From assembly GCA_963662665.2 (NCBI GenBank), contig CAXXJS010000016.1:66725-130724 (forward strand): a stretch of DNA of 64,000 bases, given 5' to 3'. A program made the position numbers and the translations under genes. Below the pieces are notes generated by a model. The model saw only the letters and a list, made by a program, of their open reading frames with translations. It was not told the origin of the DNA and did no database searches. Source of the stretch: Candidatus Latescibacterota bacterium. GTDB taxonomy: Bacteria; Latescibacterota; UBA2968; GCA-2709665. Shown in pieces: positions 1 through 64,000 of this stretch. Within the stretch, counting starts at the first letter, position 1. Each line of letters begins with the position of its first letter.

Positions 1-238
1 TATCGGATCCTGGCTCCGTGACTGACCGTTGGCTTCCGACGCGTTGCCGGCGCTTTCTTGCACGTCGACAATTTAGCGTGTTCCCCTCTTTCAGGCAAGC
101 GAAAACTCGCCGTGCCTGTTTTCATTTAGTTCGGTCTTTTTAATCCATCGATTTCCGGACCGGCTGCAGCAACGCGTCAGTTGTTGCTCCATCGCCGTGT
201 CGCCCACAGAGCAGAACAGGTGGCGCTGCCACCTCACG

Positions 239-1171
239 TTAAACCAGAGGGCGACGTGTGAGGCCCAGCCCGTCTGCAACCTGTAACACCCGCTCATTCA
301 ACCTTTCCGCGTGCAATAGCGTTTCAGGTTCGGGCGTCATGGCAAGGCTGCGCACGAATGAATGCCCGATGATACCCCGCGCGGCCAACAACTGTTTCTC
401 CACCACCAGGTACAGCTCCATATCCTGCAGTGAGAAGACGATCTGCGCCAGGATCCCGTCGAACACGTCCAGTGCGCCGTCGACGTCGCCTGCCGACCCG
501 AGTTCCCAGATCCGATTCATCACGTCCGCGTGCCCAAGCCCGGGCATAACGCCGGCGATGCCCCAATCGAACAGATCCGGCATATACATTCCTCCCCAAC
601 CCTCAAGCACTGCCACCTGATCGCCCGTTGCCTCCCGAATCCCCCGAAGCTTGCGACCAAGAAGCGGCTCCTCCAGCTTAATGTACCTGAAATTTCCGCA
701 GGTCTCGCGAAGTCGCCTGCAGAACCTCCCGTCGACTGTCGGACCGCCCGGATTGAAATCCTGTATAAGTATGGGGACGTCCACGGCGTCACAGATGGTC
801 CGGCAATACGTAAGCAGGTCCGCTTCCATTGTGCCAAACTGCCTTGGGATTGCAAAACTGATCACGTCGGCGCCGGCATCGGCGTTTGCCAGGGCGAAAC
901 TTGCCGCCTGCCTCGCCGAAGGGTGGTTTGACTGGCCCACCACCGGAATCCTTCCGTCGGCGGCTGCCACCGCTGTCCGGACAACCGCGAGCCGTTCTCG
1001 TCCGGACAGCTTGTAAAACTCGCTCGCATATGCAGGCAGACACACCGCCCCGATCCCGAATGCCACCGCCGCCTCCACCTGCCGGCCGATATCTTCGAAC
1101 ACGATTTCTTCACGTTCATCAAACGGCGTTACCAGCACTGCCACGACCCCACGGATATCGCCCAAGGCCAT
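239..1171 (-). CDS. dihydrodipicolinate synthase (DHDPS/NAL) family aldolase
   Basis: Start re-assigned to ATG 1171 (MALGDIRGVVAVLVTPFD) with GGAGGA upstream; TPF, ASEFYKLS and Schiff-base YIKLEEP motifs. Confidence 0.85.
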   Translation of the reverse strand: MALGDIRGVVAVLVTPFDEREEIVFEDIGRQVEAAVAFGIGAVCLPAYASEFYKLSGRERLAVVRTAVAAADGRIPVVGQSNHPSARQAASFALANADAGADVISFAIPRQFGTMEADLLTYCRTICDAVDVPILIQDFNPGGPTVDGRFCRRLRETCGNFRYIKLEEPLLGRKLRGIREATGDQVAVLEGWGGMYMPDLFDWGIAGVMPGLGHADVMNRIWELGSAGDVDGALDVFDGILAQIVFSLQDMELYLVVEKQLLAARGIIGHSFVRSLAMTPEPETLLHAERLNERVLQVADGLGLTRRPLV

Positions 1172-1304
1172 ATAGATCCTCCAAAATTGTAGTATTGAGC
1201 CGCCGAATCCGTCCTGCGGGGGTGGTCGCAAGAAAAGGACGGATCTGCCACGACGGGACATGGAATACCCGGAAGCAACACAGTAAACGCGACGCCGGTG
1301 GCGG

Positions 1305-1333
1305 TTGACACTGAAACGGGGATGTGTTAGATT
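1305..1333 (+). promoter_or_regulatory. sigma70-type promoter upstream of rel
   Basis: TTGACA (1305-1310), 17-nt spacer, TAGATT (1328-1333). Confidence 0.7.
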
Positions 1334-1546
1334 GTATTCCCGAGAGGTTTTCGCTAAAAGACTGTCCTGAATGTGTGACACCAACAGTGATGGTTACGCG
1401 GGCAAGCTGGCGCGGCGTATTGGATTGCGGGGCGACGCCTGCAGGCGTTATCGAGCGCTGGCTGAACGGCCGCCGGCGTCCATCGAACGGACAGCCGTGG
1501 CAGGATCTCAGCGGGAATTACCACGGGCGTTGACCAATCAAATCCA

Positions 1547-3763
1547 ATGGAGGTCTCCGTGATGTTGCAAACGGATGGATCCAGGACCCTCCCGGCCATC
1601 GAAGCCATCGTCGAACGCGAGGCGAATTTTCCGGAATTGCAGAACCTGCTCCGGGCTTCCCTGGACATACGTCCGAACCAGAATCTTCAGCTCATCTCCA
1701 AAGCCTACCACTTCGCCGAACTCGCTCATCGCGACCAGCGCCGCAAATCGGGCGATCCTGCCATTTCTCACGTCGTGGCCGTCTGCCGCATCCTGATCGA
1801 CCTCGGTCTGGACTCCGCGACCGTCGCCGCGGGCCTGTTACACGACGTTGTCGACGAAACCCGTGTTCCGCATTCCCAGATCGAATCTCATTTCGGGGCG
1901 GAAATTGCCAGCCTGGTGGATGGTGTTTCCAAGATCAAAGACTTTTCCTTCCACAGCCATGGAGCAGAACAGGCCGAGAATTTCCGCAAGATGCTGCTCT
2001 CCATGGCACGGGACATCCGTGTGGTTCTCGTCAAATTGGCGGACCGGCTCCACAACATGCGCACCCTGAAATATTTGCGTCCGGAAAGTCAGGAGCGCAT
2101 GGTTTACGAGAGTCGCGACATTTATGCGCCTCTTGCCCACCGGCTGGGCATGTCCCGGATTCGGGCGGAACTGGAAGACCTCAGCCTCAAGTGGCTGGAA
2201 CCGAAAGCTTACCGGTATATCCAGGAAAAGATCAACCTGACGCGCGAAGAGCGTGAGGCATGCATCGAAGCGGTGCAGAGACCGCTCTCGGAGGCCCTCA
2301 ACAAAGCGGGGATTCACGCCGACATGACGGGCCGCTCGAAGAATTTCAGCAGCATCTACAAGAAAATGAACGTGCGTGGAAGAGCCTTCAATGAGATCTA
2401 CGATCTTCTGGCGCTTCGAATCCTGGTGGAAACCATACCGGAATGCTACAACGTCCTGGGCCTCGTCCACACCATGTATCCGCCCGTCATCGCCCGCTTC
2501 AAAGACTTTATCGCCACGCCCAAGAGCAACATGTACCAGTCGCTTCACACCACAATTGTCGGTCCCGAGGGCATGATGCTGGAGGTGCAGATCCGCACGC
2601 GGGAGATGCATCAGACCGCAGAGGTGGGCATTGCGGCCCACTGGCTTTACAAGGAGGGCAAACGCGGGCCCACCGAGATGGACCGCCATATGGCCTGGCT
2701 GCGCAGCATTCTGGAGTGGCAGCGCGAGACCAGCGATCCACAGGAGTTCATGGATGACCTCAAGGTGGACCTCTTTCCAAACGAAATCTACGTTTTTACC
2801 CCCAAAGGCGACCTGATCCAGCTACCGGAAGGGGCTACGCCTCTGGATTTTGCATTTGCGGTACACACGGACGTGGGATTGCGTTGTATCGGCAGCCGGG
2901 TGGACGAACAGATGGTGTCCCTGTCTACGCCACTGCAAACGGGCAGTACCGTTGAGGTGATTACCTCACCGCACCAGAGGCCCAACCGGGACTGGCTCGA
3001 TTTTGTTAAAAGCGCCAAAGCACGCAGCCGCATCAGACGATGGTTACGCGAAGAGGAGTATTCCCAGAGTGTCAGGCTTGGCCAGGACATGCTGGACCGC
3101 GAACTCAAGCGGCGACGCAAACGCACGGCCGGAGAGAAACTGGAAGCGGCAGCCGCACACTTCAACCTGCAGGACGTTCAGCATCTCTACGCCAACCTGG
3201 GCAATGGAACCCTTTCACTGGAGCGCGTCGCACATCAGATTTTTCCCGCGGCCCGCCCCACGCCCAGACGCCAGCGCCCGGAATCAAAGAAAAACGGACG
3301 CGGGAACCCCGTTGTCATTCATAGCCTGAATCACCTGATGACCCAGTTCGCCCGCTGCTGCCAGCCCATATACGGCGATGTCGTTCTTGGCGTAATCACA
3401 CGGGGCAAAGGAATATCGGTTCACAGGAGGGACTGCCGCAACATTGAGAATCTGGCGGAAGGTCGCGACCGCCTGGTCGACGTTGACTGGAATTCCGATG
3501 AGGAGACGGCCTTTGCCGTACAGATACGGGTCAATGGAGTCGATCGCCCCAATTTCCTCCGGGACATCAGCCACGTCATATCCAAGCTGGGCATTCCGAT
3601 TGTGGAAGGAAAGCTGAACACAACCGGCGGGCAGGTCGGCAACCGGTTCACCGTAGAGGTCAGAAACGTCAATCAGCTTCGAGACCTGCGGGATAAGATC
3701 CTCTCCGTGTCCGGCGTCTCGTCCGTTCAGCGCATAAACGGCAGTTCGGACGACGTCCTGTAG
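1547..3763 (+). CDS. rel: long RelA/SpoT homologue, (p)ppGpp synthetase/hydrolase
   Basis: HD domain (LLHDVV, KLADRLHNMRTL), synthetase (YQSLHT, EVQIRT, GIAAHW), TGS (FTPKG, DFAFAVHT), CC zinc finger and ACT; true start may be 1559/1562 after GGAGG. Confidence 0.95.
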   Translation: MEVSVMLQTDGSRTLPAIEAIVEREANFPELQNLLRASLDIRPNQNLQLISKAYHFAELAHRDQRRKSGDPAISHVVAVCRILIDLGLDSATVAAGLLHDVVDETRVPHSQIESHFGAEIASLVDGVSKIKDFSFHSHGAEQAENFRKMLLSMARDIRVVLVKLADRLHNMRTLKYLRPESQERMVYESRDIYAPLAHRLGMSRIRAELEDLSLKWLEPKAYRYIQEKINLTREEREACIEAVQRPLSEALNKAGIHADMTGRSKNFSSIYKKMNVRGRAFNEIYDLLALRILVETIPECYNVLGLVHTMYPPVIARFKDFIATPKSNMYQSLHTTIVGPEGMMLEVQIRTREMHQTAEVGIAAHWLYKEGKRGPTEMDRHMAWLRSILEWQRETSDPQEFMDDLKVDLFPNEIYVFTPKGDLIQLPEGATPLDFAFAVHTDVGLRCIGSRVDEQMVSLSTPLQTGSTVEVITSPHQRPNRDWLDFVKSAKARSRIRRWLREEEYSQSVRLGQDMLDRELKRRRKRTAGEKLEAAAAHFNLQDVQHLYANLGNGTLSLERVAHQIFPAARPTPRRQRPESKKNGRGNPVVIHSLNHLMTQFARCCQPIYGDVVLGVITRGKGISVHRRDCRNIENLAEGRDRLVDVDWNSDEETAFAVQIRVNGVDRPNFLRDISHVISKLGIPIVEGKLNTTGGQVGNRFTVEVRNVNQLRDLRDKILSVSGVSSVQRINGSSDDVL

Positions 3764-3823
3764 ACAGACTGGAAACGAACCGGTATACCAGTGTGCTTGC
3801 CCTGAGTTCCGGGGTGCCACGAG

Positions 3824-6466
3824 TCAGCACCTGTTATTGCTGTCTTCTATCTCCTTTTTCCACCGATCGAGAATCACGAGCGCCTCAAGTGGCGTGGTAT
3901 TACCCAAATCCAGACCGCGCAACTCGCACAGGACCGGACTTTCCGGAGGCAGGTCAAACAAATTCATCTGCCCGTTGGCGACGCCAGGTTCACGAATCAC
4001 GGTAGCCTGCGTTTTTTTTCCCGTCGCAGTGAGATCGTTCTCTTCCAGTTTGCGCAACACTTCGCGGGCTCGTGCGATCAGTTCGCGGGGCATTCCAGCA
4101 AGCCGCGCCACCTCGATGCCGTAACTGTGGTCGCATCCACCGGGCACCAGCCGGTGCAGAAACGTCACGTTGTCGCCTTCCTTCCTGACCGCCACGCTGT
4201 AATTCCTCACCCTCGGCAGCATTTCCTCGAGTTCCGTCATTTCATGGTAGTGCGTGGCGAACAACGTGCGGGGCTGTATAGCCGCTGTATTGTGTAAATA
4301 TTCCGTCATCGCCCAGGCGATGCTGAGTCCGTCAAATGTACTGGTGCCCCGGCCGATTTCGTCCAGAAGCACCAGGCTCCTGGGGGTGGCGTTGTTCAGG
4401 ATGTTGGCTGCTTCGTTCATTTCCACAAGAAACGTGGACTCACCCCGGGCAAGGTTGTCGGACGCCCCCACGCGCGTGAAAATGCGGTCCACTACCCCGA
4501 CGCGCGCCGACGCCGCCGGAACAAAGCTGCCCAGCTGCGCCAGCAGAACAATCAGACCTATCTGTCTCAACATCGTGGATTTTCCGGCCATATTGGGACC
4601 CGTAATGATCAACACCTGTTCCTCGTCGCCATCCACGAAAAAATCGTTGGGCACAAACTTGCCGGTTGGCAGCAACCCTTCGACCACGGGATGGCGGCCC
4701 TCCCGAATGGCGATTCCGGTGGACTCGTCCACTTCGGGCCGGACGAAGTCGTTTGCCGCGGCAACCTCTGCGAGGCAGGCCAGTACGTCGACCAACGCCA
4801 CGGCGCGCGCCGTGCGCTGCACTTGGTCCACCCAGCCTTCCACTTCGACCCTGAGCTGCTGAAACAACTCCCTTTCCAGTTCCTTCGCTCGTTCGTCGGC
4901 GCCCAGAATCTTCGCTTCCCATTCTTTCAACGCCGGTGTAATGAAGCGCTCCGCGTTCACAAGGGTCTGCTTGCGCAGGTAGTCATCCGGAGCCTTCCGC
5001 ATATTCGCCTTTGTAATTTCAATATAATACCCGAACGCCTTGTTGTACCCGACCTTGAGCGACGGAATGCCGGTGCGCTCCCGCTCTCTGGCCTGCAGTT
5101 CAGCCACCCACTGTCGGCCTCCGGAGGCCGCTTTGCGGAGTTCGTCCAGTTCACCGTTACGGCCCACCCTGATGATGCCCCCTTCGCTCAACTGAACAGG
5201 TGGCTCGTCCACCACCGTACGACCGATGAGCTCGATCAGGTCGCTCAGATCCGGCATACCCTTACACCGTGCATTCACCAGCAGGTCTGCCGTGGTCTCG
5301 GTCAGCGTGTCCCGCAGACCGGGTATTGCCTGCAGTGACGCCTTAAGCGCCACAAGGTCTCTCGGGCTGCAACGTCCGCAGCAGATGCGAGACATGAGAC
5401 GCTCGAGGTCCCCAACCTGCTTCAGGGCGGAACGCACAGACTCCCGTCGGGCAGGATGCCGCACAAGGTCTTCCACGGCATCCTGTCTCGCATCGATACT
5501 TGAAATATCCAGTAGCGGCTGGGAAAGCCATGACCTCAGGGTCCGCGCCCCCAACGCGGTGCACGTTCGGTCAAGCAACGACAGCAGCGTACCTTCCCGC
5601 CGGCCTTCCTGAATTGACGCAATCAGCTCCAGGTTCCGCTGGGTCACGAGGTCCAGCCCCATGAATGCGCCTTCGTGCTCCCGTGAGAGGCGCGTGATGT
5701 GAGTAACCGTACCCTTCTGGTTCTGCTTGAGGTACCCCATCACCGCCCCTGCCGCGCTGATGCCCACCGTCAACTGTTCGCAACCGAAGCCCTTCAACGA
5801 ACTCACGCGAAAATGTTCCAGCAACAAGTCGTACGCATAGGCAAATCCGAAATGCCAGTCTTCCGCCCGAACGAGGAGCGCACCCGGCATACGATGCGCC
5901 ATTGCACCCTCGTTTGCTTCGGCCCATGACTCGGATGCGAGCACCTCCGCAGGTCCTATTCGCTCCAGCACATCCCACAGTTCATCCTCATCCCGTTCCA
6001 TCACGCGAAAATCACCGGTAGACAGGTCCGTAACCGCAGCGCCGAGTCGGTTGGACTCAACCCAAAGACCCACCAGATAGTTGTTTCGATTCTGATCCAG
6101 CAGGTTGTCCGAGAGCGCGGTACCTGGAGACACCACCTGGACGACCTCTCGCCGCACGACCGCCTTGCCTTTCTGCGGCGGCTCCATCTGTTCGCAAATG
6201 GCGACCTTCCGACCGGCCTTGATCAACCGGGCAAGGTATGTATCCAGCGCATGATGGGGTACACCGGCCATCGGAACGCTATCGCCCCCCCGGCCGTTGT
6301 TTCGAGAAGTCAGCGTCAGCCCCAATAGGCCGGACACCTCTTTGGCGTCATCATAAAACGTCTCGTAGAAGTCCCCCATTCTGAACAGCAGTACGGCGTC
6401 TCTGTGTTCGTCCTTAAAACGCAGGTACTGTTCCATTGCCGGGGTGACATCTCTTGGCCTTGCCAT
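3824..6466 (-). CDS. mutS: DNA mismatch repair protein MutS
   Basis: TPAMEQY, FRMGDFYE, TGPNMAGKST, DEIGRGTST, FATHYHE, SYGIEVA; start re-assigned to 6466. Confidence 0.97.
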   Translation of the reverse strand: MARPRDVTPAMEQYLRFKDEHRDAVLLFRMGDFYETFYDDAKEVSGLLGLTLTSRNNGRGGDSVPMAGVPHHALDTYLARLIKAGRKVAICEQMEPPQKGKAVVRREVVQVVSPGTALSDNLLDQNRNNYLVGLWVESNRLGAAVTDLSTGDFRVMERDEDELWDVLERIGPAEVLASESWAEANEGAMAHRMPGALLVRAEDWHFGFAYAYDLLLEHFRVSSLKGFGCEQLTVGISAAGAVMGYLKQNQKGTVTHITRLSREHEGAFMGLDLVTQRNLELIASIQEGRREGTLLSLLDRTCTALGARTLRSWLSQPLLDISSIDARQDAVEDLVRHPARRESVRSALKQVGDLERLMSRICCGRCSPRDLVALKASLQAIPGLRDTLTETTADLLVNARCKGMPDLSDLIELIGRTVVDEPPVQLSEGGIIRVGRNGELDELRKAASGGRQWVAELQARERERTGIPSLKVGYNKAFGYYIEITKANMRKAPDDYLRKQTLVNAERFITPALKEWEAKILGADERAKELERELFQQLRVEVEGWVDQVQRTARAVALVDVLACLAEVAAANDFVRPEVDESTGIAIREGRHPVVEGLLPTGKFVPNDFFVDGDEEQVLIITGPNMAGKSTMLRQIGLIVLLAQLGSFVPAASARVGVVDRIFTRVGASDNLARGESTFLVEMNEAANILNNATPRSLVLLDEIGRGTSTFDGLSIAWAMTEYLHNTAAIQPRTLFATHYHEMTELEEMLPRVRNYSVAVRKEGDNVTFLHRLVPGGCDHSYGIEVARLAGMPRELIARAREVLRKLEENDLTATGKKTQATVIREPGVANGQMNLFDLPPESPVLCELRGLDLGNTTPLEALVILDRWKKEIEDSNNRC

Positions 6467-6577
6467 CTGACGTTTCCTAGTGTCGTTCAACAATCGTGCA
6501 ATTCGCCACCCCGACCTCCTTTTCAACGCGGGGTTCTTCCCGTTCCGCGGCGGCCCGGTGGGCAATCGCGCCCGAGA

Positions 6578-7921
6578 TCAGGTTAACGCCTCGCACAGGC
6601 GGGTCACCGTGCTGTCGTCCGTCAGCTCACCAACGACCCGGTCGGAACCCACGTCCGTCAGGCGCACCGGCAGGATGGAATTTTTCGCCTCATCGGGGCC
6701 CGCGGCGAACACGCGGATGTAGTTGTCGGTAACCCCCTGCAGATACCCCGTGCCCGGGTCGCGTCTGTCTTCGAACAGTACGTGCGTCGTCCGCCCCGAA
6801 AAACGACGGCGGAAGGCCTCTGTTTTCCGCGAGCCAAGACGCCTCAGCAGGGCGCCTCGCCGCTTCTTCACGGCGGAATCCACCTCACCGCCCAACCGCG
6901 AGGCAGCTGTGCCGTTTCGCGGTGAAAAAGGAAACACGTGCAGGAACGCCAGCGGACCCTCTTCGATCAGGTCGTACGTCCTGGCGAACGCCTCATCGGT
7001 CTCACCGGGGAATCCGACCATTACATCCGCGCCGAGGCCGATATCGGGAATCCTGTCCGCCAGCGTCTCGATCAGCGAAAGATACCGCGACCGGGTATAC
7101 GGCCTGCGCATCGATCTCAGAATCCCATCGTCTCCGCTCTGCAAAGGAATATGCAGATGCCTGCAGAACCTGGATGAGGTTGAGAAGAAGTCGACCATCG
7201 CGTCACTGATAAACGAAGCTTCGATAGAACTCACTCTGAACCGCCGAAGTCCCTTTACCTGCTCGATCTCCTCGAACAAATCGAGCAGTTCGAGGCCATC
7301 CTGGTCCGCGCCGTAGTCGCCAATATGAACGCCTGCAAGGACGACCTCCTGGTAACCCACGTCAACCAGCCGCCGTACCTGATCAATACAGCTTTGAAGA
7401 CCTCGACTCCGGCTTCGGCCCCTCGCAAACGGAATGACGCAGAAAGAGCAGAACTCGTTGCAACCCTCCTGTATCTTTACGAACGCCCGTGCCCTGCCGC
7501 CGAAATTATAGATATCCATGTCCTGAAATTCAGCAGTTCGACGTCGGGTCACGTAACTTCGACCGATGGAGCAGGTGTCGTTAATCAGATCCAGCAGCCT
7601 GGTCTTCTCCGCCGTGCCCACGACCAGATCGACCTCCGGCATATCGATCAGTACGTCCGGATCGGTCTGCGCATAGCACCCCATGGCCACAACTGTGCCT
7701 TCGGGCGATATCCGATGCGCCCGGCGCAATACCTGCCTGGATTGTGCGGCGCCCTGTCCCGTCACCGTGCAGGTATTCACCACTGTCACGTCGGCAGGCA
7801 GGCCAAACGCCACCTCACGGTACCCCTCCTGTGTGAATTGCTCGCGGTACCATTCCGTATCGTAGGTATTCAATTTGCAGCCCAGCGTGTAGAACGATAC
7901 GGTTTTGTCGTTTCCGTTCAT
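6578..7921 (-). CDS. mtaB: tRNA t6A37 methylthiotransferase
   Basis: TLGCKLN, NTCTVT, radical SAM KIQEGCNEFCSFC, LHVFPFSPR, TDNYIRV. Confidence 0.9.
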   Translation of the reverse strand: MNGNDKTVSFYTLGCKLNTYDTEWYREQFTQEGYREVAFGLPADVTVVNTCTVTGQGAAQSRQVLRRAHRISPEGTVVAMGCYAQTDPDVLIDMPEVDLVVGTAEKTRLLDLINDTCSIGRSYVTRRRTAEFQDMDIYNFGGRARAFVKIQEGCNEFCSFCVIPFARGRSRSRGLQSCIDQVRRLVDVGYQEVVLAGVHIGDYGADQDGLELLDLFEEIEQVKGLRRFRVSSIEASFISDAMVDFFSTSSRFCRHLHIPLQSGDDGILRSMRRPYTRSRYLSLIETLADRIPDIGLGADVMVGFPGETDEAFARTYDLIEEGPLAFLHVFPFSPRNGTAASRLGGEVDSAVKKRRGALLRRLGSRKTEAFRRRFSGRTTHVLFEDRRDPGTGYLQGVTDNYIRVFAAGPDEAKNSILPVRLTDVGSDRVVGELTDDSTVTRLCEALT

Positions 7922-8021
7922 CCGTCCGCTTTCTCATATTCAACGCGTTGTTTGCGCTGACCTGTCCAGTCGCGCCGGCAGGTCCTGAATGCCGAACTCC
8001 ATTTCGGCGGCGGGGACCATA

Positions 8022-8059
8022 CAACAAAGAGTTGAGGACAACTCCCCAACTCTTTGTTG
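8022..8059 (-). terminator. intrinsic terminator after rpsA
   Basis: Inverted repeat CAACAAAGAGTTG...CAACTCTTTGTTG; U-rich tail on the minus strand. Confidence 0.75.
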
Positions 8060-8084
8060 CGAACGAACCTGTTGTCCGATAATC

Positions 8085-10031
8085 CTAAGCGTCCGATTTC
8101 GGCGCGGCCTCAGCCTCATCGGTCGTATCGGAAGCCTCCTTGGAAGGTGGGCCGTCTTCGCCGGCGCCGTCTTCCGCAGACTCGGTTTCCGCCCCTTCAG
8201 CGGGTTCTCCGGAAGTGGCTCCGGGTTCCACTGCCGACTCTGCATCCGCAGCCGGCTCCTTAGACTCTGCATCCGCAGCCGGCTCCTCCGAATCGGAGGC
8301 GGCCACCACGTCGCCCACTGTGACCGGCTTCGGCTGGTGGCTTTCTATATACGCATCGATCTCGGCCTGTTCGGCATCGCGCAGGTATTCCTTTACACTC
8401 AGAACGATCTTCCGCTGCTCTTCATCGAACTCAACGACCTTGAGCGGCAACTCATCCTGTTCCGAGAAGTGGGTCTGAGGGGTCTGCAGATCCGACATCC
8501 CCAACTGCGAAACCGGAATAAAACCCTCGACGTCCCCCGCCAGGTCGACCACAACTCCGCGTTCGAGCAACCGCGAGATCCTACCATCCGTCGTTTTACC
8601 CACCGCGTACTGAACTGCCAGCTCAGACCAGGGATTTTCGATGGTCTGTTTGTGACCCAGTGAAATACGACGACGCCTCTTGTCGACATTCAGGACGACC
8701 ACGTCGACGTGCTCTCCCTTCTTGACAACGTCGCTGGGATGACGCACTCGCCGGGTCCATGACATATCGGAAATATGAACGAGGCCGTCGATGCCCTCTT
8801 CGATTTCCACAAACGCACCGAAGTTCACCAGGTTGCGCACCAGGCCGGTCAGCCGGGTACCCACGGGGTATTTCTCGTCAAGCGTAAGCCAGGGGTCGTC
8901 GGTTGTCTGCTTCAGCCCGAGCGAAATCTTCTGACCCTCTTTGTCTACATTCAGAATCACAACCTTCAACTGGTCGCCTATGGAAACAAGCTTGGAAGGA
9001 TGGCGGATATGCTGCGTCCAGGACATCTCCGAGATGTGGACCAGGCCCTCCACGCCCTGTTCCAGTTCAACAAAGGCGCCGTAGTCCGTAATGCTCACCA
9101 CTTTGCCGTCCACCCTGGCGCCAACGGGGTATTTGTCCTCGACATTTTCCCACGGGTGTGGCGTAAGTTGCTTCATGCCCAGTGAGATCCGCTCGCGCTC
9201 CTCGTCGTAGTTGAGCACCTTTACCTGGATATCGTCGCCAATGGACAACACTTCCGATGGATGTCCGATCCGACCCCAGGAAATGTCGGTAATGTGCAAC
9301 AACCCGTCCAGCCCCCCCAGGTCGATAAACGCACCGAAATCCGTGATGTTCTTCACGGCGCCTTCCCGGACCTGGCCGACTTCCAGCGTTTCAAGAATCT
9401 GTTTGCGCAGGCGCTCCCGCTCGGCCTCCAGAACGACGCGCCTGGAGACGACGATATTACGCCGGTTCTTGTTGAGTTTGATGATGCGAAAGGGGAAAAC
9501 TTCGCCGATGAACTGATCGAAATTCTTCACCTGCTTGATATCGATCTGGGATCCGGGCAGAAACGCGTCTACGCCGAACAAATCCACCACGATTCCACCC
9601 TTGATACGGCGAACCAGCCGGCCCTCGACGATCTGATCGCTGTCGTAGGCGTCTTTGATACGGTCCCACACCCGCATAAAGTCGGCCTTCTGTTTTGACA
9701 GCACAATCTGACCTTCCTGGTCTTCCACATCTTCGAGATAGACCTCGATTTCCTGGCCCACCTCGACTTCGGACGGGTCGGCAAACTCGGAAAGCGGTAT
9801 GGCGCCTTCTGACTTGAATCCGATATCGACGACAACAGAGTTTTCAGCAACCGCCAAAACGGTCCCCGAGACAATCTCACCCTCGGATATATTGCTCATC
9901 GTATCTTCGTACAGACTCATCATCGAGGCAAATTCCTCTTCCGAGTATTCGCGTTCGTCCAACGCTTCCAGTGCTTCCTCGCTCGACAGTTGGGAAACGG
10001 TCTGGGGTGCGGTATTGTTTTCTTCCGACAT
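8085..10031 (-). CDS. rpsA: 30S ribosomal protein S1 with acidic C-terminal tail
   Basis: Six S1 domains (DIGFKSEG, AFLPGSQ, DGLLHITD, EGLVHISE...); GGAGG RBS. Confidence 0.98.
   Translation of the reverse strand: MSEENNTAPQTVSQLSSEEALEALDEREYSEEEFASMMSLYEDTMSNISEGEIVSGTVLAVAENSVVVDIGFKSEGAIPLSEFADPSEVEVGQEIEVYLEDVEDQEGQIVLSKQKADFMRVWDRIKDAYDSDQIVEGRLVRRIKGGIVVDLFGVDAFLPGSQIDIKQVKNFDQFIGEVFPFRIIKLNKNRRNIVVSRRVVLEAERERLRKQILETLEVGQVREGAVKNITDFGAFIDLGGLDGLLHITDISWGRIGHPSEVLSIGDDIQVKVLNYDEERERISLGMKQLTPHPWENVEDKYPVGARVDGKVVSITDYGAFVELEQGVEGLVHISEMSWTQHIRHPSKLVSIGDQLKVVILNVDKEGQKISLGLKQTTDDPWLTLDEKYPVGTRLTGLVRNLVNFGAFVEIEEGIDGLVHISDMSWTRRVRHPSDVVKKGEHVDVVVLNVDKRRRRISLGHKQTIENPWSELAVQYAVGKTTDGRISRLLERGVVVDLAGDVEGFIPVSQLGMSDLQTPQTHFSEQDELPLKVVEFDEEQRKIVLSVKEYLRDAEQAEIDAYIESHQPKPVTVGDVVAASDSEEPAADAESKEPAADAESAVEPGATSGEPAEGAETESAEDGAGEDGPPSKEASDTTDEAEAAPKSDA
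8236..8287. repeat. 27-bp-period tandem duplication in the rpsA tail (EPAADAES x2)
   Basis: GACTCTGCATCCGCAGCCGGCTCCT at 8236-8260 and 8263-8287. Confidence 0.9.
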
Positions 10032-10136
10032 GAAACAGCGACCTCCTTGGCCGTTCCGCCAGAGGCAGTTGCCCCGAACTTGCGGTTCGGCGTAAAGAAA
10101 CGGGGAAAAGACGGAGAACGGATCTCCGCAGGAACC

Positions 10137-10820
10137 TTACCGACGCTTAAGCATTGAACCCGTCGCAGGCGGGCCGGTATTGCGCCTGCGCGGCTGCAGA
10201 TTACCTATTCTGCGCATCACCTCGCTACTGATGGAGTGGTAGGCGGCTCGCCGCCTGGCGGGCAAGCCGCCTGGAACTGCACAAATCGGTTTGCCGAACC
10301 GCACTGTTACCCGGTTCAGGCCGATCAGGCTCGTCCACAGGTTTGCCGTACCGGAAATGTAGACCGGAACCACCGGAACCCGTACCCGGTAAGCCAACAT
10401 ACCGACGCCGTCCTTGGGCGGCCTGAGCCTGGATGTCTTGTTACGCGTGCCCTCCGGCGATAGAAACATCGCACCGCCGGCCTTTAGGCACTGTTCGATA
10501 CGCCGCAATGCGCCGCGGTCCCCGCGAGACCGATCGATTGGCAGCGCGTTCATTTTCCGCATCAGCCAGCCGAGAATCGGAACAAGAAACGCTTCCCGCT
10601 TGGTAACATACGAAAGTTCACGGCCCGCCGCAACCCCGATAAATACGGGATCTGCGTAGGACGCGTGGTTGCATGCCAGAATAACGCCGCCGCGACGCGG
10701 CACAAAATCACTGCCGGCGACGCGAAGCCTGAAAAGGCAGCTGCACAATCCCGTGCCAAGCGCCCAGATGAACCGGTAAAAGTGATTGCCGGGTCGTCCT
10801 GTGTAGATATCCGTTCGCAT
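10137..10820 (-). CDS. plsC: 1-acyl-sn-glycerol-3-phosphate acyltransferase
   Basis: NHASYADP and PEGTR motifs; between cmk and rpsA; start approximate. Confidence 0.88.
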   Translation of the reverse strand: MRTDIYTGRPGNHFYRFIWALGTGLCSCLFRLRVAGSDFVPRRGGVILACNHASYADPVFIGVAAGRELSYVTKREAFLVPILGWLMRKMNALPIDRSRGDRGALRRIEQCLKAGGAMFLSPEGTRNKTSRLRPPKDGVGMLAYRVRVPVVPVYISGTANLWTSLIGLNRVTVRFGKPICAVPGGLPARRRAAYHSISSEVMRRIGNLQPRRRNTGPPATGSMLKRR

Positions 10821-10839
10821 CGTAGACACGTGGGCCCCG

Positions 10840-11523
10840 TTAGAGGCCGCTCTCACGGGCAAGCGCCACCACGCGGGCGACCTGTTCATCGATACTCAGG
10901 CCGGTGGTATCCACCGTTATGGCATCCGGGGCCGGCCACGGTCCAAAACGCCGTTGAGTGGCCATGTCACGTGCGTCGCGCTCGCGAATCTGAGCGACTA
11001 ACTCACCCAGATGCGTCTTGACGCCTCGATCGCGCAAGGCCCGTTGTTGGCGCCGCGCCCGCTCAGCGACATCCGCAACGAGAAACACTTTCAGGTCCGC
11101 GCCGGGAAAAATCGCCGTTCCCGTATCCCTGCCTTCAAGCACGATACCTCCGTCGGCGGCCATCTCCTGCTGGCGCGCCACCAGGGTCTCTCGAACCGCG
11201 GTATGCACGGCAACCCGGGAGGCGGCATCGGCAACTTCCGGTGTACGGATCATGCCGGTCACGTCCTCCTCGTCGATCAGAACCCGCTGGCCGCCGTCCT
11301 CCAGCCGAAAGTTGAATGTCGAAGCGTCGGCCGTGTCGGACGACGCGGCCGCGTCGTCCGGGCTGGTACCCTTACGAATCAGGGTCAAACCCAGTGCGCG
11401 GTACATGGCGCCGGTATCCAGATAAAGATATCCCAGCCTGTTGGCGACGCCATGTGCCGTTGTACTTTTTCCCGACCCCGCGGGACCGTCGATGGCAATT
11501 ATAATACCCCTTTTACCCATCAC
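10840..11523 (-). CDS. cmk: cytidylate kinase
   Basis: IAIDGPAGSGKST, DTGAMYRA, EGRDTG. Confidence 0.93.
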   Translation of the reverse strand: MMGKRGIIIAIDGPAGSGKSTTAHGVANRLGYLYLDTGAMYRALGLTLIRKGTSPDDAAASSDTADASTFNFRLEDGGQRVLIDEEDVTGMIRTPEVADAASRVAVHTAVRETLVARQQEMAADGGIVLEGRDTGTAIFPGADLKVFLVADVAERARRQQRALRDRGVKTHLGELVAQIRERDARDMATQRRFGPWPAPDAITVDTTGLSIDEQVARVVALARESGL

Positions 11524-11541
11524 AACCCTCGGCCTCGATTG

Positions 11542-12291
11542 CTACGGAGTCGTTCTCCCCCCATCCGCGCCGACCCGTCGTTCATCCGGCTTTCCGCCCG
11601 CCCCGCGGGAATCGGAGGCCGTTCCGGAATCGTCTTCGGAGCCGGCGCCGGGATTCCCCGCTTCCCCTTCCGGACGGGCTATGGCTTCCGGGAGGCCGCC
11701 TGGAGCAGACGCCGCGGCTGCTTTGTCGGCCAGTAACTCATCCAATTCCCTGACCTTTGGCAGATCCGACAACGTCTTCAGTCCGAAGTGCTTCAAGAAG
11801 TCCCGCGTCGTTCCGTAAAGCAGCGGCCTACCAGGGGCTTCCGACCGGCCTGCGATGCGGATCAATCCCTTCTCGAGCAGGTGCCGCAACACCCCGTCTA
11901 CAGACACCCCGCGTATGTGTTCCACCTCGGCCTTCATTACCGGCTGCTTGAATACGATGATGGCCAGCGTTTCCAGGGCTGCCGACGACAGGCGGACGGG
12001 CGCCTTGTCTTTCAGAAGACGCCGTATCCATGCTCCGTATTCCGAATGCACCAGGAACTGGAATCCGCCGGCGATTTCCGAGATTTTGAAGCTGCGCCCG
12101 GTCCTGCCGTATTGCTCGTTCAGATCTTCCACGTACGCACGCACGTCTCCTGGCCGCACACCATCCAGTATAGAAGCAATCTGGCTGGCGCCCAGCGGTC
12201 TGTCCGACGCCATCAATAACGCCTCGAGAATTCCCTGATTGCGCGCGTCTTCATCCGACGCGACCGCGTCTGTGCCATACGATTCGCGCAT
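11542..12291 (-). CDS. scpB: SMC-Scp complex subunit ScpB
   Basis: LSSAALETLAII, IRGV, PGRPLLYGTT..FL.HFGL..L.DLP. Confidence 0.95.
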   Translation of the reverse strand: MRESYGTDAVASDEDARNQGILEALLMASDRPLGASQIASILDGVRPGDVRAYVEDLNEQYGRTGRSFKISEIAGGFQFLVHSEYGAWIRRLLKDKAPVRLSSAALETLAIIVFKQPVMKAEVEHIRGVSVDGVLRHLLEKGLIRIAGRSEAPGRPLLYGTTRDFLKHFGLKTLSDLPKVRELDELLADKAAAASAPGGLPEAIARPEGEAGNPGAGSEDDSGTASDSRGAGGKPDERRVGADGGRTTP

Positions 12292-12375
12292 AGAAAGGAT
12301 ACAAGATCGGATTGAATTGCGGATCTCCGGAAGCAGCTTCGGGCTCGAGACGCCCGGCGAAAGGAGGTATCGGGC

Positions 12376-13179
12376 CTAACGTTCGGACGCCGGTTCCAAT
12401 CCAGGCCCTGTTTCATCCTCATCACTTCCGTAAACCCAGATTTCGCCTACCGAATCGCTCTGTCTGGCAACGGCCCGCCCGGCCTTGATCAGTTCAAGCA
12501 GGGCGATGAAAGTAACAATGAGGACGATTCGGGGCAGACCGGAAACCAGATCCGAGAACTGGACTCGACGCCTCTGTTCCAGTATGTCAAGTACGGCCTC
12601 CATTCGTTCTTCGGTTGTCACTTCCAGCTGATGCACGTCGTGGTAATCCGCGTCAGGCGCAGCAATGAGGGCCGTTTTGAACGACGCCATCAGATCGAAC
12701 AGACTCACCGAGCCATAGGTTGCCAACCGGTCCTGAACGACATCGTCGGTTTCTCCGGTATCCAGAGCGGCGCCCCGGTAAAATGAATCCCGATGTAACT
12801 CCTGTCTGTCTTCGAGCCAGTCGGCCACTTCCTTGAACTGCTGGTATTCCAGCAGACGCCGAACCAGTTCTTCCCGTGGATCCTCTTCATCCTCGTCTGC
12901 ATCAGGATCTGAGGGAAGCAACATGCGAGACTTGATCTTCATCAGGGTGGCCGCCATAACCAGAAAATCCCCGGCCGGCTCCAGATTGAGCGTCTGCATC
13001 ATTTCGACAAACTCCAGAAACTGCCGTGTGACGTCGGCGATGGGGATATCGTAAACGTCTATCTCGTCCTTGCGAATCAGAAAAAGCAGCAGATCCAGCG
13101 GTCCCTCGAAGACATCCAGCTTCACCCCGTAGGCGTCGCCCCCGCCGTTTCCCTGAAATACATGCGATTCAGCACGCAT
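12376..13179 (-). CDS. scpA: segregation and condensation protein A
   Basis: FEGPLDLLLFLI, FLVMAATLMKIKSRMLLP, TFIALLEL. Confidence 0.95.
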   Translation of the reverse strand: MRAESHVFQGNGGGDAYGVKLDVFEGPLDLLLFLIRKDEIDVYDIPIADVTRQFLEFVEMMQTLNLEPAGDFLVMAATLMKIKSRMLLPSDPDADEDEEDPREELVRRLLEYQQFKEVADWLEDRQELHRDSFYRGAALDTGETDDVVQDRLATYGSVSLFDLMASFKTALIAAPDADYHDVHQLEVTTEERMEAVLDILEQRRRVQFSDLVSGLPRIVLIVTFIALLELIKAGRAVARQSDSVGEIWVYGSDEDETGPGLEPASER

Positions 13180-13261
13180 CCGAACACGCTCCCCTGTCGG
13201 TCTGACCGGTCTCCGTACGGTTCGATTTCCAATTTTCCGGCTCGGTTTTCTGTCCCGCGCT

Positions 13262-13771
13262 TCAATCCATAAACAGATACGGCCGCCACCGCCGGTCCGG
13301 CACGCCGATCAGCTGGCTGATGGAGGTGACCGTGCTGGGCCTGCGAGGTCGGCGCAACAGATTGATGCCTGCCTGTTCCGGCGTCTGATTGCCCTTGAGG
13401 TTATTGCAGGGCAGACATGCGCACACCAGATTCTCCCAGGTGTCCCTTCCATTTCCGGTACGGGGAACCACATGGTCCACTGTCATCGGACCCTTCCGGG
13501 TACCACAATACTGGCACCGGTGTCCATCACGTTTCAGGACGTTTTTCTTTGAGAGTGCGAGTTGTTTGGGGGCCACGCGAACGTATAGCCCGAGACGTAC
13601 GACACTGGGAACCGGAAACCGCTCTGAAACCGTTCGCACATACAGATCCAGCGCCTCAATGACCTCTGCCCGCCCGCGAAACACGAGAACAATAGCCCGC
13701 CGTACGCTACACACCTGAATGGGTTCGTAACTCTGGTTCAGGACCAGAACCGGCCGGTTCAGCAATGGCAT
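13262..13771 (-). CDS. HNH endonuclease (McrA-like)
   Basis: VLVLNQSYEP, RD..RCQYCG, TVDHVVPR, WENLVCAC..CN..KG. Confidence 0.92.
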   Translation of the reverse strand: MPLLNRPVLVLNQSYEPIQVCSVRRAIVLVFRGRAEVIEALDLYVRTVSERFPVPSVVRLGLYVRVAPKQLALSKKNVLKRDGHRCQYCGTRKGPMTVDHVVPRTGNGRDTWENLVCACLPCNNLKGNQTPEQAGINLLRRPRRPSTVTSISQLIGVPDRRWRPYLFMD

Positions 13772-13895
13772 ACACCCCCTTTTACAACGGCCCGGGGCGA
13801 AGAAATCGAACGCGGCTGAATCCCTGCGCCTGCGCTGCAGATGTTCCGGCCCGTTACCGCCAACAGACCGGCTGTGCGCACCTGATTTTACCTAA

Positions 13896-14054
13896 CAGCC
13901 CGTTGAAAAAGTCCATCCGGGCTACGTCCGGCCCTTGTGGCCGAATTACTGCGTTGCACTCCCTCCCCGAATCCCCGATTCGACGCGGTCGCGCGCCTTG
14001 CCTTCGGTCACAATGGCTCGGCCTCGCCTGCAGAGCGACTTTTTCAACGGACTG
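13896..14054. mobile_element. MITE-like element with 18-bp terminal inverted repeats
   Basis: Left CAGCCCGTTGAAAAAGTC, right GACTTTTTCAACGGACTG (17/18 complementary); no credible ORF; related copy at 41374-41566. Confidence 0.7.
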
Positions 14055-14221
14055 CTGAAAAAATAAAGCCTCTATGAAACCATGTCAAGCGCGTACCACG
14101 CGCCGGCAATGAAAAACGGCAGGGTGGGGCCTCCCCGGTTCGGCGACCCATGGAGCGACCGTGAATATTCGGGTCATTGAGCCGCGGCCGATGATCGATC
14201 GACGCGTTGAGCGGGTTGCTA

Positions 14222-14605
14222 TCACTCTTCAATAAGTTCGCCGTAGGCCTGCGGGCTGAGAAGCGATTCGATTTCGTCGCCGCTGGTCAATCGTACCACG
14301 ATCATCCAGCCCTCACCGTATGGATCAGAGTTGATCAGAGCCGCATCCTCGCCAAGTTCCTCGTGAACCTCGAGCACTTCGCCCGAGACGGGTGCGAAGA
14401 GTTCCTCAACGGTCTTCACCGCCTCGATCGTCCCGAATGCCTCGCCCTGCTCGATCTGATCTCCCGGTTCCGGCAATTCGGCAAAGACGATATCGCCCAA
14501 CTCGCCCTGTGCGTAGTCTGTGATACCAATCGTGCCTCGTTCGCCCTCGATACGAATCCACTCGTGCTCTGCAGTGTACATGAGGCCTACCGGAATCTCC
14601 GACAT
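14222..14605 (-). CDS. gcvH: glycine cleavage system H protein
   Basis: HEW, GITDYAQGELGDIVF, lipoyl-Lys IEAVKT, NSDPYGEGW; start re-assigned to 14605. Confidence 0.96.
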   Translation of the reverse strand: MSEIPVGLMYTAEHEWIRIEGERGTIGITDYAQGELGDIVFAELPEPGDQIEQGEAFGTIEAVKTVEELFAPVSGEVLEVHEELGEDAALINSDPYGEGWMIVVRLTSGDEIESLLSPQAYGELIEE

Positions 14606-14706
14606 GATTGATGACTCCCGATTATAAAGAAAACCGATCTGTTGCGCCCGGGGGCGCTCGCCGACCCCACAGCTGTTACCGGAACGGTCAGGTGTCCGCC
14701 CGAATC

Positions 14707-16065
14707 TCAACCTCCATAACCTAATTTGACCACGAATTCCGTGTCGATTCGGCCAATTTGAAAATCAGAATGCCGCATTGCATCCAGATGAAATGGAATT
14801 GTTGTAGGGATTCCCTCGATCACGAATTCCTCGAGCGCTCGGACCATGCGCGCGGTTGCTTCCTCACGGGTGTCTCCGTACGCCAGCAGCTTGGCAAGTA
14901 GCGAATCGTAGTGTGAGGGGACGCGATAGCCGGCATATGCGTGTGAATCGATCCTGATGCCCGGTCCGCCCGGCGCATGAAACGTGCTGATTTCTCCCGC
15001 GGACGGCCGGAAGTTGTGATCGGGATCCTCAGCGTTAATGCGGCATTCGATGGCATGCCCCGAGGAATGTACGTCTTCCTGCGCAAACGGAAGCGGCTCT
15101 CCGGCCGCCACCCGAATCTGCGTCTTTACCAGATCGATTCCCGTCACCATCTCCGTGACCGGGTGTTCGACCTGAATGCGGGTATTCATTTCCAGAAAAT
15201 AGAAGCTGCCCGAAGCATCGAGCAGGAACTCCACGGTTCCGGCGCCTGAATAACCCACCGCCCTTGCCCCCGCAACGGCTTCTTTTCCCATCCGCGCGCG
15301 CAGGTCCTCGTCGACCACGGGCGAAGGAGACTCCTCGATCAGCTTCTGATGACGCCGCTGGATGGAACACTCGCGTTCACCCAGGTGGACGATGTTGCCG
15401 GCGTTGTCGCCCATAACCTGGATTTCCACGTGTCGTGGCGCCACGACTTCCTTCTCCATATAAAGCGTGCCCGACGTAAACGCGGCGGACGCCTCGGCCT
15501 GCGCCGCGTTCCAGGACCGCTCGAGGTCCTCCGCCTGGCTCACGGTGCGCATGCCCCTCCCGCCACCACCGGCAACCGCTTTCAGGCGAATCGGGTAACC
15601 GATCTCTTCGGCGGCCCGCTCCGCCTCATCGAGTGCGTGCAATACTCCGGTCCCGGGTGTTACCGGCACGTTTGCGGCCAGCATTGTCTCCCGCGCGACG
15701 GCTTTGTCTCCCATCCTGCGAATGGCCTCCGGCGACGGCCCGATGAACGCAATTCCGCACGAAGCGCACATTTCGGCAAAATCCGCGTTCTCTGCCAACG
15801 GACCGTACCCGGGGTGAATCGCATCGGCGTTGGTCACTTCCGCGGCGCTCAGAATTCGCGGGATGTTCCGGTAGCTCTGGTCTCCGGGAGGCGGCCCGAT
15901 GCAGACATCCTCGTCGGCAACGCCGATGTGCAGTGAATTGGCGTCGGCCTCGGAATGCACCGCGACTGTCCCGATACCAAGTTCCTTGCATGCCCGGATG
16001 ACACGCACGGCGATTTCGCCCCGGTCGGCAATAAGGATTTTATCGAATAAGGGAATGGATGACAC
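14707..16065 (-). CDS. accC: acetyl-CoA carboxylase biotin carboxylase subunit
   Basis: [43 protein letters not shown]. Confidence 0.96.
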
Positions 16066-16118
16066 GACTGATTGGGTGGGACGGCGGCAGGGGCCGCCGC
16101 ATCGATGAAAGAAGCGCC

Positions 16119-16592
16119 TTACAGCGGTTCGATGAGGAAAAGGGGTGTATTGTACTCCACGGGATTGCCATTCTCAACCAGGACCCGGACCACCCGGCCC
16201 TTCGCATCCGCTTCGATTTCGTTCATGATTTTCATGGCTTCGATGATGCAGAGGGTCTGTCCGACCGACACGACGTCCCCCTCCTCTGCAAAGGGCGGCG
16301 ATTCCGGGTTCGGCGCACGATAAAACATGCCTACCATAGGCGAACAGATACTGTGCAGGCCTTCAGTCTCGTCCGGCTCCGCGGAAGCGTTCGCTTCGTC
16401 GGGTTCGGCCGGCTGCGAAGCGGCGTGAACCTGAGCGACAGGTTGAATCGCGGTTGCATCGATGCCGGCGGCGATGCGTATTTTTCGAAGCCCCAGAATG
16501 CCGCGTTCGATTTCAATCTCCCGAACCTTGTCTTCGCCGACCAGCTCGATCAACCGCTGAAGGGTCTCCATTATATTCTTGGAGAGTCTCAC
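16119..16592 (-). CDS. accB: biotin carboxyl carrier protein
   Basis: [22 protein letters not shown]; GTG start at 16592 after GAAGGAG. Confidence 0.95.
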
Positions 16593-16683
16593 GCGCGCTC
16601 CTTCGAAAAAGCAACAACCGGCAGTAAAGGATCGGGGGCCGCTGGACGAAGTGCCGCCCATCCCGATTCCCTGTGTTTCCGTA

Positions 16684-17241
16684 TCAGACTCGCTCTACGT
16701 ACGTTTCAGTTCGGGTATCTATTTTCAAAACGTCGCCCCGCTCCACAAAAAGGGGCACCTGGACCGAAGCTCCCGTCTCCAGCACGGCCGGTTTGCTTCC
16801 CCCGCTGGCGGTGTCTCCCCGCAACCCGGGGTCCGTTTCCGTGACCGCCAGTTCGACAAAAATCGGCAGTGCTACGCTCACGGCATTTTGCTCAGCGACC
16901 AGGATTTCCAGGATCTCGTTCTCTTTCAGATATTTGACCGCGTTTCCCATCACCTCGGGAGACAGTTCATACTGATCGTAGGTCTCGTTATCCATAAAAC
17001 AGTATAGATCGCCGGACTTGTAGAGAAATTGCATCTTTCGCCGTTCCAGCCGAACATCGTCCACCTTGTCGCCGGAACGGAACGTCCTGTCAATCATTGC
17101 GCCGGTCTTCACACTCTTGAGCCGCGTGCGCACGACGGCCGCGCCCTTGCCGGGTTTAAAGTGTTCGAATTCAACCATGAAATAGAGATCGCCGTCCAGG
17201 CGCAAGACCATACCATTTCTGAACTCAGACGTTGAGACCAT
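16684..17241 (-). CDS. efp: elongation factor P
   Basis: KPGKGAA, PGLRGDTA, VQVPLF, DTRT..YVER. Confidence 0.97.
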   Translation of the reverse strand: MVSTSEFRNGMVLRLDGDLYFMVEFEHFKPGKGAAVVRTRLKSVKTGAMIDRTFRSGDKVDDVRLERRKMQFLYKSGDLYCFMDNETYDQYELSPEVMGNAVKYLKENEILEILVAEQNAVSVALPIFVELAVTETDPGLRGDTASGGSKPAVLETGASVQVPLFVERGDVLKIDTRTETYVERV

Positions 17242-17250
17242 ATTTCCGAA

Positions 17251-18006
17251 TTACCCTCCCGCGCACGTTCCGTCCATCTGCCTAAGTTCCTTCATTCGTT
17301 TCTTAATCTGTTCGTTTTCAGGTTCACGCTCGCAGACTTGCGCCAGAACAACTATCGCTTCTTCTATCAGCCCTTGCGCAACGTACAGCTCGGCAAGGGT
17401 CGGGGTTGCAATTGGCGCGATTCCAGCATCGGACTCGGAAGCCGCGGCCGCATCCTTACCCGGTCCGCGTTGGTTCGGAAGATCCGGCAACGGGAGGGAC
17501 AAATTCCCGCCTGCCGTCCGGGAATCGTTATTCGCCACGGTTTCATCTGACGCCAGGAGGCCCGGCCCGTCGGCGGACCCGGAATCGGTCCCCGGTTCTT
17601 CTTCCGTCTGAACGACGGCACCGATCTCCGAAACCAGCACGCGGCTTAACGGATCGAACGCTAGGGCGCAATGGAAAAACCGAAGCGCCCGTTCCTCGAA
17701 GCCCATCCCTCTTTCGATCCTGCCGAGCAGCCAGCAGGCAGCCGGATTGTCCTGGTCCAGCGCGAGCGTGTCGTGAAATGCCTGGCGGGCTTCTTCAAAC
17801 CGACCGGCCGCCATGTGGCATCTGCCCATGACAAGATGGCCGGTTGGATAAAACGGGCGGTATCTGAGACCCTTCCGGCAGACCTCCGTTGCCCGGTCCA
17901 CGTTGCCCGATTTCAGCATCTCATCGGCGAGGCGCGCAAACAGGATAGACGCGGGATTCTTGCCGCAGATTCTCTCGAGCCTTGCAAGAGATGTGGCCGT
18001 CATCAT
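17251..18006 (-). CDS. tetratricopeptide repeat protein
   Basis: N-terminal TPRs (FARLAD, GHLVMGRC) and C-terminal ATPTLAELYVAQG motif; start uncertain (18006 or 18054). Confidence 0.8.
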   Translation of the reverse strand: MMTATSLARLERICGKNPASILFARLADEMLKSGNVDRATEVCRKGLRYRPFYPTGHLVMGRCHMAAGRFEEARQAFHDTLALDQDNPAACWLLGRIERGMGFEERALRFFHCALAFDPLSRVLVSEIGAVVQTEEEPGTDSGSADGPGLLASDETVANNDSRTAGGNLSLPLPDLPNQRGPGKDAAAASESDAGIAPIATPTLAELYVAQGLIEEAIVVLAQVCEREPENEQIKKRMKELRQMDGTCAGG

Positions 18007-18019
18007 CTCACCAATCCGT

Positions 18020-18165
18020 TCAGTGTCCCGACCCGGGAGGTTGTTTCCGTTCATCCGCGGATTGATCCCGTCTCAAGGCGTTCGGCCTACCCTGCCCGCG
18101 TTCCCGCGTTGCGGGTACCGGTTCCCGAGCCAGTCGAAGGCGCAGTCCTGAGCCTGCCGAAGGGA
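18020..18165. repeat. dispersed repeat plus two REP-like units
   Basis: TCAGTGTCCCGnCCCG.GA..TTGT.TCCGTTCATCC recurs at 41408; CyGAGC..GyCGAAGG units at ~18125 and ~18148 match 41496 and, inverted, 49307. Confidence 0.6.
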
Positions 18166-18236
18166 TTGCGACCGGGCACCTCCGCGGCCGAATTTCGCCA
18201 ACAATGATTCCTGGACAGTACACTGAACCGGATGGA

Positions 18237-18265
18237 AGTATAGGAAAAAGCCCAAAGATTGTCAA
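18237..18265 (-). promoter_or_regulatory. sigma70-type promoter for TPR-efp-accB-accC-gcvH
   Basis: Minus strand TTGACA, 17 nt, TATACT. Confidence 0.75.
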
Positions 18266-18431
18266 GGCCGCCACAAAGCGCTCGTGCGCCGCATTCGGCT
18301 ACAATCCGTTTCGATTCGACGACGGACAGCCAGGTCGGAATTTCCCTGGAATTGCCTTGTGCGACATTGGGTGATTTGCTATATTCCTTTGCCGTTTCAG
18401 GCTCCTGCCCAGTTGGCTCCGGAAGGCGTTT

Positions 18432-18953
18432 ATGGAACTTATCAAGCTATTCATATCTTTCACAAAGGTCGGTGTTTTCGCGTACGGGGGCGGGCCATCC
18501 ATGATCCCGCTCGTCCAGGAGGAGGTTGTCGACGTACACGGCTGGATGACCATTGAGGAGTTTACAGACGCCCTCGCTATGGGATATGCACTTCCAGGTC
18601 CTATTGCCACAAAAATGGCCGCCTACATCGGTTACCAGGTCGCACAGACCCCCGGTCTGATCGTGGCCCTCCTGGGGACGGTCTTCCCCTCTCTCATCCT
18701 GATGATGATTCTGGGACTGTTCTTCATGGCGTATAAGGGCGCTGCGGCAGTCCAGGCGATGCTCAAAGCCGTCCGGCCGGCGGTTGTGGGCCTCCTTCTC
18801 GTGGTGGTCTGGCAAATGGCGCCCAAGTCGGTGAATTCCTGGCACACGGGCCTGATAGCCCTGGCGGCTTTTGTCGCCATCCATTTCCTGAACCTCCATC
18901 CCGCCGTCGCTATTGTCGGCACGGCGCTTCTAGGCCTGGCAATCTACCGCTGA
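18432..18953 (+). CDS. short-chain chromate transporter (CHR family)
   Basis: F.KVG.FAYGGG, W...EEF...A.G..LPGP, P...L motifs; hydrophobic. Confidence 0.85.
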   Translation: MELIKLFISFTKVGVFAYGGGPSMIPLVQEEVVDVHGWMTIEEFTDALAMGYALPGPIATKMAAYIGYQVAQTPGLIVALLGTVFPSLILMMILGLFFMAYKGAAAVQAMLKAVRPAVVGLLLVVVWQMAPKSVNSWHTGLIALAAFVAIHFLNLHPAVAIVGTALLGLAIYR

Positions 18954-18969
18954 CGGAGTCTGAATTCAA

Positions 18970-19983
18970 ATGAACGACTACTCGGTCCTTGAACGCAAAG
19001 CGCTGCAAAACAAACCATTGACACAACCGGAAATGATGGCGGTGCTCAATACGCCAAACGAAGACCTGCTCCGGTTGATCCACGCGGCATACAGGGTCCG
19101 ACACCGTTATTTCGGAAACAAAGTGCGCCTGCACGTGTTACAGAACGCCAAGAGCGGACTGTGTCCGGAAGACTGCGCCTACTGTTCCCAGTCATCAGTG
19201 TCGACCGCGGACATAAGCAAATATGCTCTGTTGCCGCGAGAACGAATCCTCGACGGCGCCAGAAAGGCCAAGGCGGGGAGGGCCCACCGCTATTGCATCG
19301 TTACCAGCGGAAGAGGAGCCACCGACAGAGAGGTGGAAACTGTTGCCGACATCGTGCGGGAAGTCAAACGGACCGTCGATATCGACATCTGCTGCTGTAT
19401 GGGACTTCTGGACGAAACACAGGCCAGAACATTAAAGGCAGCCGGTGTCGACAGGATCAACCACAACCTGAATACCAGTGCCCGTCACCATCCCAGGATC
19501 TGTTCCACCCACACCTATACGGACCGGCTGAAAACGCTTAAGGCGGTCAAGGCCGCCGGTCTGGAGACCTGTTGCGGGGGAATCATCGGGATGGGAGAGT
19601 CCCGTCAGGACATCGTCGATCTGGCGATGGCCGTCCGGGAACTGAACATAGACTCGATCCCTGTCAACTTTCTCCACCCCATAGAAGGCACACCCCTCGC
19701 AGGCCGCGAACCGATGACGCCGCAGGATGGCCTCAAGGCCCTCTGCCTGTTCCGCTTTGTCAACCCGAACAAGGAAATCCGGATTGCCGGCGGCCGGGAA
19801 CACACGCTCCGGTCCCTCCAGAGTCTGGCCCTCTATCCGGCGAACTCGGTCTTCATGGAAGGCTATCTGACCACCGCGGGACAGTCCACTTCGGAAACAC
19901 ATCGTCTGATCGAGGATATGGGATTCGAAGTCGAGGAGAAGCGGACGACGCAGAACAGTTCAAATGTGCTGGTTTGCGATTGA
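18970..19983 (+). CDS. bioB: biotin synthase
   Basis: [47 protein letters not shown]. Confidence 0.96.
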
Positions 19984-20012
19984 AATTGCACGCGCGTCAC
20001 GGACCTGAAGTT

Positions 20013-21893
20013 ATGTGGACCTACGATACATACTACGATATTATCGTTGTGGGCGCCGGGCACGCAGGAGCCGAAGCCGCCCTGGCAGGCGCCCGCATGG
20101 GGTGCAAAACGCTCCTGCTGACGATGAATCTGGACACGGTCGCCCAGATGTCCTGCAATCCCGCCGTCGGAGGTGTTGCCAAAGGCCATATGGTGCGCGA
20201 AATCGATGCGTTGGGCGGCGAAATGGCGCAGAACATCGATGCAACGGGACTGCAGTTCCGCCTCCTCAACCGCAGCAAGGGGCCGGCAGTACAGGCCCCG
20301 CGGGCACAAGCGGACAAGAAGGCATATCAATTTCGTATGAAATACGTCGTGGAAAGCCAGCCGAACCTGGATCTCAAACAGGGGCTGATCGAAGACCTGC
20401 TGGTCGAGGACGGGCGAATCGGGGGAATCGTCACCCGGTCCCATACGGTCTTCCTGGGTCAGACGGTAATTCTGACCACCGGCACTTTTCTCAGGGGCCT
20501 CATCCACGTGGGCGACCGGTCTTTCAGCGCCGGGCGCGCCGGCGAACAGTCCGCCGAACGGGCATCCGGCGGCCTGCAGCGGCTTGGGTTTGAACTGGGG
20601 AGGTTGAAGACGGGTACGCCGCCGCGGATCAATTCCCGCAGCGTCGACTACAACGCGATGGAAATCCAGCCCGGAGACGAGCGGCCGTGCCCCTTCTCCT
20701 ATCGCACCGAGACCATCGCACAGGAACAGCTTAACTGCCACATCACCTATACGACGCCGGAAACCCACGATATCATTCGCCGAAACCTGGAACGTTCGGC
20801 AATGTACAGCGGCCGCATCCAGTCCGTGGGTCCACGGTACTGCCCGTCCATAGAAGACAAGGTTGTCAGATTTGCAGACAGGCCGAAGCATCAGTTGTTT
20901 GTAGAGCCCGAAGGCTACGATACATTCGAAGTCTACCTCAACGGTCTGTCAATGAGCCTGCCCGAAGACGTCCAGGTCGAGGTCGTCCGGAGCGTTCCCG
21001 GCCTTGAAAACGCCGAGATCATGCGTCCGGGTTACGCCGTTGAATACGACTATGTCCCGCCGACCCAGATCCTTCCCACCCTGGAGACCAAGCCGGTGGG
21101 CGGCCTGTTTTTCGCAGGACAAATCAACGGCACCACCGGATACGAGGAAGCGGCCGGACAGGGCCTGATGGCGGGCATCAACGCGGCACTGCAGGTCCGG
21201 AAAGAAGACGCGTTGATTCTGGACCGAGCCCAGGCGTATATCGGCGTGCTGATCGACGATCTCACAACGAAGGGCACAGAAGAACCTTACCGCATGTTTA
21301 CGGCACTGGCGGAATACCGTCTGTTGTTGCGGCACGACAACGCCGACCTGCGCCTGACCGAAACGGGTCGCAGGATCGGGCTTGTTTCAGACGGGGCCTA
21401 TGAATCCTTTCAGCGCCGGACGGCGGCGATCGCCGCCGAACAACGCCGCCTGAGAGAGGTGAAAATCAGGCCCTCAGGCCGGGTTCAGCAGTACCTTCGC
21501 ACAGCGGGCACCTCCCCGCTCGCACATTCCGCACCTCTGATCGATCTGTTACGCAGGCCCCAACTCGACTACCGATTTGTACAGGAAGTCGCGCCGCCTC
21601 CGGAACCGCTGCGTCCCGATGTATGTCAATCCGTGGAGATCGAACTCAAATACGAAGGCTATATCCGGCGCCAGGAGGCGCAAGTGGCCAGGTTTCAGGA
21701 TCTGGAAACAAGACGCCTTCCGGACAACATCAACTACATGGACCTTCCCGCCATCTCCCGCGAGGCGGCCGAGAAGCTCTCGCGGATACGCCCTCGCTCA
21801 CTGGGCCAGGCTTCACGAATACCAGGGGTTTCACCAGCGGACATCTCCGCCCTGATGGTCCTCCTGAGAGCCCGATCCCGGGGCGTGGCATGA
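20013..21893 (+). CDS. mnmG: tRNA uridine-5-carboxymethylaminomethyl(34) synthesis enzyme
   Basis: [50 protein letters not shown]; start re-assigned to ATG 20013. Confidence 0.97.
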
Positions 21894-22750
21894 ACATCAG
21901 CGCAAAACAGATACAGGCCATTGTCTCGCTGCTGGCCGACCGCAACGCCGATATCGTGGATATCGTGCGGGGCAAGCTGTTCACAATGGGCGAGCCGGTC
22001 GTCCGGAAGATCCTGGATGCCGCGCCCGGGGGGTCGCCGGCGCAACGGGAGGCGGGCCGGATCCTGTTGTGCCTCAAGGAACCCCCGCTGGAAACGCAAT
22101 TCCGAAGACTACAGGAGAACCCTGCCGGCGACATCGACCTGGAAACGGCGTCTTTTACTTTGGCCAGGCTCGAATTTCCAACCCTCGACGTCCAACGCTA
22201 CAGAAGTCGGCTTGACAAGATGGCCGGAGACCTGGCACCCTCCATTGCACCAGACGACCATCCGCTCAGAATAATCCAGACTCTGAACCACTATCTCTTC
22301 GTCACACATGGATTCCGGGGGCAGGGAAACGACCTGATGGTTCCGGCTGCCAGCTATATGAACCAGGTTCTTGATTGCAAGAAAGGGCTGCCCATTTCGC
22401 TATCGGCGCTCTTCATTTTTCTGGGCCGCCGACTCGATCTGCCCGTTTTCGGCGTGGGGATGCCTTTTCACTTCATCGCCAAGTACAAGACGCCTGACGG
22501 CATGGAGTTCCTATTCGACCCCTATAACAAGGGCAAACTCCTGACGCCGAATGAATGCGCGGAATTTCTCTCCCGGTTCGACGTGGAGCTTGAGCCGTCC
22601 ATGCTGCGCCAATCATCCGACCGGCAGATACTCACCCGCATGATGTTCAACCTCAGCGCCGCCTACCGCAACCGGAAGAATGCGCAAAAGGTCGACACCC
22701 TCGATCGCCTGCTCAAGATCCTGCTCAAGCACTCACCTTTACAGGAGTAA
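21890..22750 (+). CDS. SirB1-like / transglutaminase-like domain protein
   Basis: LN.YLF...[34 protein letters not shown]; ATGA overlap with the mnmG stop. Confidence 0.82.
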
Positions 22751-22832
22751 CCGGTAAATTTCGCTCCGAGAACCTTGGCAAGGGGTCTGCGCATGCCTTC
22801 CGTTTTCCCTCGTCTGTCGCCGTACTCAAGCC

Positions 22833-23300
22833 ATGTCTGACAACATTAAGATCGTCGTGCAGAACCGCAAAGCCCGTCGGGATTATTTTCTTGTCGATTC
22901 CTACGAAGCCGGCCTCGAACTCAAAGGCACGGAAGTGAAATCACTACGCCTGGGCAACGCAAGTATGGCAGACTGCTATGCACGCGTGGAAAACAACGAA
23001 GTCTTCCTGCATAACCTCCACATTGGCGAATACACCGAGGCCAACCGTTTCAATCACGATCCGGTCCGCAAACGCCGGCTGTTGCTTCACAGCTACGAAA
23101 TCAACAGGGTAAGGGTCCGTACCGAGGAAAGGGGACTCACGCTCGTAGCACTGAAGGTCTATTTCAAACGCGGAAGAGCCAAGGTCGAACTTGCCCTTGC
23201 CCGGGGTAAACGTGAATACGACCGGCGACGCGACATCGCCAAACGGGACGCTCAACGTGACATGCGGCGAGCGCTGAAGTTTCGGAAAACGGGACGCTAA
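22833..23300 (+). CDS. smpB: SsrA-binding protein
   Basis: NRKAR.DY, EAGLEL.GTEVKSLR, R.R.LLLH, ARGKREYDRR. Confidence 0.97.
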   Translation: MSDNIKIVVQNRKARRDYFLVDSYEAGLELKGTEVKSLRLGNASMADCYARVENNEVFLHNLHIGEYTEANRFNHDPVRKRRLLLHSYEINRVRVRTEERGLTLVALKVYFKRGRAKVELALARGKREYDRRRDIAKRDAQRDMRRALKFRKTGR

Positions 23301-23481
23301 TGGCCGCGGCGGCTTGAATCCGATTCCGGAACACCATCTTCATCCTGTCGAGAACGTTCAGGAAAAATGAGAACCGGCGCCGGGCCCTTTTGCCGGCCCG
23401 CGCGGCGGATGCGAAAGTGGACGTTTCAGCGTGAAATGGCCGAAGCCGTCTTCAGAGGTATCCGAAATTTCAAACACCGAT

Positions 23482-24369
23482 ATGAACGACAACTCACACA
23501 TAACTGATCGTCCGTTACGGATCGACCTCCCCGGCAGCGATCCGGGGTACTATTACGACCCCCGCGTTACGGCCGGTCTGCACGGCGATATCAAACTCTC
23601 ACCCAGAGTCGAGAGGCACTGCCAATGCGGAGGCAGGCCTCCTTATCAGATTTTCCAGCGGCAGGATGCCGAGCCGGCCTGGTGCCCGTGCAGACGTTAC
23701 CGGTTGAGGACGCACGAGATTAACCGGCTTATCGGGAACTCCGGCATCCCCGGCCCTTTTCGATATAAGTTCCTGGACGATTTCTACGAAAAATACGAAG
23801 GAAAACCAATCGGCGGCGCAAACCAGCTCAAACGGCACCTCGGGAACCTGATCGATAAGGCCCGCACCCGGAACGCCTCGCGAGAGCCCGGCGCCAGGGC
23901 GGACGCTCCCCTCTCGATGAGAGGGTACTTTCTGTCGGGCAGACCCGGTGTAGGTAAGACCTACTTCTCCTACGTCGCGCTCAACGAACTCATCTTCCAC
24001 TCCGGGCGTCCCGGTAAATTTATCAGCCTGTCAAAAGCATTCTTTCAGACACTTCGGTTCGCGTTCGACGAAAACAGTCCGATGCACGGGAAATCCGAGG
24101 CCTTTCTGCGTACCCTGGGCAACGTCCCGTTCCTGGTGATCGACGACTTTGGCGTGCAGCGGAATACGGAATGGGAGGTGGAAATGCTATACAACCTGGT
24201 GGATACAAGATACGCCCACCGGCGTTTCACGATTGTCACCACCAACCAGGATATTGAAAGCGTGAAAGACCTGGCGGATGGCAGGCTCTATTCAAGGTTC
24301 ATTGAAATGTGTTATATCATCCGAATCCAGGGAACCGACTTCCGTAAACACGCCAGAATAGAACTATAA
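23482..24369 (+). CDS. DnaC/IstB-like AAA+ ATPase
   Basis: CxC...CxC N-terminal motif, Walker A GRPGVGKT, Walker B LVIDDFG, TTN, RLYSR; alternative start 23431. Confidence 0.8.
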   Translation: MNDNSHITDRPLRIDLPGSDPGYYYDPRVTAGLHGDIKLSPRVERHCQCGGRPPYQIFQRQDAEPAWCPCRRYRLRTHEINRLIGNSGIPGPFRYKFLDDFYEKYEGKPIGGANQLKRHLGNLIDKARTRNASREPGARADAPLSMRGYFLSGRPGVGKTYFSYVALNELIFHSGRPGKFISLSKAFFQTLRFAFDENSPMHGKSEAFLRTLGNVPFLVIDDFGVQRNTEWEVEMLYNLVDTRYAHRRFTIVTTNQDIESVKDLADGRLYSRFIEMCYIIRIQGTDFRKHARIEL

Positions 24370-24461
24370 AGTATGAATTCCCGGTTCAGACGATGGCGAG
24401 TTCCATCTCGCCGATTCGCTTCGTCGGTTCCGCGCGATTCACCGTCATTTGCCGGTTTCCC

Positions 24462-25052
24462 ATGTCCTGTATTGTAGTAGCCACAAAAAATCCCGGCAAG
24501 CTCATAGAGATCCGGGAGATACTGGATTCGAATGTCAGGGTCCGTTCTCTGGACGACTTCCCCGACGTCGGGGATATTGTGGAGGACGGAAGGACGTTCG
24601 AGGCCAACGCAATCAAAAAAGCGCTTGCCGCATCCTTCCATACCGGCCAGGTATCCCTGGCCGATGACTCCGGCCTTGAGGTGGACGCGCTCGACGGCGC
24701 TCCGGGCGTCTATTCCGCAAGATTCGCGGGCGACAACGCCACCGACGAACAGAACAACCGCAAACTTCTCGGGCTCCTCAGAGATATCCCCGGCGCGGAA
24801 CGTACGGCCCGATTTCGCTGTGTGATTGCCATCGGCGATCCCGATGGCTCAGTACGGACGGTCGAAGGCAAGGCGGAAGGACTGATCCTGCGCGGCCCGC
24901 GGGGGACGGGCGGGTTCGGCTACGACCCCCTGTTTCTGGTTCCCGGCATCCGGCGTACGTTTGCCGAGCTGGCGCCAGATGAAAAAAACAGGCTCAGTCA
25001 TCGGGGAAAAGCCATTCGGTCCGCGTTTCCATTGTTAAACAAGATTCTGTGA
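24462..25052 (+). CDS. rdgB: XTP/dITP diphosphatase
   Basis: ATKNPGK, ADDSGLEVDAL.GAPGVYSAR, GFGYDPLF, SHR. Confidence 0.95.
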   Translation: MSCIVVATKNPGKLIEIREILDSNVRVRSLDDFPDVGDIVEDGRTFEANAIKKALAASFHTGQVSLADDSGLEVDALDGAPGVYSARFAGDNATDEQNNRKLLGLLRDIPGAERTARFRCVIAIGDPDGSVRTVEGKAEGLILRGPRGTGGFGYDPLFLVPGIRRTFAELAPDEKNRLSHRGKAIRSAFPLLNKIL

Positions 25053-25081
25053 TCCAGGTCCAATGGCGCACGTCCAGCTGC

Positions 25082-25297
25082 TCAATTCTTCTCAGAATCG
25101 TCCGCGTCGGCGCGGCGCTGATACCGCCTCACCCGTCGCACGAAGATCCAGATCAATCCCACCACCGCCAGGTATTTCAACACTTCCCACACCCATCCCT
25201 CCCATCCCAGAATCACTGGCCAGAGCGCGAATATCGACAGCAGGATGAGCAAATCCTCCAACGCAACCCAGATGCGGCGTTCTTTGCCATTTGACAT
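25082..25297 (-). CDS. small two-TM membrane protein
   Basis: GAGGAGG RBS before ATG 25297; two hydrophobic helices followed by a basic tail. Confidence 0.65.
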   Translation of the reverse strand: MSNGKERRIWVALEDLLILLSIFALWPVILGWEGWVWEVLKYLAVVGLIWIFVRRVRRYQRRADADDSEKN

Positions 25298-25388
25298 GGA
25301 TCTATCCTCCTCTCGGGTGTGCCCGGGCTTGCGACTGTCTCCGATAGTCTTTTGGGTAAACACACGGCGTGGGGGCCTGCAACGTGGT

Positions 25389-27569
25389 TCATCTCCCCGA
25401 TTCCGTCTCCCGCTGCAGGTATGAATACACCTGATAATTCCGATACACCAGCTTCACGTAATTGCGCGTTTCCCGATACGGTATGCTCTCTACGAACTCA
25501 TCCACGTCGTGCGCCGGGAACCGAGCCGACCATTTCCGCGCCACATCCAACCCTGCATTGTAGGCCGATAACGCCAGGTGGAACCGTTTGTCTTTACTAT
25601 CTCTGAAGTACCGGAGATGATCGGCCAGATGCCTGGCGCCCAGCAGAATGGACGTCTGTGGATTCCACAAGTCTTCCGTTGAGAAACCCTTGAGGCGCAG
25701 TTTGCGCGCCATCTGGCGTCCCGTAGCCGGCATCACCTGCATTAATCCGCGCGCACCAGCCCGGGACAATGCCGTTTCATCGAATGCACTCTCCTGACGG
25801 ATAATTGCAAGCACCAGATTGGGGTCGAGCCCGAAATCCTGAGCGGTCCGGCTGATCTCGGCCACGTAATACGCAGGGTACAGCCTCCGAAACGAAGCGA
25901 GCGTCACCGGCATCCCCCGTTCACGTTCCAGATTGACAATCAGGCCGGCTATACGGAGCGCCTGGTTCATAGCGCCAATACGTTCAAATCGCCGCTGTAA
26001 CTCACTCAGGGCGTATATTTCTTTTCTGTGCGCCCATCCTGCGTGCCGGTATTCCCGTTCCGCTTCATCGTAAAGCCCCAGGTCCGCCAACCTGTCGCCT
26101 TTCAACAGGTAGGGCGACGGTTCATATGGCGGATGACGTCCGTTTGCCCCATGAGAAATTGGCCCAGGAAGATAAGGCCTGTCTCTCAATGCCAGAACCG
26201 CCCGCGCCCGGGAACCGTAGTACGAAGTGGGAAACCCGCCTGCGGCCCGATGCATCCAATTGGCGGCCATCTCCTTGCGTCCCGTCCGCTCATGGGACTT
26301 GCCAGCCCAGTAGTAGCCCTGGTCCCTCATGTAATTCTGGGTCGTCCGATCCGCCAGCTTCAGAAAGACCCGCGCGGCCTCCTCGAACCTGTCCAGTGCG
26401 TACAGCGCGTAACCGGCGCGCCACCTGGCGCGGTCGGCCAGTTGACTTGCGGGATAGCGCGCGGCCAGATTCAAAAACACTTCGCGCGCCTTTGTGCGTC
26501 TTCCCCGCCTTTCATACGCCATTGCGGCCTGCCAGAGCGCCTCGGATGCCCCCGGCGTTGCAGGATAGATACGCGCGAACGATTGAAACCGCCCGGCAGC
26601 CCTAAGATCCTGCCCCAATTTCACCGAACATCGTCCCAGATTGAATAACGCCTTCGGCACCAGGTACCGGCGATGGGCCTCCTGGAACGCGCGCTCGGCC
26701 GCCCTGTAGTCCTTTCGTTTGTAGTGGGTCAGCCCCAGTTCATGTTGCGCCCGACCCTGCCATGCGATGTCGCCGGACTCTTTTACGATCCGTTGAAACA
26801 TCCGAACCGCTTGTCGAAACCGCCGGTGGCTCGAATGGGCGATCGCCCCGTAGAACCGTTCCTGCACCGTTAACAGTTGCCCCATCGAAACCAACGCGTC
26901 AATTGCCTCCGGCGACTCCGGGTGATCCCTCACGAGACGCAGCCGGATGCGCCGCGCCTCAGTGGTATCTCCCGAAACTTCCAGGGCGCCTGAAAGACCC
27001 GCAAGCGCCCTGACCTCCTGCTGGCTCCCACCGGGCAACTTACGGTAAAACCGGGCAGCCTCCTGCGCCCGTTCCGACCGTAAATGGAGTTCGGCCGCCT
27101 GAAGCGCCGCGTCCTCCAACAGCCCGCCCGAAGGCCGCGCGTCCACAACCCGCGCAAAATACACCAGTGCGCTGTCCACCCGCCCTAGCCCACGGTGGCA
27201 TTCCGCCTGCCAAAAATCCACGTAATCGCCAATTTCCCCCGGCGCCATCTCCGGTATGCGAAAGACGTCCAATGCATCTTCAAAGCGACCGAGCGCCTTG
27301 AAACACAGCGCCTTCTGAAGCCGGGCCCGGCGAATCGCCCAACGATCCAGCCCGGCGAGGTCCATTCCGGACAACACATGCAACGCGTTCCGGTACGCGG
27401 TACGGGCTATGAGAGTCTCGGCCCTGGACAGCGGGTCCAGGCGCTCGCCTCTCCCCAACCTCCCCGGGACAGCCAGGACAGCCGCCGTCACGAACGCCAG
27501 GGAAATACCGGCAAGCCAGACCTCCTTCAGCCTGACCCTGGCCAGGATACACTTGGAATTGGACTTCAT
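25389..27569 (-). CDS. TPR-containing soluble lytic murein transglycosylase
   Basis: N-terminal anchor, TPRs, SLT motifs IIRQES, GA.GLMQVMP.T, AYNAG, IPY.ETRNYV. Confidence 0.92.
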   Translation of the reverse strand: MKSNSKCILARVRLKEVWLAGISLAFVTAAVLAVPGRLGRGERLDPLSRAETLIARTAYRNALHVLSGMDLAGLDRWAIRRARLQKALCFKALGRFEDALDVFRIPEMAPGEIGDYVDFWQAECHRGLGRVDSALVYFARVVDARPSGGLLEDAALQAAELHLRSERAQEAARFYRKLPGGSQQEVRALAGLSGALEVSGDTTEARRIRLRLVRDHPESPEAIDALVSMGQLLTVQERFYGAIAHSSHRRFRQAVRMFQRIVKESGDIAWQGRAQHELGLTHYKRKDYRAAERAFQEAHRRYLVPKALFNLGRCSVKLGQDLRAAGRFQSFARIYPATPGASEALWQAAMAYERRGRRTKAREVFLNLAARYPASQLADRARWRAGYALYALDRFEEAARVFLKLADRTTQNYMRDQGYYWAGKSHERTGRKEMAANWMHRAAGGFPTSYYGSRARAVLALRDRPYLPGPISHGANGRHPPYEPSPYLLKGDRLADLGLYDEAEREYRHAGWAHRKEIYALSELQRRFERIGAMNQALRIAGLIVNLERERGMPVTLASFRRLYPAYYVAEISRTAQDFGLDPNLVLAIIRQESAFDETALSRAGARGLMQVMPATGRQMARKLRLKGFSTEDLWNPQTSILLGARHLADHLRYFRDSKDKRFHLALSAYNAGLDVARKWSARFPAHDVDEFVESIPYRETRNYVKLVYRNYQVYSYLQRETESGR

Positions 27570-27724
27570 GGCTGGATGGCAACGGATGTCATCTGAAGGG
27601 CGCAGTAATCGTTGCGTCGGTTACAGGTGTCAATCGCAGGAGCATGGGGGATGCGATACCATAAATCAGGCCTTATTCGGAATTTTGCAAGCCGCTCGTT
27701 GGACGCCCGCCCGCGTCGGCGCCG

Positions 27725-28315
27725 CTATTGGAAGAACGGTTTAAAATCCTCAATAACGGCGAGTACGCCAAAGTAGGTGAACACCAGTCCACAAACGACA
27801 TTCAGCGTAACGAGGAAAAAACCCATCCTGAACGGTTCGGGCAGATATTTGCGATCTGTCCATACCATGGCAAAGCACCACGGCCCGGCCAACAGAACAC
27901 CTGTAATATGAAGTGGGATCGTCATTATCGAACTCGGGTTCCAACCCACCCCCCGGGGATCCAGGGCTGCCGTCCACCAAGCGTAGATCACGAGTCCGAT
28001 CGCCGTAACGCCGGAGTAGAGGAGCGTCCGGAGGCGCATTCTGTCCAGGGTCAGATTCCGCCACTTCACCGACATGGATCGGACGCATTCGTGCGCCGTT
28101 CGCACGTAGAGTTCAAACGCGCCGTAAACCGTGCCGAAAATTGCTCCGCTGCGCGACGCCCAGACCGTTTCCCCGCTACCAATCGTCACCGAAGCGATGG
28201 CGGCGCCGGGGCCGAAGAACTTCAGGAAGTCCAGGACCCGCCGGGAGCGCAACTCCGGCGCCAATTCCGGAAAACGCCGCTCTTGTTCCTCAGGATTCAC
28301 GATTGTCCCCTGCAT
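27725..28315 (-). pseudogene. Nramp/MntH-like transporter with a probable large in-frame internal deletion
   Basis: N-terminal GPGAAIASVTIGSGE motif joined at GAIFG directly to a C-terminal-type segment (TVYG...DRKYLP); only 196 aa. Confidence 0.6.
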
Positions 28316-28396
28316 GCCCGCGCTTCTGTGCGTAATCGTGACTTTGCTACCATTCCAGGCGCGAACACCGGCGCCCGTGGTCGATTCGGAAGTGAA

Positions 28397-29362
28397 TTAC
28401 CTGATTGCGAACGGATTTCCCGGCGATCCGGTGGCTCCCTTAAGCCTCAGCGGCGCGAAAACGAACGCGAATTCGTAAGCTTCGTCTGCCGCCAGACCGT
28501 CCAGGTCCAGATTCTCCAGGATATAGACCCCGTTACGCTGGATCAGCAACTCGTGGACCCGGAACGCACCGTCCGCGTCTTCCCCGGGCACAGCCTCGAC
28601 CGCCCATGTATCGGCGCCGACCATGACGATCTTCTTTTCAAGCAGCCACCGCGCGGCTTCAAGCCCAATGCCCGGCTGACCCGAGTTGTAGGTCTCATTG
28701 TCGACCATCCACAGTTTTCCGTGGCCCGTGCGGATCAGTACGATGTCGCCTTCCGTGACCGCCACGGCCTGCTTTTTCAAAGCCCCTTCGACGTCGGCCG
28801 CGGTAATCACGTAGCCGACTTCCAGCCGCTCCAGCCCCTTGTACTTCGCCACGTCCACCAGGACGCCACGGGTGAAGATAACACCGACGTTTTCAATTCC
28901 GAGTTTCTCCAGTCCGTAAGCCGTCCCTACCTCCGACCGTGTATATCCATTGTAGAATATGTCCTGATCGCCTCTACGCGTACCGATATGACCCAATCCG
29001 TCGAACTGGGTCCCCACCTGGCCAATCTCGCCGCTGAACATCTCGTCGTACCAGATCAGCTGGTTTTCCCCGAGGGGGCCTCCGGTTGGCGACCCGGGAA
29101 TGGTCAAACTGTAGTGACGGTTGCCGAATAACGGTATTCCCGGCTCGTACACGCGGCCAAGCTGGTAGGTCTTGCCCGCCTGGATCAGCCTCGCACCCTC
29201 CAATACCTTCCGCGGGGTCAGCCGGTTTGCCGCACCTCGCTGGTCTTCCGCTCCCCATTCCGACGGCCACCATTTGTCGCCCTCAGCCGCTTTCTCCGCG
29301 AGGGCCGGAGTTATGGCGATCAGGCATCCGACAATCATCGCGCATAGGTATTTTTGTGGCAT
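28397..29362 (-). CDS. exported cyclase-family (kynurenine formamidase-like) protein
   Basis: Signal peptide, WG..DQRGAAN, GTQFDGLGH, TRGVLVD, ENLDL, GATGSP. Confidence 0.88.
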   Translation of the reverse strand: MPQKYLCAMIVGCLIAITPALAEKAAEGDKWWPSEWGAEDQRGAANRLTPRKVLEGARLIQAGKTYQLGRVYEPGIPLFGNRHYSLTIPGSPTGGPLGENQLIWYDEMFSGEIGQVGTQFDGLGHIGTRRGDQDIFYNGYTRSEVGTAYGLEKLGIENVGVIFTRGVLVDVAKYKGLERLEVGYVITAADVEGALKKQAVAVTEGDIVLIRTGHGKLWMVDNETYNSGQPGIGLEAARWLLEKKIVMVGADTWAVEAVPGEDADGAFRVHELLIQRNGVYILENLDLDGLAADEAYEFAFVFAPLRLKGATGSPGNPFAIR

Positions 29363-29585
29363 TCAGGCCTCCTCTCAGGCACATGGTTGACACCGTCCGG
29401 GCACTTACCGGGATTATGATAAGGCGCGCAGTGATCAAAGGCAAGCGCGGATTACCTGTATATGCCCAACGAACAGAAGGGTATTGCGCCCGCACCCTGC
29501 GCATGCTATTTTAGAAACTGTCTCAATCGCCGCTCGTAAAGCGGGGCGCCGCTTCCACGCTCTGCGTCTTTTTCGAGGCCATCCG

Positions 29586-30605
29586 ATGAAGACAAAAATG
29601 CTGGGGAGAACCGGCCTGGAGATCCCCATAGTGGGTTTGGGTACCGGTTTTATCGGTATCGCGGATCCGAACCTCGCGGCATCGGAATACGACTTTATGG
29701 ATGCGCCAACCTGGGGTCGGCCGGGTATTTCCGCGGAAGGCGGCGGTCGGACAAGCCATATGGATATCGGAGAGGGAATTGCAACGGTACACGCGGCAAT
29801 CGAAGCGGGCTCAACGTTGATCGATACCGCCCCTTTGTACGGTTCGGGCAACAGCGAATCCATTATCGGCCGCGCCCTGAGGCAACGTCCCGACCTTGCA
29901 GAACGGTGCACGGTCACAACAAAAGTCGGGCAGACGGCCGAAGGACGGGACTATTCCTACGACGCGGTTATGCGGCAGGTGGAGGAAAGCCAGAACCGGC
30001 TGGGCATCGACGCCTTCGAGGTGCTCTACATCCACGATGCGATGGATATGCCCATCGAAACCGTCATGGGGAAAAATCGTGCCCTCGGCGCCCTCCGAAG
30101 ACTTCAGGATTCGGGCGTCACGCGTTGTGTCGGCACCGCAGCCAATGACCCCCTCACCAACGTTCGGTACATCGAAACCGGGGAATTCGATGCCGCCGTC
30201 GTTCCGGAAGCGCTGAGCCTGATCAATCAGCTTGCCGCCGATCGAATCCTGCCGGCGGCGGTGAAACACAACGTGGGCGTCCTGATCGCAACGCCGGTGG
30301 AACGGGGACTGCTGGCCACGGGTCCTGTAGACGGCATTAACTATCTCGCCCGGAAATTCAGCCGGACCTGCCTGAACCACGTGGCGCGTATCCGTGACCT
30401 TTGCGCGAGCCACCGCGTTCCCATGGTTGCGGCGGCCCTTCAGTGGTGCACGCGGCATCCTCAGGTCGCCGCCACCATTCCAGGCGCCCGCGTTCCGTCC
30501 GAGGCCCGGGCCAATGCCGACGCCGGAGCCAAGGATATCCCTGAAGCATTCTGGAAGGATCTCGACCCCCTGATCCGCCACTTTGAAGTAGACGTGGACC
30601 GGTAG
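29586..30605 (+). CDS. aldo/keto reductase
   Basis: LGRTGL, DTAPLYG, TKVG, YIHD, TIPGAR. Confidence 0.9.
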   Translation: MKTKMLGRTGLEIPIVGLGTGFIGIADPNLAASEYDFMDAPTWGRPGISAEGGGRTSHMDIGEGIATVHAAIEAGSTLIDTAPLYGSGNSESIIGRALRQRPDLAERCTVTTKVGQTAEGRDYSYDAVMRQVEESQNRLGIDAFEVLYIHDAMDMPIETVMGKNRALGALRRLQDSGVTRCVGTAANDPLTNVRYIETGEFDAAVVPEALSLINQLAADRILPAAVKHNVGVLIATPVERGLLATGPVDGINYLARKFSRTCLNHVARIRDLCASHRVPMVAAALQWCTRHPQVAATIPGARVPSEARANADAGAKDIPEAFWKDLDPLIRHFEVDVDR

Positions 30606-30659
30606 GGCCTTGTCGCGCCCGACTCCGCACAATACTTGAAAGTCAGGAATTTCCGTCTC

Positions 30660-31550
30660 ATGGCTCCAAAACTGACCCTCTTGGGCACCGGAACCCCTAC
30701 CCCGCTTTCCAACCGCGCAGGTTCCGGCTACCTCGTCACGTTCGACGGGGAAGTCCTGCTGTTCGACTGTGGCCCGGGTATCGCGCGACGCCTCCTCGAA
30801 ATAAAGGTACCGCCCGAGGCGCTGACGCGCCTCTTTCTCACCCACCTCCACTACGACCACTGCGTTGACTACGCGTGCATCGTCCTCACCCGCTGGGATC
30901 AGGGCGCGGGGAAAATCCCCGACCTTGAGGTATACGGTCCGGCTCCGTTGAAACGCATGACCGAAAGGCTCCTGGGGTCCGACGGCGCCTTCGGGCCGGA
31001 CCTCGACGCACGAACACGGCACCCCGGCAGCGAGTTCGTTTACGAACGGCGGGGTGGAATTCTGCCCCGGAAACGCCCCGAACCCCTCGTCACCGAAGTT
31101 GCAGACGGCTCATGCATTCAGGGTGGAAACTGGCGGGTCGAAACCGCCGAAGTCACCCACGTTCAACCGCAGCTCACCTGCCTGGCCTACCGGCTGGACA
31201 CCCCCGACGGAACCATCGTCTTTGGAGGCGACACGGCGCCCACGCGGCGCCTGACGGACCTGGCGCGGGATGCGGACGTCCTCATCCACATGTGCCACCT
31301 GATCAACGACGTCGAACTGGATCCGCGCATTACAGGCTGCTGTTCCGGACACCTCGACGCCGCCCGGACCGCAAGAGAGGCGAATGTTGGCACGCTTGTC
31401 CTGACCCACGTCACAGAACAACTGGAACCGCCCGGGGTCAGGGAGCGCCTCGTGGCCGAAGCCGCGCGCATTTTCGGCGGCCACATCGTCTTCGCGGAAG
31501 ACCTGACGGACGTACCCGTGGGTCCCATCGATCCGGAGCCTATTCAGTAG
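30660..31550 (+). CDS. MBL-fold metallo-hydrolase (RNase Z/AtsA-like)
   Basis: LLGTGTP, FDCG.G, THLHYDH, GDT, LVLTH. Confidence 0.88.
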   Translation: MAPKLTLLGTGTPTPLSNRAGSGYLVTFDGEVLLFDCGPGIARRLLEIKVPPEALTRLFLTHLHYDHCVDYACIVLTRWDQGAGKIPDLEVYGPAPLKRMTERLLGSDGAFGPDLDARTRHPGSEFVYERRGGILPRKRPEPLVTEVADGSCIQGGNWRVETAEVTHVQPQLTCLAYRLDTPDGTIVFGGDTAPTRRLTDLARDADVLIHMCHLINDVELDPRITGCCSGHLDAARTAREANVGTLVLTHVTEQLEPPGVRERLVAEAARIFGGHIVFAEDLTDVPVGPIDPEPIQ

Positions 31551-31631
31551 CCGGCAACGGTCGCAACGTCTCCGATATCGGTCGGCATCTCCCTTCTTCA
31601 AACTCAATACTCATACACCAGGAGTTTCCAC

Positions 31632-32996
31632 GTGAAAGCCGTCATTCCGGCTGCCGGAAAAGGCGAACGGTTCTATCCCTTCAACCACTACCGGCCCAAA
31701 CCCATGTTTCCCATCTGCAACCGGCCTCTGCTGGAATGGGTCGTCGAACGCACGGTTGCAGCCGGCATCACCGACGTTGGCATCGTCGTCGGCCATCGGC
31801 AGGGTCGGATTCGCAATCATTTTGCCGACGGACGGCGATTTGGATGCAGAATTACTTATGTTGAACAATCGGAGCAACTCGGAACAGCCCACGCCGTCTG
31901 CGCTGCCACGGATTTTATCGGCAACGACGACTTCCTGGTCGTATACGGCGACCTGTTCTTCGAACCGTGTGTCCTTTCGCAACTCCTGCGGGCATTCTCC
32001 GACCGCTCGGTTGCCGCCGTACACCGCAGCGAACAGCTGAACCGGCGCATTCGCGTGGAAACCGACGGCCGTGAAAACATCGTCAGTTACACCTGGAAGC
32101 CCCGTTCATCCGCCGGCACGGCCCTGTCCGGCCTTTTCGTGTTCAGAAACGACGCGCTTCAGGACCTTGCCGGTACGTCAGGATTTATGTCCGGCGTACA
32201 AAACGGCGTTACGCCGCCCGAGGGCCACGAAATCGCCGACGCCCTACCGCTGATGTGCCGGGAGGGCCGGCCCGCTGCCGCCGTACACACGGACGGTGTC
32301 TGCTTCGACATGGACATGCCCTGGGAACCCCAGGGCATCTGCCGTCTGGCCGTGAGGGAAATGGCCACGGGTCTGCAGGACCCGCACGTCGCCGAGACCG
32401 CGCGGGTCGATCCGGACGCGCGCATCGACGGCCCGGTATCTGTGGGCGAAGGCGCAACGATCTCACGCGGGGCCCGAATCAGCGGACCCGCATGGATCGG
32501 CAGAAACACGCATGTTTTCGAAGGCTCCCAGATTGCCTCGGATACGGTCATAGGAGACGACTGCCGGATCGGGCCTTTCGCGAAGGTCTCCGGTATTGTC
32601 GACAGCAATAACCACATCACCTTTCTCGGCGAGTTCAGTGGGGTTATTCTCGCAGGGGGTCGAATCACGCACCAGATGCAAGTCGCCGGTATCTACGGCG
32701 AAGGCGCGGAATTCGGCGCCGGCACCCAGGTGGGCACGCTTCGATTCGACGACGGACCGACGCAGGTGGAAGTGAAGGGCATCCGCCTTCCGGCGCCCGG
32801 ATTTTCGGGCGCCCTGTTCGGCGACTACGCACGCACCGGCGTGGGAACCATACTCATGCCGGGCCGCATTGTCGGCCCCGGCGCCATGGTCGGTCCCGGC
32901 GTGGTCCTGATGAACAACGCGCCGCCTCACAAAGCGGTGATCCTGAAGCAGCAGCATCAGGAAATCGACTGGGGACCGGAGAAATACGATCATTAG
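31632..32996 (+). CDS. sugar-phosphate nucleotidyltransferase with left-handed beta-helix (GlmU-like)
   Basis: AAGKGER..P....PKP, EQ...LGTAHA, YGD, C-terminal hexapeptide repeats. Confidence 0.85.
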   Translation: MKAVIPAAGKGERFYPFNHYRPKPMFPICNRPLLEWVVERTVAAGITDVGIVVGHRQGRIRNHFADGRRFGCRITYVEQSEQLGTAHAVCAATDFIGNDDFLVVYGDLFFEPCVLSQLLRAFSDRSVAAVHRSEQLNRRIRVETDGRENIVSYTWKPRSSAGTALSGLFVFRNDALQDLAGTSGFMSGVQNGVTPPEGHEIADALPLMCREGRPAAAVHTDGVCFDMDMPWEPQGICRLAVREMATGLQDPHVAETARVDPDARIDGPVSVGEGATISRGARISGPAWIGRNTHVFEGSQIASDTVIGDDCRIGPFAKVSGIVDSNNHITFLGEFSGVILAGGRITHQMQVAGIYGEGAEFGAGTQVGTLRFDDGPTQVEVKGIRLPAPGFSGALFGDYARTGVGTILMPGRIVGPGAMVGPGVVLMNNAPPHKAVILKQQHQEIDWGPEKYDH

Positions 32997-33008
32997 TCCG
33001 GGGTATCG

Positions 33009-34760
33009 ATGCGACGGGACCATATCGAAACCGAGATTCGCCGGCGGGCCGACGGTTACAAGCCCCAGACCCATCTGATTGCCGACTATTACCGGGTCCG
33101 GCGAAAGATCGCGTACCCCCTCCCGATCCGCGAGATATACCTGCCCGGTTTGCCGATCCCCGGCATCCGGAAGTATCCATGGTCCATCTGGATGACTTGG
33201 AGCCTGGAAGAACGAATCCTTAGCCTGGGTTGGGCGGCGTCCTGGTTCGGCGACGAGCAGGCGCGCCGGCTGGCCGTTTCCGACCTGGATGCCCTGACCG
33301 AATGGCCGTGCTACCGACAGTTGCCGACGCCCGATCTGAGTTCGGGTCACGCGCTGCGCATCCTCTGGCTGGCCTACACCCGGTGGGACTGGCTGCCCGG
33401 CAGCCTGACGCGAAAGATCGAACGGGCGTTTCAGCGCCACATTGAAGACACGCTCCCGCTGTCCGACGCCAGACACGGTGCGTTTATGGGCAAGGACGAT
33501 ATCCTCGCGCTGGACGAACCCCACACCGCGCTGCACAACATCCCGTTCATCGGCACGGTCGGCCTCGCCCTTGCCGCAACCGGCATATCACATCCGTCCG
33601 CCGATGCGTTGAACCGCAGGCTGGAGGCGCTCCTCGGGGCGATCCTGGATCTGCGCAAAAACGGCCATTCGGAAGGGATCGGTTACGACGGATACATCCT
33701 GGACTTCGCCGCCGACTGGCTGGGGACACTCACCGGTGCCAGACGGAAGGCCCTGATGGACCATCCGCGATTCGGCGACGTCCTGGACGCGTCCATCGCG
33801 CTCGGGGCACCCGGAAACATTGCAAATATCGCCCAGCTAAGCGACGCGGAGCCCCGGGAGATGCCGTTCCATGTCTCCTGCCACGCCAAGCTCTTCCGTT
33901 ACCGGCCGTCGCCCCTTACGGGCTGGTACCTGAAGCGCTGCCCCCCGCGCTGGTTGCGCGCCGACGCGCTGGCAGCGAGCCACGCGGTTGTTGACGGATT
34001 GACATGCGAGCCGCCCGAAGCGACAGCTATCGACGCGCACTACGCGGTCGTGCTCAGGAGCGGATGGGAAACGGACGACCTTGCCGTGGCCATGGCGGCG
34101 AGCAACTCGAAGATGAGCCACGTCCACAACGACAACGGATCCATCGTCGTTGGCGCCGGAGGCCGCTGGCCGATTTCCGACCCCGGCTATCAGCAGTACA
34201 TGAAAAAAAGTGAACGCGAATTCACCCTGGGGCCCGCAGCCCACAATGTGCCCGTCATCAATGGCATGGCGCAGACGGGGAAGCCGTTGGACCGCCGGGT
34301 CGTTCTGCGGCAACGCGACAAAGAAAACCAGATGGCCGAACTGGACCTGACCGCATGTTATCCCGCGAAGTTGAACCTGAAACGGGTCGTTCGAACGCTA
34401 TGGCTCTCGGAAAAGGACCTGGTCGTCCTTGCTGACCGCGTGCGGGGCGCCTCGATCGAGACCATCACCTATCACTGGCACGGGCACCCCGACGCCGCGT
34501 GGTGGGTGGCGGACGACGTGGCCCGTATCTATTTCCCCGACCTTACGTTCTGGGTGGGTTCGCCCCAGGTCCGGATCACCGATGAAAACGTAGACCGTCT
34601 CCCCGGATCCAGGGGCCACCTGACACTCAGCGCGAACGCGGATTCATCAGCGGCGTACATCTGGTGGATATTCGCGAAAGGCGATACACGGCCCGCCGTG
34701 ACACTGCAGGAACATGAATTCGAGATTTGCGTAGACGGACGCCGTTTTCAGATTCGATGA
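33009..34760 (+). CDS. heparinase II/III family protein
   Basis: EG.GY..Y, H.H.DNGS, DPGY..Y, AHNVP.ING; no signal peptide. Confidence 0.75.
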   Translation: MRRDHIETEIRRRADGYKPQTHLIADYYRVRRKIAYPLPIREIYLPGLPIPGIRKYPWSIWMTWSLEERILSLGWAASWFGDEQARRLAVSDLDALTEWPCYRQLPTPDLSSGHALRILWLAYTRWDWLPGSLTRKIERAFQRHIEDTLPLSDARHGAFMGKDDILALDEPHTALHNIPFIGTVGLALAATGISHPSADALNRRLEALLGAILDLRKNGHSEGIGYDGYILDFAADWLGTLTGARRKALMDHPRFGDVLDASIALGAPGNIANIAQLSDAEPREMPFHVSCHAKLFRYRPSPLTGWYLKRCPPRWLRADALAASHAVVDGLTCEPPEATAIDAHYAVVLRSGWETDDLAVAMAASNSKMSHVHNDNGSIVVGAGGRWPISDPGYQQYMKKSEREFTLGPAAHNVPVINGMAQTGKPLDRRVVLRQRDKENQMAELDLTACYPAKLNLKRVVRTLWLSEKDLVVLADRVRGASIETITYHWHGHPDAAWWVADDVARIYFPDLTFWVGSPQVRITDENVDRLPGSRGHLTLSANADSSAAYIWWIFAKGDTRPAVTLQEHEFEICVDGRRFQIR

Positions 34761-34881
34761 ACCGGCGCATTAGACAAACGTCCGTTGTAGTTGTCCCTCT
34801 AACGGATGCAGTATACCGGCCACGTGAGATTCCTGGCTGTGCACCGGCCTGGGTCAACGATCGGAGAGAAGGAACTTCTGT

Positions 34882-36813
34882 ATGAGGGTTTCCAAAATCT
34901 GCGACGTCCCTTTCCTGGCGCCTTCCAACTCACCGGGAGAGCTCATATTCGACCCCAAACTGGGTCGCAAAGTGCTCTACCAATCCATGTTCTCCGCGAT
35001 TCCAGGCCGCCCGCCGGCTCTGGTCCGCACCGACTTCGAACGCCACGAATACGCGTCCTTCGCCCAGCCGAACGGCCGTGGGACCTGGAAGGTCCGTCTT
35101 CTGTCTGACGGTAAAATTTGGTTCGGGATGAACGGCCCGGGGCAACTCACCTGTTTCAACCCGATGACAGAGTCATGGGAAAACGTCCCTCGCCATCGCC
35201 CGCCCAAGGGAAACTCCCACCTCACCGACGTCGTGGAAGGACCGGACGGACGGCTGTACATGCCCGGCTTTCCCTCCGGCGAGTGTGTGGTCTACGACCC
35301 GAACACCGGCCAATACAGAGAGATTCCCGTGGCCGGACGTAACCACCAGCTTTTCGCCGCGTGTGTCACCGACGGCGGCGACATTGGCATTCTCAACGGC
35401 CTCCAGCACGGCGTCTACGCCCTGGATCCGCGCACCGACGAAGTCACGGTGGCTTCGCCGCCTCACCTCGCCGGACGGCCGGACGCTTACAGTGGCTTCC
35501 TGCGGCTCGGGAACCAGTTCCTTGTCACCCTGGGCGACCCTGAAGGCGGCATCGAAATCTGTCGGTTCTCGGCGCTCGACCTCCGCTTCCTTGGCTCTTT
35601 CGTGGTGAAGACCGCGATCACCTCCGGACGGAACCTGATGACCTCGCCGGGCGGCCGCCCTTTCCTGAGCGTTGACGACGGGTACATCTACGCAATCGAC
35701 CTGGAAACAGAATCTGCCGACCTCGCGTGCCGCATCCCTTACGTTCCAAGCCGCGGCAACTACTATTTCCTTGACGAGCATCGAATCGTTTTCGCCGGCC
35801 ATTCCCAGTATTACGGCATCTGCGATATCCGGACCGCCGAACTCGACCTCCACCTGACCGAGATCGAGAATCCCCCCATCGGCATCTTCTCCATCCTGCC
35901 GGACTCTTCGGGAGCTATCTATTGCTCGGCCCATTTGGGCCTCTCCCTCTCACGCGCGGGTCCGACGACAAAACGGGCGGAGATTCTGGGCCTGACGTAC
36001 AACGGTTCCGGCGAAATCTACGGCAGCGCCGAGGCCCGCGGCAACATCTACAGCATCTCGTACACCCATAACGTCCTTACGGTATACAATCCGAAACGAC
36101 GATGGCGGCCCGGTCCGGCTGAGGGCGACAACCCGCGGAATCTAGGCCCGATGGGCGACGAACAGTACCGCCCCGTCACCGGCATTCTCAATGGACCGGG
36201 CGACAGACTCTACGTCGGGTCCATGCCGGAGTATGGGGCCCGTGGCGGCGCGCTTACCGTTGTCGATCCTGCAGACAACAGTCAGCGATCTTACCGCCAC
36301 CTGGTACCGGACCATTCCATCCTGGGCCTGACGACCGGCCCGGAACACGTATATCTCGGCACCAGCATCATCGCCGACGGCTATATCCGGCCCGCCGAAG
36401 GCAACGCCTGCTTTCTGGTTTTCGATCCGGAACGCGAAGACGTTCTGTTCGAACATGAAATCGAGGGCGCCCGCAGCCTGATTGCCATGGGATACGGCTC
36501 CGAAAGCGTCTTTTTCTGGTCCGACGACCACGCGGGCGGTAACCGCTTTTTCGTCTTCCGCCTTGCGGACCGCGCCTTTCACGAGCTCAACACCCCGTTC
36601 GCCGGCGGTGGACCCCACAACCGGCCGATGGTGGCGGACGCGAACGGCAATCTCTTCTTTTCCCACGGAAACCGGATCGTTCGACTCGATCCGTCAACCG
36701 GAACGCTCCGTGTCGTCCATAGCGCAGTCTCCGGACAGATCCCGATTCTTGCCGCCGCGGGCAACGGTATCCTGTTCTCGCAGCAACACGAACTCTGGCT
36801 TCTGACGATCTGA
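34882..36813 (+). CDS. beta-propeller (Vgb/WD-like) hypothetical protein
   Basis: Repeated GPDGRLY / YDP.T blades; Q.RP...G..P.YG..GGAL motif. Confidence 0.65.
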   Translation: MRVSKICDVPFLAPSNSPGELIFDPKLGRKVLYQSMFSAIPGRPPALVRTDFERHEYASFAQPNGRGTWKVRLLSDGKIWFGMNGPGQLTCFNPMTESWENVPRHRPPKGNSHLTDVVEGPDGRLYMPGFPSGECVVYDPNTGQYREIPVAGRNHQLFAACVTDGGDIGILNGLQHGVYALDPRTDEVTVASPPHLAGRPDAYSGFLRLGNQFLVTLGDPEGGIEICRFSALDLRFLGSFVVKTAITSGRNLMTSPGGRPFLSVDDGYIYAIDLETESADLACRIPYVPSRGNYYFLDEHRIVFAGHSQYYGICDIRTAELDLHLTEIENPPIGIFSILPDSSGAIYCSAHLGLSLSRAGPTTKRAEILGLTYNGSGEIYGSAEARGNIYSISYTHNVLTVYNPKRRWRPGPAEGDNPRNLGPMGDEQYRPVTGILNGPGDRLYVGSMPEYGARGGALTVVDPADNSQRSYRHLVPDHSILGLTTGPEHVYLGTSIIADGYIRPAEGNACFLVFDPEREDVLFEHEIEGARSLIAMGYGSESVFFWSDDHAGGNRFFVFRLADRAFHELNTPFAGGGPHNRPMVADANGNLFFSHGNRIVRLDPSTGTLRVVHSAVSGQIPILAAAGNGILFSQQHELWLLTI

Positions 36814-36843
36814 CCGGTTGTATCGCCAAATCAGGAACCCATT

Positions 36844-38970
36844 GTGAAAACCGGCCCCGACTGGATAACTCGCATACGCCCGGACCACCCGCGGATGTTC
36901 CTCAACGCCGACACCCTGCCGGCACTCCGGGAGCGTGCTCTGACCGCCTGCAATGACGAATACGTCAAGGTCAAGTCGTTCGCCGAGGCGCCTCCGCCGG
37001 ACACGGGATGGGCCGTCATCGACCGTCCGCCGCCCCTGCCCGACGGTACGGAAGTGCGGGATTGGGGCCACCGCATGATGTGTTCGGCCATCGTCTACCT
37101 CCTGGAACCCTCCGGCGAACGGCTGGCCCGACTCGTTTCCGAACTGCGCGCCAGCGCTGAATACTACCACGCATGTTACGCCGAGAATGAATCCGTAAAC
37201 TGGTACGCCGCCAGCCGTGCCGCTTGCCTGGTAACCCTGGACTGGATCTGGAACGACCTCGCGTCGAATGACCGGCGGGAGATCGCCCTGCGTCTTCTCG
37301 ATCACGTGGACGAAGCGCTTCACAAACCGGGCATCCGCCGACGCAACGGTTCCGACCATCGCAGCGGATTCTACGGCGCGCCCAGCCTGGCCTGGTTCGC
37401 GGGGCTCCTGCTCCACGAAGAAGGCATCGACGATACCAGGGCGCTCCGTTTTCTTGAAAAGGGCTATGACGACCACCTCAAGCTGCTGGTTCATCGCGCG
37501 GCGGCCTGCGGCGACGACGGCGGCGAAGCCTCGCCCACGCTCGGATACGCGTTCGGCGAATACCCCCTGGCGCAATGGAACTTCATCCACACGATTCTAT
37601 CGTCAACCGGCGAAGATATTTCCGGTAACTGGCCGCACATCCGCATGTTTCCCAACTATGTCATCTGGAACTGGCTGCCGGGCGAACTCGAGTTCGGTTA
37701 TGGCGACAGCACGCATACCGACAACAGCCTGCGGACGAACTGGATGTACACCCATATGTCTCACATCATACACTTCTTCGGTCAATCCCATCCCGAGTGG
37801 GCCGGACTCGCGCGTCATATCCGGGACAAGGCAGGCGGCGGCTTTGCTCTGGATAAGTGGCCTGTCTACCCGTTTCTGCTCGACGGCCTCGACGGCGCGC
37901 CGCCTGCCGCGGGCCCGGACATCCTGCCGCCTGCGCGCCACTTTGAAAGCCTGGGTCAGATTTTCATGCGTTCCGGCTCCGGCGACCACGACACCTACGC
38001 CCTTTTTTGCGATGGTGGCAGCCTGAGAAGCCACCGCCACTACGATGCAACGCACTTCACCATCTTCAAGAAGGGATTCCTCGCCCTTGACAGCGGCACG
38101 CGCATGGGAAACACCGACAACCTGCAGAACTACTACGCGCAGACCGTCGCCCACAACTGTATGTTGATCAAGATGCCCGGCGAGGCGCCATCGACTTACT
38201 GGAACGGCGAGGTCTACGGGCAGGCGGGCGGACAGAACAAAACCATCGGTTCCCAAATAACCGCCTATGAAACCAACCCCCACTTCACCTACGTCGCCGC
38301 AGACGCCACGACGGTCTACAATGCCGAAAAATGCGCCCTCATGGTCCGCCAGTTCATCTTTCTTCCGCCGGACCATTTCGTCGTGTTCGACCGCGTCACG
38401 ACCACCCGCGCCGGCTACGCCAAGACCTGGCTCATGCACCATGCCAACGAGCCCCTGGTTGATGGCAGTACATGGAGGTCGGATCAGGACCGGGGACGCA
38501 TTCTCGCACGGACGCTCTTACCCGAAGACGCCACGCTCGAAAAGGTCGGCGGACCGGGCAGGGAATTCCTGGCCGACGGCGTCAACTATGCGATAGACGA
38601 AGGCCCTTCGCGGCTCATCGTCGAGAATAAGTATCCGATCGGAAGGATGCACTACGACGAAATTCCAGAGCTTATGGGCCGCTGGCGAATGGAAGTCAGA
38701 CCGGGCACAGCCCGTAGAGAAGACCTGTTCCTGCATCTCATACAGGTGGGAGATCGGAATCTGCACAGGATGAGCGAAGCGGATGTCAGCGTCTCCCGGA
38801 CCGGCGTCGAACTCGACTTCATCGCGTGCGGCAGTCGCGTCGTAATCTCGTTCCCTGCCTCCGGAAAGACTGGCGGTCATATCACGTGTGCCCGGAACGG
38901 GGAGCGGCTTGTTGACAAGGACCTTGCCAGGGATGTACAGGCCCAGGCCGGGCTCGCCGTATCAGATTAG
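36844..38970 (+). CDS. heparinase II/III family lyase with N-terminal alpha-toroid
   Basis: HPRMF, DWIW, H.HYD..HF.I.K.G.LALDSG, T.AHN, WRMEV.P, FLH.IQ; no signal peptide. Confidence 0.82.
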   Translation: MKTGPDWITRIRPDHPRMFLNADTLPALRERALTACNDEYVKVKSFAEAPPPDTGWAVIDRPPPLPDGTEVRDWGHRMMCSAIVYLLEPSGERLARLVSELRASAEYYHACYAENESVNWYAASRAACLVTLDWIWNDLASNDRREIALRLLDHVDEALHKPGIRRRNGSDHRSGFYGAPSLAWFAGLLLHEEGIDDTRALRFLEKGYDDHLKLLVHRAAACGDDGGEASPTLGYAFGEYPLAQWNFIHTILSSTGEDISGNWPHIRMFPNYVIWNWLPGELEFGYGDSTHTDNSLRTNWMYTHMSHIIHFFGQSHPEWAGLARHIRDKAGGGFALDKWPVYPFLLDGLDGAPPAAGPDILPPARHFESLGQIFMRSGSGDHDTYALFCDGGSLRSHRHYDATHFTIFKKGFLALDSGTRMGNTDNLQNYYAQTVAHNCMLIKMPGEAPSTYWNGEVYGQAGGQNKTIGSQITAYETNPHFTYVAADATTVYNAEKCALMVRQFIFLPPDHFVVFDRVTTTRAGYAKTWLMHHANEPLVDGSTWRSDQDRGRILARTLLPEDATLEKVGGPGREFLADGVNYAIDEGPSRLIVENKYPIGRMHYDEIPELMGRWRMEVRPGTARREDLFLHLIQVGDRNLHRMSEADVSVSRTGVELDFIACGSRVVISFPASGKTGGHITCARNGERLVDKDLARDVQAQAGLAVSD

Positions 38971-39030
38971 GTCCGTCTGCACGTGTAACGCACGGATTCC
39001 CGCTTCATTGATTTTACGGAGAGACATCAA

Positions 39031-39933
39031 ATGAACGAATTTCGCGGCATCTACCCCGCGCTGATCACACCGATGACACCCGAAGGCGACTTTAACGAAG
39101 ATGCCTTCCGCCAGCTCATGGAGTACAATATTTCATCGGGCGCCCACGGTTTCTGGGTTGCCGGCGGCGCCGGTGAAAGCGTCCTGCTTGAAGACGAAGA
39201 AAACACCCGCATAGCCAATGTCGCCGCCCACCAGGCGGACGGACGGGCCAGAATCATCATGCACGTAGGCGCGGTCACAACCGAGCGTGCCGCCAGAATG
39301 GCCGAGAACGCCGCGAAGGCCGGTGTTGATGCTATCTGCGCCGTACCTCCCTTCTTCTACAGACCGGGTCCCGACGAAATCGCCGAACATTACCGGGTCG
39401 TCGGCACGGCGGCAGCCCTTCCCCTGTTCATCTATAACCTGCCTGGTGCCACGGGTATAGAGATCACCCTCGAACTGGCGGAGAAGATCAGAGAGCAGGT
39501 GCCGCAACTGGCCGGCCTGAAACATTCTGCGCCCGCATTCGCGAACACGCGTCATTTCGCCAAAATGGGGCTTTCGTGCCTTATCGGCAGTGCTGCGCTT
39601 CTCCTTCCCGCGCTCACCATCGGCGCTTCGGGCTGCGTGGATGGACCGCTTTCACTGTCTCCGGATGTTTGGGTCAATATCTGGACCGCCTACCACAGCG
39701 GCGACACCAAGTCTGCCGAGGCCGAACAGGAACGGGCCGCGGAGCTCTATACGATCTTCAACCGCGCCGGGTATATCGCGTCCATGAAGGCCCTGCTGTC
39801 CGAGAAACTGGGCATCGACTGCGGGGATCCCCGCCCGCCGCAACGGCCGCTGACCAGCGAGGAAAGAGCCTTCGTCATCCGGACGGCGGCAAAACTGGGG
39901 ATGATGGAAATCGCAAGTAAGGATGGCCGCTGA
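39031..39933 (+). CDS. DHDPS/N-acetylneuraminate lyase family aldolase
   Basis: PALITP, G..GES, PPFFY, IYNLP..TG, GLKHS. Confidence 0.88.
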   Translation: MNEFRGIYPALITPMTPEGDFNEDAFRQLMEYNISSGAHGFWVAGGAGESVLLEDEENTRIANVAAHQADGRARIIMHVGAVTTERAARMAENAAKAGVDAICAVPPFFYRPGPDEIAEHYRVVGTAAALPLFIYNLPGATGIEITLELAEKIREQVPQLAGLKHSAPAFANTRHFAKMGLSCLIGSAALLLPALTIGASGCVDGPLSLSPDVWVNIWTAYHSGDTKSAEAEQERAAELYTIFNRAGYIASMKALLSEKLGIDCGDPRPPQRPLTSEERAFVIRTAAKLGMMEIASKDGR

Positions 39934-40010
39934 CCGTTCCGGACCACGGCGATATCACTTGAAGACACCAATTTCGGCCCCTGTGAACCCTTTTAGCGGA
40001 GGACGTCCGT

Positions 40011-40919
40011 ATGATCCCCCTCTTAAGCAGCCTGTGTTACGGATCGCTTGAAGTCTGCCAACTCCCCCGGACATGGTGGAAAGTCCTGCTCCGGAACGCG
40101 GGCATTCTCGACGAGGAATACCCCGACGTCAGTGAAGGACTGGACAAATCCGTCCTGGAAGTGCTGAATCTGGATAGAGAGACAACCCTGGCATATTTGC
40201 GGGAGAACATGCCCGACTACCTCCGGTTTGAGTCCTGGGTCCTCGGACAAAACGACAGAATGCTCGACCGAGAGGCAATCGAAACGTGGAACGAGTCCGT
40301 ACGCACCCGAATTCACACGCGACCCGATAAGCTCGAGGAAACCACGAACGACATCGGCATTCCCAACGACGGCGCGATCACTTCAGCTGTGGTCCTCAAC
40401 GGTCTCCAGGACTGGTCGCTATTCTACAGACGTGACTTGACGGAGGGATTTTCGGCCCCGGGCGGCCGCGTGGTGCCCCTCATCTCCAGCCTGGACTACG
40501 GCCCGCTAAACGTCTGCCAGCTCCCGCGTACGTGGCTGAAGATACTGCTCAGGTCCCGACGCCTGCTGCATCCCGACTATCCCGATATGACCGATAGCGG
40601 CCTGGACCCCCTCGCGCTGCGCGCCGTGAACGTCGAGCCGAACGACGCAGTACGTTTCATCCGGGACAACGCGCCCGCGTATCTCGACTTCGAAGCGTGG
40701 ATTCTCCGACAGAACGACGGAAGCGTCGACGGCGGCGCCGTCGAGGAGTGGAACGCCTTCGTGCGGAGGCGCATTCATTCAGATGAGAAGATCGTGGATA
40801 TTCACGATACACTGGGCCTGGAAAACGACGGCAGCCTGACCTCCGCGGTCGTTCTGAACCACGTTGAAGACTGGCACTTCGCGCACGCGGACCTGACGGG
40901 CCTGGGAACGGGTTCGTAA
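40011..40919 (+). CDS. tandem two-domain DUF5069-like protein
   Basis: Two homologous halves: PL.SSL.YG.L.VCQLPRTW.K...YPD...GLD...P.YL.FE.W...TSAVVLN...DW. Confidence 0.7.
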   Translation: MIPLLSSLCYGSLEVCQLPRTWWKVLLRNAGILDEEYPDVSEGLDKSVLEVLNLDRETTLAYLRENMPDYLRFESWVLGQNDRMLDREAIETWNESVRTRIHTRPDKLEETTNDIGIPNDGAITSAVVLNGLQDWSLFYRRDLTEGFSAPGGRVVPLISSLDYGPLNVCQLPRTWLKILLRSRRLLHPDYPDMTDSGLDPLALRAVNVEPNDAVRFIRDNAPAYLDFEAWILRQNDGSVDGGAVEEWNAFVRRRIHSDEKIVDIHDTLGLENDGSLTSAVVLNHVEDWHFAHADLTGLGTGS

Positions 40920-40972
40920 CGATCGGCAATCAACGCACGAAAATTCGGATACCTAACGAATCCAATTACAGG

Positions 40973-41001
40973 TTGACATTACCCGATCCACGGATTAAAC
41001 T
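40973..41001 (+). promoter_or_regulatory. sigma70-type promoter heading the WD40 locus
   Basis: TTGACA, 17 nt, TAAACT; second TATAAT at 41023-41028. Confidence 0.65.
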
Positions 41002-41134
41002 ATAGCTAAAGTTACGTATTAGTATAATTCTTCCGTGGAAGGTGCCCGCGTCGCCGATCTTCAAGGTGCGGCCGGGATCCCCAATGCCACCCGCGGTCAC
41101 GCGAAGGCGCCAGGCCCTGCATAAGCCCCGCAAG

Positions 41135-41360
41135 AAGTAATCGGCTGAACCTGTGGTTGACGCCATTCTCAAACCCGTTAGCGTTTGAAATGGAGGTGAT
41201 ACCGGAATCCACGTCGCCAAACGTTTTGCCGCTGTAGATATACGTGATAAACTGTAGATCGGGACAAGTGCTGAATTGATAGGTTGCGCTGTGTGAGTGA
41301 TAGAGCGATGCCGTCGGAATCCGTACATCCGGTTTTGTCATTTCGCCATCGCACCCTCCC
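41135..41360 (+). repeat. conserved non-coding leader, copy A
   Basis: Collinear with 43100-43322; shared blocks GTGGTT.ACGCC.TTC, GGAG.TGA.A...GAATCCAC.TCG..AAACGT.TT.CCG and CAAGTGCTGAA.TG. Confidence 0.8.
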
Positions 41361-41373
41361 GATCAATCCCCAT

Positions 41374-41566
41374 CAGTCCGTTGATAAAGTTGCTGTGACG
41401 GCGAGGCTCAGTGTCCCGTCCCGCGAAATTGTCTCCGTTCATCCGGCGATTCCCGCGGTCTGGCAGTGTTGCTTACGCTGTTTGTGTTGCCTGCACTGAG
41501 CTCGTCGAAGGGATACCAGCCAGCCGACTGGCGGCCGCAGACCGGATGGGCTTTTTCAACGTACCA
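41374..41566. mobile_element. MITE-like element (inverted relative of 13896-14054) with nested repeat and REP-like unit
   Basis: Ends CAGTCCGTTGATAAAGTTGCT... and ...CCGGATGGGCTTTTTCAACG match the reverse complement of the 13896 element; it interrupts a leader that is continuous in copy B. Confidence 0.65.
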
Positions 41567-41620
41567 CCTGGACCAATCAAGCACAGTCTCTTCCTATGTT
41601 TTTTCACAGTAACTTATCCC

Positions 41621-41970
41621 GTAATCGCATGAATCACGGTCCGTGGTGTGGCTGGAAGACGCGCTTTGCGTCTCAGTCTCAGTCATTCACGGTTATCGCG
41701 TGTATCACAGTCCGCCGAGTGGCTGGACGGCGCATCTTGCGTCTCAGTCTCAGTCATTCGCGGTAACCACGTGAATCACCGTCCGTGGTGTGGCCGGGCG
41801 GCGCCCCCTGCGCCCATATCCCGGTCAATTGCGTGAATCGCACACGAACCACAGTTCGGGGTGCGGTTCGGCGACGTGTCTTCCGCTTCAATTTCCAAGT
41901 AAATCAACATAATCACGGGCATCACGGTCCGGGTGCGGCTGAACGGCGTGCCCTGCGCTCGATTCTGCCC
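41621..41970. repeat. degenerate tandem array, ~71-bp period, about 5 units
   Basis: TTGCGTCTCAGTCTCAGTCATTC identical at 41666 and 41737; ATCAC.GTCCG motif at ~41633, 41704, 41775, 41922 and degenerate at ~41847. Confidence 0.8.
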
Positions 41971-42088
41971 GCTGATACCGGTACCCGCTGAACTCCAGTT
42001 GAGGGTGTGGCGGATCGGCGAGCCCTTGCTTAAATCACGGTTTACCGTCGTGATTCATATTGATTCATTGCCCAGGGAGGGTATCGAA

Positions 42089-42886
42089 ATGAAAAAAAAG
42101 CTGACGACTGTGAGTCTCATTCTTCTTTCTACAACTGTCTTGTTTGCACAGTTCGCCCACGCACAGGACTACAATCGCTGGAGCTTGCCCGAAGGCGCCC
42201 TCATGCGCCTCGGCAAAGGAGACGTGCGCGACGATGCCTGGTCGCCGGACGGAACGCTTCTGGCTTTCGGGGGCAGCCTCGGCATCTGGCTCTACGATGC
42301 CCGGACCGGGGCGGAAATTTCCCTGATCAAAGGACGTTCGTTCAGAGTCAATGGAGTTGCGTTTTCGCCCGATGGTCTCACGCTGGCAAGCGCCGGTAGT
42401 GACCGTACCGTGCGGCTGTGGGACATAGAAACGGGGCAGGAACTAAGCACCCTGGAAGGACATACCGACGACGTCGAGGCGGTGGCATTCTCTCCGGATG
42501 GGACGACGCTGGCAAGCGGCAGTCGTGACGGCACGGTGCGGGTGTGGGACGCGGCCACAGGGCAGAATATACGCGCCCTCAAAGGACATACCGATCCGAT
42601 CTGGTCGGTGGCGTTTTCACCGGACGGCAGGACCCTGGGAAGCGCCAGTTACGACTGTACGATTCTGCTGTGGGATGTCTCGTAACGTGCGGCATTGCAA
42701 CCCCTTGCTGCCGACTTCGATGGCGACGGGGCCGTGGGCTTTTCCGACTTTCTGCAATTCATCGCAGAGTACGGGCTGAGCTGGGGAGATGCGGGATATG
42801 ACGCGCGCTTCGACCTGGACGGCGACGGTGAGGTCGGTTCCCGCGATTGGTGGATCTTCGGAAAAATCTTCGGCCGGGGTACCTGA
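42089..42886 (+). pseudogene. exported WD40 protein with EF-hand/dockerin-like tail, short copy, in-frame TAA at 42683-42685
   Basis: GGGAGG RBS, signal peptide MKKKLTT..., 4 WD units; TAA where the paralogue has TCA, and the frame continues as ADFDGDGAVGFSDF... Confidence 0.8.
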
Positions 42887-43036
42887 GGCGGACTAACGGT
42901 GTCGGAAACAGGTCGCGCAAGGTCTGCATTAGGACCGGGAACCCACCCACTTCGGGCGGGTTTCCGGCATGAGAGTCAAATCCTTGCCGGACTCCTGTTT
43001 TGACATTCCATCCATCACCCAATCTGACAGCGTCCG

Positions 43037-43420
43037 GGAAGGAGGTAATATCGGAATCCACGCTGATAAACGTCTTTCCGTCGTACGTCTACTTACCAGA
43101 GGTGATCGGCAACAAGAGTGGTTAACGCCGTTCACGGACCCTACCGAATTTTGAAAGGAGATGACATATGAATCCACATCGTTAAACGTCTTACCGATTC
43201 ACGTTTGAGCGAAAAACCAGGTCTCGGAGCAAGTGCTGAACTGGCATGTTGAGCAACGGGAGCGGTAATATTGCCACGGACCAATGAACACCGGGTCCCT
43301 GCATATCGCCCCCACTCGCTCCATGTCATAACCGGAGCTACATCGATCACAGTCATTTCATGGTTTTAATCTGCCTTTAATCACATCGCAATCATAGTCA
43401 ATCACAGTCCGGGGGTACAG
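43037..43420 (+). repeat. conserved non-coding leader, copy B (two tandem 116-nt unit heads)
   Basis: GGAG..GAATCCAC heads at 43041 and 43157 (116 apart); homologous to 41135-41645 and 45476-45600. Confidence 0.8.
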
Positions 43421-45385
43421 ATGAAAAGGACAACAATTCTAAGTCTATTGCTTCCTTTTGCGGCAGTCCTATATGCACACGACAGTGTTGCACAGGACTA
43501 CAATCGCTGGCGTCTGCCCGAAGGCGCCCGCATGCGGCTGGGCAAAGGCAACGTGCTCGACGTGGCGTAGTCACCGGACCGCACGCTCCTGGCCGTGGGG
43601 GGCACGGCAGGCATCTGGCTCTATGATGCCCATACAGGGGCCGAAGTTTCCCTGATCACAGGACATTCGTTCAGAGTCAATGCCGTTACATTTTCGCCCG
43701 ATGGTCTGACGCTGGCAAGTGGCAGCCGGGACGATACGGTGCGGCTGTGGGACGTGGAAACCGGGCAGGAAAAGAGCATCCTCACGGGACATACCTACGA
43801 CGTGGAGGCGGTGGCATTCTCGCCGGATGGGACGACGGTGGCAAGCGGCAGTCGTGACGGCACGGCGCGGGTGTGGGACGAAGAAACCGGGCAGGAGAAA
43901 AGCACCCTCGTCAATGAAAAGTACCGGGGTCGGTCGAATAACCCATGGGTCATGTCGGTGGCGTATTCGCCCGATGGGGCGACGCTGGCCAGCGCCAGCC
44001 GGGACAGTACCGTGCGGGTGTGGGACGTGGAAACCGGGCAGGAAATACACACACTCACGGGACATACCCATGGGGTCTGGTCGGTGGCGTTTTCGCCGGA
44101 CGGCAGGACCCTGGCCAGTGGGAGTGGGGACAATACGGTACGGTTGTGGGACGTGGAAACGGGACAGGAAAAGAACACCCTGGAAGGACATACCCATTGG
44201 TTGTATTCGGTGGTGTTTTCGCCCGATGGAGCGACGCTGGCTAGCGCCAGCCGGGACAGTACCGTGCGGGTGTGGGACGCGGCCACAGGGGCTGAGATAA
44301 GCACCCTCACAGGGCATAGTTCCAGCGTCCGGTCGGTTGGGTATTCGCCGGATGGGATGACCCTGGCGAGCCGCAGTATCGACAATACAGTCAGGTCGTG
44401 GGACGTGGAAACGGGGCAGGAGAAAAGCGCCATCACCCTCACAGGGCATACCCAATCTGTAAATTCGGTCGCGTTTTCGCCGGATGGGACGATGCTGGCA
44501 AGTGGCGGTAACGAGCGCACGGTTCGGTTGTGGGACGTGGCCACCGGGCTGGATATACGCACCTTCACAGGACATACCCGTGGGATCCTTTCGGTGGCGT
44601 TCTCGCCGGATGGGACGACCCTGGCAAGCGGTGGCGGCTATCGCGACGCAACGGTGCGGTTGTGGGACGTGGACACAGGGCAGGAGAAAGACACCCTCAC
44701 GGGACATACGGCGTCTGTCGAGTCGGTGGCGTTCTCGCCGGATGGGTCCACGCTGGCAAGCGCCGGCGGTCGAGACGAAACGGTGCGGTTGTGGGACGCG
44801 GCCACCGGGCATGAGGAACATACCCTAACAGGACATGCGTCGACCGTCTCGTGGGTGGCGTTTTCGCCCGATGGATCGACGCTGGCAAGCGCCAGTTACG
44901 ACCATACGGTGAGGTTGTGGGAAGCGGCCACAGGGCACGAGAAAAACACCTTCACAGTACGTGGAGAGAATTTCTTTTCGGTGGCGTTTTCGCCGGATGG
45001 AAAGACGCTGGCAACCAGCAGTCCGCATAAGGCGGTATGGCTGTGGGACGTGGCCACAGGGCAGAATATACGCGCCCTCAGAGGACATACCGATCCGATC
45101 TGGTCGGTGGCGTTTTCGCCGGACGGCAGGACCCTGGCAAGCGCCAGTTACGACGGTACGATTCTGCTGTGGGACGTCTCGTCACGTGCGGCATTGCAAC
45201 CCCTTGCTGCCGACTTCGATGGCGACGGGGCCGTGGGCTTTTCCGACTTTCTGCAATTCATCGCAAAGTACGGGCTGAGCTGGGGAGATGCGGGATATGA
45301 CGCGCGCTTCGACCTGGACGGCGACGGTGAGGTCGGATCCCGCGATTGGTGGATCTTCGGAAAAAGCTTCGGCCGGGGTACGTGA
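43421..45385 (+). pseudogene. exported WD40 protein (about 13 units) with EF-hand/dockerin-like tail, in-frame TAG at 43568-43570
   Basis: ATG 43421 signal peptide MKRTTIL..., QDYNRW.LPEGA.MRLGKG as in the paralogue; TAG at codon 50 aligns with TGG of copy 1; same frame as the 43595 ORF. Confidence 0.85.
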
Positions 45386-45475
45386 AGCGAACGCGCCGTG
45401 TCAGTAGGAAGCCACGCCAGGCGATCGGCAGTGAATGCGATATAGGGCGCTGACATACCTGCCCGCGCGTGGAGA

Positions 45476-45601
45476 GGAGGTGATACTGGAATCCACGTCG
45501 CTAGAAGTTTCGACGCTTTACGTCTATTTGTAGACGATAGTCGGCTGCAATACCGATCCACGCCGATCACCCTGTTGTCCACGTTTGGAAAGGAGTTGAA
45601 A
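45476..45601 (+). repeat. conserved leader unit, copy C, ending in the real RBS
   Basis: GGAGGTGATACTGGAATCCACGTCG...TACGTCTA...TCGGC..CAA...ACGCCG.TCAC...GAAAGGAG; the second GGAG is 116 nt after the first. Confidence 0.75.
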
Positions 45602-46780
45602 GTGAACACGGAAGACCTTAGAGAAAGATTGGAAGCTCTGGAAGAAAGGCTGCGATGGCAGAAGCGGACAATTGCGGGATTGCTCGTTGTCTTCCTATTC
45701 AGCGCGTCGCCCGCATTGACCCAGGCATCAAAGTGGTTTGACCGGATCCTTCCGTCAAAGCTGACCTCGTTAAGCCTTCAACACGTCACGGACCGGGGCG
45801 ACGTGCGGTTTGACGACCTCTCGCCGATCGGGGCGGAACTTCCATTACCGGAGACCGGATACGGTGGACCGAGCAAGATCGCTTCGGGGCAACCCCTAAA
45901 TGCCGCCGATACGCTGCGGGTGGGTGCAGTTCACATTATTAACGCAAGCGGGGCGCTCGTCGCGACCGTCGGGTCTAGTCAGTCCGGAAGCGGTTTGCTC
46001 GAGGTACGGAACAGCAATGGCGACCGCGTGTCGATTGTGGGCGTGGATTCGCGGGGACACGGCACCCTGGGGGTCCTCAACGCGGCCGGTCGCGTCACCG
46101 CCGCCATAGGCGCCGACCGGTCGGAACAAGCCAACGGAGTGGTCGACGTCAAGAGTGCAAAGGGTTCGGCGGCCGCACTCGCCTTTGACGATGCCGGGGA
46201 TGGGGCGATTGGCGTGTTCAACACGGACAAAAGGCTGGTTTCCGGATTCGGTATCGACAACAACGGTCACGGCGCCCTTCGTATCGTAAATGCGGCGGGC
46301 GGGGTTGTTGCCGCGATAGGTGCCGATCAGTCCGACGACGCCAATGGGTGGATGGATGTCAGGAACAAATCAGGGCCGGCTGCGGGCTTCTCCGTCGACA
46401 CGGACGGAGACGGCCTGGTCATCGCAGGCAATCGGAACAACGATGAGGTTTCGATTATGGGCGCGAATGAAAACGGGCACGGCATCATCGGGTTCAAGCA
46501 CGCTTCCGGGCGGGTTGTGGTCGGCATGGGCGCCGATTCGACCGGCGCCGGCGTGCTGAACGTCGAAGGCGGCAGGTTTCGGGCCTTTCTCGATGCGGAA
46601 GGCAACGGAGTCGCGAAAACACTGGGACAGCATGGGAATCTTCTCTGGTCGTCCGAAGCTTCCCCCAACGGTGATGGCGGCACGTCAACCGGGCTGATCG
46701 GCGACTTCGATGGCAACGGCAAGGTGGATTTCGCGGACTTTGTGACCTTCGCCGCGAATTTCGGCAAAACGAGCGGGTAA
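45602..46780 (+). CDS. membrane-anchored Gly-rich repeat protein with a C-terminal EF-hand/dockerin-like motif
   Basis: GTG 45602 after AAGGAG; coiled coil, TM segment, ~22-aa G.L.V.N..G..V..G.D..G.G repeats, GDFDGNGKVDFADF. Confidence 0.75.
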   Translation: MNTEDLRERLEALEERLRWQKRTIAGLLVVFLFSASPALTQASKWFDRILPSKLTSLSLQHVTDRGDVRFDDLSPIGAELPLPETGYGGPSKIASGQPLNAADTLRVGAVHIINASGALVATVGSSQSGSGLLEVRNSNGDRVSIVGVDSRGHGTLGVLNAAGRVTAAIGADRSEQANGVVDVKSAKGSAAALAFDDAGDGAIGVFNTDKRLVSGFGIDNNGHGALRIVNAAGGVVAAIGADQSDDANGWMDVRNKSGPAAGFSVDTDGDGLVIAGNRNNDEVSIMGANENGHGIIGFKHASGRVVVGMGADSTGAGVLNVEGGRFRAFLDAEGNGVAKTLGQHGNLLWSSEASPNGDGGTSTGLIGDFDGNGKVDFADFVTFAANFGKTSG

Positions 46781-46781
46781 C

Positions 46782-46868
46782 GACGCCCGCTTCGATCTGG
46801 ACAACGACGGTACCGTCGGGTTCAACGATTTCGTGATCTTCGCGCGCAGCTTTGGCCAGGGTGTATGA
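46782..46868 (+). pseudogene. out-of-frame second EF-hand half of the preceding gene
   Basis: DARFDLDNDGTVGFNDFVIFARSFGQGV in the +1 frame directly after GGGTAAC. Confidence 0.75.
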
Positions 46869-46910
46869 GGCGCCGGGGAATGCCCCGGTAGAAGTCTACA
46901 CAGTCACGGA

Positions 46911-46939
46911 AAGGGCGCCCAGGGGTACGGGGCGCCCTT
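46911..46939. terminator. hairpin between convergent genes
   Basis: AAGGGCGCCC...GGGCGCCCTT inverted repeat. Confidence 0.6.
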
Positions 46940-46963
46940 GAAGTCTTATATTTTTGTACACAA

Positions 46964-47737
46964 TCAGTCGGGATGTCCGCTCCGATGGAACGCAACGAAG
47001 AAGTCGGACACCCCGCTTATGATAATCTCCAACATCGCCCGTCCCTCCTCGGCGGTGGCCTCCGCCGGATTGTCGGTGTAACCCACGCCCGACTGCCATT
47101 CGCCGTGGACCTGCACCACGGCGCCCGAGAGGCCAACGTCCAGGCCGGCATCGTCGTGCACGTCGCCGCTCATTGCATCCAGCGCTTCCCGGTTCACAAG
47201 GTCGGGCCGGACCGCCATCATCATCGCCGCCTCGAATCGCCCCGCATGGCCCGGAATGACCTTTGACGGCATGACCCCGGTGAGCGCATCACGCGCGATG
47301 TTCCAGTAATCGCCGGTTGCCACGGCGGCAGGATTTCCCAGTCGGTTCACGAAGTCCTGCCCCACGAGTCCGTTCGGGTTGGAATTTCCCCCGTGGCCGT
47401 TCAAGACCACGAGCCGTTTGAATCCGCTTCGTACGAGGCCGTCGAGAACGTCGGTCACGGCCTGGACGAACGTGGTGGTCCTGAAAGACAACACCCCCGG
47501 AAACGGATGGTGATGATGGGAGTTGCCGAATTGCAGCGTTGGCGCCACCACGACAGGAACGTGTTCGTTTGCGCGGGCTGCGGCCTGGCGCGCAACCGTC
47601 CCGCATAGAACGGTGTCCGTACACACGGGAAGGTGAGGTCCGTGCTGTTCGATCGCAGCTGTGGGCAGCACTGCCGTGGCCGTGGGCGCAACCTCCCGAA
47701 TCTCCTCCCGGGTCATCTCTGCAAATAGGTAAGACAC
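46964..47737 (-). CDS. creatininase family amidohydrolase
   Basis: P.AAIEQHGPHLP..TD, G.S.HH..FPG, LNGHGGN, HAG.FE. Confidence 0.9.
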   Translation of the reverse strand: MSYLFAEMTREEIREVAPTATAVLPTAAIEQHGPHLPVCTDTVLCGTVARQAAARANEHVPVVVAPTLQFGNSHHHHPFPGVLSFRTTTFVQAVTDVLDGLVRSGFKRLVVLNGHGGNSNPNGLVGQDFVNRLGNPAAVATGDYWNIARDALTGVMPSKVIPGHAGRFEAAMMMAVRPDLVNREALDAMSGDVHDDAGLDVGLSGAVVQVHGEWQSGVGYTDNPAEATAEEGRAMLEIIISGVSDFFVAFHRSGHPD

Positions 47738-47787
47738 GCACAGTCCTCCTGTCGCGGTAGAACGATGACGAATCTGAACGACTGAAA

Positions 47788-49260
47788 CTAAACCTGCTCA
47801 AACGGATACAACGGCCGCCTGCGATGGCGGAATTCGAATTTGCGCATATCCGCCGCTGTTGCGCCGGGTGTGTCCACGCGTATCAGGCGGGTACACACGG
47901 GTGCGTACGCCGCCACGGGCGAATGCACACCCTTGGCGACGATGACGTCGAACGCGTCCGGCCGCAGATCGCAACTGGTCATCACCCCAAGGCTTACCGG
48001 TACGACGCGACGCGACGTCAGGCTGATTGTCAGGCCAGTTTCGGTCTCCACCACCGCCGTCTGACCCATGTCGAACGCCGTCCGCCCGCCATGGCGGATC
48101 TCGGACTCCCGGAACCGGCCGCTGTAGATGCCCCGTACCGTAACGGGCGCCTCCAGAGGCGGTCCGTGCATCTTATCCGTTTTGCCGCCCATCCGGAGGG
48201 TCACCCGGCTGCCCGCCCCCGCCTCGGCCGCCTTCGAAACGGATTCCCTGTCGTACAGACACACGAATCCCCTCGAATCCGCGCGCCTGTGCAATTCGTG
48301 CGCCAGCAGGGTCCCGTCCGCGGCCGATCCGCCACCCGTATTGTCTCCCATATCCAGCAGACAGACCGGGCCGTCGGTCGCCAGCGCCATATCCACCGCC
48401 TGCGGGATACCGATAAACTCACCCCTGAAGTCGCTCCGAAAGGTGTGGAGATGGCCCGCAAGTTCATCGGCAACGGTTTGCGCGAGTTCCGGATCACCAT
48501 CCGTCACGGCGATCATCGCAGTACCCATCTCCGGCACGTCGGCGTAGGGAAATCCCAACACGATGCTATTCGACAACACGCCCGTCCGTTTCAGAAGGTC
48601 ATCAGCCAAATCATACATCGGCCTGCAGGGAGCGGCGCCCGTCAATTGCCGTTCGATATTGATAGCGATCGGCGGGAACGCGGCGGCCTGCGTGGGACTG
48701 ACTTCGCCCCGCAGCGTCCGCGCCATCAATCGCGACGCCTGCAGACCCACCGCCTTCTGATCCAGATGCGGGTTGCTTCGGTAAGCGATGGTCGCGTCGC
48801 AGGCCGAAACCATTCTCTCCGACAGATTCGCGTGCGGATCGATCGTGCAGATTATGGGCGTTTTTCCTCCAACCAGGCGCCGCAGCCGGGAAAGCCAGTA
48901 TCCGTCCAGGTCCCAGTAATCCTCACCTTCCCCCACGTTCGCCCCGTGGGGCGCCACCAGCCAGCCGTCCAGTACCCCGGCGCGATCGACCTGTTCAAAC
49001 ATCATCCGCAAAAGCGCGTCGCAGGTATCCTTCGTTATCCGGCCGGAAGGCTCGGTGCTGGCGTAGAACAGCGGCACCACGTCGATGCCCGACTCGACGA
49101 GGCCGGCCAGGAAGCCGCTCATCTCGTTCAGACCGTCTTCAAAGACCTCCGCGACTTCATTTCCAATCAATATCCGGCTCGACCGGAACATCTCCAGTGT
49201 GGTGGGGGTACCTATGAACGTATTGGACTCGTGGACCAAAGAAAGAATGCCGACACGCAT
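47788..49260 (-). CDS. M81 (MlrC-like) metallopeptidase
   Basis: HESNTF, HGA, DPHAN, Y...PH.D, GFPYADVP, DNTGGG..DGT; start re-assigned to 49260. Confidence 0.9.
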   Translation of the reverse strand: MRVGILSLVHESNTFIGTPTTLEMFRSSRILIGNEVAEVFEDGLNEMSGFLAGLVESGIDVVPLFYASTEPSGRITKDTCDALLRMMFEQVDRAGVLDGWLVAPHGANVGEGEDYWDLDGYWLSRLRRLVGGKTPIICTIDPHANLSERMVSACDATIAYRSNPHLDQKAVGLQASRLMARTLRGEVSPTQAAAFPPIAINIERQLTGAAPCRPMYDLADDLLKRTGVLSNSIVLGFPYADVPEMGTAMIAVTDGDPELAQTVADELAGHLHTFRSDFRGEFIGIPQAVDMALATDGPVCLLDMGDNTGGGSAADGTLLAHELHRRADSRGFVCLYDRESVSKAAEAGAGSRVTLRMGGKTDKMHGPPLEAPVTVRGIYSGRFRESEIRHGGRTAFDMGQTAVVETETGLTISLTSRRVVPVSLGVMTSCDLRPDAFDVIVAKGVHSPVAAYAPVCTRLIRVDTPGATAADMRKFEFRHRRRPLYPFEQV

Positions 49261-49306
49261 ATGGAGGTTCCTGATTCTGTCAGATGGAGGTGGACGGGAT
49301 GGCATT

Positions 49307-49326
49307 CCTTCGACAAGCTCAGTGCA
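49307..49326. repeat. REP-like unit CCTTCGACAAGCTCAG
   Basis: Inverted match to 41492-41511 and 18148-18164. Confidence 0.55.
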
Positions 49327-49582
49327 AACAACGTCATGCGACCGGATGAATTTTGTCAGGTATCACAGGCGCCGTTTCGCGGTGCGCACAATTTCAATAT
49401 AGACGTTAAATCTCCGGAAATCAAATAGTTCCTGGTGAGGATTCGATTCGCGGACAATGCATTGATCCAATCGTTCCTTACCTGTCAATTCAGATCCGCT
49501 TATGGTTGTATTTCCCGAACATCATTATAAACCAGGATACAGTATGGGGGCAATTTAAACAAAAAAAACTAATGGATTCGTC

Positions 49583-49611
49583 TTGCCATAACAACCTGAA
49601 TACCATATATT
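49583..49611 (+). promoter_or_regulatory. sigma70-type promoter for CBS-korA-korB
   Basis: TTGCCA, 17 nt, TATATT in an AT-rich intergenic region. Confidence 0.6.
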
Positions 49612-49750
49612 AAGACCAGATAAGATAAGCCCCGCTAATTGTTGAGCGCGAGACCCGCAGACGACAGCCGAACGGGAATTCCATATCACGCTGTACCGGG
49701 CGCCGGACGCCCGCGCGTGGCATGGTTTAGGGCATCGATTCGGGAGGAGC

Positions 49751-50221
49751 ATGATGGACCTGAAACAGAGTATTCACACCGCTCCGATCACACATGTCGA
49801 CCTGTCGTATTACGTCGAGACGGAGCACGGCACGCGAGCCGGCGACGTACTCGAAAAGATGAAGGCCAGTCATCGAAAATGCGCCCTTGTGATGGAGCAC
49901 GGTCGCCTGATAGGCATTTTTACCGAGCGCGATATCATGAAAAAGGTAGCCGGTAACCCGAAAAGCAACGATGCGCCGATCGATGACCTGATGACACCCG
50001 ATCCTGAAACCATCGACGCGGACATGAACATCCTGGACGCGACGAGGGTGATCGCCTCGAACCGGTACCGGTACATGCCCGTAACGAACAAAGAGGGCAC
50101 GGTCCTGGGTACGTTGACCTATTATGCCATTATCAAATACATTTGCGATTATTTCCCGCAGGAAATCTACAACCAGCCGCCCGTGCCGGACGTGTTTGCC
50201 AAGGCCCGTGCCGGCGCCTAG
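49751..50221 (+). CDS. stand-alone CBS-pair protein
   Basis: GGAGGAG RBS; LIGIFTERDI, MTPDP, YRYMPV. Confidence 0.88.
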   Translation: MMDLKQSIHTAPITHVDLSYYVETEHGTRAGDVLEKMKASHRKCALVMEHGRLIGIFTERDIMKKVAGNPKSNDAPIDDLMTPDPETIDADMNILDATRVIASNRYRYMPVTNKEGTVLGTLTYYAIIKYICDYFPQEIYNQPPVPDVFAKARAGA

Positions 50222-50272
50222 TGATCTTCTTCTCCGGATCCACAGCCCAAGAAAACCGGGAGGTCGAAAGAG

Positions 50273-52147
50273 ATGGCCGAAACAGCCGTCGAAGAAATAG
50301 ACGAAGGAGCCGAACTGCTGGACGAATTGAACGAGGTAGAATCCATCGCGGTCCGATTTGCGGGCGACTCCGGCGATGGCAGCCAGTTCATTGGGGGAGA
50401 ATTCGCCAACACGTCCGCCATTATGGGCAACGACATCAGCACCATGCCGGACTTCCCCGCTGAAATCCGCGCTCCCGCGGGAACATTGCCGGGCATCAGC
50501 GGATTTCAGGTCCGCATCTCCAGCGAAGACATTTACACTCCCGGAGACGAGCCCCAGGTGCTCGTTGCCATGAACCCGGCCGCGCTCAGGGCCAACCTGC
50601 AGGACCTGCCGCCGGGGGGCGTGGTCATCACCAATTCCAATAACTTCACACGAAACAACCTGCGCAAGGCCGGCTACGAGACCGACCCGCTGGATGACGG
50701 ATCGCTGGAGGGCTATCGCGTTTGCAAGGTACCGTTGACAACGATGCACAAACGGGCGGTGGCCGGTATTGAGGGCCTGTCCAACCGTCAGATCGATATG
50801 ATGAAAAACTGCTTCGCCCTCGGACTTGCATACTGGATCTTCGACCGTCCGCTCGAACCCACCGTCCGCATGCTGGAAGAGAAATTCGCCAGCCGGCCAA
50901 ATGTCGTTGAAGGCAACGTAACCACCTTGAAGGCCGGATACAACTACGGTGAAACGACCGAACAGTTCCAATTCAGGTATAAGATACCCAAAGCCGTGGT
51001 CGAACCCGGAACGTATCGTGCCGTCACCGGCGCCCAGGCCACGGCGATGGGCTTCGTCACCGCGGCGCACAAGGCGGGCAAGACCCTTTTTTACGGCAGC
51101 TATCCAATCACTCCCGCCAGCGTCCTCCTTGAGGCGCTGGCCGCACAGAAGAACTTCGACGTGCGAACATTCCAGGCCGAAGACGAAATCGCAGCCATCG
51201 GCTCCGCCATCGGCGCCGCATTCGGCGGCGCCTTCGCCGCAACAGGCACCAGTGGCCCGGGCGTTGCGCTCAAGAGCGAAGCCATCAACCTGGCTCTTGT
51301 ACTGGAATTGCCACTGGTTGTCGCCAACTTTCAACGGGGAGGGCCCAGCACGGGACTTCCCACGAAGACGGAACAGTCCGACCTGCTCCAATGCATGTTC
51401 GGCCGCAATGGCGAGAGTCCGGTTCCCATTGTCGCGCCGGCCACCGCCTCCGATTGCTTCAACCTGGGCATTGAGGCCTTTCGTATCGCGGTTGAAAGCA
51501 TGTCACCGGTCTTCTTCCTTTCCGACGGCTATCTCAACAACAGTTCCGAACCCTGGAAAATTCCGGACCCGGACGACATCGACACCATCGTTGTCGAACA
51601 TCGAACGGACCCTGAGAATTTCCAGCCGTACACGAGGAACGTGCAGACCCTCGCACGCCCCTGGGCCCTCCCGGGTACACCCGGCCTGGAACACCGGATC
51701 GGCGGGTTGGGCAAGCAGGACGGCTCGGGAAACGTCTCGTACGATCCGAAAGACCACGAACACATGGTCCGGGTCCGCGCGGAAAAAGTGGCACGAATTG
51801 CCAATCGGATTCCAGCGCAGGACGTGTTCGGTCCAACGGCCGGTGATCTGCTTGTCGTTGGTTGGGGCAGCACATTCGGCGCAATCAGGTCCGCGGTACG
51901 CCGCGCGGTCTCCAACGGCCGGTCGGTTGCCCATGCCCATATCCGTTATCTGAACCCGTTTCCGGCGAACCTGGAGAGCCTGCTTCTACGCTATCGAAAG
52001 ATCATGGTACCGGAAATAAACGGCGGACAGCTTTCCCTGCTGCTCAATGCCAGATATCCGTTGCGCGTCATCAGCTATCCCAAAGTTCAGGGACAGCCCT
52101 TTAAGATTTCTGAAATTCTTAACAAAATTGACGAATTGCTCGACTAG
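50273..52147 (+). CDS. korA: 2-oxoacid:ferredoxin oxidoreductase alpha subunit
   Basis: RFAGDSGDG, FPAEIRAPAGT, YPITPAS, EDEIAA, QRGGPSTGLPTK. Confidence 0.92.
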   Translation: MAETAVEEIDEGAELLDELNEVESIAVRFAGDSGDGSQFIGGEFANTSAIMGNDISTMPDFPAEIRAPAGTLPGISGFQVRISSEDIYTPGDEPQVLVAMNPAALRANLQDLPPGGVVITNSNNFTRNNLRKAGYETDPLDDGSLEGYRVCKVPLTTMHKRAVAGIEGLSNRQIDMMKNCFALGLAYWIFDRPLEPTVRMLEEKFASRPNVVEGNVTTLKAGYNYGETTEQFQFRYKIPKAVVEPGTYRAVTGAQATAMGFVTAAHKAGKTLFYGSYPITPASVLLEALAAQKNFDVRTFQAEDEIAAIGSAIGAAFGGAFAATGTSGPGVALKSEAINLALVLELPLVVANFQRGGPSTGLPTKTEQSDLLQCMFGRNGESPVPIVAPATASDCFNLGIEAFRIAVESMSPVFFLSDGYLNNSSEPWKIPDPDDIDTIVVEHRTDPENFQPYTRNVQTLARPWALPGTPGLEHRIGGLGKQDGSGNVSYDPKDHEHMVRVRAEKVARIANRIPAQDVFGPTAGDLLVVGWGSTFGAIRSAVRRAVSNGRSVAHAHIRYLNPFPANLESLLLRYRKIMVPEINGGQLSLLLNARYPLRVISYPKVQGQPFKISEILNKIDELLD

Positions 52148-52175
52148 ACCTGCGCCTGAATCGGGAGATACTTCC

Positions 52176-53732
52176 ATGGCCGAAGCCATATTGGAACCCC
52201 AACAACTGACCCGCAAGGATTTTGTGTCTGACCAGGAAGTCCGCTGGTGTCCGGGCTGCGGAGATTACGCCATCCTCGCACAGATGCAGAGGGTGCTTCC
52301 CGAACTCGGTATTCGCCGGGAACAGATAGTCTTCATCTCCGGAATCGGTTGCTCCAGCCGTTTTCCGTACTATATGAACACCTATGGTGTGCACTCCATT
52401 CACGGGCGCGCGCCAACCCTCGCCTCAGGCCTCAAAGTGACCAACCCGGACCTGCACGTGTGGGTGATCACCGGGGACGGCGACGGCTTGTCCATTGGCG
52501 GCAACCATCTGTTGCATATTCTGCGCAGGAACGTCGATGTGAACATCATTCTCTTCAACAACCGCATCTACGGCCTTACAAAGGGGCAATACTCGCCCAC
52601 GTCGTTGCCCGGCCACAAGACGTATTCGTCGCCCATGGGCTCCATCGAACAGTCCTTCAATCCCATCTCCGTTGCCATTGGCGCCGAGGCCACCTTTGTC
52701 GCGCGTTCCGTCGACAGGAATACCAAGCACCTTGCCGAAATGCTCCGCCGGGCGGCCGCACACAAGGGCACGTCCTTTGTCGAGGTCTACCAGAATTGCA
52801 ACATCTACAACGATGGCGCGTGGTTCCACATTACCGAAGCCGACGTAAAGGACGACAATACGTTAATTCTCGAAGACGGTCAGCCGATGATTTTCGGCAA
52901 AGAGCGGGACAAGGGTGTCCGGATGAACGATCTGCGTCCGGAGGTCGTGGCGCTGGGCAACGGCACCTCGGAAGACGCGCTGCTCGTACACGACGAAACC
53001 GCGGACCCGCCAGCGCTTGCTTACATGCTCAGCCGAATGGAATATCCGGATTTTCCAGTACCGTTGGGGGTTCTTCGCTGCGTGGAACGACCCGTCTACG
53101 AGGAGGAAATCCTCGCACAGGGTCGCGCCGCCGTCGCACAGCACGGGGAAGCCGATCTGTCCACGCTCTATAATGCCGCCGATACCTGGATTGTATCGGA
53201 AGAGGATAGCGTGCCGGTCGAGCGGGACGTCGCGGAGGAAGTCGAGACGGATATCCCGGATATCATCCCGGGAATTGGCGAAGTGGACCCGATAGACCCG
53301 AAGGGTGAATTCGAGCGTCTGGTCATCGATCCGATCTCGACGGTGAAACTCCACACGCCGGAATTCATCGCGCCGGGGGCTTCAATGCTCGAAGCCATGT
53401 TGCTGATGGAGGAAAAAGAAGCCGGCTGCCTTCTGGTTTCCGAAGACGGTGTTACCCTTCAGGGCATCCTGGCGGAAGGGGACTTTTTCGTAAAGGTCGT
53501 GTGTAAAGACATCGATCTGGCAACCACGCGCGTCGAAGAAGTGATGACGCCAAATCCGATAACCATGAGATTGTCGGATCCCATCGGATACGCGCTGCAT
53601 CTGATGGACCTGCACGGCTACCGGCATATCCCGGTAGTCGACCACGGCGGACGGGTCGTCAAGGTGGCGTCGTTCCGGGCGGCTCTCGAGTTCTTCACTC
53701 AACTTTACGACAACGGAGCGGACGGCAACTGA
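52176..53732 (+). CDS. korB: 2-oxoacid:ferredoxin oxidoreductase beta subunit fused to a C-terminal CBS pair
   Basis: WCPGCGDY, SGIGCSSR, HGRA, GDGD...IGGNH, YGLTKGQ; acidic linker, then CBS (GIL.E.D, VMTPNP, YRHIPVV). Confidence 0.92.
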   Translation: MAEAILEPQQLTRKDFVSDQEVRWCPGCGDYAILAQMQRVLPELGIRREQIVFISGIGCSSRFPYYMNTYGVHSIHGRAPTLASGLKVTNPDLHVWVITGDGDGLSIGGNHLLHILRRNVDVNIILFNNRIYGLTKGQYSPTSLPGHKTYSSPMGSIEQSFNPISVAIGAEATFVARSVDRNTKHLAEMLRRAAAHKGTSFVEVYQNCNIYNDGAWFHITEADVKDDNTLILEDGQPMIFGKERDKGVRMNDLRPEVVALGNGTSEDALLVHDETADPPALAYMLSRMEYPDFPVPLGVLRCVERPVYEEEILAQGRAAVAQHGEADLSTLYNAADTWIVSEEDSVPVERDVAEEVETDIPDIIPGIGEVDPIDPKGEFERLVIDPISTVKLHTPEFIAPGASMLEAMLLMEEKEAGCLLVSEDGVTLQGILAEGDFFVKVVCKDIDLATTRVEEVMTPNPITMRLSDPIGYALHLMDLHGYRHIPVVDHGGRVVKVASFRAALEFFTQLYDNGADGN

Positions 53733-53755
53733 TATCAACGCTCCGTCATACACAG

Positions 53756-53798
53756 ATAGATAAAGGCCCCGGACACCGTTTTCGGGGCCTTTATCTAT
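53756..53798. terminator. bidirectional intrinsic terminator
   Basis: Perfect 16-bp inverted repeat ATAGATAAAGGCCCCG/CGGGGCCTTTATCTAT between convergent genes. Confidence 0.85.
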
Positions 53799-53880
53799 GA
53801 AATCCCGGAGATCGGCTGAGACGAACACGTTTGCGAATGAATCACACCCGTTGTACGGCAACCGTCGCGCCTTGCCTGCC

Positions 53881-54345
53881 TCAACCGTCCTGCGGCCGAC
53901 TGTATATCACCCTTGCCACCAGATCCTGCGGAAATTCAACCATCCCCTCAGGTCCCAACCGCTCCACCTCCGCCAACCCCAGTTCGATATTTCGCTTGAG
54001 CGCGCCTACGTCCACACCCAGAAACCGGACGGGAAACTGCTTCAGCTTGAAATATGAATTGTTGTAGTGCTTCACTGTCCCGTGGTAGATCCCTCTTTGA
54101 AGCTGATGATACGCCGCCGCGAGCTGGATCAGGCCCTGAAAGAAAATCCGGCTCGGCTCGGCATGCCTTCGCCACACCTGTTCCCAGGCCTCGTGGCTTT
54201 CCCAGTGCTCGCGACTGTTGAACAGTCGCACGCCTCTCTCAAAGTCCATCCAGTCCTCAACCGACATCGCGGGCTCTACCACGTCCGCTGCGGCGATGAG
54301 GTATGCCCGCTTCATCCGCGCCGATTTCAGGTCGGACCATCCCAC
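53881..54345 (-). CDS. DUF309 domain protein
   Basis: G..LFN....WESHEAWE..W, FFQGLIQ.AAA.. Confidence 0.85.
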   Translation of the reverse strand: MGWSDLKSARMKRAYLIAAADVVEPAMSVEDWMDFERGVRLFNSREHWESHEAWEQVWRRHAEPSRIFFQGLIQLAAAYHQLQRGIYHGTVKHYNNSYFKLKQFPVRFLGVDVGALKRNIELGLAEVERLGPEGMVEFPQDLVARVIYSRPQDG

Positions 54346-54348
54346 GTA

Positions 54349-55086
54349 CTATCCTCCGGCATGCACTTCAAGCATCGTCTCCAGCGCTACCAGATGCGCC
54401 TGAACCCGTACATCCATAGCCAGCGCCGACGGCGTCTCAGACGTAATCAGACGATCTGTATACGACTGTTTGAATAACACGATCGGCACGCCGCCGCCAA
54501 GACGCCGCTTTTCCACCTGCAGGTTCGGAAATATCACGCCGTTCAACGCAGTCTCGCCCTCTATCGTCGTTTGTGTATTCAGCGGACAGACCCCGGACAC
54601 CTGTTGTGTTATCGGGGGTCCGGCAGGCGCCATTCCGCGAACCTGTTCGTAAAGATAGTACCCAGGGCTCTCCCAGTCTTCATGAAGATCCATTATCGCC
54701 GCGAACTTCCTCCCGCGTATAAACCGCTTTAAAAGGCCGATCTCCGGTACGTCGTCACGAAGAAATGCCCAGTTGATGTCCACGTCCTGCACATTCCACC
54801 GGGTATTGTGAACATATCCGTACGGGTTCAAACAGGGTATCACGAAAAACCGGAATCGATCCAGCCATTCCTCGCAGCCCGTCTCCAGAAAAGCCAGAGC
54901 CCCCTCCGTTCCGGCGGGTTCGTCGCCATGGGTTCCGCCGTTGATATAAATCGCGGGAAGGGAGGGATCTGTGCGAAGCGTTACACAATAGACCGGAAAG
55001 CCGTCTATGCGGTCCAGCACTTCGATTCGGGCATCCACGTGCGAAAGCGCCTCGGTGCGCCGGACGACGTTGTTGTAGTCACGCAT
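54349..55086 (-). CDS. M14 / succinylglutamate desuccinylase-aspartoacylase family
   Basis: HGDEPAG, P.LNP.G, D.N, DLHED, ETP. Confidence 0.85.
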   Translation of the reverse strand: MRDYNNVVRRTEALSHVDARIEVLDRIDGFPVYCVTLRTDPSLPAIYINGGTHGDEPAGTEGALAFLETGCEEWLDRFRFFVIPCLNPYGYVHNTRWNVQDVDINWAFLRDDVPEIGLLKRFIRGRKFAAIMDLHEDWESPGYYLYEQVRGMAPAGPPITQQVSGVCPLNTQTTIEGETALNGVIFPNLQVEKRRLGGGVPIVLFKQSYTDRLITSETPSALAMDVRVQAHLVALETMLEVHAGG

Positions 55087-55129
55087 GGAGATTCACCTCT
55101 TTACCATGCCAACCCGATGATCGCGGGAT

Positions 55130-56455
55130 TCAGGCAAACATCTCCCTCCCGAGCGTAATCCCGTGCGCTTCGACGGGATCTACGGTCCTTCCGGCGCGAG
55201 CCAGCCGCCGGGACAACTCCGAGGCCAGGATTTCACCCATCTCACGCGTCTTCCCGGGCAGTTCCCGCGCCAGATTCCGCTGCTCCGAAGGATCGCCGCT
55301 CAGATCATACAGTTCCAGCATGGGATTACCGTAAAAGTCCGGCTCCAGTGCGGCGATCAGCTTCCACCCGCCTTCGCACACCGCCCATTTGGCCATCCAG
55401 GTACACTCCTGCGAAAGCAGCAGTTTCCCGTGTTCACGATCCGACCCGCCGCGAATGAACGGGAGCAGCGAACGCCCATCCATCCTGCTCGGAACCGGAA
55501 GCCCGGCGCCTTCAAGTACGGTCGGCGCAAGATCCGTGTGTTGAGCCAGCGACCGGATGCGGCTTCCATTAACGTCGACTCCCGGCCACCGCACAATCAG
55601 CGGAACGCGTATATCGCTCTCGTACAATCCATGGTGATCGAAGTAGATGCCGTGCTCACCCAGTTCCTCGCCGTGGTCGCTGAAAATGAATACCGCTGTT
55701 TCTTCCGCAATACCCAACGTCTCGAGCGTGCCCAGCAACTCCTGGATTCCATCGTCCACACATCTCACCTCCGCATCGTACTGGCTGCGTACGAATTCGA
55801 TGTCGGTGATCTGCGCGCCCGCCGCATCAGGCCACTCGGACGCCATCCGCCCAAGCCAGCCGGACGTCCACCAGCTTCTCAGGGGCCGCCGGAAAAAATC
55901 GTCCAGGCTGCCCCTGTTTTCTACCGTCGGATCGCCGGAATAAAAGAGATCCCTGTATGCCGCGGGAGGCATGTAGGGCGTGTGAGGATCCCAATAGTGT
56001 ACGAAGAGAAAAAACGGCTCGCCGCCACGGGCATTCAGCCACTCGACTGCCAGTTCATTAAACCGAAAGCATTCGGGATAGCTTCCCGCCTCCCTCGGAT
56101 TCAGGCACACATCGAATCCCCGGGAAAACCAGGGTTTGTGATGCTCCGCCAGATTGTCTACCGCGGCCGTGGCGTATCCGGCCCGCTGCAGGAATTCAGG
56201 AAGAAAGGGCGCGCTTTTTCCCAGAGACCAGCGGCCCCGGTGCGCCACGATCCCATGCGTGGTGGGCCACTGCCCTGTAAACATGCACGTGAACGAGGGT
56301 TGCGTGGGGATGGACGGCGCATAGCAATTCTCGAACACCGACGAGCGACCCGCGAACGCATCGATGTACGGCGTGGTGGGCCGGTCATATCCGTAGCATC
56401 CGAGTCGATCCGCGCGCAGGCTGTCGACGGCGATCATCAGGAAATTCATCCGCAC
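55130..56455 (-). CDS. sulfatase-like hydrolase (non-canonical TQPSF signature)
   Basis: DSLRAD, PTQPSFTCMFTG, HYWDPHTPY, SDHGE, HHGLY, ELYDL..DP.E. Confidence 0.85.
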   Translation of the reverse strand: MRMNFLMIAVDSLRADRLGCYGYDRPTTPYIDAFAGRSSVFENCYAPSIPTQPSFTCMFTGQWPTTHGIVAHRGRWSLGKSAPFLPEFLQRAGYATAAVDNLAEHHKPWFSRGFDVCLNPREAGSYPECFRFNELAVEWLNARGGEPFFLFVHYWDPHTPYMPPAAYRDLFYSGDPTVENRGSLDDFFRRPLRSWWTSGWLGRMASEWPDAAGAQITDIEFVRSQYDAEVRCVDDGIQELLGTLETLGIAEETAVFIFSDHGEELGEHGIYFDHHGLYESDIRVPLIVRWPGVDVNGSRIRSLAQHTDLAPTVLEGAGLPVPSRMDGRSLLPFIRGGSDREHGKLLLSQECTWMAKWAVCEGGWKLIAALEPDFYGNPMLELYDLSGDPSEQRNLARELPGKTREMGEILASELSRRLARAGRTVDPVEAHGITLGREMFA

Positions 56456-56519
56456 GCCTTTACAATAGATCCGGACGGCCTGGGCAACCCCTGGGAAGAT
56501 TCTCTCACTTCGCCTCCCG

Positions 56520-57410
56520 TCAGTCCGTCCGAACCACCCAATCCTCGAATTCCAGGCTTTCGGACAGTTGCCAGGCCGTCAGGTAAAGCGACGCGGTAAA
56601 CGCCACTGCTTCCCGCGCACGTTTCATACCGAAGGCCACCACCTCGGGAACCGGCGTCCACTCACCCTCTCCCGCAGACGGCAATCGACCATCCAGACTA
56701 TATACGGCGTCGACCAGCGACCTGCTGTTTTCTATCTGTGCGGCAATACCAGCCATCAGGCTGTCCAGCACGACCGGCTCCAGACCGGATGCCAGGTCGC
56801 CGGGCGCCGGGTTGATCCTGCGGATCAGATCGTCCACTTTGTATAGTATTCCCTTAGATTGAATGGCGCCGTCCGGACCGGGACGTCCGTCGAAGTACAT
56901 GGTCACGCGCAGCGGCTGACAGAGGTCCTGGGCGTAATTCGCGAGAAACCCGGCGTACATCAGACATTTTTGCCTGATATGGCGATTGTCCGACCAGCGC
57001 CTGTGCTCTGCAAACGCCACTGCCAACCTCTGAGTCCATTCGGCTACCGAATAGGGCAGGAAACCGACCTTATCGGGCGCGATGCCCTGGTCCGCGCATC
57101 GTTCAAGAAACCTGCTGCGATCAGCCGGCAGCGAAGGGTCCTTCAGTCGTTCCGGATTGAAATAGTGCTCCGGACCCTCCGCACGGCGCAATATTGGCGT
57201 TCCGCGGTTCCGCGCCAGGTCGGGGTCCCACACGTAGTGTGCGACGGCGTCACCTCCAGTCCGAAAGAAGGCCGGCATCTGTTCCGGCAAAGAGGCAACG
57301 GCCGCTTTGCTGACAATACTGTGCCCGCGTACCCACCAAGCCTGGGCGGCGCTCGCATTCAAGAAAACCAGGATCAGAAAGAAAGGCCACTTCGCCATCC
57401 GGCACCCCAT
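56520..57410 (-). CDS. exported S1/P1 nuclease-like protein, probably catalytically impaired
   Basis: Signal peptide followed by W...GH, PD, EHY, G.LPY; D...QPL motif without the usual His residues. Confidence 0.7.
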   Translation of the reverse strand: MGCRMAKWPFFLILVFLNASAAQAWWVRGHSIVSKAAVASLPEQMPAFFRTGGDAVAHYVWDPDLARNRGTPILRRAEGPEHYFNPERLKDPSLPADRSRFLERCADQGIAPDKVGFLPYSVAEWTQRLAVAFAEHRRWSDNRHIRQKCLMYAGFLANYAQDLCQPLRVTMYFDGRPGPDGAIQSKGILYKVDDLIRRINPAPGDLASGLEPVVLDSLMAGIAAQIENSRSLVDAVYSLDGRLPSAGEGEWTPVPEVVAFGMKRAREAVAFTASLYLTAWQLSESLEFEDWVVRTD

Positions 57411-57458
57411 ATTTGCGTGTCAACTCTGTTCAGTCGGCGGCAATTCAGCGATCCGGAA

Positions 57459-59433
57459 GTAGAGTCGAGATGTGGCGCGGTGGTTTAGGAGTGGCCTATC
57501 TGTTTCCGCCCCTTTCGTCTGGCGGTGCCTCAATAGCCCCTCCGTGCCCCGTTTCCACGTCCCGCTCGTCGAACCGGACGTGCGGAGTTACCGCATCCGG
57601 CTCTCGGACAAGGAGTCATGCGTTCGCCCACGGACAGTTGCGCGTCTGCGCTTCCAGCCGGGTCAGGCCCAACGTATCGTAGAGGACCTCGTCAGGGAAA
57701 CGTGACGTTCCCTTTCCCGGTATCCGGTGCTTGTTGCACAACCACCATCGGAGCCGTTGCCGGGTGTGGCTGTCCACACTCCGGTAGGCCTTGCTGACCG
57801 GTCCAAGACGGAAGTAATTGCCCCAGCCTGCCAGTTTTCGGTTCAGGTGGGCAATCCGTTCTTGATGGTCTTTCAGCAACCACCGTCGCGCCGTGGCCTC
57901 GCTGATGGCCCGGCAGATGTGCCGGATGGCCTTCTTTGACGGACGCGTGCCGATGTAGGCCTTGCCCGTCTTTGGCGAGTAACAGCGCCCGATGGTGTAA
58001 CCCAGAAAGTCAAATCGTCCTTCCGGAAGCGTGCATACGCTCGTCTTCTGCTCGTTGACCGTCAACTTGAGCGCTTTCATCATGCATCGCATCACGCGCA
58101 TCGCTTCTTTTGCAGTCCCGCGACAGCAGATCACAAAATCGTCAGCGTAGTTGACAATATGAGCCTTCAGACGTTGCTGATGTCCCAGAAGTCGCCAGCC
58201 CAGGATGAACCGCCGCATATACAGGTTCGCCAGCAACGGGGAGATGGGCGCGCCTTGCGGCACCCCTCTTCCCTGGTCCTTGTTCGGCGTCGTCCGACGT
58301 TTCCGGCCCCGCTTGTCGGTTTCTTCCACCGGCGCGGTCAGCCACATCTTGATCAGACGCAGTATCCGCCCGTCCGAGATGCGGCGCGCCACCGATTTCA
58401 TCAACTCGGCGTGCGGGATCGTGTCGAAGTAGCCGCTCAAGTCGGCGTCGATCACCTGTGTGTGGCCTCGGTTCACCAGACTGTGAACCGCCTTGACGGC
58501 GTCGTGCGCGCTCCGCTTCGGACGGTACGCATATTGCCCTGCTGGCAGGTCCGCTTCAATGATCGGCTCCAGGACCAGCACCGCCGCCGTTTGCACCACA
58601 CGGTCTCTGATCGTCGGGATACCCAGCGGCCGTTGTTTCCCGTTCGGCTTCGGGATATATACCCGACGAATCGGAGAGGTCCGATACGATTTGCTTCTTA
58701 CGGCTTCCGACAGTTCGCCTAACCACCGGTCTCGTCCATATGTCTCGATGTCCTCGAAAGTCTCCCCGTCCACGCCCGCCGCGCCGCCGTTGGCCTTGCA
58801 GCAGCGGTAAGCATAGTTCAGGATGTCCTCGCGATACACTTTGTCATATAGCGCGTAGAATCGGTAATCGGGCGATTCCTTCGCTTTGGCATGCAACGTC
58901 ATCCGCAGCTTCCGAACCTTGTCCGGAGGTCTTAGGCTCATACCAATCTCCCGGCTCTCGCTCCTTTGACGTTGCCCTTGAACCAAGGCCCCTTTCCTCC
59001 ACCGGCATTACCCGGCTTCTCAGGTACTACGGGCCTCTCCGCCACCCCATGCGGCCCGGCCTGGCCCTCGCGGGCTGCCGGTTGGTGTCACCCCCACCGC
59101 TGGGGCTTCCCGTGTTGCGTCGGAACTCCTTGTATGCGTGCCTCCGCCATTACCCCGGCGGGACCGTTGGGTGCGCTCGTTGCCTGCTTCCCCAACGACG
59201 GCGGCCTTCCCCGTTCGATTGGCGGGTCGGCTCCCGCATTACCTTTTTCGAGGCCTGCGCAGCGTTTACTCACGTTTCAGCCCACATACTCGCCGGGTCG
59301 CCTGGCGACCCTCTACACCGGAGGCTTCGGAGATGTCGTTACCTGCGTCTCCGCTCCGATTGCTTCCGACTGTGGCAACATCTGTCGGGTGGGACTCTCA
59401 CCCACTGAAGTTCCGCGCCTTTTCACGGCGCAC
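57459..59433 (-). mobile_element. group II intron, apparently full length
   Basis: 5' GTGCG at 59433; domain V GAGCCGGATGCGGTAACTCCGCACGTCCGGTTC (~57573-57605); domain VI ending ...CGACTCTAC at 57459; RT ORF inside. Confidence 0.92.
57616..58941 (-). CDS. ltrA: group II intron reverse transcriptase/maturase without an endonuclease domain
   Basis: GAAGVDG, IPK.NG..RPLGIP..RDR, PQGAPISPLLAN, YADD, FDFLG, domain X GW.NYF; start likely ATG 58941. Confidence 0.95.
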   Translation of the reverse strand: MSLRPPDKVRKLRMTLHAKAKESPDYRFYALYDKVYREDILNYAYRCCKANGGAAGVDGETFEDIETYGRDRWLGELSEAVRSKSYRTSPIRRVYIPKPNGKQRPLGIPTIRDRVVQTAAVLVLEPIIEADLPAGQYAYRPKRSAHDAVKAVHSLVNRGHTQVIDADLSGYFDTIPHAELMKSVARRISDGRILRLIKMWLTAPVEETDKRGRKRRTTPNKDQGRGVPQGAPISPLLANLYMRRFILGWRLLGHQQRLKAHIVNYADDFVICCRGTAKEAMRVMRCMMKALKLTVNEQKTSVCTLPEGRFDFLGYTIGRCYSPKTGKAYIGTRPSKKAIRHICRAISEATARRWLLKDHQERIAHLNRKLAGWGNYFRLGPVSKAYRSVDSHTRQRLRWWLCNKHRIPGKGTSRFPDEVLYDTLGLTRLEAQTRNCPWANA

Positions 59434-59444
59434 TTCCGAATCCG

Positions 59445-59473
59445 AAGTTACGTCCGTGCGTCTTCTTTGTCAA
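59445..59473 (-). promoter_or_regulatory. sigma70-type promoter immediately upstream of the intron
   Basis: Minus strand TTGACA (59473-59468), 17 nt, TAACTT (59450-59445). Confidence 0.6.
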
Positions 59474-59486
59474 CGGCTCGTTGACA

Positions 59487-59518
59487 GAAGCGGAGGCCCC
59501 GTGTGAGACCTCCGCTTC
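59487..59518 (-). terminator. hairpin downstream of selC
   Basis: GAAGCGGAGG...CCTCCGCTTC inverted repeat; weak U tail. Confidence 0.6.
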
Positions 59519-59524
59519 CGATGT

Positions 59525-59622
59525 TGGCGGGAATGTGTGGGAATCGAACCCACCCAGCGCGTGATTAGCACGCCGCAACGGGTTTGAAGCCCGCGAGGGC
59601 CACCAGTGCCCCATCCACTCCC
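59525..59622 (-). tRNA. selC: tRNA-Sec (UCA)
   Basis: GGGAGTGG 5' end, anticodon arm GCGGG-CTTCAAA-CCCGT, long variable arm, GGTTCGATTCCC, G discriminator, CCA; directly after selB. Confidence 0.95.
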
Positions 59623-59750
59623 GCACAAAGAGCAGGCTGCCGACGATCGTGATATCCGGCTGTGCTGCAGCACAAGCCGTGCCCGGAAAACGAATTGCCG
59701 CGAAAACCATACAATGTCAAACGACCCGGTCCGATGATCGGACCTCGCGT

Positions 59751-61649
59751 CTATCCGGCAAGCACCCGGACGTCCCCCTTTCTCATCGTGACGCCCTTAT
59801 TGTCGAAATGGTTCAGCAGTGGCACGGCATACTTGCGCGTGGTGCCGACCAGATCGCGGAAGGCCGAAACACTCATTTCCCGGTTTCGCTGAAGATAACC
59901 CACGAGGTCCTGCTCAATTTCCTCCAGCGTGCGTGGAGGAAACATCAGATTCTCGTCCAGCCTCACAATCTCCCCCATGGCTTGCATGGCGGCCGCAACG
60001 GCGTGAACTTCCGCAGCGTCTTGCGCAAGGTGTGCGTCTATCTCATTCAAATCGGGAGGCGTCGCCTTCCCCGCCACCAGGAGCACCAGGATTTCATTTC
60101 TGATCCGGTCCTGTTTCCCGGAGAAGCGGATACGGTGATCGGCCAGACGCAGCAGGGGACCCGCGGGAATGACAACCCTACCCGAGAGCAGACGGTCGAT
60201 TGCATGCTCAAATAGACCCGCGGGCGGCTCTGGCGCCACCTGCTGGCGAAGTTCGCTGTGCGAAACCCCCGTCTTAAGGGGGTTGGCCAGATGGTATGTC
60301 GACAACGCGTCCCTTATGAGTTGCAGCAGCAATTGCCATGCGTCTGTATGGACGTAGTTTGCCTCGCCCGCATGGCGAAAGCCGAATGCCTCTCCATCCG
60401 TCAGGAGCTCCTTCAGCCGATCGTCTGTCTCGGACCGGGACAGACCCATTGCCGCCGAAAGGTCTCCCACGGTAAGGGCGCGAAATCCAGCCGCCTTCAG
60501 CCGATGGCTCAATACCCGGGTCGGATCCTCGACCTCGAACCCGCGCAGCCTTTCCAGCGTGTCCTTTCGAAAGCGGCGATGTTTCACCGGCTGTGCATCC
60601 AGCACCACCCCACCACCCAGCGTTTGTACGGGCGAATATCGTCGGATCACATAACGGTCTCCGCGGGCGGCCACGCCGCGCCCTTCCAGACGAAACTGCA
60701 CCAATTGAGACTCGCCCGGCCGCAATTCGTCGGACTCCAGGAGAATTACGCGCGCCAGAACTTCGCGAGGACCGAGGTGCAGGTGCACCCGCGCCCGATT
60801 CTTCAGCGACACCGGCGCATCCTTAAGCAACCACAGGCGCGCGTCGAGCATATAGGTTGAGTTGAAGTAGCCGTGCTGCGCCAGAAGATCGCCCCGCGTG
60901 ACCTGATCCACTTCCGCGTCGGCCAGGTTGATCGCCGCGCGATGACCGACGTGAGCCGTATCCACGTCCCTGCCGTGCACCTGCACGCCGCGCACCCGCA
61001 CGGGACGATCCGCCGGCTGAAGCATCACCACGTCTTTCACGCGGACCTGCCCGGACAGTATCGTTCCGGTCACGACCGTTCCGAACCCCCTGACAGAAAA
61101 CACCCGGTCCACGGGCAGTCGGAACACCCCGCCATCCGGGCGCTCCTCCACCTTCTCGATTTCCTCGTCCAGCAATGATCGAAGCGCCTCAATCCCCTCG
61201 CCGGTGGCAGCGGATACCGGCACGATCGGCGCGCCGTCCAGAAACGTGCCTTCAAACAGGTCGCGCAGATCCTCCTCCACCAGGTCCGTCCAATCCGGCT
61301 CCACCAGATCCACCTTATTCAGCGCCACAATGCCCCGCTGCACACCCAGTAGACTCAGAATTCCCAGATGCTCGCGTGTCTGGGGCATTGCCCCGTCATC
61401 CGCCGCGACGACAAACAAAGCGAGGTCCACCGTACACACACCCGTCACCATATTCTTCACGAACCGTTCGTGACCGGGCACATCGATTATTGTGACATGG
61501 TCTTTCCAGTATGCAAATCCGATATCGATGGTCACCCCCCGGTCCTTCTCCTGCGGGAGCGTGTCCGTATCGATACCCGTCAGCGCCTTGATGAGCGCTG
61601 TCTTGCCATGATCGATATGACCTGCCGTTCCGATAATCACGTGTGACAT
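59751..61649 (-). CDS. selB: selenocysteine-specific elongation factor
   Basis: [27 protein letters not shown]-terminal [11 protein letters not shown]; start re-assigned to 61649. Confidence 0.96.
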
Positions 61650-63070
61650 GACACTGACTCCACGCCAACCTCCACCGCCCGGGCCAGCGCGGCCTCGACG
61701 TGGCGCAATTCGCCTGCCGCCATCGTCCGCAGATCCAGAAACAGCCGATCGTCCCGTACATATCCGAGTATCGGCGGGTCGTCCGCGCGCAGTCGGGCCG
61801 CGAGTTCGGTCACGGATCCACCGACCAGAGAGACACACAGCGCCACGCTTGGGATTTCCTCCAGCGGCAGGGCGCCGCTTCCCGTCTGGGCCACCGAGTC
61901 CGCCAGTTCAATCCGCAGCCCTTTTTCCCGAAGCCGGCTGAGCCGAGACAGGCTCCGTCGCCCCCTTCGCTTCAGTCTGGAGAGGGGCTCGGTCAACATC
62001 CCGAGCGTGGGATGCGCCCGCAACAATTCCGCCCGGTTCAGGAAAAGCCTCAACGTTGCCGCCAGTGCTGCATAGGTCAGTTTACCACACCGCAGCGCCC
62101 GCATAAGCGGATTCTCGCGGATTCTCTCGATGACGTCTTTCCGCCCAACCAGAATGCCCGCCTGGGGGCCGCCCAACACCTTGTCGGCGCTGAACGTTAC
62201 CACGTCGGCGCCGGCCGCCACGCTGTCCGATACAAGGGGCTCGTGAGGCAGACCGAATTCCCGCATGTCCACCAGAGCGCCGCCTCCCAGGTCGTGGGCC
62301 ACTGGCACGCCGCGCCGATTGCCCAGCGCGACCAGATCCGCCAGCGAAACCGAAGCCGTAAAGCCCATCACCTTGTAATTGCTGGGATGCACCGCCAGCA
62401 TCAGGCCCGACCGGCGGGTAAGAGCCGCCGCGTAATCCTGCAGGTGGGTCCGGTTGGTCGTGCCGACCTCAACCATAACGGCGCCGCTGCGCTCCATGAT
62501 TTCCGGGATGCGAAAGGACCCTCCGATTTCGATCAGTTCGCCTCGTGAGACCAACGCCTCTTTACCCAGACACAGGGAATTCAGCGTTAACAATACGGCG
62601 GCCGCGTTGTTGTTGACCACAGCCGCAGCGTCGGCGCCCGTTAAGGCGCACAACAACTCCTCCACCAACTCCGTTCGGGACCCGCGCCGGCCGGATTCCA
62701 GATCCACCTCCAGATTGCAATACCCCGAGGCGATCCCGGCGACCGCACGGACGGCCGCGTCCGCCAGTGGCGCGCGTCCCAGGTTTGTGTGCAAGACGAT
62801 TCCCGTGGCGTTTACAACCCGCTTGAGACCGGGTTCGGTTAAGTGCGCCGCATCAAGACAGACCTGGCGCACGACCCGCGCGACGAGCCCATCCCTGGAT
62901 TCGCCGATTGCGTCACCGCTGAGCATGGCTTGCCGGACGGCGTCGACCCCCTCACGGACGTACCGGGTGACCATCGGCTGATCGCAACGTTCGAGCAACG
63001 CCTGGACCTCGGGCTCGGTCAGTACCGCGTCAACCGAAGGAATCAACGACAAATCGACCTGTTCTGTCAT
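61637..63070 (-). CDS. selA: L-seryl-tRNA(Sec) selenium transferase
   Basis: NATGIVLHTNLGRAPL, VNNNAAA, SRGELIEIGGSFRIP, FSADKVLGGPQAG; start 63070. Confidence 0.96.
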   Translation of the reverse strand: MTEQVDLSLIPSVDAVLTEPEVQALLERCDQPMVTRYVREGVDAVRQAMLSGDAIGESRDGLVARVVRQVCLDAAHLTEPGLKRVVNATGIVLHTNLGRAPLADAAVRAVAGIASGYCNLEVDLESGRRGSRTELVEELLCALTGADAAAVVNNNAAAVLLTLNSLCLGKEALVSRGELIEIGGSFRIPEIMERSGAVMVEVGTTNRTHLQDYAAALTRRSGLMLAVHPSNYKVMGFTASVSLADLVALGNRRGVPVAHDLGGGALVDMREFGLPHEPLVSDSVAAGADVVTFSADKVLGGPQAGILVGRKDVIERIRENPLMRALRCGKLTYAALAATLRLFLNRAELLRAHPTLGMLTEPLSRLKRRGRRSLSRLSRLREKGLRIELADSVAQTGSGALPLEEIPSVALCVSLVGGSVTELAARLRADDPPILGYVRDDRLFLDLRTMAAGELRHVEAALARAVEVGVESVSCHT

Positions 63071-63158
63071 ATGTCTCCCGATAATGGACACCACCGACGA
63101 TGTACCGCGATCATTTACCCGTTCGGGACTGTGTTCGACACTCCCGAACGCCCGGTCA

Positions 63159-64000
63159 TCAGGGTACAATCCTGAACGAAATCTCCTTTGATGCCCGGTC
63201 GTCGGACAACAGGTCCGTGACCGCCACCTTGACCTGCTGCCCGCCCTCCTCCGTCTCGGTCAGGTCCAGTTCGACGTAAGCAACTTCATCCGGCCTGTTG
63301 CCGGTCTGGTCGTAAGCAATCACAATTTCCCGGTCCTTTTCTGACAGCCTGAAAGCCCGACCGAGTCCGTGCAGAATCTTGACAGGCAGCGCCCTTTTTC
63401 GTTTCGACCGCAATGTATATTCCACTCGATAACGCGTCTGACCGAAGGCATCCTGCTTCAAATTGTAAATTTCGAAATATACGAATGCGTTCTGATGGCT
63501 CCGGAACGCCAGGGACGACATCGGAACGACCTTGAGACCGTTTTTTATGTAGTCACCCGAAGGCTCGTCAGTCGGCTCCGTCGCAAAGGCCAACTCAATA
63601 TCGCTGACCAGCAGCCCGGCCGATCTGTGATAGTCCTCCAGGACAACCGCCTGCTGGTAAACCTGGGATTTACCGGAAACCACGTCCCGTACCTGCAACG
63701 CCATATGGTATGTCCCCGGCGGCAAGTCCACGGGCATAACGCCAGGAATGAACGCGCCGTCTGCAACCTGCCGCTCCGTGGGCGCCTTGAAGGCCATCTG
63801 ATCCACGACTCGATGAACCTCATTCCACAAACTGTCGTAGAAGGCCGCACCCCGGTCCAGCAGGATCAGATCCGTCTTCTCATCCACGTTCAACCGAACT
63901 ACCTCGGTTGCAGGCAGCCCGTAGTATACCTCCAGGCGCGTTTTGGACTCCGGGCCCTTGAAATCAGCCGGATAATAATAGAAATCGATCGGCAGATCCG
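63159..64000 (-). CDS. C-terminal part of a GWxTD-domain-type protein (runs off the window edge)
   Basis: Frame open to the edge; ADFKG...TRLEVYYGLP, PG.YH.ALQV.D, SDIELA, YFEIYNL....G.T.Y.V.Y; the GWxTD motif itself lies outside the window. Confidence 0.7.
   Translation of the reverse strand, partial: DLPIDFYYYPADFKGPESKTRLEVYYGLPATEVVRLNVDEKTDLILLDRGAAFYDSLWNEVHRVVDQMAFKAPTERQVADGAFIPGVMPVDLPPGTYHMALQVRDVVSGKSQVYQQAVVLEDYHRSAGLLVSDIELAFATEPTDEPSGDYIKNGLKVVPMSSLAFRSHQNAFVYFEIYNLKQDAFGQTRYRVEYTLRSKRKRALPVKILHGLGRAFRLSEKDREIVIAYDQTGNRPDEVAYVELDLTETEEGGQQVKVAVTDLLSDDRASKEISFRIVP

Follow-up and report, generated by a model that had tools for sequence, protein, structure and literature searches.

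The closest described systems to the element reported here come from Bacillus: the STAB-SD sequence of B. thuringiensis cry3A and, related to it, 5' mRNA stabilisers of the polypurine type (SP82, ermC, aprE, gsiB and hbs). As defined in PMC4113751, a STAB-SD is an untranslated upstream Shine-Dalgarno (SD) sequence that lies far from the real start, is complementary to the 3' end of 16S rRNA and is not followed by a start codon. Elements of this type are described there for Gram-positive bacteria and not for Latescibacterota. The module found in our window, a stretch of 64,000 nt from a Latescibacterota genome, resembles STAB-SD as portrayed there in that its SD-like head likewise resides far upstream of the real start, is complementary to 16S rRNA and mostly lacks a start codon. 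In addition, the host genome encodes RNase J (beta-CASP, RMMBL and RNase_J_C domains, all above cut-offs), the enzyme blocked by elements of this kind. The module differs from STAB-SD in its host, in being repeated, in its longer complementarity of 12-13 nt and in the embedding of the head in about 116-165 conserved nucleotides with a second invariant block, GGAATCCAC. Furthermore, its head is predicted to be paired, not open.

Four matches to GGAGRTRAYANNNGAATCCAC with at most one mismatch are present on the plus strand of the window, at 41192, 43041, 43157 and 45476, precisely where an earlier note on this DNA had placed them, while 100 dinucleotide shuffles yielded none. They represent the whole set of this genome and belong to a single locus. 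The search of related genomes that had been suggested as a check did reveal homologues outside the window, giving 61 non-redundant copies in total from 12 Latescibacterota genomes or records of the same genus. Sixty of these sit within a syntenic tandem array of genes for signal-peptide WD40 proteins with dockerin tails, in agreement with the proposal that the module travels with a secreted-protein family. The module is unannotated, non-coding and restricted to one genus of uncultured Latescibacterota, and it has been duplicated along with the tandem gene family. Every long spacer of the array carries one or two copies, which occur in two forms: L heads lie 253-279 nt upstream of the next ATG, and S heads precede an L head by 110-119 nt (16 tandems, exactly 116 nt in nine of them), about 380 nt upstream of the ATG. 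The 116-nt period read by the earlier note from 43041/43157 and 45476/45592 holds for these two pairs but is limited to the S-to-L tandem and does not extend to all copies. The distance from the upstream stop codon to the unit is also fixed, at 148-154 or 81-90 nt. The stop codon is followed by a GC-rich hairpin-forming stretch, an optional S, an L, some 140 conserved nucleotides of proximal spacer with AATCAY repeats, a weak ribosome-binding site (RBS) and the ATG. The three genes of the window locus, described by the note as exported and EF-hand-tailed, all have such tails, but two of the three are interrupted by in-frame stops (Table 1). The sequence stretches with these stops showed no differences in contigs of two other runs.

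Table 1 Features of the module-bearing locus in the window.
Feature	Position	Strand	Remarks
Promoter-like TTGACA-17-TAAACT	40973..41001	+	Upstream of first spacer; both hexamers kept in 3 species, sequence between them variable
Unit A, L-type	41151..41314	+	First spacer of locus; head GGAGGTGAT 41192-41200; second block GGAATCCAC 41204-41212
Gene 1	42089..42886	+	Signal peptide and WD40 repeats, TAA in frame 42683-42685, then in-frame dockerin/EF-hand tail; truncated family derivative
GC-rich hairpin-forming stretch, possible terminator	42935..42967	+	About 50 nt past gene 1 stop; found in spacers of class I; no significant covariation
Unit B, S-type, class I flank	43000..43115	+	TTGACA 43000-43005; left arm ATTCCATCCATCACC; head GGAGGTAAT 43041-43049; GGAATCCAC 43053-43061
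Unit C, L-type	43116..43279	+	Head GGAGATGAC 43157-43165; 267 nt to gene 2 ATG, measured from AAAGGAGG block
Proximal conserved spacer half	43280..43420	+	AATCAY direct repeats from 43379, 43390 and 43400; real RBS GGGGGT
Gene 2	43421..45385	+	Signal peptide, TAG in frame 43568-43570, 12 WD40 stretches, dockerin/EF-hand tail
Unit D, S-type, class II flank	45435..45556	+	Head GGAGGTGAT 45476-45484
Initial ~46 nt of an L unit	45557..45601	+	Model positions 3-48, E 3.1e-6 in 837-nt search; GGAG 45592 is the working RBS of gene 3
Gene 3	45602..46780	+	392 aa, GTG start; N-terminal part unrelated, EF-hand/dockerin-like tail

Conservation among the 60 distinct copies peaks in the 12-column window AAGGAGGTGATA (mean 0.925 vs 0.687 overall), a value reached in none of 20000 column shuffles. 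The core, (G)AAAGGAGGTGAT, is a perfect 12-13-nt complement of the organism's own 16S rRNA 3' tail, which ends in ...GGATCACCTCCTTTCTA in the same genome. Across the 61 heads, contiguous complementarity to this tail has a median of 11 nt and amounts to at least 11 nt in 35 and to 13 nt in 18 copies. For the heads, the median predicted duplex energy is -22.6 kcal/mol, compared with -11.6 kcal/mol for the weak real RBSs of 17 WD40 genes and -5.5 kcal/mol for 2000 random 20-mers. Exact AAGGAGGTGAT occurs 36 times in four near-complete (98-100%) genomes of the genus, and 20 of these occurrences are inside the arrays of about 30 kb. Because the head complements the organism's own 16S tail over 12-13 nt, the ribosome standby or decoy function envisaged by the earlier note is a reasonable reading.

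We tentatively propose, with a probability of roughly 0.4, that the module may be a non-initiating leader element that binds the 30S subunit and works by analogy with STAB-SD, probably by capturing ribosomes on the messenger. The spacer would be transcribed either within each WD40 gene's own leader or as part of a polycistronic array transcript, and the head would bind a 30S subunit without starting translation. The parked subunit could then shield the downstream message, for example from the 5'-to-3' exonuclease RNase J; alternatively, it may provide a local ribosome store or act as a decoy. A natural experiment is found in this very genome, where an L unit supplies the RBS of intact gene 3 with its first 46 nt, which contain the head. 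As the note had recognized, GGAG at 45592, 116 nt downstream of the 45476 head and 6 nt before GTG 45602, serves this gene, and the GTG opens an ORF of 392 codons. The head position should therefore be transcribed there and be able to act as a true SD sequence. The counterpart of gene 3 in genome G009 has a different upstream region. Core conservation, 16S complementarity, missing start codons, the gene 3 RBS, sequence constraint and the presence of RNase J all point towards 30S binding, as does the fact that neither a coding signal nor an Rfam match nor a conserved fold was found. Against it stand GGAATCCAC and the 94-95% identity of orthologues over all 164 nt, which go beyond what SD pairing alone would require, the large distances between heads and ATG, and the description of STAB-SD-type elements for Gram-positive bacteria instead of this phylum.

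None of ATG, GTG and TTG follows GGAGG at a distance of 4-12 nt in 39 of the 61 copies. This includes three copies in the window, in line with the three startless heads reported earlier, and the 43157 copy indeed gives only ATG-AAT-CCA-CAT-CGT-TAA (MNPHR*). The presence of a start codon in the remaining 22 copies, mostly TTG at spacing 5, argues against a non-initiating element and could be taken to mean that the head serves as RBS for a TTG-started leader peptide of about 25 codons whose translation controls the downstream gene. In these copies TTG, ATG or GTG lies 5-6 nt past GGAGG, and seven of them give an ORF of 24-25 codons, several closing at a recurrent TGA. Control by such a uORF, an option raised in the note, is nevertheless very improbable: canonical starts are missing from most copies, the 22 ORFs range in length between 5 and 77 codons, window copy C has its ATG out of frame with the TTG of the others, and start-bearing copies are about as frequent as expected by chance (estimated at ~0.35 per copy). 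Codon periodicity is absent, with the third position being the least variable (entropy 0.571 vs 0.622 and 0.664).

A protein-coding sequence, real or decayed, would be an extremely unlikely explanation. On the minus strand, translations of the copies are similar and share the peptide GKTFxDVDSxITS. The note's statement that the frames it translated hold stops applies to all six frames of the four units with one exception, a minus-strand ORF of 109 codons (41012-41341) that covers copy A. On the plus strand (MRVKSL...), an ATG 72 nt upstream of the head and in one frame is found in 8 of 16 class I copies. Entropy hardly differs between phases (0.955, 0.947 and 0.963), variable columns in four orthologues fall on codon positions 1, 2 and 3 in numbers of 24, 30 and 34, and among these orthologues one is frameshifted and one contains a stop. 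In the plus-strand ORF, variability is highest at position 1 (0.811 vs 0.631 and 0.643). No Pfam family matched. Among 5.8 billion proteins only five hits were obtained, all of them partial ORFs that are 84-89% identical and lack a Pfam domain; distant relatives were absent. As far as phase entropy, frames, Pfam and protein search reach, a protein-coding nature is refuted for either strand, and the decayed coding sequence considered in the note does not fit. SD-like pause motifs, which likewise engage the anti-SD sequence without initiation, reportedly act on elongating ribosomes within translated ORFs, whereas the module resides in non-coding spacers.

Predicted accessibility of the 9-nt head was low in the 61 copies, with a median of 0.001 compared with a mean of 0.015 for controls with shuffled flanks. 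It equalled or exceeded the shuffled mean in just 18% of the copies (Wilcoxon p = 6e-7). This prediction speaks against 30S binding and is at odds with an open standby site. Descriptions of ribosome standby sites, e.g., that of the tisB leader, portray them as lacking structure and not relying on an SD sequence. The module shares with them a position upstream of a real and weak RBS, as a potential waiting place for a 30S subunit, but its head is SD-based, predicted to be paired and 253-279 nt away from the start. The usual pairing of the head in single-sequence folds might also indicate a structured cis-regulatory RNA of the riboswitch, thermometer or attenuator type, in which an anti-SD-like partner sequesters the head. 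In class I copies, a GATCACC that also occurs in the 16S tail lies 22-27 nt upstream and can pair with GGTGAT. The TCGGC-N16-GCCG stem of the earlier note is formable in 76.7% of cells; the complementarity exists, although it spans the junction between successive units and is not internal. We regard a structured RNA as very improbable. RNAalifold gave no pairs for 27 L copies and five weak pairs without compensatory changes for 16 S copies, i.e., no consensus structure. At 79.8%, the class I hairpin is paired about as much as its shuffles (78.6%; 89 of 500 at or above native), and its covariation score was matched by 46 of 500. For the stem of the note, no double or compensatory change was seen and 476 of 500 shuffles were at least equally paired. 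The covariation term of a whole-spacer consensus fold is unfavourable on both strands. The sole Rfam hit, a viral element, had an E value of 0.16 and scored 22 bits, below its gathering score of 100, so that no known family matched. What stands of the cis-regulatory module postulated in the note is a real, conserved, unannotated and non-coding element; the stem, a conserved structure and a conserved uORF found no support.

A serious rival to 30S binding, albeit one we hold to be rather unlikely, is a regulatory site at the DNA level, with the head and GGAATCCAC, plus an inverted partner in class I, forming a protein-bound operator, an upstream activating site or a promoter element. TTGACA or a near variant is located about 41 nt upstream of most class I heads, CTGACA-16-TAATAT overlaps head B, and the class I consensus contains the inverted repeat ATTCCATCGATCACC ... 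GGTGATATCGGAAT, pairable in 79.8% of cells. The TTGACA box and the inverted repeat would suit a DNA site equally well. The tandem arrangement of S and L, about 116 bp or some 11 helical turns apart, would permit looping, but this spacing may be the mere length of the duplicated unit. AATCAY direct repeats spaced by 10-11 nt close to the RBS, the lack of RNA covariation and an ORF for an OmpR-type regulator that adjoins the array end in genome G013 also agree with a DNA site. On the other hand, by eye the class I copies lack a -10-like hexamer at the proper distance from TTGACA, and the T at the would-be -10 end is among the less conserved columns. Moreover, the head functions as an RBS for gene 3, and overlap of the most conserved stretch with the anti-SD complement over 12-13 nt would be coincidental for a protein-binding site.

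The module blocks are under selective constraint. Orthologous unit A is identical at 154/164, 154/164 and 156/164 positions among three species (94-95%), far more than the four-fold sites of the adjacent gene (110/144, 93/136 and 106/142, i.e., 68-76%; Fisher p = 1e-5 to 6e-9), which speaks against the neutral substitution pattern considered in the note. Unit A also exceeds the adjoining spacer in two of three pairs (p = 0.001 and 0.047; third pair p = 0.12). These results bear on whether the module is a hitch-hiking relic, that is, an RBS and leader fossilised from an ancestral gene start, duplicated, homogenised by gene conversion and functionless today. Fixed distances to stop codon and ATG are the pattern expected from block duplication and thus count in its favour, as do the absence of units from the rest of the genome, the broken state of both WD40 genes in the window and the lack of covariation. 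Such a relic is distinctly unlikely given the constraint on unit A and the strongly uneven column conservation with its maximum in the head, because neither shared descent nor gene conversion can yield the latter. Conserved 5' regions common to paralogues occur in tandem surface-protein families such as the mycoplasma variable lipoprotein loci. Here, too, a conserved upstream block has been duplicated with each family member, but there is no sign of phase variation or a recombinase at the module, and its core is an anti-SD complement. Like MITEs and dispersed intergenic repeats, the module is short, non-coding and repeated. In contrast to them, it is confined to one locus in this genome, keeps fixed distances to flanking genes and has neither terminal inverted repeats nor target duplications, and no mobile-element explanation fits. 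A genuine MITE family is present in the same genome, and one of its copies lies within the first spacer.

Four copies of a spacer module lie in the window. The earlier note had reported the block GGAGRTRAYANNNGAATCCAC on the plus strand at 41192, 43041, 43157 and 45476; the pattern matches at all four places and in none of 100 dinucleotide-preserving shuffles of the window, and a repeat finder grouped the same sites into a 67-nt family (D5) with 64-75% identity to its reference copy. The head spacings of 116 nt hold as well, the GGAG at 45592 proved to be the RBS of the gene starting with GTG at 45602, and both the missing start codons and the mini-ORF MNPHR* are present as described. We term the SD-like core of each unit, which is complementary to the 3' tail of 16S rRNA, the head, and distinguish long (L) units, located nearer to the next ATG, from short (S) units preceding them. 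When the whole 4.86-Mb genome was searched with a profile of the four copies, only these four sites were retrieved. A second profile, built without the window copies, identified the start of a further L unit behind unit D (model positions 3-48, E = 3.1e-6 in an 837-nt search). Past the head (model position 48) no homology was found between the L unit and the coding part of gene 3, and it is the head of this partial unit that serves as the RBS of gene 3.

Units of the spacer module and adjacent genes in the window
Feature	Position	Strand	Description
Unit A	41151-41314	+	L, long form
Unit B	43000-43115	+	S, short form; unit C adjoins directly
Unit C	43116-43279	+	L, long form
Unit D	45435-45556	+	S, short form; the initial ~46 nt of an L unit come next
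Gene 1	42089-42886	+	signal peptide, WD40 repeats, in-frame TAA, in-frame dockerin/EF-hand tail
Gene 2	43421-45385	+	in-frame TAG after 49 codons, 12 WD40 stretches, dockerin/EF-hand tail as in gene 1
Gene 3	45602-46780	+	unrelated to genes 1 and 2 except for an EF-hand-like tail

The in-frame stops of genes 1 and 2 are single-base changes. Gene 1 reads TAA at 42683-42685 against TCA in gene 2, and gene 2 reads TAG at 43568-43570 against TGG in gene 1. Gene 1 is a shortened copy, the last 300 nt of which are 96% identical to gene 2. Contigs from two other sequencing runs (X1 and X2), which possibly include the source sample, showed no differences over both stops and units B and C. The two WD40 genes are probably pseudogenes in this species; relatives keep intact genes of ~690 aa. 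The first spacer owes its length to the insertion of a MITE and to 71-nt tandem repeats. The MITE-like copy (41373-41565) is common to the window's genome, G007 and G013, the latter two being related genomes, and belongs to a family with 77 blastn hits across the window's genome, terminal inverted repeats of approximately CAGTCCGTTGAWAAAGTCGC ... GACTTTTTCAACGGGCTG, frequent flanking TA/TTA and several internal subfamilies. The three tandem repeats (41621-41833, 70-82% identity to the reference copy, with degenerate copies to ~42060) each begin with AATCAC..GTCCG, resembling WD40 spacer sequence close to the RBS, and contain a small hairpin (GACGCGCTTTGCGTC). They were not found at the corresponding place in G007 and G013.

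A 407-nt query covering units B and C was compared with 41 related genomes and matched 14, the window's own genome included. Of the 14 further genomes in the genus, 12 matched; the 19 from the neighbouring family gave no match, and a single weak match of 24 nt was obtained in another genus of the family. Units reside in a syntenic locus of G007, G009, G010, G012 and G013, which is bounded by a conserved gene for a 302-aa protein on one side and by the gene for a conserved 257-aa protein on the other and holds a tandem array of up to ~10 WD40 plus dockerin genes of ~690 aa, each with a signal peptide. This yielded a first set of 43 non-redundant copies, four from the window and 39 from elsewhere. 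A scan with the 302-aa protein gave 74 loci, inspected up to 10 kb on each side, in records titled Candidatus Latescibacterota and in some cases bearing the label Gemmatimonadota or Poribacteria. Ten of these loci contained units, in every case together with a 302-aa protein at least 84% identical, and the remaining 64 contained none. After removal of duplicates, 12 genomes or records contributed to a final set of 61 copies. Of these, 39 carry GGAGGTGAT exactly, 17 with one mismatch, four with two and one with four. The G013 array has, at its distal end, an ORF for an OmpR-like response regulator (11622-12293, minus strand of the extracted locus L012) that is divergent from an L unit at 12445 on the plus strand. 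This L unit precedes a 546-aa ORF without WD40 repeats (13282-14922, plus strand), and the unit is therefore not strictly tied to WD40 genes.

A metagenome scan with a 21-mer, from which near relatives of the window may have been excluded, returned five matches confined to the motif (13.5-16.3 bits, model positions 38-59). Open frames of more than 150 codons were present at four of these loci and unit homology at none, and the five matches are read as chance. An origin as a MITE or IS end was rejected in view of the mere four local copies found in the genome by nhmmer and the metagenome matches devoid of unit homology.

The position of the units within the spacers follows a fixed pattern. Among the 27 L copies, 17 lie 253-279 nt upstream of the ATG of the next WD40 gene and for six the distance is 760-1168 nt, five of these being in first spacers with insertions; the search pattern leaves four unassigned. 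Two kinds of flank precede the first head of a spacer, which follows the preceding stop codon at 148-154 nt (class I) or 81-90 nt (class II). From an S head to the next head the distance is 110-119 nt in 16 tandems and exactly 116 nt in nine. Given these fixed distances to stop, ATG and next head, the unit belongs to a larger spacer block (~360 or ~540 nt), and it was this block that underwent duplication together with the genes. Between some adjacent WD40 genes the spacer is short and contains no unit.

Orthologous unit A sequences from three species, compared in pairs, are identical at 154, 154 and 156 of 164 positions, as against 110/144, 93/136 and 106/142 identical four-fold degenerate sites in the adjacent conserved gene (Fisher p = 1e-5, 6e-9 and 4e-7). 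Unit A is the best-kept segment of the first spacer; the segment just upstream is 0.82-0.89 identical, a difference that is significant in two of the three species pairs. The MITE beside unit A is identical at 173 of 173 positions between G007 and G013, so that a recent exchange between these two at the MITE is possible. That the module is a relic without present function appears unlikely to us.

A decayed coding sequence on the minus strand was suspected early because translations of the copies share the peptide GKTFxDVDSxITS. Column entropy on this strand proved flat across the three phases (0.955, 0.947 and 0.963), and an open frame is shared by at most 16 of the 27 L copies and at most ten of the 16 S copies. 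In four orthologues of copy A, variable columns number 24 at the first codon position, 30 at the second and 34 at the third; one of the orthologues is frameshifted and another carries a stop. Pfam assigned no family to the unit frames. Among 5.8 billion proteins searched there were only five partial ORFs, 84-89% identical and without a Pfam domain, and no distant relative. The decayed minus-strand gene was rejected on these results, and a protein-coding sequence in general can hardly be entertained. On the plus strand, 39 of the 61 copies are without ATG, GTG or TTG 4-12 nt after GGAGG, and in the other 22, where a start is present, the ORFs measure anything from 5 to 77 codons. The third codon position is the least variable in the frame behind the head, and in a second plus-strand ORF, starting 72 nt upstream of class I heads, it is position 1 that varies most. 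Small plus-strand ORFs were rejected on these grounds, i.e., the startless majority of copies, the scattered ORF lengths and the lack of third-position variability, and we regard an uORF or leader peptide behind the head as very improbable.

The strongest conservation falls on the head itself. Across 60 distinct copies the best-conserved window of 12 columns is AAGGAGGTGATA, with a mean majority fraction of 0.925 versus 0.687 overall, a value reached in none of 20000 column shuffles; a second well-kept block, GGAATCCAC, is located 3' of this core. The 16S rRNA of the genome (Rfam RF00177, 1576 bits) ends in ...GGATCACCTCCTTTCTA, an anti-SD tail of the usual bacterial type, and the consensus head (G)AAAGGAGGTGAT is a perfect 12-13-nt complement of this tail. 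Contiguous complementarity has a median of 11 nt over the 61 heads, reaching at least 11 nt in 35 and 13 nt in 18. The predicted energy of the head/16S duplex (median -22.6 kcal/mol) compares with -11.6 kcal/mol for the real RBSs of 17 WD40 genes and with -5.5 kcal/mol (minimum -17.9) for 2000 random 20-mers from the genome. Exact AAGGAGGTGAT occurs at 36 sites in four genomes of the genus that are 98-100% complete, 20 of them inside the arrays. A 13-nt anti-SD complement followed by GGAATCCAC can serve as a practical marker of the module.

Signals of a conserved RNA fold were sought in several ways. A search of Rfam with window positions 40800-45800 on both strands, up to E = 1, returned a viral element only (22 bits against a gathering score of 100). 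RNAalifold predicted no pairs for the 27 L copies and five weak pairs without compensatory changes for the 16 S copies, and the consensus fold of the whole spacer had an unfavourable covariation term on either strand. The stem drawn in the earlier note as internal to the unit actually bridges two neighbouring units, pairing the 3' end of the first with the 5' end of the second; 76.7% of its cells are paired, double changes are absent, and 476 of 500 shuffles equalled or exceeded it. For the class I inverted repeat (ATTCCATCGATCACC ... GGTGATATCGGAAT) the values are 79.8% paired cells versus 78.6% upon shuffling, with 89 of 500 shuffles at or above the observed figure, and for a GC-rich hairpin ~50 nt past the stop codon 79.8% versus 79.7%. 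All three hand-drawn helices can form in the consensus and covariation supports none of them. A structured RNA is highly unlikely in our estimation. The head itself is predicted to be unpaired with a median probability of 0.001, versus a mean of 0.015 when the flanks are shuffled (p = 6e-7), and the accessible, unstructured RNA typical of a ribosome standby site is thus not what prediction yields here. Single-sequence folds frequently show the head paired, either with GATCACC upstream of it (class I) or with a GTCGCC-like stretch downstream. GATCACC belongs to the left arm of the inverted repeat in class I spacers (e.g., window 43006-43069) and has the same sequence as a portion of the 16S 3' tail; with the SD-like head it makes up a potential internal SD/anti-SD pair, for which covariation gives no support.

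Action at the DNA level, with the module as a protein-binding site, is a possibility that we hold to be somewhat doubtful. TTGACA is frequent ~41 nt before class I heads, and this box would suit a DNA site equally well, as would the class I inverted repeat and the head spacing of about 11 helical turns. A -10 hexamer at a matching distance from TTGACA is absent. A sigma-70-like score was obtained for copy B only (CTGACA-16-TAATAT), and inspection by eye for sigma-54, sigma-28 and ECF promoter consensus sequences revealed no fit. The best promoter candidate for the array, judged by sequence, lies outside the unit and downstream of the gene for the 302-aa protein: TTGACA-17-TAAACT at 40973-41001 matches the consensus at 10 of 12 positions, and three species retain both hexamers with a varying spacer in between. 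Should the module act on DNA or be a relic, its interest would be local only.

A core complementary to the anti-SD tail, the lack of a conserved start, the constraint and the absence of coding or structural signals together suggest contact with the 30S subunit at the RNA level. The earlier interpretation as a cis-regulatory module is supported to this extent and in part only, its internal stem having found no backing. We tentatively propose, with a probability of roughly 40%, that the module is a leader element similar to STAB-SD, a 5' mRNA stabiliser of Bacillus: the head in the leader RNA would contact the 30S subunit without initiation. In the excerpted account of cry3A, the STAB-SD pairs with the 16S 3' end and the bound 30S subunit blocks the 5'-to-3' exonuclease RNase J1 (PMC4113751); related polypurine stabilisers appear in excerpts of a second paper (PMC2358910). 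An RNase J homologue is encoded in the genome (385.8 bits against an NCBIfam cut-off of 400; Pfam RNase_J_b_CASP, RMMBL and RNase_J_C all above cut-offs). The module shares with STAB-SD the defining complementarity to the organism's own 16S 3' end and may, by analogy, work like it, and we do not claim it as a member. It differs from the described elements in its repeated modular form, its complementarity of 12-13 nt, the paired anti-SD-like partner in class I copies and its host phylum, Latescibacterota. Several observations weigh against the STAB-SD-like reading: predicted accessibility of the head falls below that obtained upon shuffling its flanks, SD pairing leaves GGAATCCAC and the conservation of the full 164 nt unexplained, and the TTGACA box, the inverted repeat and the head spacing would fit a DNA site just as well. 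A role of the GGA motifs as a CsrA/RsmA-type sponge or leader was discarded, as no match to csrA (PF02599) was detected in the genome (92% complete) or in three genomes of the genus that are 99-100% complete, the control search being positive in three known carriers.

Gene 3 bears on whether the heads are transcribed. Its RBS is an L head; the position of the L head should therefore be transcribed there, and a head should be able to act as a true SD. By homology to this case, the L heads of the other spacers are presumably transcribed too. In G009, the proximal half of a WD40 spacer lies before the gene 3 orthologue, which has its own AAAGGAGG. The upstream regions thus differ, with proximal WD40 spacer at 10379-10505 of the extracted locus L013 (G009) and an S unit plus L head at 45386-45601 of the window. 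This difference is consistent with a putative deletion between two AAAGGAG sites, and gene 3 would then exemplify a leader SD recruited as a true RBS by deletion.

For class I spacers a switch may be envisaged, albeit as a long shot, in which the GATCACC mimic of 16S rRNA pairs with the 13-nt super-SD head and free 30S subunits compete for it. With one or two such traps per spacer, survival or translation of the eukaryote-like WD40 array would be tied to the pool of free ribosomes, and the module would be a sensor of ribosome availability. We know of no description of a sensor based on mimic competition of this kind. Outside subscription journals, no literature on such an element in Latescibacterota was found. 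The excerpts cited describe STAB-SD-type elements in Gram-positive bacteria (PMC4113751, PMC2358910). If the heads bind 30S subunits without initiation, the type would extend beyond Gram-positive bacteria. To our knowledge, it would also be the first repeated, modular case, with each transcription unit of a gene array carrying it. The genes affected, from a genus of Latescibacterota that has not been cultured, encode secreted proteins with WD40 repeats and dockerin. Eukaryote-like repeat proteins, those with WD40 included, are a topic in the literature on sponge-associated Latescibacterota and Poribacteria, and the module may thus offer a view of the way in which arrays of this kind are expressed.

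Immediately before the real WD40 RBS, three to five AATCAY direct repeats occur 10-11 nt apart, at 43379-43405 in the window and in 16 other spacers. A layout of this type is typical of sites for winged-helix response regulators. As the mark of a genome-wide regulon the triple repeat was dismissed, the strict pattern matching once in the window's genome, at the locus itself. The RBS-proximal part of the spacer alone (query positions ~270-400) also matches elsewhere, at G013:C1:1582276-1588628, 1120909, 2384857 and 4321847 and at several places in the related genome G011, and may be common to further gene arrays.
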